Shown one piece after another: positions 1 to 64,000 of a stretch of 64,000 nt of DNA. Position 1 is the first letter of the stretch. Each line of letters starts with the position of its first letter. The position numbers and the translations under genes were made by a program. The notes under the pieces are model-generated. The model saw nothing but the letters and a program-made list of their open reading frames with translations. It had not been told where the DNA came from and did not search any database. Origin of the DNA: Anolis carolinensis (Eukaryota); assembly GCF_035594765.1 (NCBI RefSeq), contig NC_085844.1, forward strand, positions 135,966,622 to 136,030,621. The letters run 5' to 3'.

Positions 1-257
1 GTGGTTTGTAGAACCCCTCAGTATGCTTTGCAGAGCCCAAGGGCTCCTCAGAGCACACTTTGAGAACTGCTGCCTTAGAGAATAGCTTCTGTAATTCTAT
101 TCAATCACCAATCTCGATATATTTGTCTCTTGCCATCCCCTACCAAGCGTTCTTACTACACCATTCCCAACTGGACACTGGAGCAGGACCTCTGCTTGGC
201 TGCCTAATGTTAAATCAGACCTGTCTCTTGGCAGGACACCCAATGTGCTCTTCTCAC

Positions 258-3200
258 CTGATGACTCCGTCCGTGGAGCCTGTGCACACAATGTTCTCTG
301 TTACGGGAACCATGCAGTCGATCGATTCCGCCTTCAATGCAAAACGATCGCTGGTTGCACCAAAGCCGTCCCAATTGAAAAGGTAAATGGTCCCTTCACT
401 AGAGCCACAGGCCACTTTCTTCCCCCTCTGACCAAGAGGAAACAAAATAGAGCTTAAATGGAAGAAAGCACCACATAACTAGAAACAGCTGGCTGCCACA
501 TGTCTTTTCTCTGAATACTTAGCAAGAAAATAATGAGGTTTACACCACTGTGACAAACCTTCATGCACATGGGCTCCTCTCTTTCACTGAGAATCAGTAC
601 TGACCTTCATCAGAGAGATGGCTGTTAGTTCACCATTCTGGGGCTCAGAAAGTAGCTCAAAGCGCCTTCTCTTAATGTTGAAGACTCCCATGGTCCCATC
701 TCCACTGCAAGAAAGAGAAACGTACACAATGCTTACATGTATATATTTGTAGGATAGTTATTTCTCAGATCCCCACTTACAGTAGAATAAAAGCAGTATA
801 ATTGTATCCAGCTGAAAACGGTTTCTAGGCAGATATTTCTCTTTTATGTCCAGGAGAGGAATAACAACAGCAATTTGTGCCAAGGGCTCTTGCCACGAAG
901 AAAAAAACACTAGGTTGTTGCAGAAGCTCTTGACTTTCAACTACAGAACCATAGAAAATTTTTTTAGTGATCAAAGCTTATTCCCCCGTCTGCTTAATAG
1001 ACAAGTACAGAGATACCTGGTGGTGAGCAGCAGTTTCTTGTTTCCATCCACAGCCATGCCACTGATGTATTCCTCATGCTCCTTTGCTTCCATGATGGAG
1101 GTGCCTTTACGCAGGTCCCACACCTTCAGCTCCCCACTGTCATCTCCCGTAGCAAACAAGTTTTCATCTATCACCAACAGACTGTTCAAAGCAGAGCTGT
1201 GGAAATCCCAAAGATTTAACAATATAACCAAGGTATTACAGGATAACCTAGCCCCACTCAGAACTATGGCCTTCAGTAAAGTAACAATACTGAAGCCCTA
1301 TATATATGTACTATGAACAAAATTGTCCTGAACCAGAAACATAGATTCTTACTGAATAAATTATCTCAGCATCTCCACATACATTTGTCGCTTCTTTTTC
1401 CAGTGCTTTTATTATCACTACATTCTTCAAAATGATGGTGCTACATACCAATTGTACTTTCTGCATTTTCCAGCATTATGATGGATGTTGGCCATACCCC
1501 AGAACATTTTACTTTGTATGCCCACTAATCAGGACTTAAAGAAAGTAGCAACTGTGACGGGAGGTTTAAGCCTGCTATTTACAGACTTGATTTCAACTGT
1601 GCTTTAGATCTTTGTTGCAAACAAAAGAAGCGAACTATAAACTGGCCAACACATATTTTGCTGCCTCAAATGCTAGCCCTGTTTCTGGGTATGTTTGATC
1701 TGCTGATTCCTAAAATGACACCAGTTTTCCCTCCATCAGCTCTAGAGATATGGAACAGTTATATGGTATCTAGTACTAGTCATATACTTGCCCATAGAAA
1801 ACCATGATAACCATATCTAAGCAACTAGAGCAGATGCAGTCTATCCAATGCAATTTTCTGAATCAGTGCCCTAAATAACCCCAGGTACAGGCCTAAAAAC
1901 CAAAACACGAAGAAAGTTCCCGAGATAACTTTCCTATTTTAATACCAGGCAGTATAAATATTCCACAATAGTTGAACCCTTAATAAAAATTATGCTAGAT
2001 AACTGGGGAGGGGATTAGACTTAAAACATTAGAAAGAAAATAATTAAAACCATATCACATTTGAGACAGATTGAAAATTTATAAATTTCATATTCATTTG
2101 CTTAACTAAAGCCTGACTTATTTATGAACTTAAATTCTGCCTTACAGTATTCTAATTTCAATGTTCAACAATATTAAGTAGCTGCAAGGACATCTGTTCT
2201 TAAAATACCAATATGATTGTTACAATATGATGGTGTGAACTAAAGTTCTCAGTTGTCTGGAAGAAAATAACAGCTACCAGAATGAATCAGAATATGCTGT
2301 CTTTCTGGTCCTAAGAAAAAGATACCTATTTAGGATTCAAAAATATTTCTCAGTGGGAATGGTAATACTTATGTCATCAGACATTATTAGAGACTTACTT
2401 ATGTGCTTTGGAGAAGCGTGTGACAAGACGACCCTCCTCAACATTCAGGATATGAATGGATTTATCCTTGGATGCCGTGTAGAGCTCTAGAGGGCATAGG
2501 GAAAATGACATAGGCCACTGTATTGGAAATAACTGCACCCAGTCTCTGGGCACATATCCTTTTGGACCAATCATAACCTTACTGAAAAGGAAAAATGATG
2601 TCATATCCATTTAGCAAATGTGAATCTCAATGAACATCTCTGAACTGCCAAGGACAAAGACATGCCACTAAAATATATTTGGCTAATAGAGTTTTAAAGA
2701 TGTTTCTTTGAAGTTGAAATTGCAGTTGCCCAAAAGATATACATTCCCTTGAAACCTCTTAGTTAAAATATGCACTCAGAAATTAAAAAACAAAGTCTTA
2801 CTTGAAAAATAACATACAGTATCTTGTTTACTCAGAAACATCTTGTATTAGTTCACCATACAGGCACATTTCTTATTAAACTTCAGTTATAGATAGGATG
2901 TAGTTCTCTCTGTGTTGAGTACACAGGGTATAATTCTTAATCAATAGTCCATAGTCTTTAGGTATAATTGTACTCATTGAAGTCCTAAAATAATATGTCT
3001 CTATCGAAGTCCAATCAGCAACATGCATCCACCTCCACTGAGGTGAAAAGCAGACAGAATAAAAAATGGAGTCCTGAGTATAAACATACTAATTACAATC
3101 ACATGTCTATAACCTCTCCCACACCAAAGAGGTACAGTCAAACTGACAAATCAACATACACATAGAATACAGATTAGAAAATATATACATTAACAAATAA

Positions 3201-6200
3201 ATATTGAAAGGCTTGGGAGGTTGCTATTTCCAACACGCCATATAGGGCTAAAATTCTACATTTACTTGGAACTATGAAAAGAAACTGAGTCCAGCATCAA
3301 TAAATGAAAATACCATTCCAGATATGTTTTTAAAACAATGCTAAAATACACTTCATCCATCCATGGCCCTAAACTATGCCTACTCATGCTGATTTTGGAA
3401 TGTTTTAAAAACAGGATGCAATTTATGGCACATTTATGAGCAAGTGTTACAGTCTGAATGCTGCTTAGATTTGCATTTTGCAAAATGTAATCCTGAGTTG
3501 CTCAAAACAAGGGCATTGTTTTACATAGCAATTACTGTTGCTTCATATTTTTTGTTATTTAAAGAGTCAAATGTTAGTGTGCTGAATTAATGTGCGACAA
3601 ATGTTGCAGTGCTTTAAAAAGTAACATTATTTTGCAAAATCAGCTTCAGTGTGCTGTTGTAACCTCAAAAAACAGAACGTGGCAGGTTGAGTTATCATTT
3701 GTAACATGACTCAGAAATAAATGCTATTGTGTTAAATGGGAATTGCTTTCCAAAAATAATGAGTTCCAGTTTTAGAATTTCTTCTCCAGGAAGATGAACA
3801 GAAACAACTAGTCTTGAACAGAAACAACTAGTCATGACTTTGTACAAGCATAAAACAAGCCCTGCGGGGAGAATCACTTACTGTGTCCATCATGGGAAAA
3901 GGACACTTCCCGACAGGATTTCAAGTGATGTCCTGAAGACCAAAGCTCCTTGTTCCCACCTTCGAAACAGGAGTATGAATACCTAAAAGATTTTAAAAAC
4001 AGGGAAGTTGTCGTATATCTAGAGTTAAAAGTTGTTTTGGCAAAGAAAAAAGGAACAGGGTTAGTGAAGCATGGGCATAGTTGGGAAAACATTTCAGTTT
4101 GAGGTACGGCACATCAAGATACTTATCCGTATCTGCCCCAAATTCTGTTTATAAATCTGTTGGCTGCTGTCACACTTATCTGGTCACATTCCAGGAGCTA
4201 TGATACCCTGAACAGTAGAAGTACCTTGGGTTAGATTTATTTATCATATCAGAAATGAACTGAGAGTACAGTTGTAATGTTAAAAACTTGGCATTATACT
4301 AAATGTCCTTTGACCAGAAGCTGGCCACTTTGAGTGCCTCTGGTATTGCTATATGAAGGTCCTCCATCATGCATGTGACAGGGCTCAGGATGCATTGTAA
4401 TAGGTGGTGTGTGGTTTGCTCTTCCCCACGCTTGCATGTTGTGGACTCCACTTTGTAGCCCCATTTCTTAAGGTTGGCTCTGCATCTCATGGTGCCAGAG
4501 CACAGTCTGTTCAGCTCATTCCAAGTCGTCCAGTCTTCTGTGGGCCCAGGAAGGAGTCTCTCATTTGGTATCAGCCATGGATTGAGATTCCGGGTTTTAG
4601 CCTGCCACTTTTGGACTCTCGCTTGCTGAGGCGTTCCTACAAGTATCTCGGCAGATCTTAGAAAACTATTTCTTGACTTAAGGCATTGGCGTGCTGGCCA
4701 ATATCCGAACAGGGGATGGATGCCACAATGGTGCCCCTTTTGTAAAATGGCTAATTCATTGTTTTGGTACTTTGTGAGGTTTTTTATGGGGTGAGGTATT
4801 TTCAAGCTATGGATGGTTGAATCTGTGAATATAGACCAACTATACACCCAGTTGCATTAATGCGAACCTGGCAGGTCACATATATAAATTGTACTGATTC
4901 AATGTGTGTCCTACAGAACCTTTTGGAGGCCATAGCAAAGCTTGGGTGAACAGGAAAGCAAAGCACACACACACTTCTTACACCCAGGAATCCAGATCAG
5001 GATGATGGGAGGAGATGCTAGGTTAAAGCTGCCTCCTTCCCCTTGTAATCGTGGTCAAGATCACTGTTTCCCCATTAACAGGAACAGACCAACAGTGATC
5101 TTGATGTGGATTACAGCAGAAGGAACCAAGGGAGGTTGAAAACTGATCTACCACGACTGCAAGGACCAAGAGTGTTCTTGTTTGTGTATTATATTGTTTT
5201 GTTTCATTGTGCTGCAGAATTAAATGTCCCCTTTAGTCAGCAACAGAGATCAAAGGAAACAGAAGATGCACTACAAAAAGACCATTTATTTCTGAACTAT
5301 TGATCAATTCAACTGTAAATACACAGATTCTGAAAGACTCTACTGAAAAGTATCCAAACTGACAATGACATTTTACTGGACTATTAATAGTGAAATGGGG
5401 ATCACTCACGCAATTGTGCCGTCAATACAAATACATTCAAGGAAGCTATGCTCACACATAAACATCACCATCCACATCTCCAGCAGCGATGATATCTCGA
5501 CTGGGGTGAAAGGCAATGGTGTTTGCAGCAGCTTCAAGGGAAATATCCACAGGGGTGTCTCGTAGCCTAGGTTCCTGTTCAGCGTCCTCCTCATCTGAAC
5601 AAGCCTAAGTGGGGAAAGGAATGGAAATGAATCAATCTACCATAAAAACAACACTACACGTGACTTAGAGGTAGCATGCATTATATTACATCTGTTGCAT
5701 CTTTAGGGCTGATTGTCCATGATCCTTGCAATACATTTAACACCTGTTGATGATAAGCATCTCTCACCACACATAATCATAATCATAATCATCTCCCCAA
5801 AGGGACTCAGGGCGGTTTCCAAACATATGGCAACCATTCAATGCCCAAAGAAAACTATACAAAACAGTTTACATCAAGACAAAGTGCATTAGACAATATA
5901 AACAACCTAACTGTAAATTAATAAACAAAACGACGACCAACAGAATAAAACTTCAAATGAAAAAAATAAAAATAAATCATAAAATACAAAAACCCTGATA
6001 ATACACATTAAAAATAATATAGATATAAAACTGAGTATACTGAAACTCCATCAGGCGAGGTTCAGAAGTCCAGTGATCAGGAGTACTAGAGAGGACCTAA
6101 TCAACTATAAAAGGACTGAGCAAGTGATAGCGCAAACAGTATGTCACAGGGCCAGGGCAGTGGGTGAGGTGCAGAACAGATTACTATCTGGCAATTAGGA

Positions 6201-9200
6201 ACTGGGCCTAGGGATTCATCCTTCTTGGCTTGTTGGAACATCCAAGTTTTCAGTTCCTCATGAAAAGAGGGCAGTGTGGAGGCTTAGCTAATCTCCCTGG
6301 GGAGGGAGTTCCAAAGTCAGGGAATCACTACCAAGGCCTTCTCAGTATCTAATGAAACATTTAGATATACTAAGGTTGATTTTCTAGCAGTGCTTTCCCT
6401 ACGTGCCGTCACAAATACTGGCAGTCCCTGGGTTATGAACAAAATAGTTTATGTAGGTGTGTTCTTATGTTTGTTTGTTTTTAAATAATGTCAGAAGCGA
6501 CTTGAGAACATACTGCAAGTTGCTTCTGGTGTGAGAAAATTGGCCATCTACAGAGACATTGCCCAAGGGACACCCGGATGTATTGCTGGGAGGCTTCTCT
6601 CATGTCCCTGCAAGCTAGAGCTGACAAACAGGAGCTCACATCTCGTGGATTTGAACTGGCAACCTTCAGGTCAGCAACCCAACCTTCAAGTCAGCAGTTC
6701 AGCCAGCACAAGGGTTTAACCCATTGCGCCACTGCGGCTCCTTGTGAGTATGTTGAATTTGTATGTAAGTACAAAAACTTACAAGAACAAGTACATTTCT
6801 AAGTGTAACACCAGCCATTTTTTAAAAAAGGTTTTGGACACCTTAGGGAAGAGGTGACACCACTGTAACCTTTGTTTTGCTGCCTGTGCTCCTGTTCAAA
6901 AAATTTCACCTTACTTTCTGTCCTCGAGACAACTGGAATTTGAAATTTTTGCGTTGTGGAAAGGATTGGTGAGAAAGCCTCAGCAGAAAAATCGTTTCCC
7001 TATTATAACTCTTTCCTTTCCTAGGGATAGATTTCTCTCACTTCATGTGGTCTCAGAAAGTGAGATCAAATCTCTCTAGTGAGGACATAGACAGCAGTAA
7101 AAATCTCACAGTGGCTCTAACTCCATACCATATTAACTAAAAGATTTAAAAAGTTGCATGGTGTATCATTTATTTTTACCTGTGAATGTAAATACTTGAA
7201 CATTTTCTAATACTGTAAAAGGCCCAGTGCTCTCAACGTTGCCTGTTGACTTAGGGTTGACTGTTGACTCATAAATTTCATAGGGATTTCTTGTGGGGTT
7301 TTTTTTTTTAATTCTAGAACCCTGAGAGATGGGAGCTTAGCACAAAAGACATACACTTAAAATGAAAGAATTCTGAGCTCAGAACTTTGTTCTGAGTAGT
7401 ACACTTTCATGTAGTTCACCACAAAACTCCATTCGCAATCACACAGACGTTATTCATTAAAGCACTAATTTAATTTGTGGAAGACGGACCGGTGCCGAGT
7501 GTCACATTACTGACAATCTCAATTGCTCCAAATCCTTGTTGATCTACTTCAAATCACTTTCTGAATCACAGACCCTAATGGCCCAGCTGTTTGCAATGTA
7601 ATTTCAAATGCTATTGCTTCAGTGCAGTAATCTTTATGATAACTCACTAAAGCAGTATGGCAGCCACAATGTGTAGCGGCATTGGGTGAATGTACTGAGA
7701 AACCTCTGGGTCTGTGTGAAATAAGCAATCGATCAAATATTTTAAAAATATAAATGAAACGTTTTCATGAGATATGTTGTGGCCTCATATATTTTGTGAT
7801 TACAATTTACACATGTCCATATCTCTTATAAGGAGTTGCTTTCACCTCCGGTTTGCCAGTAAACCTGAATAACTGTCATAAAACAATACATGTCTACAAA
7901 GTGTCACCAAATGAAATATCTGGAAAGCTCTGCACTAAAGGTTACATGTTAATTATGTTTGATGTCTGTTTTGTGTATTTAAATATGTATTTTATATAAA
8001 TGCAGTTTTAATTTGGATCTTTTATAGAAAAATGTATACAGTAGAGTCTCACTTATCCAACATAAACGGGCCAGCAGAATGTTGGATAAGCAAATATGTT
8101 GGATAATAAGGAGGCATTAAGGAAAAGTCTATTAAACATCAAATTAGTTTATGATTTTACAAATTAAGCACCAAAACATCATGTTATACAACAAATTTGA
8201 CAGAAAAAGTAGTTCAATACGCAGTAATGCTATGTAATAATTACTGTATTTATGAATTTAGCACCAAAATATCACGATATATTGAAAACATTGACTACAA
8301 AAATGTGTTGGATAATCCAGAACGTTGGATAAGTGAGTGTTGGATAAGTGAGACTCTACTGTATTTGTTGAATTTTTGCAATGTTTGTGTTTTTTAATTG
8401 TGTTGTAACCCGCCTCAAGCCACAGAGACAGGCGGGTAAGAAATAAAATTATTATTATCATTATCATCATCATCATCACCATCATCATTACAGAAACAGC
8501 TCTAAACGATTGTGCCTTAAGGCATGGAAAAATGAAAGATAACAACACTGTCCAATGTGTTTTTTGACTCAAATTTCTAGCCTGCAGAAGAGAAGGCTGG
8601 GAGGAGACACAATAGCCATGTATAAATGTGAGAGGAAGTCATAGGGAGGAGGGAGAAAGATTGTTTTCTGCTGCCCTAGAGACTAGGATGTGGAACAATG
8701 GGTTCAAACTACAAGAGATTCCACCTGAACATTAGGAAGAAATTCCTAACTGTGAGAGCTGTTCAGCAGTGGAACTCTCTGCCCCAGAGTGTGGTGGAGG
8801 CTCCTTCTTTGGAGGCTGGATGGCCATCTGTCAGGAGTGCTTTGGCAGAAGGTTGGACTGGATGGCCCACGAGGTCTCTTCCAACTCTAGGATTGTCCCT
8901 GACTCACTGGTCTACCTTTCTCTTCTTTCCAGCACTTCCATGAGGCCTCCCATTCTGAATTGGTTAAGGCATGTCTCTATACCAGGCATGGGCAAAGTTT
9001 GGCCCTCCAGGTGTTTTGTACTTCAGCTCCCACAATTCCTAACAGCCGGCTGCAGATGCTCTTCCTTCTCCCTTTTTAGTGCTGAAACAGTTATACAGCT
9101 CTCCGAGCGCAGGCTCACGCAAATGCAGCGGCAACAGAGAGGCCACTTCACCCCGACCTCTCTCCTCTTGAGGCCGAGCTCTCAAAAAGTGAGGGCACGC

Positions 9201-9228
9201 GTCTACTCACTTCCTCGGGCGCTGCCAT
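258..9228 (-). CDS. WDR55: WD repeat-containing protein 55 (partial; last exon(s) lie left of the window)
   Basis: Coding exons 9228-9211 (MAAPEE), 5604-5456, 3982-3882, 2486-2399, 1196-1017, 704-605 and 427-258. All introns are GT-AG with consistent phases. Peptides [62 protein letters not shown] and [27 protein letters not shown] match recalled human WDR55; position next to IK is syntenic. Confidence 0.95.
1640..1915. mobile_element. Chapaev-like non-autonomous DNA transposon fragment
   Basis: Colinear with 29724-30121 (cccatagaaaaccat, ctatccaatgca.ttttctgaatcagtgccc). Confidence 0.55.
4235..4725 (-). mobile_element. Vingi-like non-LTR retrotransposon 3' end
   Basis: C-terminal [42 protein letters not shown] (decayed CCHC knuckle) with a (TAAA)n tail. 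Confidence 0.75.
5765..6340 (-). mobile_element. L2-type LINE 3' end
   Basis: atctccccaaagggactcagggcgg terminal stem-loop and ggagggagttcca ORF-end motif. Confidence 0.65.
6470..6741 (-). mobile_element. tRNA-derived SINE (AnolisSINE2-like), nested in a Tigger-like MITE (~6418-7060)
   Basis: Minus strand begins GGAGCCGCAGTGGCGCAATGG (A box) ... GTTCAAATCC (B box) and ends CAAGTCGCTTCTGACA plus an A-rich tail. Confidence 0.75.
8039..8361. mobile_element. Tc1/mariner (pogo-like) MITE, ~320 bp
   Basis: TIR CAGTAGAGTCTCACTTATCCAAC and TA TSD. Confidence 0.9.
8580..8895 (+). mobile_element. CR1 LINE 3' fragment
   Basis: [23 protein letters not shown] and CR1 3' UTR (gggttggactggatggccc..tccaactct). 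Confidence 0.85.
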
Positions 9229-9400
9229 CTTGGAGAGCACGCTCACACCGGGACAGAGCGCAAAACAGAGCTACTGCGCCTGCGCGGCGAGGATTGGATG
9301 GAGAGAAGGAAGTGTTTACGATACCCGGACTCGCAGCGCCATTGGCTGGCTCCAGTCCTCACTCTTCTTCGGCTTTTTTGGGCCCGTTCCACCCTCGCAG
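9200..9400 (-). promoter_or_regulatory. CpG-rich WDR55 promoter
   Basis: Local CpG enrichment. YY1-like CAAGATGGC over the ATG, NRF1-like TGCGCCTGCGC (~9275-9285), CCAAT boxes (ATTGG ~9293 and ~9341) and an ETS core GGAAGT (~9308). Confidence 0.7.
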
Positions 9401-9684
9401 GCCTGCCAGAACTGTCCACATGACACGAGATGATGGTTTTTCACCGCCCCATTCCCTCTGCCTTGGTTGCCATCGTTTCAGGGTAGGGATTTCTTCCTCC
9501 TGGACTTTGTGAGCCAGGAAACTTTCCCATTAAACCGACTCCCCCCCCCTCCCCCGCAGCTTTTTGGGCCTCTAACTCCCAGAAGCCCTAGCCAGCTTGT
9601 TCAATGGCCAAGAATTCTGGGAACTGGAGGCCAAAATAGCTGGCAGGCCTCAGGTTGAGAGTACCTGATTTAAACCATATAGAC

Positions 9685-9819
9685 CAGTGGTTCTTAACCT
9701 GTGGGCTTCCAGATGTTTTGGCCTTCAACTCCCAGAAATCCTAACAGCTCGTAAACTGGCTGGGATTTCTGGGAGTTGTAGGCCAAAACACCTGGGGACC
9801 CACAGGTTGAGAACCACTG
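9685..9819. mobile_element. Palindromic ~135-bp hAT MITE
   Basis: TIR CAGTGGTTCT(C)AACC, near-full-length fold-back, imperfect 8-bp TSD atatagac/atacagat. Confidence 0.85.
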
Positions 9820-10281
9820 ATACAGATAGATGATGCCATGAAAATGAACAAAATCTGACTACCATTATTAAAAAAACTCTAAAATCAAAATAAATAAAAA
9901 GCAATACTCCCGCCTCCCAACAAAAGAAATGTGTGCTTATTTATGTATTTTGCGGAAACTTCTTTTGATTTTCTCACTAGGTCATGTTTATCACTGATGA
10001 CTGAGCCTAATGAAATATACTATGCAATTAATGAGTCTCCACGATAATTTTAATTGGTTTTAAATATGTTAATGCTTAATATTTATTTGTATCTTATTTC
10101 TGGATGTTGTTATGCTTTGTGTGATTTTTGTCTTGCATTTTATGTTAAATGTGCTTTAATTTGTATTGTTATATTTATACACTGTACTCACAATGTGGCA
10201 CTGAAGTGGCCAAACTGTAAACCGCTCTGAATCCCCTTCAGGGTGAGAAGAGCGGGGTAGAAATATAATAAATAAATACAT

Positions 10282-10555
10282 TCCCCCCCCCCAGGCAGAA
10301 AGCAGCCAGGCGTTGAAGCTGCAAGACCATTCAATGCTAATCAAGGTGACCAACTGCAACGTTCACACTTGCCCCAGGCAGACAAGAGTTCTTTCTCCCA
10401 CTCTGGACCTTCCACAGATATATAAACCCACTTGCCTACTTTCCAACAGACCTCACAACCTCTGAGGATGCTTGCCATAGATGCGGGTAAAACGTCTGGA
10501 GGGAATTGCTTCTGGAACATGGCCATATAGCCCAAAAAATTCACAGCAACCCAGA
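10282..10555 (+). mobile_element. Penelope-like element pseudo-LTR fragment
   Basis: gcagccaggc..ttccaacagacctcacaacctctgaggatg..ggaacatggccata; same family at 28.6, 38.0 and 60.9 kb; carries a hammerhead-like core. Confidence 0.7.
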
Positions 10556-11060
10556 TTGAGTATCCTTTATATGTAATGCTTGGGAGCAGAAGTGTTTTGG
10601 AGCCATTTATTACTGATGATTTTGGAACACCCTGTCTTTGCATATGCATACATCATTAGATATCTTAATAGTGGCATCCAAGTTTAATTATGAAATTCAT
10701 TTGTTTTTCTTATTTGCCTAATCTGAAGATGGTTTTATTGAATATTCTTAACCATTCTGCATACATTAAGTGATCCAAATGGAAAGGCCACTCATTTGGA
10801 TAATTTTCAGGTTTCGGAATTCCAGATAAAGGGTGCTCAACCTACAATAAAGATGTTATTGTTTTGTCAAAGGCTTTCATGGCCGGAATCACTGGATTGC
10901 TGTGAAACTTCAAAGGCATTCAATGCTAATCAAGGTGATTAATTGCAACATTCACATTGCCTTAAATAGACAGAGTTGTTTCTGCCACTTTGGACATTCA
11001 AGGTTTTGGGATTTTCTTGGAGGGGGAGGGGGGAATATTTTCAATTTGTGGATGCTTAAA

Positions 11061-11700
11061 TCATAGACTTGGAAGAAACCAAGAAGCAGAAAAATCACAT
11101 TAAAAGTGCCCCCGACAGATGGCCATCCAGCCTCTGCTTAAAAGCCTCCAAAGGAGGAGCCTCCACTACACTCCGGGGCAGAGAGTTCCACTGCTGAACA
11201 GCTCCCACAGTTAGGAAGTTCTTCCTAATATTCAGGTGGAATCTCCTTTTCTGTAATTTGAAGCCATTGTTCCGTCTCTTAATCTCAAGGCAGAAGAAAA
11301 CAAGTTTGACAAGTTAAAACGTGTCCAGAGAAGGATGTCTAAAATGATCAAAGGTCTAGAGACCATGAATCCCTGTGAGGAGTAAATTAAAGAGCGGAGT
11401 ATATTTAGCCTGCAGAAGAGAAGGTTGAGAGGAGACAGGATAGTCATGTATAAGTATCTGAAAGGATGTTATAAGGAAGAAAGAGAAGGTATGTTTTCTG
11501 CTGCCCTTGGATTCAAATTATAGGAAAGGAGATTCTATCTGAAAATCAGGAAGAACCTCCTGACCATAGCTGATGTTCAGCAGTGGAACCCTCTGCCTCG
11601 GAGTGTGATGAATGATCCTTCTTTGGAGGCTTTTAAACATAGGCTGGATGGCAATAGATTGTGCTTTTCTTGCATGGCGGAGGTGGGACTAAATGGCCCA
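11061..11700. mobile_element. Two CR1 3' fragments in opposite orientation (- 11061-11304; + 11305-11700)
   Basis: The same CR1 3' motifs occur on both strands, directly abutting. Confidence 0.8.
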
Positions 11701-12011
11701 TGTTTGTTGATCTGGTAATTACAGGATGTATTTCCCTCATCTAAAAATCTGGTTATTGACTCAAATAATGCTTTCTACAGAATGAAAAATAAAAATTTCC
11801 TTGTAAAAACAAACTTACAGTACTCTTCTGTTCGATCATAATACATCTATTTGCACCTTACCTAGCTGCTAGCATCCACCCAGTTAAATTGCTGTTTTCC
11901 ATCTCTCCCCCAACAATTTTAGCCTAATTTTAGAGATTTTAAATGATATATTAAGGATTTAATATGTTAGTAATTATGTGGATTATTTTATGTCTTGTTT
12001 ATTTATGCTGA

Positions 12012-12292
12012 ACTTGCAGACTGAAAAGTCGGTGGTTTGAATCTGGGGAGCAGGGTGAGCTCCCGGTGTTAGCCCCAGCTTCTGTCAACCTAGCAGTTTG
12101 AAAACATGCAAACGTGAGTAGATCAATAGGTACCGCTTTGATGGGAAGGTAACGGTGCCCCATGCAGTCATGCCGGCTACATGACCTTGGAGCTGCTTAC
12201 GAACGCCAGCTCTTCAGCTTAGAAGTGGAGATGAGCACCAACCCCCAGAGTCGGACACGGCTGGACGTCATGTCAGGGGAAAACCTTTACCT
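12012..12292 (+). mobile_element. Sauria SINE (5'-truncated)
   Basis: Core cttctgtcaacctagcagtt..gagtagatcaataggtacc and BovB-like tail gagtcggacacg..aaacctttacct. Confidence 0.85.
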
Positions 12293-12534
12293 GTACATAT
12301 TTATGTCCATTTATAATTTACTGAGTTGCTGTTGATTTGTTTACATATTACTGCCGGCATTAATGTTTGCCATTGTGTTTTTTGTTGTGAGCTACCCTGA
12401 ATACCTTCAGGGAGATAGGGTGGGCTATAAAGTTTCATTCATCCATTCATTCATCATACACTTATCAGTAGTATAAATGGTCTTAAAATTTACTACAGAC
12501 CAGAACAAAGAATCTGATAAATATTAGTGCAGGT

Positions 12535-12540
12535 TTTATT
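12535..12540 (-). terminator. IK polyadenylation signal AATAAA
   Basis: TTTATT on the + strand, ~280 nt past the IK stop codon. Confidence 0.6.
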
Positions 12541-12820
12541 ACATGTAGAAGTATTACTAGCCACAAAATCTAAAGTGTAGGTTCCTATGAAAGGAGCACA
12601 GCTGCAAGCAATACAACACAAGGAAGAGAGCAGCTAAGGCTCTTCGGAAGACTCAGAAACTCTCCTTTGTGTTTACACACACAAGACCCTGCCGTATTCT
12701 CAGCTCAGAAATCACGTAGGTTTTGTTCCATGGCAGGAAAATGTGATCCTCCATCAAAGCTTCTTCTCCAGAATAGTTGAGCAGGAATGTAGCCAAAGGG
12801 ACAAAGAGCTCACAGAAGGT

Positions 12821-15800
12821 TCAATACTTCGGTCTTTTTACCTCAACCCTGAAATTAAAGAAATGTATGAGTCACAAGATATGGAACAGCACACCAGTGA
12901 ACCCAAAACACAGGACCACAAAACATGCTAAGATCTTTTCTAAGTCAGTTAGATAAACACTTTTTAAACGCTTGAGTCACATTCAGCAATCATTACTATG
13001 GCATTTCTTATACATATTTGCTAATGCTAGAACATAGAATGTGTGCAATAGCATTATATATATGGGGCATCAAGTTTTCGTAGCCCTATAAAGATGTCAA
13101 GAGAAGAAAATACGGGAATGTTTAATCTCAGAGATGGTAGCTTCAGGTGTTCTTTCAACAAGGAACACACAAACTGCACAATAAACCGAACAGCTTTCTG
13201 AAAGGCTTAGATAGCATTATCTACTCAGACAAAAGATCCATAGAGGCAATGAAACTGACTTCATGTGAGATTTGAGCAATTTAAAGCAGCAAGATTTCTC
13301 TTGGTGAACGCCAAAACACAAATATCTTATTTTGACTAACAATCTGAAAAGAGTGTTTGTACTAGAATCCAGAGCTAAGCACAGTTTTAGAATGAAAGGA
13401 TGTGATGTAAGCCACAGTCTCTACACCAGACTGTTACACTGAAGCTTGAATAAGTTAAATGAAAGTCAGAGCTTCAGTCAAGACCCAAATATTGCCAGCA
13501 CAAAGCTTGTAGCCAAGAACAAGTAGTTTGGGCTAAAGCTTATAGGGTACCTATAAACTATGTTTTGAAAGTTAAAAGCTGATGGAATAAAAATGACTCC
13601 TACTTTAGCATCGTCAGTATAATAATGAAAGACCCTAATATAATGTCAACTATTTGTTACTGTATCGTCAACTACATATTTATAAATGCAAGGTTTTAGG
13701 ATGCCATTTGACAAACTGCTTACTTGATAGTAAAAAAGCTTTGAATATAAGATGAACCTGTCTTCAACCAACACTTGAACTCACCTCCCCCATCACAAAA
13801 ATGTGTAGCTGCAGTCTTTTGAAGGCATGCAATAATATGTACAGTGTAAACTCAAGGGTGCCTTTCAAATAACAATTCAAGGAAAAGCAATTATACTAAC
13901 CCATCAGCCTCCATCTTCTTCCTTTTTTCAATTATCTGTAGAGAAAGTACAATTACTACATTGCAGATATAACAATAACCATTTCCTGTGTTGGGATCAT
14001 ATTTATCTTCAACAAATGAGCATGCACAAAGGATGAATAGACTAAATTGCTTTCTGGTAGGCTTGATCAGCATTCAACCCATTAGAGATGGCTTTTCCAA
14101 ATTAAATTGCTGATTGGAAGGTGGGTCAATCTGAGAATTACCAAAGCTAATTCAGAGCCCTGGAGGGTTGTACAGAAGGGTTTAACAACTGGGCTATGTC
14201 TGTGTAAATTGAAGAAGCCAGCTAGCCAGAGGCTCTCCTTTAAACACCCTAGAAATATCTGTGGAAAGCTCCAAAGAAAACAGCAATCCTTAGAGCCGTG
14301 TTTCTCAACCTGTGGGTTCACAGGTGTTCTGGCCTGCAACTTTCAGAAATCCCAGCCAGTTTACCAGCTGTTAGGATTTCTGGCAGTTGAAGGTCAAAAC
14401 ATCTGGAGACCCACAGGTTGAGAACACTGCCTTAGAAGATAAGGGAGTTATAATGGAAACTGGCTTTCCCCAAGAAACTCACCGCACTGATTTTCTTCCA
14501 CTGACGATCCAATTCAGCCTTGTCATTGGTTTCCTTAAAACGGCGTGTCTTACGGCCTTCAGACATCTTGATTCCATACTGGAATGCCGCTCTAGGAAAA
14601 CAGCAAAAGCAGAAATATAGATGAGAGAAGTGCACCTTCATAGGAGCTGAGAGCGGTTAGTCCTCCCACAGTTCTGGATCTATGTGCTCAGATCTGGCAG
14701 AGTAGACAGATAACTTGAGAAGGACCCCAACCATAAATGATCATAATATTGGGCACACCATTGTCCAGTTTGCATCTTCCCCTCTCAGGACAAGCTACAA
14801 ACATATCTCCCTCTATGAACCATCTCAGAGTTTAAGATCATCTGGAGAGGCCTTGCTCTCGGCTCCGCCTTCTTTGCAGGTGCAATTGGCGGAGACAAGA
14901 CCTAGCCTTCTTGGTGGTGGCCCCTCAGCTATGGAACTCCCTTCCCCAGAGAGATTAGATCAGTTCCCTCCTTCCTGATCTTCTGCAAAAAAGCGAAGAC
15001 ATGGCTCTTTGACCAAGCCTTTGAAAATCTCGTGCAATAATTAGATATGAAAGATGTGTAATTATCCTATGGAACAGTTCCGGACTAAGCCTATGGATCA
15101 CGTGACTTTAATTTGTTGCATGGATTCAAATGCTTTAATTGTTTTAATGGTGAGGTTTATTTTTATTGTACTATATTTTTAAAGGCACTGCCTATGTTGT
15201 GAAGCCGCCTTGAGTCCCCTCCAGGGTTGAGAAAGGCGGGATAAAAGAGCCATAAATAAATAAATAAATAAATACAAACTCACTTGGGCAGAGCCTCTTT
15301 GTTATTCATATACTCGCTGTACTCCTCCTGTGTGTCAAAGTCCCAACGGCCAAGGGGTCCTTTTTTGTTTCCCTTGAAGAGAAAAAGAACAAGGAAAATT
15401 TTAGTCGACTCAGGAACTGAAATGATCTGAACTATACATATTAAACTAGATAGGAAATACTGTGTTTGAAAGTTTCCTTTCTCTATTGGATACACACACA
15501 TCCAAATTATTCAAACAAATAGGCAGAAAGATTATAGATAGAGTTTGCTCTATAATTTTATTTTCAATATATTTTAAAGTTTATTTTTGATTTACTTTAA
15601 AGTGGGATGCGTTAAAAAACATCAGTTCCATACATGCAGCCTAAAGTGAGGCTGATCTCCATTTTATCATTCCATTCTGATGCAAATCAGGTCAAATTTA
15701 AAATGAGAACTGGGAGCAACATCAAATCTGAGATGGTTCAGAATCTATATTCTGAGAGACTTTAGGCATCACTCTCTTTCCTACGGTAGAAATGCATATG

Positions 15801-18800
15801 TTAAAGCTGTAAACCAGTGGTTCTCAACCCGTAGGTCCCCAGGTGTTTTGACCTACAACTCCCAGAAACCCTAACAGCTGGTAAACTGGCTGGGATTTCT
15901 GGGAGTTGTAGGCCAAAACATCTGGGGACCCATAGGTTGAAAACCACTGTTGTAAACAATTGAAAATATACCTGATCCATTTTGCTGTAGTCTACTTCTT
16001 CATCACTATCCACAGCCATGTCATCCATTCTAGAAAAACAAAAACAAATACCTGATAGCTCTCATTCTTCTATTCACATTTCTGGAGGCATGTGAATACA
16101 GACTGCCATCAATATAGCAGCTTAATCTAATCACAAATACGCTAAAGTCATTTGTAATTAAGACTAATAACAAGAAAACATAACCAAGAAGAACTGCTCA
16201 TAAAAATGTAGCAAAGAACAAACTTGGGAATTTCAGCTGAACTTCCAAATACATTTTCCAATATTTAATTTATAGATCACTATGGAATATTTCAAGATCA
16301 GTAGGTTGGATAGAGGTAAATCTGACACAATGAATGAAAGTACACTAACAAAGAATGAGACTTGTAAATCAAATTATATAATGTCCACATTTGTTCTGCA
16401 CAGTAGGGCAAATACCATATTTACTTGACTCTAATGTGCACCTTTTAGGCCATATATACTTGAGTATAAGCCTACCTGAATATAAGCTGAGGCACCTAAT
16501 TTTACCACAAAAACTGGGAAAACTTACAAGATGAGGGTGGGAAATGCAGCAACTACTAGTAAATTTCAAAAATAAAAAATAGATATAAATAAAATTACAT
16601 TAATTGAGGCATCAGTAGGTTAAATGTTTTTGAATATTTCCATAAAACTAATTTAAGATAAGACTGTCCAACTCTGATTTCTTACATACTCAAGTATAAG
16701 CCGATCCAAATATAAGCCAGCCAGGACGCTCACCTGAGTATAAGCGGGCGGGGGGGGGGGGGGGGCTTTTTCAGCCCTAAAAAGGGCTGAAAAACTCAGC
16801 TTAAACTTGAGTATATATGGTACATCACCAAAATTCAGGTGCACATTAGTTTCACGTACTACAGTGATCTTAAGTGCTGAGCCAAAAGAGAAAGCTGCTT
16901 TCATGGAGCAGCCATTGTAGATTTTAGGGCTAAAGTCTTGGGGCCCTGCCCAACCCTCCTTGGATGCATCTACACTGCAGAATCAGTGCACTTAGGTGCT
17001 ACTTTTAATTTCTATTGTTGTTGTTGTTATTATTATTGTTATTATTGTTATTATTATTATCATTACCTTTATTTATATCCCACCTTCCTCTTCATGGGGA
17101 CTCAAGGAGGCCATGGCTTAATATAATGGAATCCTGGGATTTATTATTTTGGAGAGGCATCATTAGTCTCTAATAAATATGGTATTCATAGTGACAGCGG
17201 TTATTAACCGTTTCCACATACCAGCCCAGAAGAGAGTATTTCCTTAAAACAGACTACAATTCAGGATAAAGCAAACTATCATTAAGTTCTAAATGATTTC
17301 TAACACATTGATTCCAATTATGAGGAATACAGAATTCTTACGTTGCAGGGTAGCATTCAGCATAGCTGTTTGACATCCCAAAGAAGTCACCAAGTTGCTT
17401 TTTGTCTTCAGTTTTTTTTAATGTGCTACACGTTGAGGAAAAAGATACATCACCAGGAATTGAACCAACCTGACCTGCATGACTATTGTTATTAACTAGC
17501 TAATGGTTCATAAATTGAATGAGAGAGTTCCACTGCTGAACAGCTCCCACAGTTAGGAAGTTCTTCCTAATATTCAGGTGGAATCTCCTTTTCTGTAATT
17601 TGAAGCCATTGTTCCATCTCTTAATCTCTTGAATGGGAGAGACGAAGCCCTCCCTCCAGTTGGTCATATGCCTCAAGTACAAAATGTGTTTCAGCTTAAT
17701 GTACAGATTGTGGTCTTCTGGACCTTCCTCAACGTCTAAAATAAGTATCCTCTTCGTATGAGGAACTAGATACAAGAAAGTTTTCCTTCAAAAGACAACT
17801 AGAGCTTCCCTAAACAAACTACTGAAGCTGTTTGCACTCAAAACAAGTGCATAAGTTTGTATAATGCATACATATAAAGGATATGATTCCGGCCCTTCCC
17901 AGCCACCTGCACCAGCAAACTTCTCATTGATTGATTTAATCAACTCTTTGGCTGAGCCAGGTCCTAGAAACAAGGAAGATATACAAATAAATGCTTCATT
18001 ATTCTTATTTAAAAGCAATTCCACTCACTATTGCAATGTTCAGAGAAGACTAGAACAGATACTTGGGAATCTTTTATATTTATTAGTTTAATGTAAATTA
18101 ATTTTATATTGGTCTATGGCAAAAATGCATTATTCTCCTGTCTACTTTAACAACCGCACACAAGACAGCACTTGAATCATGTAATAGTCCTCGATCATTC
18201 AGTGACGTAACAGTCCCATAACTAGAAAGCTTGCTTTAAATGTTACTCAGAGTTGAACTGTGACCTACTAACATCTTTGTTACTAATTAAGTAATTAATT
18301 ATAAATAACTAGTCATATGCAATTATGCCAAGCTTTGGATGAAATGAGTTGTGTTCAATAACATTTTATTGTTCAAAACAAAATTTCTTGTTCTTATTAT
18401 TTTTACTATTGAGTTTCAAGCATGTTATTCCCAAGCAAATGCTGATGCTTTTAACAGAAAACAAAATGAAAAAGGTGATTCCTGAAACCTTCCATGCCTG
18501 ACCAATGGAACATAATAATTAAAAATGTGGTATCACACAATACTGCAATAAATGGGTATGAAAATTAGAAGAGCTAAGTATGTACTAAGAAAATAAACTT
18601 TAGTATGTCAATTATGAAATATTGATGGCTCAGCTTCAAAAACAGGCTAGACAAATAATTTCATTACTAAATATGATTGTTTTAAATTCTAGGCAATATG
18701 ATTACAAGTGGAACTTACCTTTATCAATGTCAATAGGCTAAAAAAGGAGAAAGGAAAGAGGAACACATTAATCCCAGAACAACAAAGATGGATCTCCTGC

Positions 18801-21800
18801 TGGAAATGTGCCAGATCTGTTAAATGCTAATATCTCCTCATCCACTGTATTCTTTTCTCATTAAAAAAATAAACAAAGAGACCAGACAAAGACCCAACTG
18901 AAACTTGCCCAAAGCCTCAGCACAATTATTTCAAACCAATTAACAGTATTGGTCTGAAATAACACCATGTAACACGATTTTTGTTCCTGGGTTATAAATG
19001 CCATTTCCTAATTGGTTCTATCTTTAAAACATGGAAAACGTTTATTAAACTGAAAAAAACTTTGTTTTTGTGGGACATTCTGCAGCCATTTTGCTGCAGT
19101 TTTTCAATGAAGACCTCATAAAAGTCTAAACCAATTCAACGTAGTTTGTGGCAGCCACGAAAACAAAGTTTCTGGAGTATAGTAACTACCTTTAGAGGAA
19201 GTACCACACAATCAAACAGGAAACAACACTTTCAAACCTAGATCAAAAATGTTTACAAATTTTGTTACACAGTGATAATTTAACATCTTCCCTGCATGGT
19301 GGCAAAACTTGTGGTTCCCAAGAATTTATCTGAAACTTTAACCTACTACAGCTAATTTTAACTTATTACAGCTCTAGCAAAGTTTAGGGGATTCAACTGG
19401 CCATAGTTGTTTTTCCTCAGCCTGTTTGGTTAAGGTTAAGGTTAAGGTCTTCTTCCTTTTGTTGCAAATCAGGAGACAGAAAAAAGGTCGACTTCATTCC
19501 TAATGATTTGTGGAGGTACGACTAGTTTTATGAAAATTAGTGGTCATAAAATAGTTGGGGCCAAGGCAACTCTTCACACTCCCAAAGATACAGCCTGATG
19601 CCTGGAAGCTGTGTAATCATGCAACAATGAGAAGACTTTACCACAGTTTCAAGGCCAAGATCCTCTCTGCATACCTCATCATCAGCTTTGGGTTTCTCAA
19701 AGTAGCTGTGCCTCTTCTTCTCCTCCTCACGTTCCCGTTCTCGTTCCCTCTCCCGGTCTCGTTCTCGTTCTCGCTCATGTTCCCGGTCTCTCTCCCTTTC
19801 CCGCTCCCGGTCGCGTTCCCTGTATCGCTCTCGCTCCTTCTCCCGAGGCACCTTTGCTGCAGACGGCACGTAATCTCCAATATCCTCAAAAATACTTTTA
19901 GGTCAAACAGATGCAAGTTTGAAAATCAGCTGAGGGATATATACAAATCACACAGAAGAACTAGCAGAACATTCTTTAAAGGCTTCATCAACACACATTA
20001 ATATTTTATCAAGTAATTTTGCCACCAGGTGACTGATTCTGGCTGAAACACAAAATAATTCCTGAACTCTGTAAAAAGGACAAGGCAATATTTATCCTCT
20101 GATAACCCACAAGTCTAAACACATTTCTCTCCATTGCAGGAGGACCCTCTAATAAGGTGGCAGAATCTTGGGGAAAGCCCCAGTTATAATTAAAATAGTG
20201 CAATAATATTGTTAGAAATAATATGCTCAAAGAGGATAGCCTACTTACTTCATATCTGCCTCTGGTGGTTTTTTCTCATCCAGTTTTCCTAAAAAAAAAA
20301 AAAGAGTAATTTGAGAAGGATTCTTCTGTGAATTAGTTATGTTCCAAGTTAGATAATACAGAAACACTATAAAGCAACACCAGTTCCTGCAGACATCTCA
20401 ATATCAATTATGGCGTGCAAAACTGGATACCATGCATCTGCAAAGTCTTTCAAACAGAGCACATGAAATAGGACCTAAAATCCCATCTTAAGTAATCTGC
20501 TATTAGAAGCTATCATTCAGCAGAGAAAAAGGCCACAAGAACCCAAGTTTGGATGTCTTCTCATGATAAATCTTTTAAAGTTTTCCTACATTATATAGAA
20601 CTTTTCCTTTTGTTGCAATTAGTTATGAATAGGCTTACAAGAAGAAAATGATGTCCATATCAACCCTGAACACATGCTCACCCTTGTCCTTCTTCTTGAG
20701 CTTTTTGTTACGGGTTCCTTGCCTCAAGTAGGAAAGAATCTGTGTCAGTTTGCTGATTACAATGTCATTTGTAGTCAATGTGGTCTGAGCCTAAAAAGAA
20801 GAATGGAAAGAATAGCAATCCTATTGCTTGCATAAAATTATTGTTGTTGTTGTTGTTATTGTTATTATTAAAAATAATAACAACTTTATTTATATTCCAC
20901 CCTATCTCCCCAAAGGGGCTCAGGACAGATTCCAAACACAAAAGGCAAACATTAAATGCCCGAACACAACAACAATACACCCATAATAACAAAAATTGAC
21001 AACCCAACATAAAAAAACAAATTATGACTTAGCAACTAAAATTAAATTAAAAATGCAATCTGTTATATCAGACATAAAACAAAACATCAAACATGAAACT
21101 GCTAATTCAGCAAAAGCAGTCAGGACTGTTACCTCCATGGTAGGGCAATCTGCTTTGCTTCTAATCAAGGTTGTGGGGATGTCTGTGTCAGCATATTCAT
21201 CATCAAGGTCTACCACATAAGCCATTCTCCCAGGCAGAAAGAGCTCATTCCGCTCATATGCTTTATTCTTGAACAACATCCGGTAAACGTTACGACCTGA
21301 CAAGAAAGAAGATTCAAGCAGAAGTACCAAATGGCAGGAAGACATTTCCGTTATTCTTCGAGTCAGTACTTCTTCAAACCACATTAAAATCAAAGCTACA
21401 GTATCCAAACAATGTTTATTTTTGATTATCTAAAATAATACCACAACCTAGTCCACAATTCGCAGCACATATTAGCAAGCATCTGAACACTCTTACCTAA
21501 ACGGGTCTTGAATTCAATTTTGTTTTCTGGATCTTCATCTTTTCTTTAAAAAAGAAGAAACATAATAAAAATATATTTCTGTGACTCATTCTCCTTTAAT
21601 GAAAACACTTAACAGATCAGAATTCTGCTATGAAAGAAACATACTTAGTTTCTTTCTGGGGCTTTTCCATCAGCTCTTCCTCTTCTTTTTCTTTGCTGGC
21701 AATCTCTGCACGGACCTAAGAAAAGAGATTTTCTTCGTAAGGCCTCTTGAAGACATTTTGAGTAACACATCCCACCAAATCAGAAAGGCAACTTTAAGAA

Positions 21801-24800
21801 TATGAATAAAGAGAAATATAAACTCTGCTACAATCCTGACTTTTAAAAAAGTTTTAGGTAGCATATTTTGTATATATTAAAAAGATTATATAGTAAACAA
21901 ACGAAAATCCAAAAATAATTAGCTAAGATTCTCAACTAAAGAAGAAACACAAAGACAAGACATACTATAAAACTGTCCGATGTGAACAAGATGAAAGCTC
22001 CCTTCCTGCTCCAATCCAGTCTAAAAAACAGAATCAGCAGCCAAATTGGCAGTGACTCTCAAGGAAACTTACATAGAAAGAACTGAACCTACACTCAAAA
22101 ATACAACCATAAAATCTTTATAACTGGGTTTTTAGCAGATAACATTATGCAACACAATTTTTGTCACTGGGTAATAATTTCCTAATTGGTTCTATTATAC
22201 AAACATGGAAAAGGTTTATTAAACTGAACAAATTTTGTTTTTACAGGACATCCTGCAGTACATTTGGCAAGTTTTTCAATGAATATCTCACCGGGTCTCA
22301 ACCAATTCAACACAGTTTTGTGGCAGTCACAAAAATGAAGTTTCTGAAGTATAACAACTACTTTTAAAGTACGTTCCACACAATTAAACAGGAAATAACA
22401 CTTTCAAACATAATTTTTTTCTCCCAAACATTTTTTTCAAATTTTGTTACATGGTGCAATGCATAGTTCCAAAGAAAGCAAGAAACCATTCTCAGGAACA
22501 TCTATGCTTAAAGCAAACTGCACAGTCCAGAATTTATCTGAAATTCCAGACAAAGTGAATCAAGCACGGAATTTATCACAGCTGACTTGATTAAATGTTT
22601 GTTTTGTTTTGCCTGTTTCAAACAAGTTGTGAAGCTGTCCAAATTCCGAGAGGCAAATATTACAAGCCTAAAATGGAATGATGTTCGATGTGAGTCCATA
22701 CAGATATTGAAGAAGAGATTTCCTAAGGTGAATCACTTTCATGATATTGCATTATCTGGCTTACCTTTTGCAGCAAAGCAAAATCCAAACCCTTCACCAA
22801 GTGAGTGTGCTCCATGTCACCACCCAAGAACTTGGACTCCTGAATTAACTGCCGCCTCTTTTCTGCAGCTGACTTATCCCTAGAATGAGAAAAAAGAAAC
22901 AATGAAATCAAGGTCCCACTGTAACATAAACAAAAAAGCTGCTCTCATGAGTGTACTCACGCCTCTGCAGTGGGTCCCACTGCCCTGTAGTTGGCAGTTG
23001 TGCTGATCAGCTCTGTTTCCTCATAGTCCTTGTTGACACCATCCCTTCTCTCCTTGGCACGGTCCCTATACTTCTCGGCCAGTTCCCTCTCGCGCTCAAT
23101 CTCTTGCTGACGTAGCTTTGCGTAATAGCTGGCATCAGAAAAATAAGTCAGTTACAATCAAAACACAGACGCTATGGCATTGTATCAAAATTGCTATTTC
23201 TATTAACGCATATATCTATCAGCACTAGTTTTCTCCAGATTGCAACACCCATTTTTCTGCTCATCAGTTCTTAGCCTACTTTTTCTATCCAGATGTTCTA
23301 GAAAGTTTGTAATCAGATATGCCCTTATTTTAAACACATGATTCAAGACAATGTTTCATCTACCTTCACCTGTCCAACAATGTGAGGAATCAACAATGCT
23401 ACTGGAAAATTCTCAATCCGTCTTCAACTGGAGACTGGGCACTATCTCTCAATGTGCACTTACTGTTTACTGTTAAGCAGTAGAATCAAAAAGATGTACT
23501 TGTGAAGAGAGACCAGTACCAGACATACAGTAGAGTCTCATCCAACATAAACGGGCCGGCAGAGCATTGGATAAGCGAATATGTTGGATAATAAGGAGGG
23601 ATTAAGGAAAAGCCTATTAAACATCAAATTAGGTTATGATTTTACAAATTAAGCATCAAAACATGTTATACAAGAAATTTGACAGAAAAAGTAGTTCAAT
23701 ACGCAGTAATGCTATGTAGTAATTACTGTATTTACGAATTTAGCACCAAAATATCATGATGTATTGAAAACATTGACTACAAAAATGCGTTGGATAATCC
23801 AGAACATTGGATAAGCGAGTGTTGGATAAGTGAGACTCTACTGTAGTTCACTGACTGCACATGAAGTATTGACATGTCACTAATAATTCACATGCAATGA
23901 TATCAAAGCCCAGAAAAACATCTCATAATATCAAAAGTTATTGCACTCTTTCCGTCTCCAGATGAATTATTGACAAAGACATAGCTGTAGACTCTGTCCC
24001 ACAGGACAAAAGGCAAACTGGCCCAATCCTGGGAAACAAGAATAGCTAGGCATGCCCAAAAATGGTCATTGGCACCTCCAAAATCACAAATAATGCCGCC
24101 TCCTCTAAAGACAAGCACTTGCATGAGTTGAAGCATCAAGGCTTCATTTTTCACACCAAGACTGGATAACCTACGTTAATAACCTTTCCGTAAAGAGCAA
24201 CCATCTTCTTCTGGAAAATGTTTAATTAGAAAGTTTCTTCTATTTTAATAAAAGTTTGGTGCTTTAGGAAAGCCCTGGGCCAGTCTCAGTCTCAATCTCT
24301 CTTTCTTTACCTTTTCTTCTTCCTCCTTCGAGCAGCTGGATCTTCATCTTCATTGTACTCTCTTGGCATTCTGAAGAAGACAAGAAAATTCAAACTCATG
24401 ACAACAGCAGGTAACAATGTAATAATTTCTTTGGTTTTTGTTAGTTGCTTGAATGTTCAGATTGTTTGAGTTCTGGTTAATTGAGAACTATTTCAAAAGC
24501 TAGTTAAGATAAGAAGGTGTAAAGTGAAATCTGTTAAAATCTTCCCTCAGTCATAACCTCACAAAGTGGCTGTAGATCTCTGGATCTCAATCCCCTTAAC
24601 TCAAATACTAAGACAATATATTATCTTTCTTACTGTAAATATAACATATATTGAACACTCTAAATCACCATATAAATATTAAGTTTACTGTTTCAAGTTA
24701 GGTTTATTGGCTTCAGTAGCTATATGGTTGTATACATATCACTTTCTTGTACTGTAAATATGATAAAAAGACCATGTTGTAACTGGGGATCAAAAATATA

Positions 24801-27800
24801 TTGTCTTGGGAGGAAAAGGATATTCAATGATGTTTTGTAAAACAATTACGGAAAATGATGCTTACTCATGATGGCGAGATTTAGAAGGTGGTGCAGATGT
24901 TGGTGTTGCCCGTGGGGTCATAAGAAGCTTACGGAAGTCTTCATTGGTCAGCTTAGATCTATGAGGAAAACAATAGTTTTACTGTAAGAAATACTTCAAT
25001 ATCTTGCATTCAAAACATGCTACAAGGAGGGGGCAGAAAGCAGGCTGTGGGCTCCATGGGATTCTCTAAACTTCAGTTTTATAGGCTTCGAAGTCTTCTA
25101 GCAATACCACAAATTTGATCACGTTTTGTAGGAATTTGGGAGTAGAGCCACAAATCTATCCAAAACGGCACATAAATGCTTTAGTTTGCCATTTCCCACT
25201 CAAGAGTGGTTGGGGATGAAAATACATTGAAGGGTGTACAATTGTGCCAACATGAACTGCTTAATGGTTCATTTTATCCTCCCAGCACCACTCATGAATC
25301 TTTTGTCATTTGGAAATGCTCTATAATTTTTCACTGGTCTTGGTAATATGACTAAATGCTGAGGCTACCAGAACACTCTGCCTCTGACTTTTCAACATGA
25401 GGTCAGAGACAATCCCCATCTCCAGCTCCAAGTCTGAAGCTAGAGACAAGAGCAGGAATTATCCGTGCAGTTGTGCTGGGATTCTGGAACCCAATACAGT
25501 TTCAGATTATTTGTGCCTCTTCCACAGCTGAAAGCTAGAGAGAAAGTTTGGAATTTCTTGTATCACAAGTACAACTGAACACTATCAATGATGAATGACA
25601 CTACAGAACCCTGGGCACTTACAATGGATAAGAATTTGACCTCAAATGTCAAAAATGATTCCTACTTCAAAATACAATGAGAAAGCTCTACTCACTGGTT
25701 AAATGAGTGGGAATCATCTATCTCATGGCCATCTGGGGCCAGAGGGTTAGAGAACGGTTCACCTAGAAAGAAGAGAAAGACAGCAGATTACAAACTAACA
25801 AATATGCATGCTGCATTGAAAGGCATGTGCAAACACTACTCACCCAGATTAAAGGACATGTTAAACAAAAAGTGGGCATTCAGGAAACATGTGAGACAAA
25901 GAAAAGCTAAGAGTGTTAGTGAGAATACAAAGTATCACTAATAAGTTTTAGACTCACTAAACTGAAAGTACTGCACTGCTTCTTACCCTAGTGGTAAGGA
26001 AAAACTGAAACCTTAAATAGTTAAGGAGAAACAGCTCTTGGGTAATCACTGGTCCAAGGCAAAACCATTCGTTTATTTTCTACCCAGACATCATCAGCCC
26101 ATTTTGTTTGTTTATTTATTTATTTATAATAAAATAGTATTATCATTATATATTATCAGTAGTATTATATTTAATATATTAGTATTATTATCTTATGTAA
26201 TCCAGCTCCATTTTATAACAAGCACATGGCAAAAATACTATGGACAGCTACACACAGGGAAAGCAATTTTCATGAAATTATAGGGACTACCTTAGATTTT
26301 CATATGCTCACTTTTACTCAAATTAGCAACTTTGAAACTCTAACCTAAATTCACAGTCACAAAACTGTGAATCCACAGCAAATTGTTAAATCTAATGCCC
26401 TCAACATTATTAGATGAGTGTTACCTGTAATGTGATATTGAAAAACAGACTTTGCACCTGTAGCCAGTGTTAGGTGGAAGACATTGTGGAAGACTATATG
26501 CTAAACTGCTAAATATGCTAAACTGTCCTTTGTATTGTGACCCAAGAGAAAGATATTTGAAACCCCTGCTGATAAAAGACAATAGCAACTCTCTTGTAGA
26601 AACGGTTCAGTTTTTGCTAAGTGACTCAAATGATTATGTAAACATATAAAGTGGCCCTCTTTGTGTTGTCTGCAAAAAAAAAGTCTGAAAGGGAGAGCTA
26701 GTCCCTGGTCAAAGTAATCCCTGGTCAAGTGGTCCCTGATTTTTTTAAAAAAGGTTGGGAACTACTGGCTCGAAAAATACAAGGATAGCTCTTGTAGTTT
26801 TTTAAAATTTTTGTTTATAAAAACTTTGAAAATTTCCCAGAAATCTGTGGATAAGTGAAAAGTTCTAAAACTTGATGGACTAACAATGGTAAATGTTTTC
26901 TACTATTGTAGAAAGTTTCACCCCATTAGCTGTGAAAAGCCCCTGAAGTTTCCCCACTTGCACAATTACTGTAAAGAAAAAGTAACAAATTTTTCAAGAA
27001 TACTTTAGAAACAAAACACCAGCACTCCTATTTTTTTATCGATCACACATGCCTAATGTTTATTTATATACCACTTTCCCCTTCTTAATTCCCTATTTTC
27101 AAACAGGCTTGAAATGTAACACCCAGAATCCCTGCAGCTCCCTCTCCAAAGAAGGCAAAGGAAAACCCCGCCTGGATCTACATGGACATAATATAATAAA
27201 ATAACAATTAAAAATAACTTTATTTCTATTCCACCTTATCTCCCCAAAGGGACCCGGGACGGATTCCAACAAACAACGGCTTACATTCATAAAACTTCAT
27301 ATAACAGATAAATATTGGCATAAAATCCCAACAAGACCCCACACATGAAAACAGTGTTAAAAACCTAACATCAAATTAAACCTAATATCAGTGAATTGAA
27401 CATAAAATTGATAAATTAAACCTATATAGTCAGACAGAAATTATATAGTGATATAAAATCTAAATAAACATTCCCAGTAATTTACAAAAGCCAACTGAAG
27501 TTCAACACAGTTGTGTGGGTTGGATTATGTAGCCTATGGTGGTAAACTGGACTGATATAGACTAAGGGCCTTTCCACACAGCCCTATAATCCAGAATATC
27601 AAGGCAGAAAATCCCACAATAGCTGCTTTGAACTGGGTTATCTGAGTCCACACTCAGATAATGAGAGATTTTCTGGGATACAGGGCTGTGTAGAAGGGCC
27701 CCAACAGAGCTCAGATACAGCATAGTTCTCAATCAGGATCCGGAAATGGTCTGTCATTAATTAATCCTCTTCCTCTACATAAGCTAATGAGCAGAAGTAG

Positions 27801-28192
27801 GTCTTTAGTTGTTTTTTGAAGGAGAAGAGGGAGGGGGCCAGCCATATTTCTTTAGGGAGTTCCAGAGGTATGGGGTGGCCACGGAGAAGGCCCTCTCTCG
27901 CTCCCACCAGCCGCACTTGAGATGGGGGTGGGACCGAGAGCAAGGCCTCCTCCGCTGACCGCAGTGCCCGGGCTGGTTTGTAAGAGGAGATGCAATCGGT
28001 CAAGTAGCCTGGATATATCTAATATATAATGCATTATATACATATAATGTCATTCCAAACTGCAACCTCAGTAGGCCGCAAGGCGACACCACTGGTTGAA
28101 GGGGAGTCCTGCTAAGAGGAGGCCAACCCTGAGCTCCATGGCAAAAGCCCCCGCCCCACTTCCCGCAAACACTCACTCTCGCGCTCCGGCAT
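12821..28192 (-). CDS. IK: Protein Red / IK (spliceosomal B-complex protein), 555 aa, 20 coding exons
   Basis: Exons 28192-28177, 25762-25696, 24958-24866, 24370-24311, 23128-22961, 22879-22765, 21715-21645, 21543-21497, 21296-21133, 20790-20682, 20288-20249, 19894-19675, 18737-18719, 17963-17885, 17422-17342, 16029-15972, 15372-15284, 14591-14483, 13935-13901 and 12848-12821 sum to 1668 nt in one open frame. It runs MPERESEPFSNPLAPDG to GVEVKRPKY* with an RE/RD repeat in exon 12, near-identical to recalled human IK. Confidence 0.97.
14296..14429. mobile_element. Palindromic hAT MITE
   Basis: TSD ccttagag/ccttagaa. Confidence 0.85.
14735..15275 (+). mobile_element. L2-type LINE 3' end
   Basis: ISLYEPSQSLRSSGEALLSAPP, 3' stem-loop gccgccttgagtcccc..aaggcggg and (AAAT)n tail. 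Confidence 0.8.
15815..15949. mobile_element. Palindromic hAT MITE
   Basis: TSD ctgtaaac/ttgtaaac; sits ~22 nt from an IK splice donor. Confidence 0.85.
16450..16820. mobile_element. Tc1/mariner-type MITE
   Basis: TIR CCATATATACTTGAGTATAAGC / GCTTAAACTTGAGTATATATGG, with repeated internal TATAAGCC motifs. Confidence 0.7.
17013..17067. repeat. (TGT/TAT)n compound microsatellite
   Basis: Directly visible; adjoins an L2-type terminal stem-loop. Confidence 0.85.
17423..17884 (-). other. U12-type (minor spliceosome) AT-AC intron of IK
   Basis: 5' splice site ATATCCTTT, branch point TTCCTCAAC close to an AC acceptor. Splicing restores WEGPES/LKKTEDKKQLGDFFG. Confidence 0.93.
17515..17670 (-). 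mobile_element. CR1 fragment inside the IK U12 intron
   Basis: [30 protein letters not shown]. Confidence 0.85.
18963..19274. mobile_element. DNA-transposon MITE with CAC..GTG ends (Chapaev3-like); second copy 22143-22456
   Basis: TIR CACCATGTAACA / TGTTACACAGTG; two colinear copies in IK introns. Confidence 0.65.
23528..23843. mobile_element. Tc1/mariner MITE (same family)
   Basis: Same TIRs and internal sequence, TA TSD. Confidence 0.9.
27195..28010 (-). mobile_element. L2-type LINE 3' end with a nested Harbinger-like MITE
   Basis: ISSYKPARALRSAEEALLSVPP..APSLFSFKKQLKTYF with a 3' tail at ~27200-27260. Confidence 0.8.
27566..27701. mobile_element. PIF/Harbinger-like MITE
   Basis: TIR GGGCCTTTCCACACAGCCCT / AGGGCTGTGTAGAAGGGCCC after a TAA target. 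A related copy at 34198-34481 is interrupted by an (AAT)n-L2 tail. Confidence 0.7.
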
Positions 28193-28494
28193 TTTGGCTT
28201 CCCTTCCACCGGCGCCACTGAGGGGAGAAAACAACAAGGCCGCGAAGGGCTGCCTTTTCCCCACAAGGCACCGCGGCAGCCAAAGGGGGCGGGGCTGTGT
28301 AGGTGAGCCTTAACCCACAACACACTGCGCGCGCATGTTGTGGATTTCTGAGGCGGCTTTCCGCCTCTCTGTCAACTGCCCCGCCCCCACCGGGTATTTT
28401 GCATATCCCCGCCTCTTTCGAACGCGAGGAATGGCCAGAGGAGGCGACCAAGGCATGCCCACAAGCGTGATTGGCAGTCATTCTGCGAAGCAAT
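28193..28494. promoter_or_regulatory. Bidirectional CpG-island promoter IK / NDUFA2
   Basis: Divergent ATGs at 28192 (-) and 28495 (+). NRF1-like TGCGCGCGCA 28326-28335, GC box CCCCGCCCCC ~28379, CCAAT box (GATTGG ~28469) and YY1-like ATATGGCGGC at the NDUFA2 ATG. Confidence 0.85.
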
Positions 28495-31400
28495 ATGGCG
28501 GCCGCCTCAGTTCGGGTCATTGGGAACACTCTCGGGCGGAATCTCAAGGAAATACGGATCCACCTCTGCCAGCGCTCGCCGGCCAGCCAGGGCGTCAGGT
28601 AGGCGGGAGGCCGAGGGCCAAGAGAAGGCCTTTCATACCCCTTTCCAAACATTGTAGCAATGTCAGACACAATCAGGGCCAACTAACACCTCCCAACAAA
28701 GGATTCCCCCAGGCAGGAAGCAGCCAGGCTTTGAAGCTGCAATGCTATTCAAATCAAGGTGGCCAATTGCAGCATTCACACTTGCCTCACACAGACGAGT
28801 TCTTTCTCCCACCCTAGACATTATTCCACAGATATATAGACCCCACTTGCCTAGTTTCCAACAGACCTCACAACCTCTGAGGATGCCTGCCATAGATGTG
28901 GATGAAAACATCAGTAAAGAATACTTCTGGAACATAGCCATACAGCCCGGAAAACCCAATGTCAGTTTACCTGGCAATGTAGTAGGCGAGGTTGAGACTC
29001 TTGAAGCCAAGGGGGGTTAGAAAGGAACCTTTCCTTTCTCTAATGTAGCTTCCTCTATCCATGCTTAATACAGGCTGTGATGGGACTAGAGCCCTGCTTC
29101 CCAAACTCTAGGCCTCCAGGCTTTTTGGACTTCAGTTCCCAGAATCCCTGATCAGAGGCCAAGGCAGCTGAAGCTTCTGGGAGTTGAAGTCCAAAACACT
29201 TTTGAGTCTGAGAAACATTGGACTAAAGCAGGCATGGACAAACTTCAACCCTCTAGGTGTTTTGGACTTAAATTCCTAACAGCCAGTGGCCATGAATCAC
29301 AATAAGGTAGAGTGGGTGCACACGTTGCTTTGACATCAATTTTGGATGTTCCTGCTGAACATGTCATTAAATGCATCAGCTGCTGTCACACCTAATTTGA
29401 CCCTAACTCTTGGAACACAATGGGAATCTACATTTCATCTACGTACACAGCCTCATTGCTGTTCACATTGGATAGTTAATGCTTTGTTGTTGCATGCCTT
29501 TGCTTCTGACTTATGACAACTCTTAAAATGAACCTATCACAGGGTTTCCTTGACAGGATTTCTTCAGAGGTTCCCTTTGGTTTTCTCTGAGGATGAGAGT
29601 CTGTGACCCTCCTCAGATCACCAGTGGGTTTACATAGCTTTGGGGATTTGAATCCTGGTCATAATCTCCTATTCAAACTATTATGTCTCATTGGTTCCCG
29701 TGCTCCTTTAAGTGAATGATTAGCACTGTCCAACACACATTTTGTTGCCTCATATGTTAGCCATTTCTGGGTAGACCTGCCGATTTCAAAAATTGCATCA
29801 TCGGCTCTAGTGTTTGAGATGCAGAACATATGCCATCTATAAGTCACCGTCTACTCGCCCATAGAAAACCATAACCATACTTAAGGCCCCATATAAAATA
29901 CAGATTATCTGCTTTGAACTGGATTATATGGCAGTGTAGACTCATAATTGAGTTCAAAGCAGATAATCTTATATATAATTATATGGCAGTGTAGATCCAT
30001 CCTAAGAAACTAGAGCTGATGCAATCTATCCAATGCAGTTTTCTGAATCAGTGCCCCAAAGAACCCCAGGAAGAGGCCTGAAAATCAAGACACCAAGATT
30101 TTTTTTCTGGGCTATCTTGTGTTATCTTGCAATCAATTACATTAGAAGGAGAGGCTCTGGGAGCTGATTTGAACTTCCATGGTGCTTAGTGCTGTGAATG
30201 TTAAAGGCTGGGAGGCAGCGCAATGGTGTTTTCTCTTCTAGGCTTAGAAGCTCAAGCACTCCTTTCAGTACTTGTGCCTCTCTTTCCAGGAGAGCACTGT
30301 GCTATAGAGGTATTGGGCCTGAATAAAGATTTGCAACATTAAGGCAGATCCAACTTTATTGCATCCTTTTTCCAAACAGAGAGGAAATTGTTTCTGTAGA
30401 CTTCAATTTTCAAAACACTCTTGGTGTTTCTGGGGATTTCCTGTTCTACCTTTTAAAGATATTACAGGGCTCTCTGTACTGTTAAACATTTTGAGATATA
30501 CTTCTGGTTTTGAAAAATTGGTGTTTGGCCACTCCTGGTATTGGTTTTCTTTTGCGGCCCCTGTACCCAGCATAGTTTTGGTTTCTTCTTATATGCTATA
30601 TTACTTAACTGTGTGGTCAATTGTTTTAGCCCATATGCTTATACTATATTCAAAGGAAACTTCACACTTCTTAGAAAGTATGCAGTTTTTCAGAAAGAAA
30701 ATGGTAATGTTGACTGAACATGCACAAGAACATTTCTGCTGAATGCTTCTAAGCTGTATTCTCCAGTTGATATGAAAAGACTGTAGAACAGGGGTTCTCA
30801 ACCTGTAGATCCCCAGGTGTTTTGATCTACAACTCCCAGAAATCCCAGCCAGTTTACTAGCTGTTAGGATTTCTGGGAGTCAAAGGCCAAAACATCTGGG
30901 GAAGCGCAGGTTGAGAACCACTGCTGTAGAAAATGCCCCAAGCCATCTGCAGCAGAAAATTGATGTTGAAATTTCCTGCATATTTAAGGTGTGAAAGTCA
31001 CTACATTGAAGTTATATCTTATTAAATTACTATGAAGGTCTGAACTCTAACAGTATTTCTATGCTGCTGCTGACTTGAAAAATCCTCACTCTGGCTTCTT
31101 GTTGCAGAGACTTCATTGAACAGCACTATGTCAGTTTAAAGAAGGCAAATCCAGAGTTCCCAATCTTGATCCGGGAATGCTCAGATGTGCAACCCAAACT
31201 CTGGGCTAGATATGGTGAGTTGGGATGGGCTTGTTGGTAAAGTCTGCTATTTGCAAGTAAGAGGGTAGCAGCAGTGCAAGTATCTCACACTTGGCATCTG
31301 AAATGTTGAAATTTCCTCTTCTGTTCAGTACAATTAACTCTGATTCTGAATTACTTTGATAATTTTGAGGAACTTGACAAAGATCCCAAACCTAATCAGT

Positions 31401-31855
31401 TACCCAAAAAAAAGCATGATACTGTTTGTAAAGTCGTTTCTTGCACTGGAATGGGAGTTGGGGTCTGACCAAGCAGAGTAGTTAGATGTTGAAGTTGTCA
31501 TTAAAACCTTTCTTACACATTGAGACCTTTAATGATTACTTCACACCAAGACTTCTGAAGTTGGTGACAGCCAAGGAACTCTACCCCGGTAAATGGCCCA
31601 TCTAGTACCTTTACTAAGAGTGTTTATTTCATACTCACTTGCAAGTAAGACAATATTGTCATGGCCAGACTAGTGCTTTCATGAGGCCAGGACACTGTCT
31701 ATTTGCATGCTATTAGAAGTAAAATTCCTCCGTCATCTTAAGTCTCTTTTTTTTCCTCCCCAGCATTTGGCAGAGAGAGGAGCGTGCCACTGAATAACCT
31801 TAACGTGGATCAAGTTGCAAAAGCGCTGGAAAACGTTGTGATTGCTAAAGCATAA
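28495..31855 (+). CDS. NDUFA2: NADH:ubiquinone oxidoreductase subunit A2 (B8), 100 aa
   Basis: Exons 28495-28598, 31108-31214 and 31764-31855, GT-AG introns. Translation: [100 protein letters not shown]. Absent from the ORF track because the exons are short. Confidence 0.97.
28630..28960 (+). mobile_element. Penelope-like element fragment at the start of NDUFA2 intron 1
   Basis: Colinear with the 10.3 kb copy. Confidence 0.7.
29092..29220. mobile_element. Palindromic hAT MITE (diverged)
   Basis: TSD gactagag/gactaaag and fold-back structure. Confidence 0.65.
29724..30121. mobile_element. Chapaev-like element with a nested Harbinger-like MITE (~29884-30002)
   Basis: CAC...GTG ends. Relative to the 1.7 kb copy it has a ~120-bp insert at a TAA site containing tatggcagtgtaga repeats. 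Confidence 0.55.
30789..30923. mobile_element. Palindromic hAT MITE
   Basis: Perfect 8-bp TSD CTGTAGAA. Confidence 0.9.
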
Positions 31856-31886
31856 AGATAATGTGTAACAACTGCTTTTGAATTTG

Positions 31887-31892
31887 AATAAA
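31887..31892 (+). terminator. NDUFA2 polyadenylation signal AATAAA
   Basis: AATAAA 31 nt after the stop, followed by GT/T-rich sequence. Confidence 0.75.
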
Positions 31893-32115
31893 GATGTAAA
31901 TATGTGTAGCTTTTTTCTGTATAAGAGTATGTAACTGGCAGTATGAAACCGAAATGTCTTATTTTAAGCAACAGTGGTATCTTGTAGGCTGATTCTTGCT
32001 TTCTGCTACTAATCTTTCTACTGACAGTGCTTGGTTCCTCAGATTAGTAGTTCGAAGTACTGTGAACTTTACAAACCTAGAATCCCACAAATCACCAGGA
32101 GTATATTTGCTAATT

Positions 32116-32121
32116 TTTATT
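32116..32121 (-). terminator. TMCO6 polyadenylation signal AATAAA
   Basis: TTTATT on + about 60 nt past the TMCO6 stop; convergent with NDUFA2. Confidence 0.6.
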
Positions 32122-32183
32122 CCTCTTCCAAAGAGAAAGCTATAGTCACAATCCAGTATAGTTCATTTGCATGTGCTACTGTT

Positions 32184-34308
32184 TCAAATTTTTAAACAAG
32201 TAAGCTGTAGTTCTTCAGCTGAATCTGCAAGGGAACAATCCTGAAGGAGAGCAGCTGGCTGACTGATGATCTGAATGAGGGCTTTCACCTGATCTTGCAA
32301 CCGTAGGTCATCTTCATGCTGCTGTAAGGCCTGTAGTCCCGACTGATGTACAAAATCAGTGATAGTCTGGGCCAAAAAAAAGAACCAGAATTAGTGTTGC
32401 ATTTACCATGGCATCTTGACTGTCCAGGGCAGGGGTCCCCAAACTTTTTAAACAGGGGGCCAGTTCACGGTCCCTCAGACCGTTGGAGGGCCGGACTATA
32501 GTTGAAAAAAAAACCCTATAAACAAATTCCTATGCACACTGCACATATCTTATTTTGAAGTAAAAAAAAAAACCAAACAAACGGGATGAAATACAGTTAA
32601 TCATAATCATAATCATAATAAAAATAATAAAGGGTTGGAAGAGACACCTTGGGCCATCTTGTCCAACCCCCTTCTACCTTTGTGCACCAAAAGCACAAGC
32701 AAAGCACCCTTGATAGATGGCCACCCAGCCTCAATGTTGTTAATCATCATCATCATCATACAACACACAGTCCTAAACGCCGGGGAAGTGTTCAACTTGC
32801 AATACAAAATCCAGCATACATATATATATCTCGTTTGCTGTGTTATGCTGTGTCTTTGTGCCAATAATAATAATAATAATAAAGAGGTTTGGAAGAGACT
32901 CCTTGGGCCATTTAGTCCAACCCTTTTGCCTTTGTGCACCAAAAGCACTGGCAAAGCACCCCTTAGTAAATTATTAATTAAATAATTAAAATACTATTAT
33001 AAACAAGCAAAGCTTTAGAAGGTACGCAACAGGTGAGGGAAGAGGTTGGAAAGGTGGAGGAGGAGGGAGACACCGTCGTGGGGCCGGATAAATGGCTTCG
33101 ATGGACCGCATGTGGCCCCCGGGCCTTAGTTTGGGGACCCCTGGTCCAGGGAATGCAGTACTACCAGGTTACACCAAATGCAAATTTTTACCTCTGGCCA
33201 GTGGATGAAGAGGAGATGCAACAGTTCCAGAACTTGGACTGTCACTTTGGAACCAGGAAGGGCAAGAATGCCAACGAGGGAAGCAAGCACAGCTTTCTGC
33301 TGCAAAGTCTGGCAGTAAGCAACACCCTTTGCAGCTACATTGCATAGCACTGTCAGTACCTGAAAATGAAGTTGGATCCAGAGTGAGTTCTGAGCCTGCT
33401 CCTCTGGTTCATGCAGTAACATCAATGACCTTCTGCATTCTAAAATGTCAATATATGGCTCTGCTTTTCTACATACCACTTTCATTGATTTACTGCCTAC
33501 ACTTTCTTGGCTTCATTTTGATGTTCTGAGCATATGTGAAAAACAGTGACTGCTATAACAGAGTTTTAAACAGCCTGTTTTTGAGTTATCGAGATCCAGG
33601 GGCTCCAAGCAGAAGTCTGACACCCCTCTAATTCATGCTTCACCTCTGTTCAAAAATATACATGTGTAACTCAATTTCATGTTAAACTGCCCAAAAGTTC
33701 TTTAAATTTTTAAGTTAAGAGCTGTTGCAGTCTGTGGTTTGTCTTGTTTTCTATTTTTAGATGTAATGACTGGCCATCTGGGTGGTCTTCGGGATCGTGG
33801 CATTTAACTCATTTTTCAAAATCTCATGACCTATACCTGGAGCTAGATGGAAAAGATTCTAGGCATACATAACCGACGGATTCTGAACCCAGGAATACTC
33901 AAGCTGAACTGATCTGTTATTCTACACAAAAGTCTATTCATGACTAAGAAGTACAGTAAATAATTGAGTCATCTGGTTTCTTTATGGAAATAGTTGAAAA
34001 ACAGAAATATATGTTGATGTAATACACAACCTAAGAAGTCTGGTAATGGATCCCAGTCTACATTGTGCCTATGTCAACTCTGGATATCAAAAGATCCCAA
34101 CTCAAATTAAGTCTTAATTTAAACTACTGTATTTCTTAAATTCTAAGACATCCCCCTGCCACTATATATAAATGTCTCTAAAATGGGGTGCATCTCAGGG
34201 CCCTTCCACACAACTTTATATCCCAGAATATCAAGGTAGAAAATACTACAGTATCTACTTTAAACAGGGTTATCTGAGTCCACACCGACATATTCCAGTC
34301 CAAAGCAG

Positions 34309-34358
<50 letters not shown>

Positions 34359-37300
34359 CTTTATTTTTTATATCCCGCCCCATCTCCCCAAAGGGACTCG
34401 GGGCGGCTCACAACAGGGACAAGCCCGAACAACAACAACGTATTTAACATGTGGGATTTTATTCAGTTGTGTGGAAGGGGTCATAGATTCACAGGTGTAT
34501 CTTTGGTGGTGGTGAAATTAAGGTGTGTCTTACAACTGAAGAAATATAGTAAGCCGTAGGACCACAACGTTTTTTGGGTTGTAAAAGGAGTACTTCTTAA
34601 ATTCACTAAACGCATGCAGTTACAATACTACTTCTACTACTTACATATAAGACATCTGTAAATAATTGTGCTACTTATTACTTTATTTTGTTTATTTAGA
34701 CAGCATGATCACTTGTTCTCATGCCTACCTCTCAGCTAGAAGCTACATTCAGCAAAAATTCAGCTGCCTTTATAACATTTGTGCAAAATAAGATCATCAG
34801 GTAATTTTAAGAAGGCGATCCATCCCTGATCACCACTGTTACTTACCAGTGAGCTCACCATCTGATGAGAATGTATTAGCTGCAGCAGAGATGGAATGAG
34901 ATCCAGGTTGAGCAGAGCAGAGCATGCTATGGTGCTGTCAGCTTGAAAAAGCAATTTTTAAAAATCATCAATCACTTCTATTTTATTTTACTGAGAACTA
35001 AAGAGGGAGCTGCCAAGAGGACTCGGGTACAGGGGAAACTTGCACCATGCAAGCCGCAGATAGTTGAACCAGGCTTGAATTCCTGAAACTGGCAGCTTTC
35101 TCTTTTCCCAGGGGGGAGAAGGAAAGAATTATAGAATCAGTTGGAAGAAACCCCAAGAGCCATCCAGTCCAACCCCATCCTGCCATGCAGAAACACACAA
35201 GCAGGAACACACATCAAAGTCCTGCAATGTATGGCAAATGACCTAGCTCGAAGGTATCAAGCTCATTTTCATGGAGAGCCACATCAGCCTTATGGTTGCC
35301 TTCAAAGGGCCATTTGTAATCTTTACACAAATTTTAACGTACCACTCCCTCTGCCAAGTGCTGGCTTCATTCTCTATTTCCTGCATTTAAAACACAGAGG
35401 ACGCAGCCATGGTGGGGAATGATGGAAATTGTGGAGGGGGAAAGCTTGTTTTCTGTTGCTCTGGTGACTAGGTCACAAAGCCACAGAATCAAACTGCAGG
35501 AAAAGAGAGATCCTAGTATGTATGTGTACCTTTGGCCTTGCTTCAAACTTGGTAGTTTGTTTACACGCATCCAGATTTGCAGGCCAAATAAATTGATGTG
35601 GAAAGCTCAATTAGGTCTGCAGGCCTTGATTTTGACATATATGACCTAGCTTTTAACTTCAAAGATACCTATATTTTTATAATTATTTGTATTTTAATAA
35701 CTTCCTTATAACTTAAGATCTATCTATTTTGACCACAATTAATATTCCAGCTATAACACTTGTTCTTATCCAGTGTGAGCCCCAAGGTTTAACCAACATA
35801 CCTGTGAGATTGTTTATAAGCCACAGAGCCTCCTGAACGATATATAGTTGTTTGTGAAAGAAATACTGTATAAAGACAAACATGGCTCTCAATAGGTGCT
35901 CTTCCCCTTCCACTAGTTGACCACTCTCAACCTCATCTTCTGAAAGAAGGTTGGCAACACATCGAACCACAGGACAGATCAACTGAAAGTAGCAGAGGGG
36001 AAAGAAACTTCAAAACAGAATCAGAGCTACAAGCTGGCAAATCAAAAGTACTTGTCATTTACTTTACCACTTCGAGGCCCTCAGCAGAAGTTGTTGATAT
36101 CATGGAAGCCAGATTCAGCAACAAATGTACTAGGGAGGGTATAATATTTTGGGAGATCAGCAGTGAATTGTTCACCTGGCTGCAGAAAGAGAAAAACAGG
36201 TTCGCTCTAAGAGAGCTCTATTCCCCTAGTTCTTTATGTGTAAAAAAATGTATGTACAGTAGAGTCTCACTTATCCAACACTCGCTTATCCAACGTTCTG
36301 GATTATCCAACGCATTTTTGTAGTCAATGTTTTCAATATATTGTGATATTTTGGTGCTAAATTCATAAATACAGTAATGACTACATAGCATTACTGCGTA
36401 TTGAACTACTTTTTCTGCCAAATTTGTTGTATAACATGTTTTGGTGTTTCATTTGTAAAATCATAACCTAATTTGATATTTAATAAGCTTTTCCTCAATG
36501 CCTCCTTATTATCCAACATATTCGCTTATCCAACATTCTGCTGGCCCGTTTATGTTGGATAAGTGAGACTCTACTGTATCTGATATATTGGACAAACATC
36601 AATTTGGGATATATCATATGCCATAAACTCATTTACCTGCAAATAATGTAGTGAAGACCCCATGCAAATTCAACTGCAGCTCCCATTCCTTCCTCCAGAT
36701 TGGAACAAACCAATCGAAGCATGTTTTGGGGGATGGTGGAATCTAGGATCAAGCTGAGAACAGAAAACATCTGTTTAGTTACTAAGAAAATCAAGAGGAC
36801 AGGGATCATCATGTCATGGAGGAAACATGGAGCTCCAACTAGTACAACGGGCGGCAGCCAGACTAATAACTGGGGCGGCTTACAGGGAGCGTACCACCCC
36901 CTTGTTAAGCCAGCTCCACTGGCTGCCATTATGCAACCGAGCCCAATTCAAAGTGCTGGTTTTGACCTATAAAGCCCTAAACGGTTCTGGCCCAATCTAC
37001 TTGTCCAAACGCATCTCCTCCTATGAGCCAGGAAGATCCCTGAGGTCATCTGGCGAGGCCCTGCTCTCGGTCCCGCCTGCCTCACAAGTGGGAACGAGGG
37101 ACAGGGCCTTCTCGGTGGTGGCTCCCCGGCTGTGGAACACCCTCCCCAGAGATATACGGCAAGCCCCAACCCTTTTAGAAAAGCCTTAAAAACATGGCTA
37201 TGTGCCCAGGCTTTTAACGAATAAATGACAAAGACGACCCAGACTGTTATATGGATAAAGTAGGAGGATATTGGACGAACGGATTTTAAGCATATGTTTT

Positions 37301-40300
37301 ATGTTTTATATTTTATACTGTATTTAATTGGTTGTAATACATTTTTATATGTTGTTGTTTTTAATGATGTGTCGGCATCGAATTGTTGCCAATTGTACGC
37401 CACCCTGAGTCCCTTCGGGTGAGAAGGGCGGGATAGAAATATTGGAAATAAATAAATAAATAAAACGTCTGGTTTAAGTAGCACATGAAAAGCTATAGTT
37501 TCCTGCATAGGCCTTCAAGGATAAGACACATATCATCTACAAATTCTCATAGAACTTTATACTTTTGCTCTCTCTTCATTTCTTTTATAGTTGGCTCAAG
37601 TGATATACCTACTGTACCAACCATTTCACTGTTAGACACCATCCACAGAACTCAAAGAGCACCACATAAACAAGTAAAATGAGTAATGTGGTAAAAAATC
37701 TGCAGAGCCAGGAAGTAATGATAAAAGGAGATTTGTGAACAGTTTATTTTCAGAGCAGATTCACTCCTGTGCTTCGCAACAGTACATTTAAGACTGGGTT
37801 GACCAGAGCTGCATTAGGAATACTGCTTGTGTACCAGCTACCTTCCTGCCCATGGGCATCTGCTCACGTTGCCTGAAATGGTCGTGTGATTAGTATGCTT
37901 GATTTCTACACATCTTTGTTATCAAATTGAAGATGGCTGACTTGGTGAATCGAGGAAGTTACCCCTTTGAGAGGGGGAGCTATTCTACCCACTTTAAAAG
38001 TTGTCTCAAGGTCTGAAGATGCTGGCTATAGTTGCCAGCAAAATGTCAGGAGAGAATGCTACTGGAACATGGCCATACAGCCCAAAAGCTCATAGCAACC
38101 CAGTGTGATTCCAGCCATAAAAGCCTTCAACATTCCATCTTATGTTCCATGATCATTAACAACTATATCAGAGGTGGGCAAATTTTACAGCCAGATATCC
38201 TCAAACTTCTACCTTTGGGTCACAGGGTCCCCATCCGATCTACATGGAGCTTCTGGTGATAGTTATCTAAGGGTTTGAAGTAAAGTGTCATTAATATGCT
38301 AATGGCACACAGCTCTCCTTCCTTCTGCCATCTGAACCTGTTCTGGTAATGAACTGCAAACTGTACATCCTAAATGGATTGTACAGGTGCTACTGAACTG
38401 AAGCTGAATTTTAGTAACCTAGAAGCATTACAGTTGGTGATTCAGACATCTGAAAAATCAGGATTCAAGTAATTCTGGACAAGATTGCACTCTTCTTGAA
38501 AATGATAAGTAATTTAGGATTCTCCTTGAACAGTATGGAGTCATACAACCACAATCTTAGACTAGTGCTCTGCTTTGTGTGGACATCTTTTGGGATACAA
38601 ATGTAGACAAGAGTTCTATATCTCATACAGATACACAGATATACATCATCCTTAAATTGAAAAATAATTTCACTTACGGCATAATTTCAGTGGGTGCCTC
38701 CCTAGATTGCAAGAGCTGAGACAGAACATAGCCAACGCCTTCCTGCACCACCACATGAGGAGACTGGAAACAGAGAACAATACTCAGCCTCCAATGGTTT
38801 AGAGTTAAAACAGAGCCTTTGGAATTTATTTGTTGGGTCTACAACTCCCAAATACTCTTGGCCAGGATAGCCAGTGATTATATTAGCTGGGAAACTTTGG
38901 AAGTCAAAGGTTCGCATACAATCCAAAGTGCAAGTAGGGGCCAGAAATGACCATAAACAAAATAATCATAGACTGAACATGCAATGTCAGCCTTAAGAGA
39001 AGTGTTTGAGATACTGTGTGAACAATAGTTAAGGTCACCAATATTTCTAACAATACAGTAAAGCAGAAATGTGTTACATATCTTGTTGACACACATATCC
39101 AGTCAAGGAGACTCTTTGAAATTTCAATATATTCCTTCAAAAATATATCAGAAAATTATAATTTTAAGTAACATGCTCAGTGATATTACAGCCAAATGTA
39201 CTCTTTGACGAGACAAGATGCCTAGAAAAAACTGCTCATCACTCACCTGGATGCAGGATGCCAATACTGGGATAATGCCTTGGGGTAGAAGTTGCTTCTT
39301 CACAGCCTTCATTTCAACCACCAGATTCCCCAGCGTATACAAACACAGTTCCTAAAATACATTGGCATAAAGTGTGTCCCATCACAGAATTATAGAATTT
39401 AAGAGATCACATGGGCCATCTAGTCCAACCCTTTTTGTTATGCCGGAAAAGCACAATCAAATTACCCCTGACAGATGGCCACCCAGCCTCTGTTTAAAAA
39501 CCTCTCCAAGGAAGGAGCTTCCACCACATTCCAAGGCAGGAAGTTCTTCCTAATGTTCAGATGGAATCTCCTTTCCTGTCATTTGAACCCCCTGTTCCAA
39601 GTTCTAGTATCACTTGTTTGTTACTGAAGATTTTTTTTTTGCATAATACTACAAATATATGTTTACATTTCTAGAAACAACCATTTTCACTAGAGCAGCA
39701 GAGAACAGAAAATAGTATTTCAGAAAGCAAAATTTTAACGTCTCAACAGGAAAGACTACATGTATGAGAATTACATAACTTGGTTCTATAACAGCTGAAA
39801 GGATCAACAACTTCATGCTAAGCATTTGCAAATGTTTTCAGCAAGCAATGTTTGGAAGTCAGAATCCATTTTTGGCTGCCAGACTGCTTTGCAATTAAGT
39901 TCACAATATTCTCTTGTCCCGTACTTTCTTAGCTTTACAGACATTGCAAGATGTCCTTATAGTTAAGATCAAATGTTTTATTCTGGGACACACAGGCTTA
40001 CAGTTGAATAAGGTCTTGCTTACAGATTGAGGCCTCCAAACCCAAACCAACAGACCCTAAATTGCAGTAAAGCTGGCAGCAGTGTGCTATATTTTATCTT
40101 AGGTTATTTTTTAAAACTCCAAAGAAACAATTTTCAAACTTCCATGCTATCCGTGTGGAACCAGATATGTGCACTGAGGCATGTTTCAGCCACTTCCAGC
40201 TTAACAGAAGCATGACCAATTAAGCACAGGCTTGGCTCTCACCATGAGGGGTATACTGTGTCCAGAAAGGTAAGTCAGGAGATAGGAGGTTGCTGGCAAA

Positions 40301-43300
40301 CATGCCCCAGCAACATCGGGGTCACTGGAGTGTGATAGTTCATGTAAACAGCGAGCTGCATCCATCTGCAAATCTGCCATATTGCTGGTGAAGAGTCCAA
40401 TCAACACCCGCATGCTGCCTTCCAACCTACCAAATAAAAACAGGCAATGCCATTTCTTTTTGCTTTAACATTTCTTATTTGCTGCATCACTGAAGGGGAA
40501 AAAAGAACATGGCATTCAACTCCAATATTACTGAGAATCTACTTGATGCAGACAAAATATGTAATTTTGATAAAGACAAATGTTCCTATTAAAACCATTA
40601 GATGATTACTCATAAAATGAATGGGAAAATCCTCTAAATTCAGTCAGCTCAGAGATGGCTACCAAAAAATGCAAATTATTTAACCTGATGAATTTCTGCT
40701 GAGTTTCTTTGTGCCGCAGTCCTTGTCGAAGACGTCGCAGTGATACTGCCCGATCTTCTGTTCCTTTCCGGATGTTTTTCAGCAACTGTGAAACCTGCCC
40801 ATGAACAATACTGAATCAATGGCAAGCCTTGAATAGAAAGCAAAAATATTTATTTATCGTACCAGAAGTGAACCGAGGGTACAGTTGTAATGTATTTAAA
40901 AATACAAACAAAGTTAAAAACTTGGCATTATACTAAATGTCCTTTGACCAGTAGCTGGCCGCTTGGAGTGCCTCTGGTGTTGCTGTAAGAAGGTCCTCCA
41001 TTGTGCATGTGGCAGGGCTCAGAATGCACTGTAGTAAGTGGTCTGTGGCTTGCTCTTCTTCACACTCACATGTTGTGGACTCCAGTTTCTTAAGGTTGGC
41101 TCTGCATCTCGTAGTTCCACAACGCAGTCTGTTCAGTGCCAAGTCGCCCAGTCTTCTGTGCACCCAGGGGAAAGTTTCCCATCTGGTATCAGCCACTGAT
41201 TGAGGTTCCAGGTTTTAGTCTGCCACTTTTGGACTCTTGCTTGCTGAAGTGTTCCTGCAAGTTTCTCTGTAGATCTTAGAAAACTATTTCTTGATTTAAG
41301 GCGTTGGTGTACTGGCTGATATCTGAATAGGGAATGGGTCAGAGATGTCACTGCCTTGGTCCTTTCATTATTGGCTGCTACTTCCCAAGGATGTCAAATA
41401 TATGGAATGATTGTCATTACAAAATTCTGCCATAATTTCCTATAGTGTCTACTAAGTTATTATACAATCACTTCATAAAGGCTTTTACATGTACAGAATT
41501 CTGTTCATTGTATCATATTCACAACAAACTTAGTCAATTATCCATGACAGAATACAATCACATTTGTTGAGGAATTATACTTCTCTAAAGAGGCACCTGT
41601 TACTACACAGGCATTGAGAGATTAATCTCTTGTTACAATTTAACAGAATTCATTGTTGCTTAAGTATATCTGTTCTTACCAGAGCTTTACTAGCATCCAT
41701 TGGCAATTTTGGGCCTCATATTAGGGCTATCAGAACAGCTTTATCAGCACTAGAAGCCTACTGAAAGCTGCCTGATAAGCATTTAACTTTCCAGCTTTTT
41801 TATTCTGTCTTGATGCCCACCGAGTTTTACAGATGATCAATCAAAATAGAAATCAAGGGGGTTCATTACCTGTGTTTAATGTCTCTATTTCTAACTATAC
41901 ATTGGATGCACAGTAGAAGTTTTATCTATCCTCAGTTAGTGCACCTCTAAAGAGGTTCATTCCACAATCAGGCTAATTACTGATTTTTTCGCTTGCTTTC
42001 AATATGGAGATGTTTCTTATCTTTGTTTATATTCTAAAGCATCTGGCATTTAACCCCCAGTTGCAGCCAGTTCTCAAATGATCCTGACTAATACAGACAA
42101 ACTCTCCACAATCTAATTGTATCAATTCTTTTGCCATTTATCTTACATTCTATAGATCAGGGCTTCTTCAACTTTTTCCACTCAGGACCCCTTTCTGCCC
42201 AAGAAATTATGATGTTACCATGATTATATAAAATAGGTATAAAATCCAACATTTACTGAAATCAAATCAGCATTTGCAAGGCTTGCTAAACAGGCTGGTT
42301 CCACTTTAAATGCTGCACAACAGATTATTGCAAATGTCGAAAACAGCCACTAGGTGATGTTCAGAAACCTTTTCCTGTAGTCAATTTTTTTCAGAACTCC
42401 AACATTAAGTTAAGGCGACTCTTTTTGGAGTAGGGACCCACAGTTTAAGAAGCAGTGTACTAGACAACCAACTATAACTGGTTATTACATATGACTGAAA
42501 GTTTAGAAGAGTCTTTGTTGGGTACCGATAAATATATGCCTTTTCTCTACCAGACCAAAACTAACTGCATACCTTGAAAGACATTTGTACACAGAAAACC
42601 TTTCTGAAGTAAATTCTGATGCTTACCATAGTGTGATAACTAGGGACAAACCCCGTCAGGAAGAAACTACAGCTGGTGCATTTATAAGGCACTACTGTCA
42701 CCTCACTCAGTGACCAATCTAGATTTAGCAGCACCCCCATACCTTCAGAAATGGGGTTACAAAGTGGATCCCACAACATGTGACTGTGGAGAAGAGCAAA
42801 TCACATACCACCTACTGTAATGTATTCTGAGCCCTGCTACATGCACAATGGAGGAAATAACATGAGAAATAAATAGCACCCCATGCTGTAGTTCTTGTTC
42901 TTTGGGACAAGGCTTTTTGTTGTTTATCAAGAAGACCACAGATAGACTGCAGAGTTAAATGATGCTTTAAAAATGTGTTTAGAATTTTTAAAAAATCAAT
43001 TACAATTTTTTTAATTAAAAAGTAGATTAATATTAATATGAATATAAGAATGTTAGTCTTAACATTAATTGGTTTGCATACGAAACAAAGTCAGGCACTG
43101 CTTAGAAATACGTTTCTTAATTAATTACACATACACCACAAGCTGATGCAACTCCCCCCTCCCCTACCTCTTAATTTTATTTTTGTTGGAGTTGTAAAAA
43201 TATTATTTCAAAGAAAGAAAGTATGAGAAAAGAACCAAGAAAAATTGAGATGTGCAGATATACACATAGGCTGGGTATATAAATTAAAATAACATTACCA

Positions 43301-46300
43301 CATTTCCAAAAATACACATTCAAAAGTAGCTAAAACGATATTATCAGACAATTGAATGATATGAGGGTGATTGTTTATCTTCCCAATCGTGGAATATTAA
43401 GCATTATAACAACAAAAGTATGCAGGATCCAACCAGTTCGACTATCAGATGCATATAAACAATTGAAAACAACATAAAAAGGAAGCAGGGAGGCAGAGGG
43501 GAAAAAGAGAAACTTGACTAACAAGTTTTTATTTTAGCATGACATTTGGTGGATATAAATCCATTTCTTCAGATGCAGCACTGAATGATATTCAGATGTT
43601 AAGATATAATGCAGTTCTGGGAGTGGGAACGAATGTAAATAGGATCCCAAAAGATGAAAATCATGATGCTTATTGGATCCTATTACATTCTATCCTACTC
43701 TCACAACTGTGTAAATATGTGTTATATCCCGAGGCCTTGATATCACTCTGTATTGGTTTTATATAATTAAAATCTCACTCTAAAATAAAAACCAGTCAGT
43801 CTCAAAACTTCTGCAATGTTCCTTATTGCTTCCCTTTCCTCCTTTTTGTTGCAAAATACTACCATGACTACTTATTTAAAAGAATATGCATATCTACAAA
43901 CACAAAATATTTTGACAAAAATATATATACTGTAATATATCCAGCCCAAAGATTGTGACCACTGAATATGCTCACATCACATGCCATCATGATGTGGCAA
44001 TACTGCACTCTACCTATCAGTTACCCACAGGTGTGCTGTGGTAACAGGTGGAATTGTTTCCCTACCTCTTCTTCAGTGAGAGGAGCTGCTGTCTCAGTGT
44101 CAGTTCCAATTTGCCCTTCATCATTCAAGGGGTCTTCATGTAACAGACGCTTACTGATCAACTGCTGCAACCTCCGTTCACTCCTCAGAGCTGTAATGGA
44201 AGAACATTCTGCTATCAGAATCACCTATTATCAGAGTATGGCGGAAGGCAGAGAAGTGAGAGGTGTTATTTAGTGCAACAATGGGACATGCTCAAATCTG
44301 TTGGGCCATCTAAAGCCACAATCGCCTAGGAAAAATATGATGAATGCCTGAGAAGAGAGAACATCTCCTTTATAAGCAAATTTCAAACCTGGCTCCCAAA
44401 TGGTTGTTGTTAAGTTATATTTTTACGATAGCTTATATGTTTTTGTGTTTTAATTCATTGTAATTGCAACGTATTTTATGTTGATATATTTTATTGCTGT
44501 ATTACTGGGCTTGGTCCCCATGTAAGCTGCCCCGAATCCCCTTGGGGAGATGGGGCGGGATATAAGAATAAAGTTATTATTATTAAATGCCATGGGCATT
44601 TAACTTCTAAAAGCCCAATAGTTAAGGATTCTGGTTTGAGCACTTAATGTCTAGGAATCATTGGACTAAGTACTATGCAAGTAGGGCAAAAATGAGAAAG
44701 GCTTTGTTGACTTGAATGAATGCATAGCCAAAGAAGGAAAATAATACTATAGTCTGTGAGTAGTCAGAGTGAAGAATGCTTAGTCACTGAAATGAAATTT
44801 GCTTTAGCCTCACTAACAAAATCAGTTAATCTATACCTGCCAACTTCGAATTATGGTAATCCAATGAATGAGAGACCTTCAAGTCAGCCTTCATCAACAG
44901 CCCTGCTTAGGTCTTGCAGAAGTAGGGCCATGTCTTCTTTAACTGGGTCTATCTAAAATCGTCTTTCTCTTTTCCTATTGACTTTTAACTTACCAAGTCT
45001 CATTGTCTTTCCTAATAAGTTATGTTTCTTCATAATATGTCTAAAAGGCAACAGCCTGAGTTTAGTTATCTTGGCTTCTACAGAAATTTCAAGCTCAGTT
45101 TGCTCTAAGACCCATTTATTTGTGTTTTTAACAATCCCTGGTATCTGCAGAACAATGATAAAGCACCGCAATTCAAATTCTCTTCCCATCAGATTTCATC
45201 ACTACACAGCTTTCATAATCATAAATAGAAACTGAATATACAACGGCATGGACAATCGTAACTTTAATATTTAATATGTATCTTTACACCTTGCCATAAA
45301 GATATGTCAAAATCTATTAGTTGCAACTAATGAGCAAGAAATATTTGAATTTATTTGCACAAGATGTGTGCAAATAAAGTCTTCCTAATTTACACAATTC
45401 ACAAACCTATCAGAGATTTATGATATAATAAATATTTTAGAATTTTGGACATGTTTAGAGTAGCACTAGGCTTTCTGGAGTAACAATCACCATCTTAAAA
45501 TACATGCATTGCAACATTTAGTTATTAAAGAACGTAAGCACTTCAGAGGTCACCACCCAAATCCAGTGAAAACTAAAAAAAAAGTCACTCTTAGATATTT
45601 TTAGTGTCAAAGCCTTCTTGCTCCTTCACTTGATGCCACACTGCAAAACTACAGTTCCCTACACATGCTCAACATTGCACAGCCTACTCAGAACAATGAA
45701 ATGCAATTAACAAAAAACTACAATGAAAACTCTTGGTTTGACATGGATTAAAGAATTTCCATTTTCACTCAAACATAACAATGCTAGGATTCAGCATCTG
45801 TTAAGGTTATTTCTTTTAATAAACAAGCTTAGACAATAGAGGACAGTATTTAATAACAACAATACATATAACATTTTTCTTTACCACTTCCCATATCCAA
45901 TATTTCAAAATGATATTGTATTCTTTGCTGGAGTTAACTTCAGCAGTGTCATGGAGCTGAATGGCTTTCTAGTGAACTTGTAATCATACTACACTTTAAA
46001 GAGCAGGTATGGTGTGCATCCCACTTTAAATCCTGTGGCTGCTTCCTGCAGAATTCTGGGATTTGTAATTTAGGGAGGGGGGCCTTTAAAATTCTTAGCC
46101 AGAGAGGTCCTGGGTCTCACTAAACAAGTAGACACATGGAATCCATGCAACTGAAACTGGAGTGGATTTCTCCAGCACTCCAGCTGGTAGCCACTTCTCT
46201 CCTAAATGATTAGAAGAGAAGTAATTATCACCAACAGAAGATTTTTTTAAGATAAAGGATTCATCTACACTGTAGGCATATTGCAGTTTCACCCCACTTT

Positions 46301-47220
46301 AACTGCTATGGCTCAATGTTCTGGAAACCTAGGAGTTGAAGTTTGTTGAGCCACCAGCACTCTTTGGCAGAAAATACTACAGTTCCCATAATTCCATAGC
46401 ACTGAACCATAATAGTTAAAATGGGGCCAAACTACATTAATTCCGCAGTCTACATGAATACTTGATTGGTTTATGTGATGGAACTTGAGGTTGAGGCCTT
46501 TGAGACCTCCTAATAACTCTTCATCGAAGTCCAGATTGATAATTATCTGATCATGTGGGATGTGGCGACTCTATTTCCTCTCCCAATTTTTTATTTTTAT
46601 GTTTTTCTATATTTTTTCAGGATTATGCACAAATGGGAAATAGCATTTCTGAAGAGGTAGAGGCCATGGTTCCATATACACTTTCCTCTCTCATAATGTA
46701 TTTGTACAGTTTAGTTTGTTCTGTAATCATGATCTTGAAATTAGTTTATCTTTTTTGATATAATAGATTCCTAGTAAAACAGACAAATGTAGGGCCAAAA
46801 AAGGACTTTATGATGTTGCTGTGTGGCTCCCCATGCTCTAGTTTGGATTTCTGATTTTTAAGTAGCATGTCCAAGTTTGTGTTTTCTATTGCAAATGTAT
46901 TTTTGTTGGAAGTTGGGAGAGGAAAGGGTGGATTTTAAGCTGTAATTTGGCAATCCGATTTGTGTCAGCTGTCGTTCCTTTCTTTTATTTCAATCCATCC
47001 TTTCTGATGCTTGTTTTCTTACAGCTGACTAAAGTATTCTAAATGCAACTCGACAGAGGGAAACTTCATACAAACCTGATTCATGCTCTCTCCTCCAGGC
47101 ACGCAGCTCCTCAACATTGCAGCCGTGGGTTCGGTAACGATTTCTCCTCCAGTTCCCTATTGCAGGGTGGGTGACTGTTTTCCCTGCTCCTGGATCTGGG
47201 AGTGACTCAAGAGAATACAT
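32184..47220 (-). CDS. TMCO6: Transmembrane and coiled-coil domain protein 6 (importin-alpha-like IBB/ARM protein), 536 aa
   Basis: Exons 47220-47076, 44190-44066, 40794-40685, 40426-40243, 39351-39247, 38763-38678, 36753-36637, 36179-36068, 35982-35802, 34941-34847, 33359-33192 and 32366-32184 sum to 1611 nt in one open frame. Peptides EGSMRVLIGLFTSN..AARCLHELSHS..ACLPATSYLLTYLS, AVEFAWGLHYIIC and VLTVLCNVAAKG match recalled human TMCO6. Confidence 0.93.
32430..33143. mobile_element. Non-autonomous hAT element (OposCharlie1/OC1-like ends)
   Basis: TIR CAGGGGTCCCCAAACT and perfect 8-bp TSD GTCCAGGG (32422-32429, 33144-33151). Confidence 0.85.
34309..34358. repeat. (AAT)n microsatellite (tail of a short L2-type insertion)
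   Basis: About 16 perfect AAT units. Confidence 0.95.
36257..36576. mobile_element. Tc1/mariner MITE (same family, inverted)
   Basis: Same TIRs, TA TSD. Confidence 0.9.
36815..37465 (+). mobile_element. L2-type LINE 3' end
   Basis: LQLVQRAAARLITG..TPLLSQLHWLP..FKVLVLTYKALNG..RAFSVVAPRLWN and an (AAAT)n tail. Confidence 0.9.
38010..38132 (+). mobile_element. Penelope-like 3' fragment
   Basis: ctgaagatgctggc..gtcaggagagaatgct..ggaacatggccatacag..aaagccttcaaca. Confidence 0.65.
39385..39605 (-). mobile_element. CR1 3' fragment
   Basis: tagtccaacc..acagatggcca..gttcttcctaatgttcag matches the other CR1 copies. Confidence 0.75.
40845..41390 (-). mobile_element. Vingi-like retrotransposon 3' end (second copy; small third piece ~42760-42855)
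   Basis: [38 protein letters not shown], with the same tail as the 4.3 kb copy. Confidence 0.75.
42158..42457. mobile_element. hAT-like MITE
   Basis: Imperfect TIR CAGGGCTTCTTCAACT / AGTTTAAGAAGCAGTG. Confidence 0.55.
44880..45310 (-). mobile_element. RTE-clade LINE fragment
   Basis: LQIPGIVKNTNKWVLEQ..LRLLPFRHIMKKHNLLGKTMRLGK resembles the RTE/BovB ORF C-terminus. Confidence 0.7.
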
Positions 47221-47724
47221 CGCTAGGACACCAAGGCTGTGTAGCCCTGATCAGGTTTGCGCAGTGAAAGCAAAATGTACACCTTTCTAAGGGGGGCAGA
47301 ACCGCCTCTGTAGACAGCCAAGCAGCCAGAATTGTCATCTTCAGTAGGTCTACATGGGATTGGTGCTAAGCCTTTCTCTTCATATAATACAACTCCTAGC
47401 ACCTACAAGTCTCTTGAGTTGTCAGTCTCAGCAAGAGCAAAGTTCTGCCTTTCAGTAGTTCTGGGGAGACAGAAAAATGGAGTGATTGTGACAAGATGTA
47501 CCACAAGTTCAGTATCACTTGGCCCAGAAGTTCAGGACCTCCTCCCACCCACAAAGTACAATGAACACATAAATATCCCATCATGGGGACTCAAGGTGGG
47601 TCACAATATAAAAGGCAAACATTCAATGCCATATGATACAATATATTAAAATAATTCAAAATAAACATAACATGGTTCCTTACAAGTTTCAGATAGTACA
47701 GTCTCTGCTGGGCCATCTTAACTA

Positions 47725-48262
47725 ATGCTTCGGGTCCAACCCACCTTCGAGACCGCATCTCCTTCTATGAACAGGCACGGGCATAGATATCTGCTGGGGA
47801 GGCCCTTCTCTTGGTCCCGCCAGTCTCAAATATGGTTGGTGGGGACAAGAAAGTGGGCCTTCTCGGTGGTGGCTCCCCGGCTCTGCAATGCCCTCCCTAG
47901 AGAGATCAGGCTAGCCCCCTACCTTCAAGCCTTCTGTTCCAGCTTATAAGCATGGCTTTTTAAGCAAGGCTTTGATCTTACGTAGGTTTTTTAGGATTAG
48001 TCCTAGGCCTTACTGTTGGCATCACGTCAACACTGGGCTGTGTCAATCAAAACAACTTGTTTTTATTTGCAGCTATGACTTCATTTTATGAATTTTTTGT
48101 TTTACATTGTAATTATGTGTGTGATTGTAATTCTATGGTTTTATCATTTTAGATTTGTGTACTATCGATATACAGCACTTTGTTGTATTTTGTTAGCCGC
48201 CCCGAATCCCTTCAGGGACATAATGGCAGGATAGAAATAAAATTTATTGTTATTATTTATTA
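47725..48262 (+). mobile_element. L2-type LINE 3' end
   Basis: WAFSVVAPRLCNALPREIRLAP plus terminal stem-loop and (ATT)n tail. Confidence 0.8.
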
Positions 48263-48264
48263 TA

Positions 48265-48480
48265 ATAATGTTGCTGTATGGGTGCCCCAGGTCAGATCCT
48301 CCTTCACAGTGACACCCAGGAACTTAAAACTGGCCACCTGCTCCACTTGGTCTCCATTTATGACCAAGGGTTGGATTTCTGGTCTGTCCTTCCTATAAGC
48401 TCCTTGGTCTTGTTGATATTAAGAACCAGGTGATTGTCCAGTACTAGAGCAGCTGATCCACCTCATCCTGATAGGCAGAA
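48265..48480 (-). mobile_element. Rex1/Babar-like LINE RT fragment
   Basis: Minus-strand translation ..AYQDEVDQL..HLVLNINKTKEL..PLVINGDQVEQVASFKFLGVTVKEDLTWGTH. Confidence 0.65.
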
Positions 48481-48696
48481 TCATAACTTAATTTTCAGGA
48501 AAGGATTAAGCATATTGCAAAGGTGAACGGATCTTGCTGGACTGTAGAAAATTTATTTACTTTGTTTATATCCCACCTTTCCCACCCTGAAGGAGACTCA
48601 CAACAGGCACAATTTGATGCCAAACATAGATAATATAGAAAAACAACACTTATTTTAAAATCACATAATTAAAACATATTAATCTTAAAACCATTA

Positions 48697-49014
48697 CAGT
48701 AGAGTCTCACTTATCCAACATAAACGGGCCGGCAGAACATTGGATAAGCAAAAATGTTGGATAATAAGGAGGGATTAAGGAAAAGCCTATCAAACATCAA
48801 ATTACATTATGATTTTACAAATTAAGCACCAAAACATGTTTTACAAGTCTGCCACTTGTTTGGGAGCATGGCTCCACTTGTTTTGTAGTGGGGCATGTTG
48901 GACCACTGCGCGTTGCTGCCTAGAGAAACAGCTGTGGATCCAGGCGGGTGGCAGACTGCGTTGGATAATACAAAATGTTGGATAAGCAAAGGTTGGATAA
49001 GCGAGACTCTACTG
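48697..49014. mobile_element. Tc1/mariner MITE (variant subfamily)
   Basis: Same TIRs and TA TSD; distinct right internal segment shared with the 59.8 kb copy. Confidence 0.85.
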
Positions 49015-49127
49015 TATTTAAAAATCAGACAATGCAAAGCAAATTCCTGGAGCCATTCCAGTTGTCAATTGCATTGTTCATTGTGGCCCTGGGAGTCATT
49101 GTACAAAGGCTTGGTCCCAGTTCGAAC

Positions 49128-49351
49128 TATTTTATTATTTATTTACAGCATTTATATTCCGCCCTTCTCACCCCGAAGGGGACTCGGGGCGGATCACATT
49201 ACACATATAGGCAAACATTCAATGCCTTTTTAACATAGGACAAAGAGAAACATAGCTCCGAGCGGGCCTCGAACTCATGACCTCTTGGTCAGAGTGATTG
49301 ATTGCAGTTAATTGCAGCTGGTTTGCTCTCCCGTCTGCGCCACAGCCCCGG
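49128..49351 (-). mobile_element. tRNA-head / L2-tail SINE
   Basis: Minus strand: CCGGGGCTGTGGCGCAG (A box) .. GAGTTCGAGGCCC (B box), joined to the L2-type 3' end GGCATTGAATGTTTGCC..CCGCCCCGAGTCCCCTTCGGGG..GGGCGGAATATAAAT(AAAT)n. Confidence 0.7.
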
Positions 49352-49559
49352 ACTACTTTTAACTGCCATGGCTCAAGGCTATGGGGATTTGGGAAGTTGT
49401 AGTTTTACAATGCTTTTTATGACCAATGGTGCAGGTGCCTCCCCAACAACGCCCAGGATTCCGTAGCATCAAGCCATGGTGATTAGAAGTGTTGTCAACC
49501 TGCATCAACTTCACAGTGTAGACGCACCCAACTCCAGCCAGCACAGCCAAGGTTGAGGG

Positions 49560-49990
49560 AAGATGGGAGACAGCGTGGGAGCCCAGAAAAGAAAACAAGG
49601 CGCACGTGGGGGAGGAAAAACCGGAAGCAAAGGTCCCTTAGGCCCCTCAGCCTGGCAGTTATAATGCTCAGGTTAGAATCGAAGTCCCTCTCTTCCATGC
49701 TACCTTTTGTTTCTTTCGCAGCCAGGGGTACGCTACAACTCCGTGAATACAGGCAGAGGAAATCGAAACATGGCCTTCAAGGGAGAGACCCGCCAAAGAC
49801 TGAGGCGACTCTACCATCGCGTGAGTCTGTGGTTCCTTTCCAAGACCGCCGCCTTCTTCTTCTGCGCAGGCGTACTGAGCAGGCAAGGACGGCTTCAGCC
49901 AAAATAAGAGCAAAGGGGAGGAGACTGAGCCGCCTCGCCCTTTCCCTTCCTCTGACGTCATCAGTATCCTAGCAACCACGCAACGATCCC
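49560..49990 (-). promoter_or_regulatory. Probable TMCO6 CpG-island promoter and non-coding first exon
   Basis: CpG-rich island with perfect CRE TGACGTCA 49953-49960, RFX X-box GTATCCTAGCAAC 49964-49976 and NRF1-like TGCGCAGGCG ~49863. The ATG exon is preceded by a splice acceptor (tag at 47225-47223); candidate donor ATG|gtagag at 49815/49814. Confidence 0.65.
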
Positions 49991-50006
49991 TTTGCTTCAG
50001 CTAAAG

Positions 50007-50140
50007 CAGTCAAGGGCAAGCTTAGGCCCTCCAGGTGTTTTGGACTTCAACTCCCACAATTCCTAACAGCCAGTAGGCTGTTAGGAATTGTGGGAGTTGA
50101 AGTCCAAAACACTTGGAGGGCCCAAGCTTGCCCATGCCTG
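50007..50140. mobile_element. Palindromic hAT MITE
   Basis: Perfect 8-bp TSD AGCTAAAG and near-perfect fold-back. Confidence 0.9.
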
Positions 50141-50329
50141 AGCTAAAGGGTGCATGTTTTACCCTGTAGAATGCATGCACTTTTGACACCCCTTTAGCTG
50201 CCATGGCTCAATGCTGTGGAATGCTGAAAGCTGTAGTTTTACAAGGCCTTCTCTACCATGGATTGCTGAGGCCTTAGCAAAGCACAGCATTCCATGGCCA
50301 TTCCTTTTTTCTGATCTCTTTTTTCGATA

Positions 50330-50944
50330 GTGTTAGCAAGCTGGGTCAATGCAGGGAACACCATGGGTATAGCATATCTAGATTTTAGTAAGGCCTTCGA
50401 CAAGGTCCCCCATGCCCACCTGGGAAACAAACTACTTAAATGTGGGCTAGGCAAAACTACGGTTAGGTGGATCTGTAATTAGTGCTCACCCAAAGGGAAA
50501 GAAGTGACAAGTGGAGTGTCATAAGCAGGGTTCCGTCCTGGGCCCGGTTCTGTTCAACATCTTTATTAATGACTTAGATGAAGGGTTAGAAGGCACGATC
50601 ATCAAGTTTGCAGACGACACCAAACTGGGAGGGATAGAAGACAGAAGACAGGAGCAGAATTCAAAACCATCTTAACAGATTAGAGAGATGGGACGAAACT
50701 AACAAAATGAAGTTCAACAGGGACAAGTGCAAGATACTCCACTTAGGCAGAAAACATGAAATGCAAAGATACAGAATGGGGGACGCCTGGCTCGACAGCA
50801 GTACACATGAAAAAGATCTTGGAGTCCTCGTGGACAACAAGTTAAACATGAGCCTTCAATGTGATGTGCCAGCTAAAAAAGCCAATGGGATTTTGGCCTG
50901 CATAAATAGGAGTCTAGTGTCTAGATCCAGGGAAGTCCTGCTAC
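50330..50944 (+). mobile_element. CR1 LINE RT fragment, 5' part (split by the LTR)
   Basis: Degenerate RT motifs [39 protein letters not shown] and MKFNRDKCKILHLG. Confidence 0.9.
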
Positions 50945-52322
50945 TGTGATCGAGGTGACCCCCCCCCCCCCAGGACTTTGTAAAAGATAGTTCAAAAATC
51001 AAGACTTTATGTTCTATATTCCATATATTTATAGTAGAAGGTGATTGAGACTTTTTACTGGAGTTTACTGTGGTTTACTAAAACTCTCTGCACAAAAGGT
51101 GTTTGACCTTTTAGCCTGAGGCAAGAGATAACAACTTCATGAATTGTAAAATCATGCTTCTAAAACTCCACTTTTATGAATTTCCATGCTGGGTTCTCCA
51201 GATGTTATGAACTTCGTTCTTATCAAATATTTTCAATTGTTTATATCATTCATGATTCCCCTTTATGAAATGTAACTCACTTTTATGAATTCTCCCTTAT
51301 TTCCATGAAATCTATCTATCTGCCTGTATGTATTTGTACTCTTTGGAATCCCCGGAAAATATGTATTTTTCCCAGCCTGGGTTATATTCCAACTTTATTT
51401 TCTTTTTCATTTTATTTCATATAATTGTCAAATCATGAAATCAAATAGGAAATATTTTGAACTCAACATGAACCCCAGAACCTATCCCATTTCCTATGAC
51501 CCAGGCTTCCTTTCCCAAAAACAAAAGGATAATCTGCCACCGCTAAATCCAATCAAATTCAAATTGCATGGACAATATAGGGCTTGAGTCACCGAATTCG
51601 GAGTTGTTGACCTAAAGGAGATTCGCCCCAAGGCAAACATTGTCATAGCTCACCCAAAGAAATATCCAGGACACCTCAGGAAGGCGCCCTGCAGAGCCTG
51701 TCAATATGGCTCATCACCACCCATTTTTGCTTCCATCTCTGACACCCCAAGGCATATCTAAAATCTGTATACGTGACAGAAACCCGGACATCCTTGATTG
51801 CTGCCATTAATAAAATAGCACCCTTTAGAAATCAGTCTAGCAGGACTTAATCCTCTGGTTCCTGTCCCCGTCACCTCATTGTTTCGCTAACTCCCGCCTT
51901 CTCTCTCCTGATTGGCCCGAGTGGAGACGTAAGGCAGCTTCCTATTGGGCCAACGGAGCGAGGCGGGAAACGAAAGCCCGCCTCGTTCAACCTTCTAGCC
52001 TATCAACGATCAGATGGGCGGGGAAGCAGGGCGGGAAATTCAAAGGGCTGTCAGACTGAAATTTTGTATAAATATGGCTTTATTTTGATTGTATGGGACT
52101 TCTAGTAAGTCGAATGATCGCTACTAGAGTCCTCTTCAGCTGAATTGCTCAATAAAGACTCCTTGGCGGATTTTCCTTCAACTTTGGCGGACCTTCTTCA
52201 TTTCGGCTTCAGGTTGTATTGCGGCTCGTATTTTCCTTTTGGCTCCGCCAAGGTCCGTTCTCTCAGGACCGGATCGGGTCTCTCCTTAAGGGCCCCGATC
52301 CCCTAAAACGCGGTCGACAACA
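50945..52322 (+). mobile_element. Solo LTR (ERV1- or Gypsy-class), 1378 bp, inserted into a CR1
   Basis: TG...CA termini with an imperfect terminal inverted repeat (TGTGATCGA / TCGACAACA). 4-bp TSD CTAC at 50941-50944 and 52323-52326. TATAAA 52067, AATAAA 52151. The CR1 sequence resumes on both sides. Confidence 0.85.
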
Positions 52323-52326
52323 CTAC

Positions 52327-52850
52327 CCCCTCTATTGTCTTTGTCAGATCACACTGTATCCAATTCTGGCATCGCAATTGAAGGGAGATGTTGAAAAGCT
52401 GGAATGTGTCCAGAGGAGGGTGATGAAAATTATCAAGGGTCTGAAGAACAAGCCGTACGAGGAGCGAAAGAGCTGGCCATATTTAGCCAGAAGAGAAGGC
52501 TGAGAGGAGACATGATAGTCATGTATAAATATGTGAGGGGAAGTCATAGGAAAGAGGGAGCAAGCTTGTTTTCTGCTGCCCTGGAGACTAGGATGCAGAA
52601 CAACGGCTTCAAGCTACAGGAAAGGAGATTCCACCTGAACATCAGGAAGAACTTCCTCACTGTGAGAGCTGATCAGCAGTGGAACTCTCTGCCATGGAGT
52701 GTGGTGGAGGCTCCTTTTTTGGGGGCTTCTAATTTTAAGCAGAGGCTGGATGGCCATCTGTCAGGGGTGCTTTGAATGAGCTTTCCTGCTTCTTAGCAGG
52801 GGGTTGGACTGGATGGCCCATGAGGTCTCTTCCAACTCTGATTCTATTAT
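52327..52850 (+). mobile_element. CR1 LINE 3' end (continuation after the LTR)
   Basis: [39 protein letters not shown], then a CR1 3' UTR and ATTCT-type tail. Confidence 0.9.
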
Positions 52851-52929
52851 TTCATGGGGTTTTCTTATGCAAGTCATCCTCAGAGATGGTTCTGCCGGCT
52901 CCTTAAAGGTGTCCTATATACCTTGTCTC

Positions 52930-53185
52930 AGCTGTTCATTAAAATAGGGGTTGCAGCCAAGAAACGAAGATGGTTGGAAACCTTTGGAAGGGCAGCAATG
53001 AAACTAGACAGGATCATGATGTGGAAAGAATTTCCATGTGTTCCCCATTTCTATGAATGGTTGCGAAAGCTCGACAGAGAAGAAAGCAACTTGCTTGAAA
53101 TGCATTATGGAGGGCCGAAAGTGAAATAAATGGGTCCTAGAGCAAATCAGGCCTGAGCTGCTCCTGGAAGCCCCACTTTTGCGGT
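52930..53185 (+). mobile_element. RTE-clade LINE fragment
   Basis: Frameshifted GRAAMKLDRI..FPISMNGCES..NKWVLEQIRPELLLEA. Confidence 0.6.
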
Positions 53186-53189
53186 GAGC

Positions 53190-53315
53190 AAGTCCTCCAC
53201 CTGTCATATCACTTATCTTCACAAAGCCTAAAAAGTCTTCTCGTATTCCTGCAGCTTCAACATCAAAGTACCTTACTGAGACCAATAACTGTTCTGAGGT
53301 ATTCACATCCAAAGT
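53190..53315 (-). mobile_element. hAT (Tip100/ZMYM1-THAP12-like) transposase fragment
   Basis: DVNTSEQLLVSVRYFDVEAAGIREDFLGFVKISDMTGGGLA matches the D..EQL..VRY..I.EDFLGF....TG..LA signature. Confidence 0.7.
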
Positions 53316-56300
53316 TTTGCTGCTTTTCCCAAGCCCAGAAAGCACCCCAGTGCAACTCTGTACAGTGGACAGTTATACTCTGCCAGTTAAGATATGGAAT
53401 CTCAGCTGGCTGTCCATGTATTTTCATTGTGAAGTCTGCTGTTTGTAATGGTTCATTGTGCATGTAACTCCTGCGAGAGCCAAGAGGGGGAGTCAACAAC
53501 CCACTGTGGTTTGCAGTGATGGCAAATGAGTGGCTCTATGTGCTGGTCTATGACCGAAATAAATAATTTGATTTGAGTGGCTCTTAATGCACACGGAAGT
53601 CTTTTCTCCATGAGGAATGGTGTGTTTCTTATATATATGCAATATGATCTTTAATCATATAGTCTCAATTATGGATAGAGCATTCATACTTTATGGTGGG
53701 AAAATCTCCCTCGTATTGCTGGAATTTGGATACATCAGAGTGTTGTTGCATTCCAGGAGTGTAATTGTATTAAAAGGTTCACTCTCTCATAATGGAATTA
53801 TTTTCCATCTCTATGGAAACTGGGGATATTCCAGAATTTAATACCTTATATTATCTGTTTAACTTTGTGAAGGGACGCTGGACCTGTAACTTCTGTGCTA
53901 ACTAAAAGCCAGCCTGAAGACAGGAAATCACATGTGTCTGTTTTTTCTGCACAGCAGTGGCTATATTGCCAACACATTCCCAATTGTACCGAAAAGACTT
54001 TCAGACTGCAGTTACAGGCTAGATAAAATTAGCGCACGGGCGGGACAAATGTTGTGGTTGGGATGATTGCGACACGAATCACTGTCTCCAGCCTGTGCCT
54101 GGAAAAAGTCATTTGTGCTGAGCACAATGTTTCCCGCCTCAAGAAGAGGAAGAGAATGCCAAAAAAAGAGAGATGTTTTTATTTGTTATTCAAAGGGAGA
54201 CATTCCAAATCCATTCTTACATAAGAGTATTTCAAACACATCCTTCAAATGGGAAACTCCCTAAAGGGGTAGTGAAAGAAGAAGTAAAGACGGACAGCCC
54301 ACTATCCCTTTTCATTATTTTTGATCCTGATTTAAAGAACTATAAGTAGAATTGAAAGAGCTGGAAAAATAAGACAAGTAGCACCTGCTGTTCTGCTTTT
54401 CCCCAGAAAGAAGGGACTCTACAGGAAGATAATGGATGGTATGTGAAAAGAATAAACTCTACCTCCTGTAACAGACTGTCTTAGAAAAAGAAGGAATCAA
54501 TCCCTATCTGTGTCAAATCCAGAGCATTTGGTGGTAAGTGTCCCTGAATTTCAGTTGATTTCCTGCTTTGCATCAGATAGCTATCAGACAGGTATCCAGC
54601 ACAAGTGCAGTGGCATTCTGTGCCCTTTTTCACAGAATCCAGCTCCCCACTGTGTTCAGTGACAGCATATATCATAAAAGTCTGCATGGCAGTTCAGCGT
54701 AAATTTGGCATAGCAAATTTGCAGCCTGGGATTTTACAGGCGTTGCCATTCTTTGTGCACTCTTCAAAGATTTTACATTTCTACATCAATGTATGGAAAC
54801 AATTGCTATCTCAGGAGACTATTATGACAGGAATAATTCTGCAAATGATAAAACTCCCACGTTCTAAGACTGCAAATATTTCATGTTCTAAAGAGTCACA
54901 AGTGGAAAAATTATTTTATGTCTGTGTGTAATATTACATCTGTGAAAGAGGCAGATGACTTTGTGATAAAAGCTCAGTCTGGAAGCACTTCTGTGTTGTA
55001 TCAAGTTGCTTAAGGAGGATGAAAACCCAAGGCAAACGTGGAGATCATTTCCCTGTGAAATTGTCTTTCCTTAGCCACAGTGTTTTCTACAAAGTCTAGA
55101 CTATATTGTCTTCCACTGATCATTCTGCATCTGATGAAGTAGACCTAAATTTACAAAAAGTTATGCTACCAACGTCTTTCAGTTAATCTCAAAGGTGCTA
55201 CAAGATCCCTTTCTAGATAATATTCCCAATTTCTTATTAGTGCTGTTTAAGCCTGTTTCTGACCACTCAAAAAATCTATCCCATGAGGAAGGAGAGACAG
55301 GAAAGCTAGCACACAACACTTCTGTCTGGAAGCATCTTGGGAAGCATGTGAACTCTTACTGCCACTTTGCAAGAGCTTACATATCCTTACTTTCTTAGAG
55401 GGAGCTATCTGAATGGAGCCTGTACTATGGATGGAAGATGGCACTTCAGAATCAAGATAAGAATCCTGAAATCTCACATCAGGGTGAATTCATAGCTACT
55501 ATTCTCTCATTCTCCCATGTTTACACTAAACATCCATTTTACTTCTTTTACACACACTCCAGTCACACTACTCTTCCACATGCATCCAACTACTCATTGC
55601 TCCATTCATTCTGCTCCTTTTCTTCCACTGTCACTTTGGCTCTTTCTCTCTGTCCCCCTGATCCATTCTTCTCCTTGTATCTTTGCTTCAATTACCCCGT
55701 TCTCTCCAATAAGCTCTTCTCTCCACTTTACTCTAATAGTATCCCATATTCTGTGCCCATGACACTGATGTGCCTAGAAGTGTGTGTGAGTCTTTTTATA
55801 GACAAGCAGACTTTAATTTTGCATGTCTCCGCTCCAGATAAGGGACTCCAGATCTGACACATAGTTGATGTAGCTCGAAATTCACTCCAATTTCCTTTTC
55901 TTTGCTCTATTTAATCAAAACATCAAACCCCACCCAGAATTTGTAACAAAAGATGGCAAGCATGTGCTTAACATACACATGGTCATACATTTTGATCTGT
56001 GAATGTATCAATACCTACCCAAAATTGAAGAAAGCAGCTATTTCTCTAATGTCAGTGGCAAATAATATCTAATTTCTGAGTCAGAGGCAGCATAGGGATT
56101 GCTACTCATCTCCCTCCCAACTGCCAGATGGAGCTTTTAAATAGCTTACTTGGGGAGCTGAAAAAAGAACTTAACAATTGAGTTCTTAAATTCACAGAGG
56201 TGACAGGAATTAATTGTTAGATCCTTCTCTCTCTGTATTCCAGTGTAAATCCTTATCCTATATCCTTCAGCTTACACATCATGTTGGGTTAATTAATGTT

Positions 56301-56426
56301 ATGGGAATTTGAATTTAATTTGCCTTTCTTTATTTTTAAAATCTTGCACAGTTTTTGCTATAGTTGAGAGGATTAAAATGTTCTTTCCTTAAAATTACAT
56401 TTCTCTTGTTTTCCAGACATTGCACC

Positions 56427-57797
56427 ATGCATCGAACTCAGGCCTTTGTGTTTTATCTTCTCTTTGGTTTCAATCTCCCAAAAGCAAAAGGCAACTGTTA
56501 CTTTGAACGGTCCCAACAGCGGTGTGTGTGTCCATTGCTTGTGGAGACAGAATTCTACACCCTTTTCAATTGTCTCCCAGCCACCACATATGAGCTCCGA
56601 GAAGGAAATCTGGAACAATTTGCAGTCTTCTCAATAATCCAGACAAGTCCAGAACTAATAGATTACTTTAATGGATTGCAAGTAAGCAAGTTGATCTTTA
56701 CAGACCTCATAGTGCCAGAGGTTCTCTTACCAGCAGCCATGCAGTTTCTTTCCTTCTTACCTCTGGTCTCTGAACTGGAGTTTGTAAATTGTACTTTTCT
56801 TAGATCTGTTGACCAGCTTGGTATAAATAAATTTAACCTACAGGTTTCTTCTCTGCGCTTCCACAAAGTGACAGCAGCTCCCTTGGATGATAGATTTGAC
56901 ATATCTAGCCTGCAAAACTGCCTGAAGACCTTAGAAATCCTGACAGTAACAGAGTCACAAGTCACATCTATTCCTTGCAAAATTAGCACAGTGTTGAAAA
57001 CGCTGCACTTTTTAGATCTTTCAGGAAACCATTTCCAGGACCAGACTCTAAAGACATCATTCTGCAGAGGTGCTTTCTCACAACTCCAAGTGCTAAAACT
57101 GCATAGGAACAACCTGAGTTCTTACGAAACAGTATGCCAGACTCTTGCTCATCTCAACCGGCTCACTCACTTGGACCTTAGTCGGAATGACTTCCTGCCT
57201 GGACCACCTTTCTCTTCCTGTTTGTGGCCACAGTCACTACGTGTCTTCAACTTGTCCAGCACAGGATTAAAGCACATGGACAGAGCTTTGCCACCTAACA
57301 TTGAAGTATTAGATCTGAGCGCCAATCACATTTTTATTCTAGACCTCTCCATCTCTGGGCTGAAAGAGCTCTACTTGTCCAACAACAGGCTGCAGACCAT
57401 CCTCTCAATCAAGAACCTTCCAGGTTTGGAGGCCCTCAGTATAGATCAGAACCAGCTCTCCCAACTCCCTACCAAAGACCTCCTGCATTGGAAACACCTG
57501 AAGAGCTTAAGAGCTGGACTCAATCCCTACAACTGTTCCTGCAAACAAACTATCAGGGAGATCCAGGGTCTGGCCACCCACAAGGCCTTGCTGCCTGATT
57601 GGCCTCACGATTACATATGCAGGTCTCCTCCAGACTACCAGGACTACCTTTTGGATGAGGTGCCTCTCTCATTGCTGCAGTGCAACAAGGCAGCAGTGGT
57701 TAGACAGGGCTCAATAGTCTGCTTGTTGACATGTCTTCACCTGGTCCTTGGTTTGGTCTCACTACCAACATATAGAAGTCAATTTGTTGTGTTGTAA
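56427..57797 (+). CDS. CD14: Monocyte differentiation antigen CD14 (LRR protein with LRR-CT and hydrophobic C-terminal segment), 456 aa
   Basis: Acceptor ttttccag ends at 56416, then Kozak GCACCATG at 56427. Signal peptide, CD14-type N-cap [12 protein letters not shown]...NC (human CELDDEDFRCVC), multiple LxxLxLxxN repeats, LRR-CT NPYNCSC..DYICRSP..C and a hydrophobic tail. Syntenic position beside TMCO6. Confidence 0.88.
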   Translation: [456 protein letters not shown]

Positions 57798-58350
57798 ATC
57801 TGGCAGCAAAGATGAATGCTTTGGATAGGGAGGGCCGAAGCTTTGGGGAAGTGGCATACTTAATAGAGTATCTTTGTCGAAGAATATTATGTAATGATAC
57901 AGTTTAAACTATCACTGCTAGAAAATAAGAAATTTGTTTTTAAAAGAAAATGAAGATTGCTTTGTAAGACATCTGTCTAAGTACCTTTCATCATATTTTG
58001 TCCTATATAGTGAAAGCTCATGCTGTTCCGTCTCCCAGGAGTTTGATTTGCATTGCCCCATAGTAGGAAATAGCACTTGTTTGCATTTCTTCCAGGGCTG
58101 TTGCAGATTCTGCAGCACCCTGATAGTTAACCATTAGCAGAGTTTGTAGCCGGCTCAGCAAAGTCTTTGCTGCTGAAAGCTTGCAAAATATCTTTTTGTT
58201 CTGGAGACCGCCCCTTTTCCTGGGGATGAAATCTCCATTTTGAGAAGCCTTTTGCCTTCTAGACAGAAGAGAAAAGAACTCAAATGTGCTTGTGTGGTCA
58301 AGCCAGGCCAGCTCAGACAAGCCATCGTAAGTACTGACCTCTTGCCTATA

Positions 58351-58578
58351 AAACTGGTGCTGAGTTCAGATAGGGGAAGACCTGCTCTTTCCAAGATAGC
58401 AACTCAGCACTGGGCAAATAATACCCCAGGATTTCTTTGCCATTGGAAGAAGCTCTAATTGCTTCGTCTCCAAGCTAGCTTTTAGCTTAGATAGTGAAAG
58501 ACCTGCTCTTTTTGATATAGCAGCTCAGGGCTAGGGTAGAGAGGATCTCAGGATCTCTTCACCTTTGGAAGAAGTTAA
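58351..58578 (+). repeat. Two-unit diverged tandem repeat (period 121 bp), each unit with a 60-nt hairpin
   Basis: ACCTGCTCTTT at 58380 and 58501; shared AGATAG, CTCAG, CAGGAT and TTGGAAGAAG blocks. Confidence 0.8.
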
Positions 58579-59513
58579 CCCAGCAACTAAGGGGGAAAGC
58601 AAGAAAGGAGCATCTGCAAGGTTTTATAAGTTGATTGTTGTATTTGTAGCCACTACAATTTGTGCCAAGCCTGCCAAGGACTTTGAGAAAATAAAATCTT
58701 GTTTGATTGTTCAACTTGAAGTGACTTTGGTTACTGGGATTCCTGAGCTTCAAAATAAGGCCCCCGCAGTTCACCCGGGCAAAGAAAGAAGCACATCTTA
58801 AAGCTCTAAAAGGTGTCTGGGTGTGACGGCATACATGCAATAAAATATCCGCCATAAGAGCATGGGGTATTTTTACTGACAAAGACAGGTACAGCAGCAA
58901 AATCATAGTCCAGGAGCCATTCCTGTCATAACTGCACTTATTCCGTATCACTTATAGCACTGAATTTACTGTCCAAAGTCTTGGTCCCACAGCCACGTTT
59001 TTAGTTTCTTTCTAAAGGTCAAGAGGCAGGGGGATAATCTTTCCTACAGAAATGATCATATGGATGGAAGGTAGACAAAATAAGCAGCAGAAGCACTCCA
59101 AATAAAGAAAAGCCTTTGTATCTTCTGTGTTTCATTCCGTTCAAAGAAGGTGTAATATTAAGATGTGCTTCTTCAATTTAGAATATGAGATTTAATCCAC
59201 TGTATAAACTCTACAATATTTTGAGGCAAAAATATGGTGGAGGATGTTCTATTTGGTTTTCAGATTGTTTGTTCTTTGAAATGTGGGTTGGCTGTAAACA
59301 AGTAACTGAGGACCAGTGGCATCCTCAATTGAGAACATATCTGTCTCTTGATACAGGTATGGGGATAGGAGTGGGGAAGCATCAAGGCCTGGCAACCATA
59401 AGTGTCCCCCCGGCCTCCCTTCCAAAACAAGGATTCTGTCATTGATCTCATGAGGTTGTACTTTCCCACATGTACTTATCTTTGTTTCATAATGGGGATG
59501 TTTTAATGATGTG

Positions 59514-60307
59514 CAGGCATTCCTTGGGTTACAAACATCTGACTTACAAATGACTCATGGTTAAGGACGGGGATGAGACAACAGGAAGTGAGAAAAATCT
59601 ACCCCAGAAAAGGAAATTCACTCCTAAAAGAGTTATCATGGGGGAAAAGGTGTCTGAACTAAAACTTTATCACCAGTCCTTGTTTCCATAACAAGCCAAA
59701 TCTTTCAAAATCCAATTATCACAGGGACGGAAATTGGAGTGAAATCTGCTGAACAGGGGCAGACAGCAAAACAAATGCCATAGGGATGGTAATTCTATCC
59801 TACGCTATCCAAACACACACACATATATACACACACAGTAGAGTCTCACTTATCCAACATAAATGGGCCGGCAGAACATTGGATATGCAAAAATATTGCA
59901 TAATAAGAAGAGATTAAGGAAAAGCCTATTAAAGGTCAAATTATGTGAAGATTTTAAAAGATCTGTTTCTATAGGCAACAATGCACAAGACGCAGGAGGG
60001 GCAAGACACATCCGGTGCAGGCCGGATGCTGTACCCGACAGGAAAAATCTGTGCCAGCTGCATCTCGCCCCTCCCAGCAGACACCCGGCACGTGTTGCTG
60101 CCTAGAGAAACAGCTGTGGATCCGGGTGAGAGGCAGACTGCGTCAGATAATACAGAAAATCGGATGAACAATGGTTGGATAAGCGAGATTCTACTGTATA
60201 TAGGCTCTAACTAAACTTTAAAAATGTTCCTGTTCGGACTTACATACAAATTTAGCTTAAGAACAAATTTACAGAACGTATCTTGTTCGTAACATGGGGA
60301 CTGTCTG
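59514..60307. mobile_element. Tigger-like MITE with a nested mariner MITE (59836-60196)
   Basis: Outer imperfect TIR CAGGCATTCCTTGGGTTAC / GTAACATGGGGACTGTCTG; inner CAGTAGAGTCTC TIRs. Confidence 0.75.
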
Positions 60308-60874
60308 TATTTACAGACGTATCTCAGTTAACATTTAAAAGATGACAGATATGTCTGAGTATGTGAATAATGTCTAGTCTCCAAACAGCTTATTTATTTC
60401 ATGATCATTGTACCTGTGATCATGACATCGAAATTGTGCACCAACAGGTCTCCATCTCCTCTGCCAGAAAATACTGATTACCCATACTTTTCTCATTACT
60501 TCTTGATTTCACTATAATTTCCCAGGCTCTCTTTTCTCTGGAACTTACTACAGATGGTTCAAAATTGGAGGAGTGGAATGTTTCCCCTATTTCCACAGGC
60601 CATACTCAAGATTGCCATGTCTCAAGTTTTAGGACTTTAGCACTTTTTAGGATCTTGAAAGGAGGGAGGTAAATATACCAAATCAGAAGTAGGGGTAGCA
60701 TAGGCAGGCAATTGTTCAAAGGGCCTACTTCACTTTGTTTTTTACATTTTTGAAACATCAATGACAAACCAATCATCACATTATTGTGATTTTTTTTCTC
60801 GGGACCAATGACTAGCTGTTTTTTGTATCACAAAAAGGATGACCACAATAAACTCTGCTATTAGACAAAGAAAA

Positions 60875-61020
60875 TCAGTGGGTTGCTGTGAGTTTTCTGG
60901 GCTGTATGACCATGTTCTAGAAGCATTCTCTCCTAACATTTCACCTACATCTATGGCAGGCATCCCCAGAGGTTTTGAGGTCTGTTGGAAACTAGGCAAG
61001 TGAGGTTTATATATCTGTGG
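60875..61020 (-). mobile_element. Penelope-like fragment
   Basis: Reverse complement of the 10.4 and 28.9 kb copies. Confidence 0.7.
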
Positions 61021-61904
61021 CTGAGAGTCAGGTTTTCAGGACAAGAATCCCGGGTCCAGTGATTTCAGGACCAAAGGCTGGGTGGACCTTGGTGATGTGA
61101 GGTTGTTCCTGGTGATTAAGCATGATATATTAAGCATCAACCACAGTTTTTCAGAAATGTAATTCAAATTTAAAAAGAGAAAGTCCGAAAAATGAGAACA
61201 TATTTCTTTAGTTAGAAATATGTTCTTATTTATTTGACTTCCTCTTTTTTAATCTAGACTCATGTTTTAAACTTTCCCATTTTTTGTTTTTCCCCCAAAC
61301 TTTTCTCCATTGCCAATTGGGACAGGGGGACAATTTCCACTGATGTTGAAAAACTTTCTCAACTGTCACTTTTAGCAACATTTAATCCAGCCAAAGAAAA
61401 CTTTGCAAAATTTGCCTTGAGCAGTAACATTTCTGAACTATATTTCTATCCAAAAAAAGATAATCTCTCTCCCCCCCAATGTCTTTGAGGCAGTCATTTT
61501 AGACCCAGGGCTGGGCCACACTTTCCCCCTCCTAGGTTACACCTAACTTTGTATTGTACCAGGCTCTGACATTACAGAACTAGTGACAGAAAAGAACCCT
61601 AGCATCCTGCTGCCCCCCTGCTACAAAATATATTGAATATGTAATATTGCAACATAGAGCACAATTTCAGAAAATGAAATAAAAATAGGAGAGGCACATA
61701 TGATTCTGAAAAGGGCTGCCTAAGGCAGGAGAATAATGAGCTGTCAAAGACTAAAATACAAAATAAAGTGTATGTGAAGGGAGGAATGTACATTCAGCAA
61801 ATTATATTTGTCAGCTTATGACCTGAGAAGTTTGTGCCCATTACTAAATCTTCCATGCCAACAGGAATCAGAGTTAGGATATATCCACACTCCCAATTAT
61901 GATA

Positions 61905-62227
61905 CAGTAGAGTCTCACTTATCCAAGCTAAATGGGCCAGCAGAAGCTTGGATAAGCGAATATCTTGGATAATAAGGAGGGATTAAGAAAAAGCCTATTA
62001 AACATCAAATTAGGTTATGATTTTACAAATTAAGTGCCAAAATATCATGCTATACAATAAATTTGACAGAAAAAGTAGTTCAACACGGAGTAATGTTATG
62101 CTGTAATTACGGTATTTACAAATTTAACACCAAAATATCATGATATATTGATAACATTGACTACAAAAATGCGTTGGATAATCCAGAACGTTGGATAAGC
62201 GAGGCTTGGATAAGTGAGACTCTACTG
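61905..62227. mobile_element. Tc1/mariner MITE (same family)
   Basis: TIR CAGTAGAGTCTCACTTATCCAAGC and TA TSD. Confidence 0.9.
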
Positions 62228-62279
62228 TAGTTAGATAGCATTTTAACTGTCATGGCTTCAACCATTGAATTTGAAATTT

Positions 62280-62550
62280 ATAAAGGTAAAGGTTTTCCCT
62301 AACATTAAGTCTAGTTGTGTCCGACTGTGGGGGGTGGGGGTGTGGAGCTCATCTCCATTTCTAAACTGAAGAGCCAGCATTATCTGTAGACATCTCCAAG
62401 GTCATGTGGCCGGCATGACTGCATGGAGCGCTGTTACCTTCCTACCAGTGCGGTACCTATTGATCTACTCACATTTGCATGTTTTTGAACTGCTAGGTTG
62501 GCAGAAGCTGGGACTAACAACAGGAGCTCACCCCACTCCTTGGATTCCAA
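62280..62550 (-). mobile_element. Sauria SINE
   Basis: Reverse complement of the 12.0 kb element, starting with a taaaggtaaagg tail. Confidence 0.85.
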
Positions 62551-62642
62551 ATTTATGACATTTATAGTTTGATTTAATATTTAAAATTTTCAAAAGCACC
62601 CCACAGAATTTTTAAAAACTACAACTGCCTGACACCCCATAC

Positions 62643-62996
62643 CAGGGGTCCTCAAACATGACTCTTGCATGACTCTACTAAAGTTTGGAAAAAAATGAAT
62701 GAATTCTTATGCACACTGCACATATCTTCCTACTGCAGGAAAACACAAAAGAGCAATACAATATTTAAAATGAAGAACAGCTTTAAGCAACGTAAACTTA
62801 CCAGTATTTCAATGGGAAATGTGGACCTGCTTTTGGCTGATGAGATAGTCAAGTTCATTAGGATTGTTGTTGTTGTTGTGTGTCTCCAAGTCATTTCAGA
62901 CTTAGGGTGACCATAAGTATAAAGTTTGGGGCAGGAGGCAAGTAAATGACCTTGGAGGACCATATCTGGCTGTGGGACTTTGTTTAGGGACCCCTG
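62643..62996. mobile_element. Related non-autonomous hAT element
   Basis: TIR CAGGGGTCCTCAAAC / GTTTAGGGACCCCTG; shares atgcacactgcacatatctt with the 32.5 kb element; TSD not recognisable. Confidence 0.7.
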
Positions 62997-64000
62997 TTCT
63001 AGAGGATACAGCCATGCATTTGAAACAGAATATAGTACTGTAATTGTGTGAACACACCTTATCTTACATGACGCCAAACAAAATGCGAGTGTTCTGTCTG
63101 TGAAAAAGTGGACATTACACTCTTTCAGTCGCCAGAACATGGAGCTGAGGACTCAGCATTGCTGGAAGTGCAAGCCAATTCTCTCTCTCACCCTGTCCTA
63201 GTACTTTGTCTGCTTGTAAAACTGCCATTTGTCCTGAGTTCTGCATTTATAATGCTCCAAGGATAGCTCTTGGGAATTTGCTTCGCCAGACGTCAGAATT
63301 AAACATTTAACAGTAATCCTATCACTCTGGTAACATTATCTGCTTTGCACAGTCCACAAATGAAAAGAGTGGGCAAATGAGAGCATACGGTTGTCATCAT
63401 GGATGCTGAACAGGTGGGTTTCATCTATAGACTAAAACAGATGGATTAAGGCAATTGGGGTTTTACAGAGAAAGCAGTTGCTATCTTTGAGCACCTGACT
63501 CTCTGTTGCTCACCTGCTGTTTAGGGTGTTTGGTTTATATTAACATCTGCCAGGGTTTTGAACCACCTGCATGGCTGTTTGCTGTTGCTTCCTTTTAATC
63601 TTTCCTCTTTGATTTGGAAAGAACTGAAGCTTCTCCACAATATCTAATGTGCTTTCTTTCAGCCTGGAAAAGATGTACATGTCCAAGCTGCTGTGGGAAT
63701 CCGACGGATAGCAGGTACCTCATCCGGCAGTTGGAAGTCCCTTTACAGATGGCTGTCAACATGGCCAAAATGCTGGGTTGGTTTTCTTATGGAGAAAAGG
63801 GCAGACACAAAATCATGTTGGATATTCAATCTACCCCAGCTAAAAGGGATCTGAGTGTAGGCTTCTACATATTCCAAGCATCTGAGCAATTAACGAGGGA
63901 CTATGTGAATAGACGAATTGTTGGATTGAAAGGGTCACTTATGTTTGGATATTTGTGCTTTCTTAATAATTCATGTCCTTTTGAACTCATCAAGTATATT

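Follow-up and report, generated by a model that had tools for sequence, protein, structure and literature searches.

The region downstream of the CD14 gene in the window, that is, the whole 64,000-nucleotide stretch of Anolis carolinensis DNA that was analysed, contains two tandem copies of a unit of ~101 nt, and each copy is predicted to fold into a long hairpin on the CD14 strand. The two copies are a real structured duplication that offers fair, two-sequence evidence for selection at the RNA level. We consider the chances about even that the two units constitute a duplicated RNA element that binds protein in the CD14 3′UTR and that, by analogy with known messages, would tune the half-life or the translation of the message. 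The features of the region are collected in Table 1.

Table 1. Features of the CD14 gene and its 3′ region, numbered from the first letter of the window.
Feature	Position	Strand	Basis or remark
CD14 coding sequence	56427–57797	+	ORF, 456 aa, leucine-rich repeats
Weak terminal-repeat-like pair (58345–58354 / 58621–58630), 9 of 10 bases complementary, TTG outside both arms	58345–58630		Encloses both units; of uncertain significance
Tandem unit 1, ~101 nt	58354–58454	+	Alignment of both copies; model R1
Long hairpin 1: 13-bp basal stem, 7x8 internal loop, 7-bp upper stem, CCUGC loop at 58381–58385	58354–58413	+	Folding
Invariant CAGGAT, tail of unit 1	58427–58432	+	Alignment; CAGG complementary to loop CCUG
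Small hairpin 1 (TCTTT/GAAGA) and invariant GGAAGAAG	58434–58452	+	Weakly supported
Tandem unit 2, 102 nt	58475–58576	+	Alignment of both copies; model R1
Long hairpin 2: 12 of 13 basal pairs, 6-bp upper stem, CCUGC loop at 58502–58506	58475–58534	+	Folding
Invariant CAGGAT, tail of unit 2	58549–58554	+	Alignment
Small hairpin 2 (TCTTC/GAAGA) and invariant GGAAGAAG	58556–58574	+	Pair probability 0.36–0.82
AATAAA, earliest canonical poly(A) signal 3′ of the CD14 stop	58690–58695	+	TGTA upstream (58639, 58645), GT-rich tract downstream

Judged by its relatives and its neighbours, the gene upstream of the units is CD14, in agreement with the original prediction. A protein identical to its product is present in a public collection, and the nearest named relatives come from Anolis sagrei (79–84%), followed by many squamate CD14 proteins at ~57–72% (Sceloporus CD14, 72%). 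Leucine-rich repeat families of Pfam were matched in the protein and a TIR domain was absent; some of the relatives are automatically named TLR2, and the top match among solved structures was the TLR2 ectodomain. Furthermore, fragments of WDR55 and RED/IK lie upstream on the minus strand, which agrees with the anole gene order Cd14-Tmco6-Ndufa2-Ik-Wdr55 given in a table of PMC2764143. At least two CD14-like paralogues apparently exist in A. sagrei, at 84% and 79% to this protein and both automatically named TLR2. Elsewhere in the window, an exon-like open stretch follows a pyrimidine-rich AG at 63645–63770 (+), and a TcMar-N7/N8 terminal repeat is present that is listed for A. carolinensis (PMC3014272, in part).

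The putative UTR was defined as 57798–58720 (923 nt), and the units are positioned in it 560–780 nt 3′ of the stop codon. The first AATAAA had been expected at about 58839; it was found earlier, at 58690, which is still downstream of both units, and the CD14 mRNA likely ends near 58715. No canonical AATAAA or ATTAAA is present from the CD14 stop to the units. Five variant poly(A) hexamers occur upstream of the units, with TATAAA at 58347 immediately 5′ of hairpin 1, so a shorter CD14 mRNA is possible. The putative UTR is devoid of AUUUA and, the two units apart, has no significant sequence match elsewhere in the window. Beyond it, a perfect 16-bp inverted repeat (58786–58801 / 59158–59173, 356 nt apart) was reached in 1 of 500 shuffles; inverted repeats of at least 16 bp are also found in 11 of 37 window tiles of 1.7 kb, and this pair is not unusual among them.

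Alignment of the two copies showed that their homology continues 41 nt past the long hairpins, making the repeat longer than the 60 nt first proposed. The copies differ in 29 of 101 columns, 21 of which are transitions, and the blocks AGATAG, AAGACCTGCTCTTT, ATAGCA, CAGGAT and TTGGAAGAAG are without change between them. The internal loop of each long hairpin carries an unchanging UAG on both strands. Upstream, the segment at 57996–58038 has short similarities to unit 2 (21 nt, 81%) and to the spacer preceding it (25 nt, 72%); model R1 found no match there and these similarities are probably due to chance.

Both long hairpins were recovered at the coordinates originally proposed, with the 121-nt spacing, the stems and the loops as described. 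Folded alone, hairpin 1 reached −26.1 kcal/mol (z = −3.9; 1 of 1000 shuffles equally stable) and hairpin 2 −17.1 kcal/mol (z = −0.9; 180 of 1000), and 9 of 3197 60-mers sampled from the window were as stable as hairpin 1. The folding z of the 261-nt region was −1.8. The stability of hairpin 2 alone, this regional value and the 60-mer count speak against the fold being more than chance. When the whole putative UTR was folded, the two long hairpins dominated the ensemble, with pair probabilities of at least 0.9 for 17 of the 20 pairs of hairpin 1 (its outer three, 0.17–0.81) and of 0.83–0.98 across the 18 pairs of hairpin 2. The long stem of copy 2 formed with RNA parameters and was lost with DNA parameters. 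The small second hairpin that had been expected after each long one was weak, with the pair probabilities of Table 1 for copy 2 and 0.0 for copy 1 in all three wider contexts.

Two further pairings were noticed around the units. The CCUG of the apical loop and the downstream CAGG make a candidate 4-bp pseudoknot of −3.4 kcal/mol, which is invariant and has no covariation, and a match of this type has a chance probability of ~0.09–0.17. In both copies, TTGGAAG can instead pair with the upper 3′ strand in a 7-bp helix, although this helix is rich in G-U and of low complexity. Upstream of unit 1, a series of smaller hairpins occupies 58040–58260 with local z of about −2 to −2.6, and structure may extend more widely through this stretch of the UTR. 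A weak CDE-like hairpin with a UAU triloop and six pairs (three of them G-U) was noticed at 57863–57877, close to where the putative 3′UTR begins.

The evidence for selection on pairing comes from the differences between the two copies. As the original prediction claimed, 13 of 13 basal pairs form in the first copy and 12 of 13 in the second, while 7 of the 13 pairs differ between the copies. Two double-sided changes from T-A to C-G had been reported and both were found, together with a third (G-C to T-G), making the total three. In all, 10 of the 26 basal-stem positions differ, giving three double-sided changes, three one-sided changes that still pair and one broken pair. The long hairpins have 20 pair columns; 14 of their 40 stem positions differ, yet only 2 of 40 pair-cells are broken. 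Under a null of point mutations only, which starts from a flawless palindrome in two copies and scatters 14 substitutions across them, the probability of two or fewer broken cells was 0.0003, 0.0012 and 0.0032 at transition fractions of 0.6, 0.72 (the observed value) and 0.8, respectively; these values roughly double if either strand counts, and they are somewhat optimistic because the stems were picked after looking. With the six columns of the small hairpins added, the probability at a transition fraction of 0.72 was 0.0015. When the partners were slid by 1–3 columns, only 0–1 double-sided changes were seen, against three in the true register. Against this, a column-shuffle control reached the observed value in 68 of 500 trials, two rows giving little power, and two of the three double-sided changes are adjacent, such that one event or a symmetric slip could have produced them.

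The wobble pairs carry information on the strand. It had been proposed that they work as G-U on the CD14 strand only, and the long hairpins indeed contain six G-U against no A-C (P = 0.016), or seven against one (P = 0.035) when the boundary pair of the small hairpins is included; each pair column of the long hairpins is Watson-Crick in at least one copy. In the 178 other inverted arms of the window, found by a strand-neutral rule, 150 G-T and 150 A-C were counted, and arms with three or more such mismatches were one-sided in 4 of 31 cases. It had also been proposed that the loops are conserved while the stems vary, but the contrast between hairpin loops (3 of 20 positions changed) and basal stem (10 of 26) was not significant (Fisher P = 0.11). 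The loss of the copy 2 stem under DNA rules further supports selection on RNA structure. Retention together with a 6:0 split against a 150:150 background favours selection on RNA-level pairing, as far as two sequences allow.

A neutral history could leave a similar picture if a chance palindrome had been duplicated and had drifted without function, with template switching during replication occasionally re-matching its arms. By copying Watson-Crick complements, template switching is able to give rise to stems and to compensatory changes of several bases (PMC8794818, in part), and it can mimic compensation; the changes at pairs 5–7 are clustered, and over the whole unit paired (15 of 50) and unpaired positions (14 of 51) diverge equally. 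However, the clustered pairs of copy 2 are C-G, U-G and U-G where Watson-Crick complements would be expected, later drift should have given G-T and A-C alike, and at 29% divergence all but 2 of the 40 cells still pair. We regard neutral drift as clearly unlikely.

A mobile origin carries more weight, though it too seems unlikely to us. The units would in that case form the inner part of an element of low or medium copy number, either a MITE of an unlisted family or the tail of a retroelement, with CD14 merely its host; selection acting on the element itself, or mirror-copying, would have given the hairpins their form. The terminal-repeat-like pair fits such an origin, since it brackets the units with TTG on both outer sides and the last base of its left arm is the first base of unit 1; this geometry, which was chosen after the fact, was found at just 9 of 2532 window positions, and ~11 kb of the window is self-repeated. 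On the other hand, a wide scan returned 33 such inverted pairs, among which ~0.5 with a 3-nt duplication would be expected, and neither a poly(A) or repeat tail nor a B box was seen at the units. The six long MITE-like palindromes of the window contain both wobble types (14 G-T to 19 A-C), against 6:0 in the units. A search of the 64 kb with model R1 found no third copy, the best outside match scoring 11 bits against 118–121 for the training copies, although by a hand estimate using a genome size of ~1.8 Gb it rules out only families above ~80,000 copies.

The ends and the TTG were also compared with the hAT, TcMar and Chapaev MITEs of Anolis, using as criterion the listed terminal repeats with an 8-bp, TA or TWA target duplication (PMC3014272, in part), and they fit no family in Tables 1 and 2 of that paper; the hAT-N6/7/8 repeats had no match within 6 kb. 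The units share the genome context of the palindromic hAT MITEs described there, but they have no YARNG terminal motif, no 8-bp duplication and no further copy in the window, and their wobbles are one-sided. Beyond the window, the core hairpin pattern gave no match in viral contigs, in metagenome contigs or in prokaryote genomes. A looser pattern gave 22 viral matches with at most 9 of 13 basal and 4 of 6 upper pairs and at most 13.2 bits under model R1, which were taken as chance. A search for CD14 in metagenome contigs yielded one locus (L023, probably bird-like) from 127 candidate stretches, at 43% identity; no unit matched in its 3′ flank, which at 437 nt is too short to count.

The units were then compared with described RNA families, none of which the original prediction had recognised, and the Rfam search and the tests of individual classes bore this out. 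Rfam gave no match at the gathering score over the whole window, local Rfam scans gave five and two weak unrelated matches (E 0.2–8), none near threshold, and a tRNA/tmRNA scan gave none. The apical loop of an iron-responsive element (IRE) has a consensus of the CAGUGN type; the loop here is CCUGC, CAG[A/T]G occurs only at 58138, and no IRE was matched in Rfam. The SECIS core is AUGA...GA, and no ATGA is present on either strand of 58300–58620, the CD14 ORF has no in-frame UGA and Rfam gave no SECIS match. Similarly, the hammerhead core CUGANGA is absent from both strands of 58300–58620. The units contain neither a YRU/AAU triloop nor a GUUYUA-type hexaloop on a 6–8 bp stem as in the Roquin CDE/ADE, and the putative UTR offers no CNGGN loop on the sense strand closed by at least 4 bp, as in ZCCHC14/TENT4 or Smaug-type elements. 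The antisense CAGGU pentaloop is energetically unfavourable (+1.6/+1.0 kcal/mol, versus −3.7/−1.9 for the other register). No description of a structured element in a reptile CD14 3′UTR was found in the literature covered, mostly open-access papers. The units are likely to be a duplicated element of no described family, an undescribed control signal.

The same tests bear on the idea that the units are a separate small non-coding RNA, miRNA-like, snoRNA-like or driven by a TATA box, and lie outside the CD14 message. TATAAAA occurs immediately 5′ of unit 1, yet it abuts the hairpin instead of lying 25–30 nt upstream. An ANANNA box of the H/ACA type follows each long hairpin (58416, 58540), a motif common by chance (9 in 321 nt), but the lone ACA in 58300–58620 lies at 58317, upstream of the hairpins, the C box is absent downstream of them, the B box is missing and Rfam returned no snoRNA or microRNA precursor. 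Applying the rule for the position of Drosha cutting to the long hairpins places the large internal loop at the expected cut site. Furthermore, three sense-strand motifs had no match in the anole miRNA tables of PMC4858913, as far as these are contained in its 10 supplementary files (including precursor sheets of 352 and 261 rows; sense strand only). An origin as a separate small RNA is therefore very unlikely in our estimate.

Nor do we give much credit to the units being a duplicated DNA enhancer, whose conserved blocks would be transcription-factor sites with GATA- and ETS-like words and whose pairing would be incidental; this appears most improbable. Three of the four plus-strand WGATAR words of the 923-nt region do fall in the units, and CAGGAT and GGAAG look like ETS cores. 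However, copy 2 has lost one of the GATA words, and the retained pairing and the strand-biased wobbles would be left unexplained. Both the small-RNA and the enhancer explanations account for less of the data.

Duplicated structured modules are known from several RNAs. The constitutive transport element of MPMV and the direct repeats of Rous sarcoma virus are duplicated modules of ~100 nt with purine-rich internal loops near the RNA 3′ end; the anole units resemble them by description, but belong to a cellular gene around which no retroviral context was seen. The transferrin receptor mRNA carries five IREs in tandem (PMC3355573, in part) and Nfkbid multiple Roquin stem-loops (PMC11499389, in part). 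With these the units have in common that stem-loops whose stems vary recur in the 3′UTR of a regulated mRNA, in this case an innate-immune one, and that they probably act by protein docking, and they differ from them by the CCUGC apical loop, a far longer hairpin, the 7x8 internal loop and the lack of an Rfam match. The Roquin CDE/ADE, described as YRU or GUUYUA loops on 6–8 bp stems with pentaloops discriminated against (PMC11609897, in part), also lie in immune mRNA 3′UTRs, and the upper stem of 6–7 bp is alike, but the anole hairpins carry a pentaloop. The HBV PRE SL-alpha and HCMV RNA2.7 have a CNGGN pentaloop bound by ZCCHC14-TENT4 (PMC11055085, in part); the anole hairpins have pentaloops as well, with CAGGU at both loops on the minus strand, but on the sense strand the loop is CCUGC, and the antisense register makes only 3–4 bp with positive energy. 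Taken by analogy, the units would most plausibly work like the described tandem 3′UTR stem-loop elements, yet they belong to none of those tested.

For the duplicated protein-binding element that we prefer, the following working mode may be envisaged. In the predicted fold, each copy would have a sequence-variable 13-bp basal stem carrying a nearly fixed top of 34 nt, which is made of the internal loop, both strands of which contain a UAG, of 6–7 bp and of the CCUGC loop. The top would be the recognition surface, in keeping with the little variation seen in it and in the two tail blocks, although their contrast with the stem is not significant; the basal stem would be a scaffold whose sequence can change as long as its pairs are kept, and two copies would offer two docking sites. 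Speculatively, the reader may be a UAG-recognising tandem-RRM protein, of the hnRNP A1/Musashi/DAZAP1 type, and the CAGG downstream may be a pairing partner of the loop CCUG. The suggested effect on CD14 mRNA half-life or translation is drawn from the analogy with tandem IREs and Roquin stem-loops (PMC3355573, PMC11499389, both in part). A bolder proposal, which we hold to be unlikely, is that the ~101-nt unit represents a new mRNA element family common to squamate CD14, with a bent purine-rich internal loop and CCUG docked on CAGG, acting in tandem on CD14 output after bacterial stimulation through a reader protein new to this type of shape.

Should the units turn out to be the relic of a mobile element, they would extend the catalogue of anole repeats only slightly. 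To our knowledge, few structured 3′UTR families exist in vertebrate immune genes besides the Roquin/Regnase stem-loops. If the units are functional, their two natural variants provide a built-in test by already revealing which bases can change. A CD14 duplication in A. sagrei would supply extra natural copies of the 3′ element for comparison. If functional, the units would represent a new element shape and probably a new RNA-protein pairing, and would place an LPS co-receptor under lineage-specific post-transcriptional control.
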